Made by a program: the position numbers and the translations under genes. 15,677 nucleotides of DNA, from positions 1 to 15,677 of the forward strand of contig NW_021825413.1 in NCBI RefSeq assembly GCF_006345805.1, read 5' to 3'. Shown piece by piece: positions 1 to 15,677 of this stretch. The notes under the pieces are model-generated. The model ran no database searches. It had not been told where the DNA came from and was given only the letters and a program-made list of their open reading frames with translations. The first letter of the stretch is position 1; each line of letters opens with the position of its first letter. This DNA comes from Octopus sinensis (lineage: Eukaryota).

Positions 1-332
1 GCGTTTGTGTGTGTGCATACTTTTTAATGCATTAACAAAGCTACCAAATGTTTCATGCCGCTTGAAGATTTCTCAGCAATTATCAAGAATGCCACATGGG
101 ACTGATGAAAATACCTTGTTAACTGGAAAAAAAAAGAAAAGAAAAGAGAAAATACTATTTATCCTCCAATTTGGTGTTGAACGCTCATTCTTACCTATCG
201 ATATTAGAGTATGTACATATATAGATGCGTAGATACATACCTACACACATACATTATATATATAATCTGGGTAATAAACCCTGTTAGTGTGCTTTCTAAA
301 GTTCCTCTCCGATTATAAAAACATATATATAT

Positions 333-363
<31 letters not shown>

Positions 364-512
364 CATATATATGTATGGGTATTATAAAGTAAGAGCAGGA
401 AAAATTACATCAAAAAGTCATAGAAGATATACAGGGTAGCTATATCAAACTCCATTCTTCACCAAGTGCCACATATTAGAGGAGGCTCTTAGTAATAACA
501 GTGTAGCAAAAC

Positions 513-565
513 GGCGGTGCTTCAGCATGGCCGCAGCTCTGAGCTGAAACTAGCAAGAAAAAAAA
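513..565 (+). mobile_element. Retroposon 3' tail fragment
   Basis: GGCGGTGCTTCAGCATGGCCGCAGCTCTGAGCTGAAAC plus an A-rich end; same motif as the other two tails. Confidence 0.75.
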
Positions 566-805
566 TCCCAAATAATTTTATAATAATAGATAAATATATA
601 AAGTATGATTATTTATACATTTATCCATTAATACAATATTTTTTTGGACGTATTTCTTCTGTGATTTTTTCATGTGATTTTTCCTGCTCTTACATTATAC
701 TATATACTCGCTCTTATTAAATGCCTAAATACCTTTAAGGTTTTAGACATTTCCCTACCAAAAGCACTTATTCGAAAATATATATATAGATAGATAGATA
801 GATAA

Positions 806-877
806 AAGAATTTTTTGCATAATGAGATAAAAAGAACCCAAGGCTTTTTTTTTTATCTCATTACGCAAAAAATTCTT
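806..877. repeat. Short palindrome with 28-bp arms
   Basis: AAGAATTTTTTGCATAATGAGATAAAAA (806-833) vs TTTTTATCTCATTACGCAAAAAATTCTT (850-877): 27/28 complementary, 16-nt spacer. Confidence 0.9.
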
Positions 878-1018
878 ATATACACACGCTGACATATGAC
901 CAACGTTGAACTCCTTATTCGCAAAATCTCCGAACCTGGAATTAACTATGATCTGCCTATATCACTTATTCAGCATTACCTGACACCTTTAGGTCTCAGT
1001 GACACCATTAACTCTTAT

Positions 1019-1023
<5 letters not shown>

Positions 1024-1083
<60 letters not shown>
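1024..1083. repeat. (TA)n microsatellite
   Basis: Read directly from the sequence. Confidence 0.95.
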
Positions 1084-1084
<1 letters not shown>

Positions 1085-1086
<2 letters not shown>

Positions 1087-1293
1087 GTGTTGTAACGGGA
1101 AGCTTTATGAAATAGACAAAAGACGAAGGCAGGTGGAAAACAAACGAACAATTGTATTAGTATGGCGCTCAGGAAATATAAATAAAACAAGTCTTTAACG
1201 TTTCGAGCCTACGCTCTTCACAGAAAGATACACAGAGAGAAAAAAAACCAGAAAGAAGGAGAGAAAAAAATGCGTGCAGTAACTAACGAATCA
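1085..1293. mobile_element. Interspersed repeat family X, copy 1 (probable PLE terminal fragment)
   Basis: AAAAGACGAAGRCAGGTGG...GTCTTTAACGTTTCGAGCCTACGCTCTT is shared with 3665-3833 and, inverted, with 10460-10641. The PLE assignment is inferred from the hammerhead-like motif and (TA)n flanks. Confidence 0.75.
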
Positions 1294-1346
1294 TCTATAT
1301 ATATATATATAATATATATAATCATATATATATGTAATGTATGTAT

Positions 1347-1395
1347 TATGTATGTATGTATGTATGTATGTATGTATGTATGTATGTATGTATGT
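1347..1395. repeat. (ATGT)n microsatellite
   Basis: Read directly from the sequence. Confidence 0.95.
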
Positions 1396-2136
1396 TGTTA
1401 TGTATGTAATTGAAACTAGCAAGCAAACTGACCATCCATGTCATTTTCATCTAGATTTGTACGTTTATATTTTTATTATTTGAACATGTTTTTTTTCTTT
1501 TCTCCAGCTTTTTTCTTTGAATTTCTTTGCCTTTATACATGCTACAGTCTATTCTGAAGAAAGTCAAAATCCGAAACGTCTTCAATATTTTCATTTGTTA
1601 ATGCATTTCGCAGTAATTCTACCCTGTTGCTGCTTTTCCTTTGTTGCCTTGACCTTACGCCATTATAAATATATATATATATAACATGTATATAGTTTAG
1701 GTGAACCTTTTGCAAATATATGCCGCGTTTTTGTCATGTGAAAATTATAGCAGTGGGTGATATACTCAGATTCAACTAATTAAGATTATGTGGATAAGAC
1801 ATTATATATATATATATTTATTTTTATAAATTATATTTATTTTCATGCATGCATACACACACACACATATATATATATTTATATATATACATAAATACAT
1901 ACATATATATATGTATGGTTACGTATATATATATATCATTAATATTATGATATTATTATTATTACTATTGTTATTATTATTATTGTTTTAGATTTTATTC
2001 TTACTCATTCATAATTCCTTTCTTAATGTGTAATTATATGTATAAATGATATACATACCAGTCACTATTAATCAGTGTGTGTATGTATACATATATATAT
2101 ATATACATATACATACATGCATACAAATATATAGAA

Positions 2137-2138
2137 GT

Positions 2139-2176
<38 letters not shown>

Positions 2177-2191
2177 TGTGTGTGTGTGTGT
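2137..2191. repeat. (TG)n microsatellite
   Basis: Read directly from the sequence. Confidence 0.95.
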
Positions 2192-2918
2192 GGCGCGTGT
2201 GTGTGCGAAATTAGTTGCTGTCACACCTCCCTTTTTAAATTAGCTTTATCTGAACCTGTCTTCTGTTTCCTAAAATTATTGTCCTTTGACGACCCCGCTT
2301 GTTGACAGGGGGACAACTGGAAACCATATATTGTTGTTATCGATGTCAACTATTTAAAACATCCCTTCCCACCTCCATCACCCTCCCGTAACCGCCTCCA
2401 ACACTACCACCAATAAAACGACAACGACAACCACCACCACCACCATCATGCTCATCATCATCATCACGACCAACGTCAACACTAATCTACCGTCACCTTC
2501 ATCTCCCCATCCTTCTTCTCTCCGTCACAAACTCGTCCCCCTCCTCTTTCTTCTAGTCATATCCACCTTGATTTTCTACATCTGTGTTTATAAAAGCATT
2601 TTCTAATACTTAGAAAGAAGATTCCTCTGTGATTAGGAAGCTGACGTTTCGGTCATTTAATCTTTCACCATTAATTTTGGATTGATTGAAGTTATGTCGG
2701 TAAAAGTCCTAGAAAGTTTCAAAACATCCTGGTACCTACTACATCGTCTTCTTTTTCCGAACAGCTAGGTTATGGGATGACACAAATCAAGATTGGTTAT
2801 CGAGCGGCGGGTGGGACATGCACAAAGACACACTCACACACCACCACACACACACACACACACCACACGCATATATATATATAATATATATATATTATAT
2901 ATATATATACACACATAT

Positions 2919-3081
2919 GTACGATGGGCTCTTTTCGGTTTCTGCGTACCAAGCCCACTCACGAGTCTTTGGTCAACCAAGGGCTATTGTGGAAGATACC
3001 TGTCCAAGGTGCTGCACAGTGAGACTGAACCCAAGACCACATGTGTAGGAAGTAGGCTTCTTAGTCACACAGGCACGCCTG
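2919..3081 (-). mobile_element. Diverged head/core half of SINE family 1
   Basis: Aligns by eye to 14770-14939 (CCAAGGTGCTGCACAGTGAGACTGAACCC vs CCAAGATGCCACGCAGTAGAACTGAACCC). Confidence 0.85.
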
Positions 3082-3633
3082 TGTTTGTGTACGTATGTGC
3101 GTGTGTGCGTAGTATGTTTAAACGCTAGTCTTCCTCGACGAACGAGGAAGCGAAACGTGCATGAACTTTAGTAGGAGAAAATATCTATCGTCAGGCGATA
3201 TATACATACATACATACAATATATATATATCAGTAGATATAATATGTGACAATTATTCGGTAGCCAAGATAAAACTCCGAGTTTCGGATGCCGAGTTGGA
3301 AATCCACGCCACCTTCTCTTCAGATAACCGGCCATCGGAAAAACGCTATGAAAAATGACCGTTATACAAAAAAGGAAATTACTGTGTTATTTACCGCTAT
3401 TAAGACAAAAGCGCTATTCGAATGACCGCTAAGTAAGGTAAGGGGGTAAAAAGTTCATAGTATTCGCATAAGCGCGCCTGTTCATACCTACACATGTGCG
3501 CCCGCACACCCACGTGCGTGCGCATACATTCAACCACCCTCACTTGAAAAACGTACACATCCTCACTCGCATCCTTCGCCAAATGTATATGCATATACAT
3601 ACAAATTCACACACGCGCGCGCACCATTTTTAT

Positions 3634-3664
<31 letters not shown>

Positions 3665-3667
<3 letters not shown>

Positions 3668-3833
3668 AGAATTCACACACACAAAAAAAACAAAAGACGA
3701 AGACAGGTGGTGTAGACAACAAACAGATGTATTAGTATAACGCTCGGGAAGTGAAAACGTCTTTAACGTTTCGAGCCTACGCTCTTACACAGAAATCAAC
3801 GCAGAAAGAAACAAGGAGAGAAAATAAAGAATG
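3665..3833. mobile_element. Interspersed repeat family X, copy 2
   Basis: Homologous to copies 1 and 3; same orientation as copy 1. Confidence 0.75.
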
Positions 3834-3840
3834 TGTGTGT

Positions 3841-3873
<33 letters not shown>

Positions 3874-3896
3874 TGTGTGTGTGTGTGTGTGTGTGT
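3833..3896. repeat. (TG)n microsatellite
   Basis: Read directly from the sequence. Confidence 0.95.
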
Positions 3897-4039
3897 AATA
3901 GTATTTAGAAGAAATCGTTGGTGCAGCTTTTAATGATTTAATTTATTTTGGCATCGTACTAAAGAATAGTGTTCGCATAGATAAAAACAGTATAGCGAAA
4001 TGTGTATGTGTATATTTACTTCTGTGATGTCTTTATCCA

Positions 4040-4045
4040 TCTGTA

Positions 4046-4102
<57 letters not shown>

Positions 4103-4115
4103 CTATCTCTCTCTG

Positions 4116-4147
<32 letters not shown>

Positions 4148-4270
4148 TCTCTCTCTATATATCTATATATATATATATATATATATCTGTCTGTCTGTTT
4201 CTCTATGTATATCTGTCTGTCAGTCTTTCTGTCAATCTCTCTCTCTCTCTTTCTTCTCTTTCTCTCTCAA
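4040..4270. repeat. Compound (ATCT)n/(CT)n/(TA)n microsatellite
   Basis: Read directly; it produces the YLSI-repeat ORFs at 4000-4406. Confidence 0.95.
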
Positions 4271-4598
4271 TTTACGCAATTATTTAGATATTCATAAATA
4301 TGTACATATGTATTTGTGTACGTGTGTGTATAGCTGTTTCTACGTGTTTGTGCGTATGTATGTCCGTACATTAAGAAGTATCGTGAGGATGATTGCCGAA
4401 TCCTGAGTTTTTAGTTACATCTACGCCATATTGCCAAGGAATGTGAAGAGGTTGTGAGTGAGAAGCGATCTGATGGAGACAGAGAGAGGGAGAGAGAGAT
4501 AGTGTGTGTGGTGTGTTTGTGTGTGCTAAATGGTTACTGGCTTTCTAACTTGGGTGGCAGTCATCTTTTTACCATGACCTGCACAAGAACAAGAAGAG

Positions 4599-4625
4599 CA
4601 ACAACAACTACTGCTGCTGCTGCTG

Positions 4626-4668
<43 letters not shown>

Positions 4669-4687
4669 AACTACTACTACTACTACT
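4599..4687. repeat. Compound trinucleotide repeat (ACA)/(CTG)n/(CTA)n
   Basis: Read directly; it produces the poly-Thr and poly-Val ORFs. Confidence 0.95.
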
Positions 4688-4914
4688 TTATGGAGTTGTT
4701 TATTTCTGGACATCTTGGTCATCCGGTAGCATAAATGACCAACATCAGAGCGATTGAATAATCGAACATGATCGAACATCAAGCGTTATCGGTCTTAGTT
4801 TAGAAGTAAATGTTCTTCGATCAATTCCAGTCTTAGTAAATAATTGGGTGCACATCGAGGAATTCTATAAAGAGAAAATAAAACTCGAAACAGTAAAAGG
4901 TCGTGGGTGGGTGT

Positions 4915-5270
4915 TATATGCATATCTGCATTTATATATATGTGTATTTATATATATATATATATATTATATATATATATATATATACAATATATATACA
5001 TATATTACGTATTTATATGCATACAAAGATTTATATAGTATATATGAATGCATACATATAGATACATACATATACATATATGTATATATTGTATATATAT
5101 ATGTATATATATATGTATTTATATATATGTATATATATATATATATATACATGTTCACTTATATACATGCATATGTGTATGTATATATATATATATATAC
5201 ATACATACATACACACACGCATACATATATATATATATATACACACGTATATATGTATAAATACGTACTC
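4915..5270. repeat. Degenerate (TA)n-rich low-complexity tract
   Basis: Read directly from the sequence. Confidence 0.9.
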
Positions 5271-5779
5271 TCTCTATAGAATCACATACGTACATATTTA
5301 TCCATATTCACACGCATAAAATTTTTGATGCTACTGACAATTTCTAATCTGATTAAATACAACAAAAGACAACAAAGACAATCAATAAGCTATTGATAAC
5401 ATATTGATAATTTCGTTGTTAATTTTCATTCTTACGTTTCTATTTCTGTTTTTTACTTTTTTTTCACTTTTTTTTTTACATTTTTGACTTTTTTTCCCCC
5501 GCTGACGGGATGGTGGTGGTGGTGGCAGTGGCAGTGTTGACAGTAAGGAAGCTGACATCGCCAGTTCTAGTAGAAGACAGCATCTATTTCTTGTACGAGA
5601 AGGAGGAGGTGTTGGGTGGTGGTGAAAGTAGAATGGAATGTAGTGTTGTGTGTGTGTGTGGTGCTGCAGTACTCATTCTTTGTACGAGATAAACTCTCAA
5701 AAGCTCGTCACAATGACGAAGTTGCACTCCACACGGATCAAGTGGAATCTTACAAATTAACATCTCATTCTCGCTTTCT

Positions 5780-5999
5780 TCCTCTCTCTCTCTCTTCTCT
5801 CTTTTCTTTATCTCTCTCTCTTTCACCTTCACTCTTTCATTTTTCTTCTCTCTTTCACTTCCTTCCTCCTTCTTCTTTTCTTTGTGTTTGTTTTCTTTTT
5901 CCTTATCTTTCCTTCATACTTTACTTTTTCTTTCTTTAAATCTTTCTTCTCATTTTCCTTTTCTGTCTTTCACCTTTGCTTCTTTCTTTCATACTTTTC

Positions 6000-6034
<35 letters not shown>

Positions 6035-6210
6035 CGCTTTCCTTCCCTTTATTTCTCACTGTTTGTCTTCATTCTCTCTCCTCTTTCTCTTTTTCTCTTT
6101 CCTTCTCTTTCTCTTATATTCTCTCTTTCACCATTTTCTATCTTTGTTTGCTTGTTGGTTTCCTTCTATTTTCTTTCTTTTTCTTCCTTCGTTCTTTCTT
6201 TCATCCCCTT
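5780..6210. repeat. Long CT-rich (polypyrimidine) low-complexity tract
   Basis: Predominantly C/T on the + strand, with (CTTT)n and (CT)n blocks. Confidence 0.9.
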
Positions 6211-6973
6211 TTTCTGAAACCAAAAAGCTGATTTCTTCAAGTGTCTTCACTCACTTCCATATATATACATAAACCCATAGAATGCACGCATCAATTCTTC
6301 ACCTCCAAACACACAACAACCAATGACCAACACACGTATGCATCTATCTCAGACAAATCATCCTCATAAAACACAACACCGCGGCTGCGGACTAACTTCC
6401 CTATAGTTTTATTCTGACATAACCACAATGGCCAGCCACCGACAAACACGGTATTCTTTACTGAAATCCACATAAATCTCACAACAACCTGTGGATCAGA
6501 GACTCTTTACATTGTTGGTAATACGAAGCACAAGATACTGACTCTACTGGCCTACAAAATACAGACGATGACAATTGACCTAAAAAATACACCACAAACT
6601 ATTGGCTTACAATCTCCACACGACGAGTACGGAGCTACGAAATATTAACAAACACAACTGGCCTACAAACAACACGGTAAAAATGCTGACATACAAACAA
6701 CACTCGTACAAACGACACACTACAAGTAGAGATCTACAAACTACATAGAATAACCATTAGCCTACAACGGATACACTAAAAGTACTGGTGCACAAACTAC
6801 ACTTTACAACTGTTGACATTCAGACTACCCACTACAACTACAGACCCAAAAACTAAACTCTACAGCTACTGACCTACAAAGTACGTGGTACAAATACTAA
6901 CCTACAATTTACACTCTACAACTACTGAACTGAAACCTACACATTACAAATAGTGGTCTAGAAAATAAGCTTT

Positions 6974-7062
6974 ACAAATATTCTTTTCTACTCTACGTAC
7001 AGACGAAATACCGCTAAACGTTTCGCCCGGCGTGCTAACGTTTCTGCCAGCTCGTCGCCTTC
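6974..7062 (-). mobile_element. Internally deleted copy of SINE family 2, in tandem with 7070-7292
   Basis: Shares the tail (ACAAATATTCTTTTCTACTC) and head (CAGACGAAATACC...GCCTTC) with the neighbouring copy but lacks the roughly 130-nt middle. Confidence 0.85.
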
Positions 7063-7069
7063 AAAATCA

Positions 7070-7292
7070 ACAAATATTCTTTTCTACTCACGGTACAAGG
7101 GCCGAAATTTTTGGAGAGGGGGCCAGTCGATTAGATCGACTCCAGTACGCATCTAGTACTTAATTTATCGACCCTGAAAGGATGAAAGGCAAAGTCGATC
7201 TCGGCGGAATTTGAACTCAGAACGTAACGGCAGACGAAATACCATCGAGCATTTCGCCCAGTGTGCTAACGATTCTGCCAGCTTGCCGCCTT
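7070..7292 (-). mobile_element. Full-length tRNA-derived SINE (family 2)
   Basis: Minus strand AAGGCGGCAAGCTGGCAGAATCGTTAGCAC...GAGTTCAAATTCC (B box)...GTAGAAAAGAATATT. Homologous copies lie at 6974, 13544 and 13957. Confidence 0.88.
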
Positions 7293-8059
7293 CAAGCTCT
7301 AGAATTAGACCTACCGTTTTGTCTGTGCACATTCTGACATACAATCTACGCTGTGCAGCAACTGGTCAACAAACTGCACATTGCAAACACTGAAGCACAC
7401 GTTGCTCTCTACAAATGCTGTGTGATATATGTAGGTCAGAACTGTAGAGTGTAATACAAATAATGACCTACATACTACATGCTACAACTACTGACCTACA
7501 AATTATACATTACAATCACACACCAACGAAATACATACTACAAGTAGTGACCTACAAACTACACGCTGAGAATACTAACCTACAAACCATAGTCTAAAAC
7601 TATTAACCTACAAGATACACGCTACAGCCACTGACCTACAATCGACACACGATAACCGCTGACCTTTAAATTACGCACTACAACTGGCCTATAAATGCAC
7701 CTTACAACCACTGGCTTAGAAACCACACACTGCAACGACCGACATACAAACCACGCACAACAGCTATTGACCTACAAAATACGCACTACAACCACAGGTG
7801 TACAAAGTATACACATAGTAAATTCTGACCTACAAACTATACATTGAAACTAGCGAGGTACACGCAACACACACTGATCACACACTACAAAATACGCACT
7901 AGTAGCTACACATTACAGCAATGTGTCTACAAACGGCATATTACAACCACAGCCATACAAACTACACACTAGAATTACTCAACCACAGAATTCACTCTAC
8001 AAATAGTGACCTACAAAATACACGCTACATCCATTCACCTAAAACCTACGAATTACAAC

Positions 8060-8326
8060 TTCTTTCTCTTTTTTCACCCTTTTCAAGCCTAGCCAGGCTC
8101 ATGGGTCCGGTTTCCCGGTTTCTGTGACGTATGTGTTCCCCCCAGCTGGACGGGACACCAGTCCATCGCAGCGTTACACAAAAAACAGGAAGAAAGAGTG
8201 AGAGAAAGTTGGAGCGAAAGAGTACAACAGGGGTCGCCACCACCCCTGCCGGAAGCTCGTGGAGCTTTTAGGTGTTTTCGCTCAATAAACACACACAACG
8301 CCCGGTCTGGGAATCGAAACCGCGAT
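8060..8326 (-). mobile_element. 5'-truncated SINE (family 3) with V-domain-like core
   Basis: B-box GTTTCGATTCCC and core CTGCGATGGACTGGTGTCCCGTCCAG (8146-8171). TSD candidate ACGAATTACAAC (8048-8059) / ACGAACTACAAC (8338-8349). Confidence 0.8.
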
Positions 8327-8559
8327 TGCACCTCCACACGAACTACAACAGCTAACCTAAAAAATAAACACTACGGCTATTTACCTACAAAGGGGGTACT
8401 ACTAAAACTGGCCTACAAACTCGACATTATAATCACAGACCTACAAACTACACACTACAAGTCGTGATTTACAAAATATACATCTACTGATCTACAACTG
8501 CAATTGACCTAGAAACTACACATCAAAACTACTGGCCTACAAATTACATACTACAACCA

Positions 8560-8870
8560 ACTGGTACTCCATCGGTTACGACGACGTGGGTTCGAGTTGA
8601 TCCGATCAACTGAAGAGCCCGCTCGTGAAACTATCATGCAAGTGGCTGAGCACACCACAGACATGCGTAGCCTTAGCGAAGTTCTCAGGGAGATTCAGAG
8701 TGACTAAGCCGGCCCTTTGAAATACAAGTACAACCCCTTTTTGCCAGCTGAGTGGACTGGAACAACGAGAAATAAAATATCTTGCTGAAGAACATAAGGC
8801 GCAGCCGGAAATCGAACTCATGACCTTACGATCGTAAGCCAAATACCCTTAACCACTGAGCCACGCGCCT
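8560..8870 (-). mobile_element. Full-length tRNA-derived SINE (family 4)
   Basis: Head AGGCGCGTGGCTCAGTGGTTAAGGG (A box TGGCTCAGTGG) and GAGTTCGATTTCC (B box), then a body of about 240 nt that interrupts the 28-bp array. Confidence 0.82.
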
Positions 8871-9333
8871 TTTTCCATATTACTGACCTACTAAATGCAG
8901 ACTGAAACCACTGACCTACATTCGATGCACTACAAACAGCTGACCTCAAAACAACACGTGACCATCTCTAGCCTACAGACTTCACCCTACAAATACGGGC
9001 CTATAATCTACGGGTTATATTTACTGTACTACAAGGGGCACATTGAGGATGGAGAGATGCATTTAATGTCTTCTTGCATTTTCAGTCTCACACATTCACA
9101 CGCATGGACACCCAAACGCATGCGCAGACACATACGTACCTACACATACATACACGTACGCAGGCGCAATATAACGTACATATACGTTAAAAGTACAGAT
9201 CCACCAACTACATGCTACACTGTAGGGTTGGAGAAGTTTTTAATCAGTTACCCCAAGATATATTTATGCCGAAGTTAATTTGCCTTCTTAATCTGAAAGG
9301 AAGGAAATCAGAGATTCTTAGAATTCAAAAGGT

Positions 9334-9402
9334 TTCCTTAAATCCTTAAAAATGTTTTAGCCCGAAGGCCGCGGTCATGCTGGGGCACCACCGCTGTTTC
9401 TT
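9334..9402 (-). mobile_element. Retroposon (LINE/SINE-type) 3' tail fused to the U2 copy
   Basis: Minus strand GGTGGTGCCCCAGCATGACCGCGGCCTTCGGGCTAAAAC followed by TTAAGGATTTAAGGA. The same motif is present in the tails at 513-565 and 14543-14581. Confidence 0.8.
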
Positions 9403-9571
9403 GATGGGCTGAATCCTGGAAGTACTGCTATACCAGGCCAACCCGTGGCAAAGGCGGAGCAAGCCCCTAACTCTTCGCCTCGTTCTAAAAATCAGTTTAA
9501 TATCGATGGTCCCAAATAGGGACCGTATCAGATATTAAGCTGATAAGAACAGATACTACACTTTGATCTTA
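9403..9571 (-). pseudogene. U2: U2 spliceosomal snRNA retrocopy, 5'-truncated (lacks about 21 nt)
   Basis: Minus strand reads TAAGATCAAAGTGTAGTATCTGTTCTTATCAGCTTAATATCTGATACGGTCCCTATTTGGGACC...GATTTTTAG...GGGGCTTGCTCC...GGGTTGGCCTGGTATAGCAGTACTTCCAGGATTCAGCCCATC. It shows the branch-point recognition GTAGTA, stem IIa (TATCAG/CTGATA), stem IIb (GGTCCC/GGGACC), a variant Sm site (ATTTTTA) and stems III and IV. The conserved 5' ATCGCTTCTCGGCCTTTTGGC is missing. Confidence 0.95.
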
Positions 9572-9682
9572 CTATTTACATGGAAAATATAATTGTAAAT
9601 ATAAAATGTAGGAAATAAATGTGATGAAATAGATTAATATCTCATTAAAAAAGAAAAGGATTTTTCTAGAAACTTTTTCACT

Positions 9683-9945
9683 TCAGGTTTTGGAGAAATG
9701 ATATTTCATTTTCGTTACAATTACATCAAAGTAGGGGCATTTTGATGCCAGAGCAGTTTGGGTACAGTCTTCGGGGCCCAATCGATTACTCTGCTTTGTT
9801 TTTATGCTCATTAAAGTGGAACATCCTTGTTTGCAAAGGTGGGTTGTTGTGAAAAGCAGCAACTTTTAGACTGCCTCATCATATGCAATTTTGAAAGCCT
9901 CTACTGCGTTTGACATCCAGAAATGTCTCCTAAACACGTCCCTTA
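9683..9945 (-). pseudogene. hAT transposase C-terminal dimerisation-domain remnant
   Basis: Manual translation gives FWMSNAVEAFKIAYDEAV*KLLLFTTTHLCKQGCSTLMSIKTKQSNRLGPEDCTQTALASKCPYFDVIVTKMKYHFSKT*. This resembles the Buster/Charlie motif FW...LLPF.TTYLCE.GFS.L..IKTK.RNRL. In-frame stop at 9866-9868; terminal TGA at 9683-9685. Confidence 0.88.
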
Positions 9946-10163
9946 CAGACGCAGTGTTGCCAGAAGAACACATTCTGTCATAACAAAGAACACGTTTTTG
10001 ATATAATTTTACTTATGTCTAATCAGCCTTCATTACCCACAAAAATTTCATTTTTACTCCACTAGGGGTAATTTACCCCGATTCGCCAACCCGTGCTCTA
10101 CACCTACTCGTCTACAGGTTACATATTACAACTATTGACCTACAAATCATAGATTACAACCAC

Positions 10164-10190
10164 ATGACTGAAACAAGTAAAATGTAAAAG
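10164..10190 (+). mobile_element. Extreme 3' tail fragment of SINE family 1 type
   Basis: ATGACTGAAACAAGTAAAATGTAAAAG matches the reverse complement of about 14525-14553. Confidence 0.6.
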
Positions 10191-10459
10191 AACAGTTTGC
10201 TCTATCAGGTTTCTTCTGGGGTTAAATACTGACGAAATGACATTAACAACAACACAAACAATAAGAACAAGGATTCTTACATAGAGATGCCTATGTAAAA
10301 ATTGTGAGCAACACCTCTGTTATTATATCTGGACTGTTATGAATGACCTATATATACATATATATACATATATATATATATATAGGTATTATATGTATGT
10401 CTCTCTTTCTCTCTATATATATATGGTATATATGCGTACAAAATATACATACATACATA

Positions 10460-10641
10460 TCGCTATCCACTACACATTCTTTATTTTTTCTCCTCATCTC
10501 TTTCTGTGTTCTTTTCTTTGGAAGAGCGTAGGCTCGAAACGTTAAAGACTTTTTCAATTCCCGTGCGTTATACTAATACATCTGTTTGTTGTCTATACCA
10601 CATGTCTTCGTCTTTTGCTTTTTTTTTTGTGAATTCTCCCC
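10460..10641. mobile_element. Interspersed repeat family X, copy 3 (inverted relative to copies 1 and 2)
   Basis: GAAGAGCGTAGGCTCGAAACGTTAAAGAC...GTCTTCGTCTTTTG is the reverse complement of copies 1 and 2. Confidence 0.75.
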
Positions 10642-10670
10642 TATATATATATATATATATATAATAATAA

Positions 10671-11539
10671 GAGTAAATAATTTCTATAAAGGCTTTTAAA
10701 AAAACCCCAATTATTTACTGGTAGAATTCGGTATGTAAATATAGCCGATTACCGGCAGGAACTTCTGTAAAGTTCAGTATATATATTGTATATAAGAAAA
10801 AGGGACAGGCAACAGGTTGCTTGACCGCATACCGAAAAAATAGAAATAGCAGTCAAGAATGCTTATTTCTATCAAAGTTGGACTCCGGGCATGACAAACC
10901 CTGCAATTCACATATGCAAAACAGAAGGAATAAGATAACGAAAACGAAGTCTGGTGGTTATCTGTGAACATCATGTTTCTGGATTATAAAACATATTGAA
11001 TATATATTTCATATATATTTTTGATATATATTCATATACATTGCATATATATTTCACATCCTTCTTCAGCACAGCTTTCCATTGAAAAGATTATCATAGA
11101 TTTATCAAATGCTACGTACCTCAAACCTTCCGACCATGCGACATCAAAAATTGAAGAAGTGAGCAAAAGCTAAACCTACATAGACGTTTGAATTCGTAAA
11201 TCTTCCCTCCAAAATTTTGCCATGCGCACTACAAAAATAGTTCCATATGATTAGAACTATTGGGTTGTCATAAGGGAGTGAAAAATCCAATAGTAATATA
11301 ATAATAAAGAGTAAATAATTTCTATAAAGGCTTTTAAAAAAACCCCAATTATTTACTGGTAGAATTCGGTATGTAAATATAGCTCGTTTTCGTTATCTAT
11401 TCTTCTCGTTTTGCATATTGAATTACAGGGTTTGTCGTGCCTGGAGTCCAACTTTTGATAGAAATAAGCATTCTTTGACTGCTATTTCTATTTTTTCGGT
11501 ATGCGGTCAAGCAACCTGTTGCCTGTCCCTTTTTTTCTT
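10671..11539. repeat. Composite direct (A) and inverted (B) duplication
   Basis: A: 10671-10745 equals 11309-11383 (75 nt, identical by eye). B: 10794-10947 is the reverse complement of 11384-11539 with scattered differences. Confidence 0.92.
10962..11074 (-). ncRNA. Candidate type-I hammerhead ribozyme (PLE-type)
   Basis: CTGTG (stem I) - CTGAAGA - A - GGAT...ATCC (stem II) - A - GAAA - CAT G ATG T (stem III) - T - CACAG (stem I'). Predicted cleavage triplet GUU. Confidence 0.65.
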
Positions 11540-11719
11540 TATATATATATATATATATATAATATATATATAATATATATATATATATACTTTCAAAATA
11601 TATATCTGGATTCGGAAAGACACACAATGACACTCATTCACCACATTCCCTCTCTCTCTCTTTCTCTCTCTCTCCTCTCTCACACACATACGCACATAAC
11701 AAATACATCAGATATACAG

Positions 11720-11761
<42 letters not shown>

Positions 11762-11765
<4 letters not shown>

Positions 11766-11805
11766 GATAGATAGATAGATAGATAGATAGACAGGACAGA
11801 CAAAC

Positions 11806-11880
<75 letters not shown>
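11762..11880. repeat. (GATA)n microsatellite, interrupted by GACA units
   Basis: Read directly from the sequence. Confidence 0.95.
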
Positions 11881-12313
11881 CAAATAGATAAAGACAGAAT
11901 GAGAGGGTGAGAAAGGAAGAGCCGTATGCACTTCGAAGCGTTGGCAAAACGGACACGGACACACATCACAATTAGATAAGAGATGTACGAACACACAGAC
12001 ACAATACAACACAACAGATTGCCAAACTGCTTCTTATTCTTTCTCTATCTCTCCCCTCCCCTCCCCATCTCTCTCTCTCTCTCTGTCATTGACGGTAAAG
12101 ATTGCGTCTGGCTCTGTCGCTGGTCAGTGTAGAGTTATGTAATGCCTTTGTTATATTCATACATGCATACATACATACATATACATATATATACATGTAA
12201 ATATTTATACACAAATACATGTGTATATATACACACACACACACATACATACGAAGTGAAGTTTGTTTTTTATCAACTTCTCTGTATGTCTTTCACCCAT
12301 ATGTATGTATGCA

Positions 12314-12345
<32 letters not shown>

Positions 12346-12534
12346 CCTCGGTAAATACACATTCATACATTCATACACAGACACACACACACATATATAT
12401 ATATATATACATTTATATATATATATATAAATAATGTAAATAATATCTAAACATATATATATATATACACTCATCTATCTATATATTGTATGTATATAGA
12501 TATATATGTATAGATATTTGCATAAATACATTCA

Positions 12535-12901
12535 TCTCTCTCTATATAAACAGCAGGTTTGTCTGTGTGGTTTCTGTGTGTCTTTAGGTTGTACCCTCAC
12601 CCTGACCACGGCTTTCTACCGATTCTGATGAAACTGACACACACATAGCCCAATGTCATAATTCAAAACTAACGCAGCGAAAATTTTGAAAAGTTCCCCC
12701 GTTCTGAAAAAGATCGATAAATTCGACATGGGGTCGACAATCAGAAACACAAACCACAGATGGCTAGGGGACGCAACTCGACCTTTTTAACTCTCAAAAA
12801 AAATTTACCCCCATTTTTTGATATTTTTTGGCTATAACTCTCTAAAAATGCTTTATAGTTATTTCCCTTACAAACCTGAGCAACGCGGGCGATACTGCTA
12901 G
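12535..12901 (+). mobile_element. Non-autonomous Helitron
   Basis: Starts with TC after an A (12534) and ends CTAG before a T (12902). A decayed subterminal GC-rich palindrome (CCTGAGCAACGCGGG) lies about 10 nt before the CTAG. No ORF. Confidence 0.75.
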
Positions 12902-12969
12902 TTATTAAATTATATATATATATATATAGATATTATATATTATACATACATACCGACATACATACATTA

Positions 12970-13467
12970 CAGGGTGCGATGAATGATCTCTCGTCTAAAT
13001 TACTCAAAAATGAAAAGAACACTGACACCTCATTTTAGCATATATGTACCGAATTTAATAAAAATTTGAAATACTAATGAGTAAATTTATTCAATAAAAT
13101 CGCCATTGGCTTCATCCACAGTCTCCAGATGGTTTTGGAATCTCCTGCGACTCTTCTTGATGCAGAGTTTAAATTGGTAAATGCTGCCATAATCCCAGCC
13201 TTCAGTTCATCTTTGGTACTAGAAGGAGTTTTGTTAGTCTCACGTTCAACTGCGCCCCACACATAATAATCAACGGGGTTGCAGTGCTGGAGTTTGGTGG
13301 CCAGTTGTTAGGAGTGATGTGGTCGCAGAAATTGTCTCACAGCTATGACTGTGTTCTCCTGCTTCTGTTCATGGTGCAGGGTCTTCCAGCAGCTACCCTC
13401 TTCCAGATATAGGGCCTTACAGCAGCCACCCTCTTGGCCTAGGGTAGCACCACCAGCTCCAGGCATC
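12970..13467 (-). mobile_element. Tc1/mariner element 3' half with one TIR (probably maT/DD37D-like)
   Basis: TA (12968-12969) is followed by the TIR start CAGGGTGCG at 12970, adjacent to a transposase remnant. The subfamily is inferred from the WPPNS..CNP.DYYVWG motif; the second catalytic Asp region is disrupted in this copy. Confidence 0.85.
13087..13467 (-). pseudogene. Mariner-type DDD transposase C-terminal remnant
   Basis: Pieces across frames read CLELVVLP*AKRVAAVRPYIW, SRRTQS*L*DNFCDHITPNNWPPNS, CNPVDYYVWGAVERETNKTPSSTKDELKAGIMAAFTNLN and EANGDFIE*. There are stops, frameshifts and an internal duplication (CAGCAGCYACCCTCTT at 13387 and 13420). It overlaps ORF 13074-13262. Confidence 0.9.
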
Positions 13468-13469
13468 CG

Positions 13470-13535
13470 TGTTGAGTCGTAATGGTTATAGTGTTTAACT
13501 CAGAATCGAAACCTTGTGTTCGATTCCCAGCAGCG
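13470..13535 (+). mobile_element. tRNA-like SINE head fragment
   Basis: GTCGTAATGGTT (A-box-like)...GTTCGATTCCCAG (B box). Too degenerate to fold as a true tRNA. Confidence 0.55.
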
Positions 13536-13543
13536 AATTTTGT

Positions 13544-13665
13544 GGCCTAAAACTCTGGAGGAGAGGACCAGTCGATTATATCGACCCAAGTGTTTCACTG
13601 GTACTTAATTTATCGACCCCCGAAAAGATGAAAGACAGAGTCGATCGAGGCGGGATTTGAACTTC
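13544..13665 (-). mobile_element. SINE family 2 internal fragment
   Basis: CCAGTCGATTATATCGACCC...GTACTTAATTTATCGACCC...GGATTTGAACT matches 7120-7220. Confidence 0.82.
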
Positions 13666-13956
13666 AAGTGCTGCGATCCGATGCATGTGGATTTTTTTCT
13701 TTCTACTGCATTTTATTAAATGATCACCTGTTGAAGTACTTTTAATTAAGTACACCTTCATATTAAAATAATTAGACTGTCAAAATTTGATACATACATG
13801 TATATATATATCCGCATAAAACTAATTTACCCAACGTGTTTGAATTGTAGATCACGTGACGCATGTACTATGCAACACATATATATATATATATATGTAT
13901 ATATGTATATATATATACATACATACACACGCGCATACACGCACACACATACCGAA

Positions 13957-14104
13957 GTGGTGGTGAACTGGCAGTATAACACGTCGGACAGGATGGTTTA
14001 CGGTGTATTTTGTCTGTCTTAAGGTTCTGAGTTCAAATTCTGCCGAGGTCGACTTCGCCTTACAATCTTTCGGGTTCGACAAAAATAAGCACCAGTTGAG
14101 CACT
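13957..14104 (+). mobile_element. Diverged SINE family 2 5' part
   Basis: GTTCTGAGTTCAAATTCTGCCGAGGTCGACTTCGCCTT is a close reverse-complement match to 7185-7225. Confidence 0.8.
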
Positions 14105-14378
14105 CATAATTTGAAATTAGTTTATATATATATAGTGAAGGAATGAAAATAGCTGTGAGATATGCAGGGATATTGCATTTGTAGATCCATTATTTAGGCA
14201 GGCTGGTATACATATAAAATTCCCCTACCTTGTGAGTAAGTTCCAATAGTATTTAAAATTGGTAATTCCAAGTATAGAGTTTGTACACAGGGTTTTATTT
14301 ATTATTTTATTTCCTCCACCTCACTCTCTATTTTACATCTTATCTAAAATAACTATTGCTTAACCATATTCTCACAAC

Positions 14379-14426
14379 GTCTCCGATGAAGGGATTTAAT
14401 AAATATGCCGGAAACAGCTGTAAGAC
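14379..14426 (+). ncRNA. Hammerhead-like motif with U4C core variant
   Basis: GTCT - CCGATGA - A GGGAT...ATGCC G - GAAA - C AGCT G T - A - AGAC. Predicted GUA triplet; palindromic AGCT loop. Confidence 0.5.
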
Positions 14427-14514
14427 CTTCTATTGATAAATGTTCTAAAATCTTTCACAGCCTTGGATTTATATATATACACACATATATATAATATATA
14501 TGTATAATATATCT

Positions 14515-14939
14515 CTCTTTTTACTCTTTTACTCTTTTACTTGTTTCAGTCATTTGACTGCGGCCATGCTGGAGCACCGCCTTTAGTCGAGCAAATCGAC
14601 CCCGGGACTTACTCTTTGTAAGCCCAGTACTTATTCTATCGGTCTCTTTTGCCGAACCGCTAAGTGACGGGGACGTAAACACACCAGCATCGGTTGTCAA
14701 GCAATGCTAGGGGGACAAACACAGACACACAAACATATACACACACATACATATGTATATATATATACATATATACGACAGGCATCTTTCAGTTTCCGTC
14801 TACCAAATCGACTCACAAGGCATTGGTCGGCCCGAGGCTATAGCAGAAGACACTTGCCCAAGATGCCACGCAGTAGAACTGAACCCGGAACCATGTGGTT
14901 GGTAAGCAAGCTACTTACCACACAGCCTCTCCTGCGCCT
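14515..14939 (-). mobile_element. Full-length tRNA-derived SINE (family 1, resembles octopus OR-type/CORE-like SINEs) with internal microsatellite
   Basis: Head AGGCGCAGGAGAGGCTGTGTGGTAAG...GGTTCCGGGTTCAGTTC with A/B-box-like motifs, central GCATCTTGGGCAAGTGTCTTC, internal (TA/TG) tract, tail GGCGGTGCTCCAGCATGGCCGCAGTCAAATGACTGAAAC plus (GTAAAAGA)n. The family name is from memory. Confidence 0.88.
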
Positions 14940-15061
14940 ATATATATATATGCATACACAACATTCAAAATATACATGCACACATGCAAACACATATAAC
15001 ACGTGCATTTATACGCACACATATGTGCATTTATGCTTTTATGCATGTCAATTTATGCCTG

Positions 15062-15069
15062 TCTATCTT

Positions 15070-15136
<67 letters not shown>

Positions 15137-15221
15137 GTCTGTCTGTCTGTCTGTGTGCATATTCACATATGCATATCTCTATATATATATATATGTAAAT
15201 ATACATAAATATATTATATAT

Positions 15222-15269
<48 letters not shown>

Positions 15270-15284
15270 TATACATACTATATA
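15062..15284. repeat. (ATCT)n, (GTCT)n and (TA)n microsatellites
   Basis: Read directly from the sequence. Confidence 0.93.
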
Positions 15285-15677
15285 CCGGAGTAAACTCATA
15301 AATGTGAAACAAGGTGGAAAAAAGAGTATTCAAATACCAGTGGTAGAGTAATATGCTTTAAAGTATATATACTATATATATAGATGTGTATGTATATATA
15401 TATATATACACATATACCAATATAAATTTATATATGTATACACATATACCAATATTAATTTTTATAAGTATATATATGTATGTATATAAATATAAATAGA
15501 TATATAGATATATTTACATACATGTATATCCACACACACACATATTGCACATTTCTTATTAAAACGTACCCAGTTTAAACGTTTCTACAGAAAAGTAACT
15601 AAACTAAACCGGTCAAAAATTTGCAATACATATATATATGTATATAAATATCTATATGAGTGTATGTGCGTGTGTGT

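Follow-up and report, generated by a model that had tools for sequence, protein, structure and literature searches.

The locus examined here raises the question of how a U2 snRNA came to be joined to a retroposon tail in the DNA of an octopus, and whether the product is a single accident of retrotransposition or one copy of a family. Every SINE is proposed to begin as a chimera between a small cellular RNA and a tail recognised by a LINE, and the examples known from so early a stage come mainly from mammalian L1. The present locus suggests that this reaction also takes place in a cephalopod, here with a stringent tail of the hairpin-plus-microsatellite type and in a host whose DNA is more than one-tenth SINEs. 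The window, i.e. the whole stretch of 15,677 nucleotides of Octopus sinensis DNA that was analysed, contains this U2–tail element at the coordinates given to it by the first-pass annotation (9334–9571). Read on the minus strand, the chimera has the order 5′-[U2 nt 22 to 3′ end]-[0–5 nt]-[tail]-3′.

The U2 head and its junction with the tail

U2 (RF00004) is the sole match above the gathering score that Rfam cmscan returns in the whole 15.7-kb window (9590..9399, minus strand, 145.8 bits, E 1.6e-30; the same when repeated locally), and weaker Rfam matches and tRNAs around the locus include none of note. On the minus-strand reading, true similarity to U2 begins at 9571 with TAAGATCAA, corresponding to U2 nt 22–30. 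In the Rfam alignment the preceding positions 9590–9572 are AT-rich, unlike stem I and flagged for non-canonical pairs, and the sequence is close to consensus from nt 22 onward. The first ~21 nt of U2, comprising stem I and U2/U6 helix II, are absent. A decayed full-length U2 was considered and rejected, as the first 19 nt of the Rfam match fit U2 no better than AT-rich background.

The U2-derived segment (9403..9571, minus strand, nt ~22 to the 3′ end) retains the branch-point recognition sequence GUAGUA, stem-loops IIa, IIb, III and IV, and the Sm site GAUUUUUAG. In the Rfam alignment, pairing is full or nearly full in stems IIa, III and IV and reaches six of seven pairs in IIb. The Rfam match and the minus-strand reading thus uphold an earlier description of U2 from about nt 22 to its mature 3′ end, and the alignment upholds that of well-paired stems IIa, IIb and IV. 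The fold of the whole chimera has a z-score of −5.5, and ten CpGs remain in its 237 nt; this persistence of CpGs, together with the intact U2 stems, indicates limited decay.

At its 3′ end, stem-loop IV closes with ...CAGCCC (9411–9406) and is followed by ATC (9405–9403), which corresponds to the short unpaired 3′ end of the model. The next four bases, AAGA (9399..9402, minus strand), are aligned by Rfam to that same unpaired end; they are possibly the last 1–4 nt of mature U2, untemplated bases, or an A-rich lead of the tail. U2 therefore ends at, or within four bases of, its processed 3′ end, the mature octopus end being taken from the Rfam model.

Beyond AAGA, in the same minus-strand orientation as U2, lies a retroposon 3′ module of ~65 nt (9398–9335) made of two hairpins, AAAAC and a perfect (TTTAAGGA)x2, which reads AACAGCGGTGGTGCCCCAGCATGACCGCGGCCTTCGGGCTAAAACATT and then TTTAAGGATTTAAGGA (to 9335). 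Its A-rich lead AAAC and hairpin 1 (GCGGU-G-GUGC-cCCA-GCAU-G-ACCGC) occupy 9371..9398, with hairpin 1 proper at 9394–9371; this part is recognised by the recurrence of its motif, and 93% of its cells are paired in an alignment of 13 copies. Hairpin 2 (GGCC-UUCG-GGCU, 9359..9370) is predicted by folds and the alignment and leads to the spacer AAAACATT (9351..9358), the place of which is taken by GAAAC in other tail variants when the minus-strand reading is aligned with them. The terminal repeat itself (9335..9350) consists of two perfect copies of the octamer (9350–9343 and 9342–9335) and is the counterpart of the (GTAAAAGA)n that ends a SINE tail found elsewhere in the window.

The first-pass annotation had placed a conserved retroposon tail and a short terminal repeat within about 10 nt of U2. 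The distance proves to be 0–5 nt, and the terminal repeat is present, more exactly as the perfect octamer TTTAAGGA repeated twice. The same annotation had seen no recognisable snRNA 3′ box or gene flank, in agreement with a retroposon tail that starts within 5 nt. That the downstream sequence could be the true 3′ flank of a U2 gene, which would have overturned the chimera, is excluded: it is a tail common to SINEs.

A portable 3′ module in octopus retroposons

The 19-nt core of the tail, GGTGCnnCAGCATGrCCGC, occurs three times in the window at ≤3 mismatches, versus none in 200 shuffles; the copies other than that on U2 lie at 516–534 (+) and 14560–14578 (−). Another 16 copies are found in about 41 kb of Octopus vulgaris DNA, a sample of three loci (L021, L022, which is an ENA contig, and L023) retrieved via SINE-derived and mariner-derived peptides; the SINE-derived peptide matched a hypothetical protein of O. 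vulgaris as well as the ENA contig. This amounts to 19 cores in 56 kb of window and loci, or about one per 3 kb. The core recurs on at least four different upstream bodies across the window and the O. vulgaris loci, which makes the tail a portable 3′ module shared among octopus retroposons.

Two other elements of the window serve as comparators. At 14514..14938 (minus strand) lies a full-length copy of an abundant octopus SINE, with a tRNA-like box A/B head, an internal microsatellite and tail variant v1 (14514–14584). Read from 14938 to 14514 it terminates in CAGTC-AAAT-GACTG-GAAAC-(GTAAAAGA)n, and it is 88–95% identical to many O. vulgaris copies in the fetched loci. The second comparator, tail variant v2 (507..565, plus strand), was recognised by motif search and fold; it has the hairpin 2 CAGCU/AGCUG, follows a different upstream body and ends in CAGCT-CTG-AGCTG-GAAAC plus an A-rich run. 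All three tail variants of the window, including that on U2 (v3), adopt the same two-hairpin fold and finish in short repeats, which are octamers in two of them. Hairpin 2 on U2 matches the others in position and shape, not in sequence (CAGUC-AAAU-GACUG in the SINE, CAGCU-CUG-AGCUG in the copy at 516). In the alignment of 13 copies, 90% of the cells of the tail hairpins are paired, versus 19–45% with partners slid, and two pairs carry double changes, a number equalled in 177 of 500 shuffles. The predicted two-hairpin structure is thus compatible with the alignment, at a level of covariation no better than that of shuffles.

The layout of the tail recalls a published signature of CR1 3′ ends and of SINEs mobilised by CR1, namely a hairpin followed by an 8-nt terminal microsatellite (PMC8665684, PMC5729268). 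A stable hairpin lies directly upstream of a microsatellite of ~8 nt in the octopus tails as well, as TTTAAGGA x2 on U2 and GTAAAAGA xn on the SINE. The tail therefore resembles CR1-type tails, and ‘CR1-like’ is used here as a description of layout, not of clade membership. The LINE groups for which O. vulgaris shows recently active insertions include CR1 (PMC13282606).

Compared with the tail of the abundant SINE, v3 departs in a few positions of hairpin 1 and has a wholly different hairpin 2 and octamer. Given this complete difference, the donor of the tail is a different and rarer element than the abundant SINE. The 56 kb of octopus DNA in the window and the O. vulgaris loci contain no other copy of v3 and no parent LINE or SINE bearing the exact v3 tail. 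A scan of the window and L021 for RT motifs revealed no RT-coding sequence and no partner LINE. The exact v3 core has one match in GTDB genomes and IMG/VR, of 24 nt, in a GC-rich coding region of a Thermoleophilia MAG (L024 4264–4287). It is judged a chance match, as similarity extends on neither side.

Full-length copies of the abundant SINE were observed at 14514–14938 (−) in the window, at 3172–3558, 9833–10230 and 19322–19855 in L021, and at 11568–11924 in L023. Their 5′ ends adjoin TATA-type sequence (...ATATA or ...CATA before GGCGCAGG), and such sequence also lies 3′ of the (GTAAAAGA)n tail in most copies; it is absent from the U2 chimera. These surroundings suggest a TA-repeat target preference, or a TSD, for the partner enzyme of the abundant SINE.

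Origin of the chimera

The locus is probably a non-functional, lone or sporadic template-switch chimera produced by one retrotransposition event. That U2 and the tail were joined in a single RNA-mediated event is highly likely whatever the later fate of the product. A junction 0–5 nt past stem-loop IV and AUC points to processed U2 RNA as the source, and not to a U2 gene together with its flanking DNA. The processed 3′ end, the shared orientation, the module-typical join point and the 5′ truncation of U2 together argue for one fusion at the RNA or cDNA level. U2 meets the tail about where other octopus bodies meet the same module, and 5′ truncation is a hallmark of LINEs. The 5′ partner thus ends at the mature 3′ end of a small RNA, with at most four unassigned bases, and the 3′ partner is the 3′ end of a 5′-truncated retroposon in the same orientation, as expected of a chimeric retrocopy.

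In the mechanism that would account for this architecture, a LINE reverse transcriptase would prime at a nicked target on an RNA bearing a stringent-type 3′ recognition module. Only ~65 nt of this tail-bearing RNA, i.e. the two hairpins and the 8-nt terminal repeat, would be copied before the enzyme moved over to mature U2 snRNA as a second template, starting at its 3′ end. U2 would then be copied back to about nt 22, where the cDNA would be joined to the chromosome. Template switching, the standard mechanism by which a reverse transcriptase that has begun on a LINE or SINE tail moves on to an abundant nuclear RNA, is established with L1 for U6 and more rarely for U1 and U2 (PMC4494074 discussion; PMC4476161), and likewise for a fungal LINE (PMC2104539); it is also the published route by which new heads reach CR1-type tails (PMC8665684, PMC5729268). 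We infer that template switching was the joining step here, that the partner LINE was probably CR1-like, as the layout of the tail suggests, and that the locus is presumably inert. Capture of mature U2 by a non-L1 element, as proposed in the first-pass annotation, is the best-supported reading of a mature-ended, 5′-truncated U2 on a non-L1 tail.

Neither end of the chimera is surrounded by an adjacent direct repeat of ≥6 nt that would qualify as a TSD. The sequence TAAGA(A)TC is present at the start of U2 (9571–9565) and again 14 nt beyond the octamers (9320–9313). This pair is not significant, and it could reflect microhomology at the 5′ join.

The absence of a TSD linking U2 to the tail leaves room for two unrelated events, in which a U2 retropseudogene later received a severely 5′-truncated retroposon copy at its 3′ end, and octopus DNA is indeed very dense in tail-bearing fragments (19 in 56 kb). 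However, with about one tail per 3 kb, both orientations counted, a same-orientation tail would start no more than 5 nt from any given point with a probability of about 0.002, and this probability is lower still for the rare variant v3. Moreover, U2 and the module are not separated by an A-rich or other tail such as a separate U2 retrocopy needs. Two independent insertions, among them the truncated tail copy with a TSD of its own that the first-pass annotation named as a refuting case, are thus very improbable rather than disproved, since the argument is a probability drawn from the density of tails. An RNA that was already chimeric before reverse transcription would give an identical final architecture. 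Such an RNA could arise by ligation of U2 to a tail fragment, or by read-through, in which transcription of a U2 gene would continue into a retroposon fragment inserted immediately 3′ of it; in either case the tail would recruit the LINE enzyme. The current model for U6/L1 chimeras has the two RNAs ligated before reverse transcription (PMC11838501). This model, however, depends on the special 3′ end of U6, which mature U2 is not known to share. Read-through, for its part, requires that a real U2 gene carry an insertion no more than about 8 nt from the U2 3′ end, upstream of the 3′ box, and a pre-formed chimeric RNA is on the whole improbable, though less so than two separate insertions. As for a functional variant U2 gene, the high Rfam score and the intact stems IIa–IV, branch-point recognition sequence and Sm site would be in its favour, but unrelated AT-rich sequence stands where nt 1–21, with stem I and the U6-pairing helix II, should be, and a retroposon tail occupies the place of the 3′ box. 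Both features exclude a functional gene for practical purposes, and the upstream side cannot hold a promoter in register because the 5′ end of U2 is missing.

A single chimera or a U2-headed family

Template switching in one event also has to be weighed against amplification after the fusion. The locus could be a 5′-truncated member of a multi-copy, U2-headed, SINEU-like family, whose master copy would be an ancestral U2–tail chimera, or a U2 gene closely followed by a tail, mobilised repeatedly via the tail. This is a serious contender that we nevertheless consider unlikely. The layout is SINE-like, U2 being joined about where other octopus bodies meet the tail module, and crocodilians have SINEU families built from U2 (PMC4494074). 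In O. vulgaris, a curated repeat annotation lists a SINE class ‘U’ with one family and 369,490 bp, 19 ‘recently active’ insertions of which total 13,954 bp, as well as a class ‘U-L1’ with one family and 52,753 bp (PMC13282606). These classes do show that snRNA-related repeats exist in octopus, but ‘U’ and ‘U-L1’ are automated, unexplained labels in a paper in which the word ‘snRNA’ occurs 0 times, and the mean recent ‘U’ insertion is ~734 bp versus 237 bp for the chimera (PMC13282606). If the chimera belongs to them, the family is capped at roughly two thousand copies.

The chimera itself is poorly equipped for amplification: U2 has no internal promoter, and two T5 runs (the Sm site and CATTTTTAAGG) would stop pol III, a difficulty with internal T runs that was raised in the same way for SINEU (PMC4494074). 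No second U2–tail copy is present in 41 kb of O. vulgaris DNA or in the rest of the window. This is a very weak bound: as the 41 kb contain neither U2 nor the v3 tail, only a hyper-abundant U2-headed family is excluded. The more specific proposition, in which the locus belongs to an amplifying U2-headed, SINEU-like octopus family that rides a stringent CR1-like LINE, is somewhat more doubtful than membership of a family in general. Such a family could correspond to the uncharacterised ‘SINE/U’ class of the 2026 O. vulgaris annotation, and no snRNA-headed SINE outside crocodilians, nor any independent of a poly(A)/Tx1 partner, would have been characterised before it.

Searches with the junction in larger collections returned no candidate. 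The minus-frame peptide spanning the junction (49 aa) had none among 5.8 billion proteins. The plus-frame peptide (52 aa) gave 117 matches among 1.84 billion representatives, none reaching into the tail-derived part, and these matches were set aside as spurious ORFs that lie antisense to the U2 genes of a wide range of eukaryotes. The junction pattern had 20 matches in JGI metagenomes and IMG/VR, all due to chance, on GC-rich bacterial contigs without U2. A separate observation concerns protein P0004, which lies outside the window: this 100-aa ORF is antisense to U2 and has two U2-derived stretches 49 aa apart, possibly representing tandem partial U2 units of ~147 nt, i.e. a U2-derived tandem repeat in another organism.

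The significance of the locus depends on this distinction. If the junction recurs, octopus becomes a second, independent case of snRNA-headed retroposons and a natural test of how promoterless elements become transcribed. If it is unique, the locus is an ordinary dead retrocopy, useful chiefly as a marker and as evidence that a non-L1 enzyme switched templates.

Comparison with known chimeras and SINEs

In its mechanism the octopus chimera resembles the snRNA/L1 chimeras of mammals, and in its layout SINEU or a re-headed CR1-tailed SINE. The mammalian set comprises U6/L1 chimeras and, more rarely, U1, U2 and U5 with L1, Alu or mRNA fragments. As in the octopus, a sense snRNA lies 5′ and its 3′ end adjoins a 5′-truncated 3′ piece of retroposon; the product is inert (PMC4494074 discussion, PMC4476161, PMC11838501), as is presumed for the octopus locus. 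The octopus locus differs in its stringent-type tail of hairpin plus octamer instead of L1 with poly(A), in its U2, itself 5′-truncated where mammalian U6 is usually full length, in the TSD, of which none is seen, and in its cephalopod host.

Crocodilian SINEU (Kojima 2015) shares with the octopus element a head derived from U1 or U2, in this case a U2-derived 5′ part, and the nature of a short non-autonomous retroposon with internal oligo-T runs and no internal pol III promoter, for which template switching is the proposed origin. The multi-copy nature of SINEU families, however, is demonstrated; they have poly(A) tails and owe their mobilisation into a Mariner target to Tx1, whereas the octopus element is known from one locus and its 3′ end consists of two hairpins followed by (TTTAAGGA)2. 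SINEU was not found outside crocodilians by Kojima (PMC4494074).

A parallel for the tail is found in passerines, where the hairpin and 8-nt microsatellite module passed from TguSINE1 to PittSINE under a new small-RNA head (PMC5729268). Head capture by template switching during reverse transcription is a proposal in the case of these CR1-tailed bird SINEs (PMC5729268). The head of PittSINE is a tRNA, the internal pol III promoter of which allowed amplification, whereas the U2 head of the octopus chimera has no such promoter. The partner LINE is identified for the passerine SINEs (PMC5729268), and none was found for the chimera in the octopus DNA scanned. MINE of Magnaporthe, which combines WEIRD RNA with the MGL LINE, likewise illustrates template-switch chimeras made by non-L1 LINEs outside mammals; it differs in its fungal host, in a captured RNA that is not an snRNA and in its documented multi-copy set (PMC2104539). 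No description of a mollusc chimera of U2 with a stringent tail was found in the literature, and a full-text search found no paper containing the tail or junction sequences.

Other features of the window

The chimera lies between two blocks of a satellite with a 28-bp unit of about TACAACTACTGACCTACAAACTACACGC. The first block extends from 6546 to ~9225, stopping ~110 nt before the chimera, and the satellite resumes at 10106–10192; between the blocks lie the chimera and ~640 nt of unique sequence. The block that starts at 10106 runs straight into ATGACTGAAACAAGTAAAATGTAAAAGAA, which is the 3′ half of a SINE-type tail without hairpin 1. The chimera is thus placed as if inside a larger plus-strand retroposon the body of which had expanded into satellite.

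Tail variant v2 (507–565) is held within a unit of ~310 bp flanked by a perfect 17-nt inverted repeat (GTAAGAGCAGGAAAAAT at 388–404 and ATTTTTCCTGCTCTTAC at 678–694). It could represent a foldback or MITE-like unit that contains a retroposon fragment, or else a palindromic target. A remnant of a mariner-type transposase is present at 12935–13383 (−), with the peptide ...NPVDYYVWGAVERETNKTP...; it is 80% identical at the DNA level to L023 10015–10473, annotated as a 105-aa hypothetical protein in O. vulgaris. Finally, a dispersed repeat family of ~200 nt is represented at 1068–1244, at 3637–3836 (+) and at 10472–10673 (−), as well as at 4849–5045 in L021, and each copy adjoins a TA/TG microsatellite. 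The copies at 3683–3836 and 10472–10625 form a 154-nt inverted pair, 90% identical, that spans the region of the U2 chimera.
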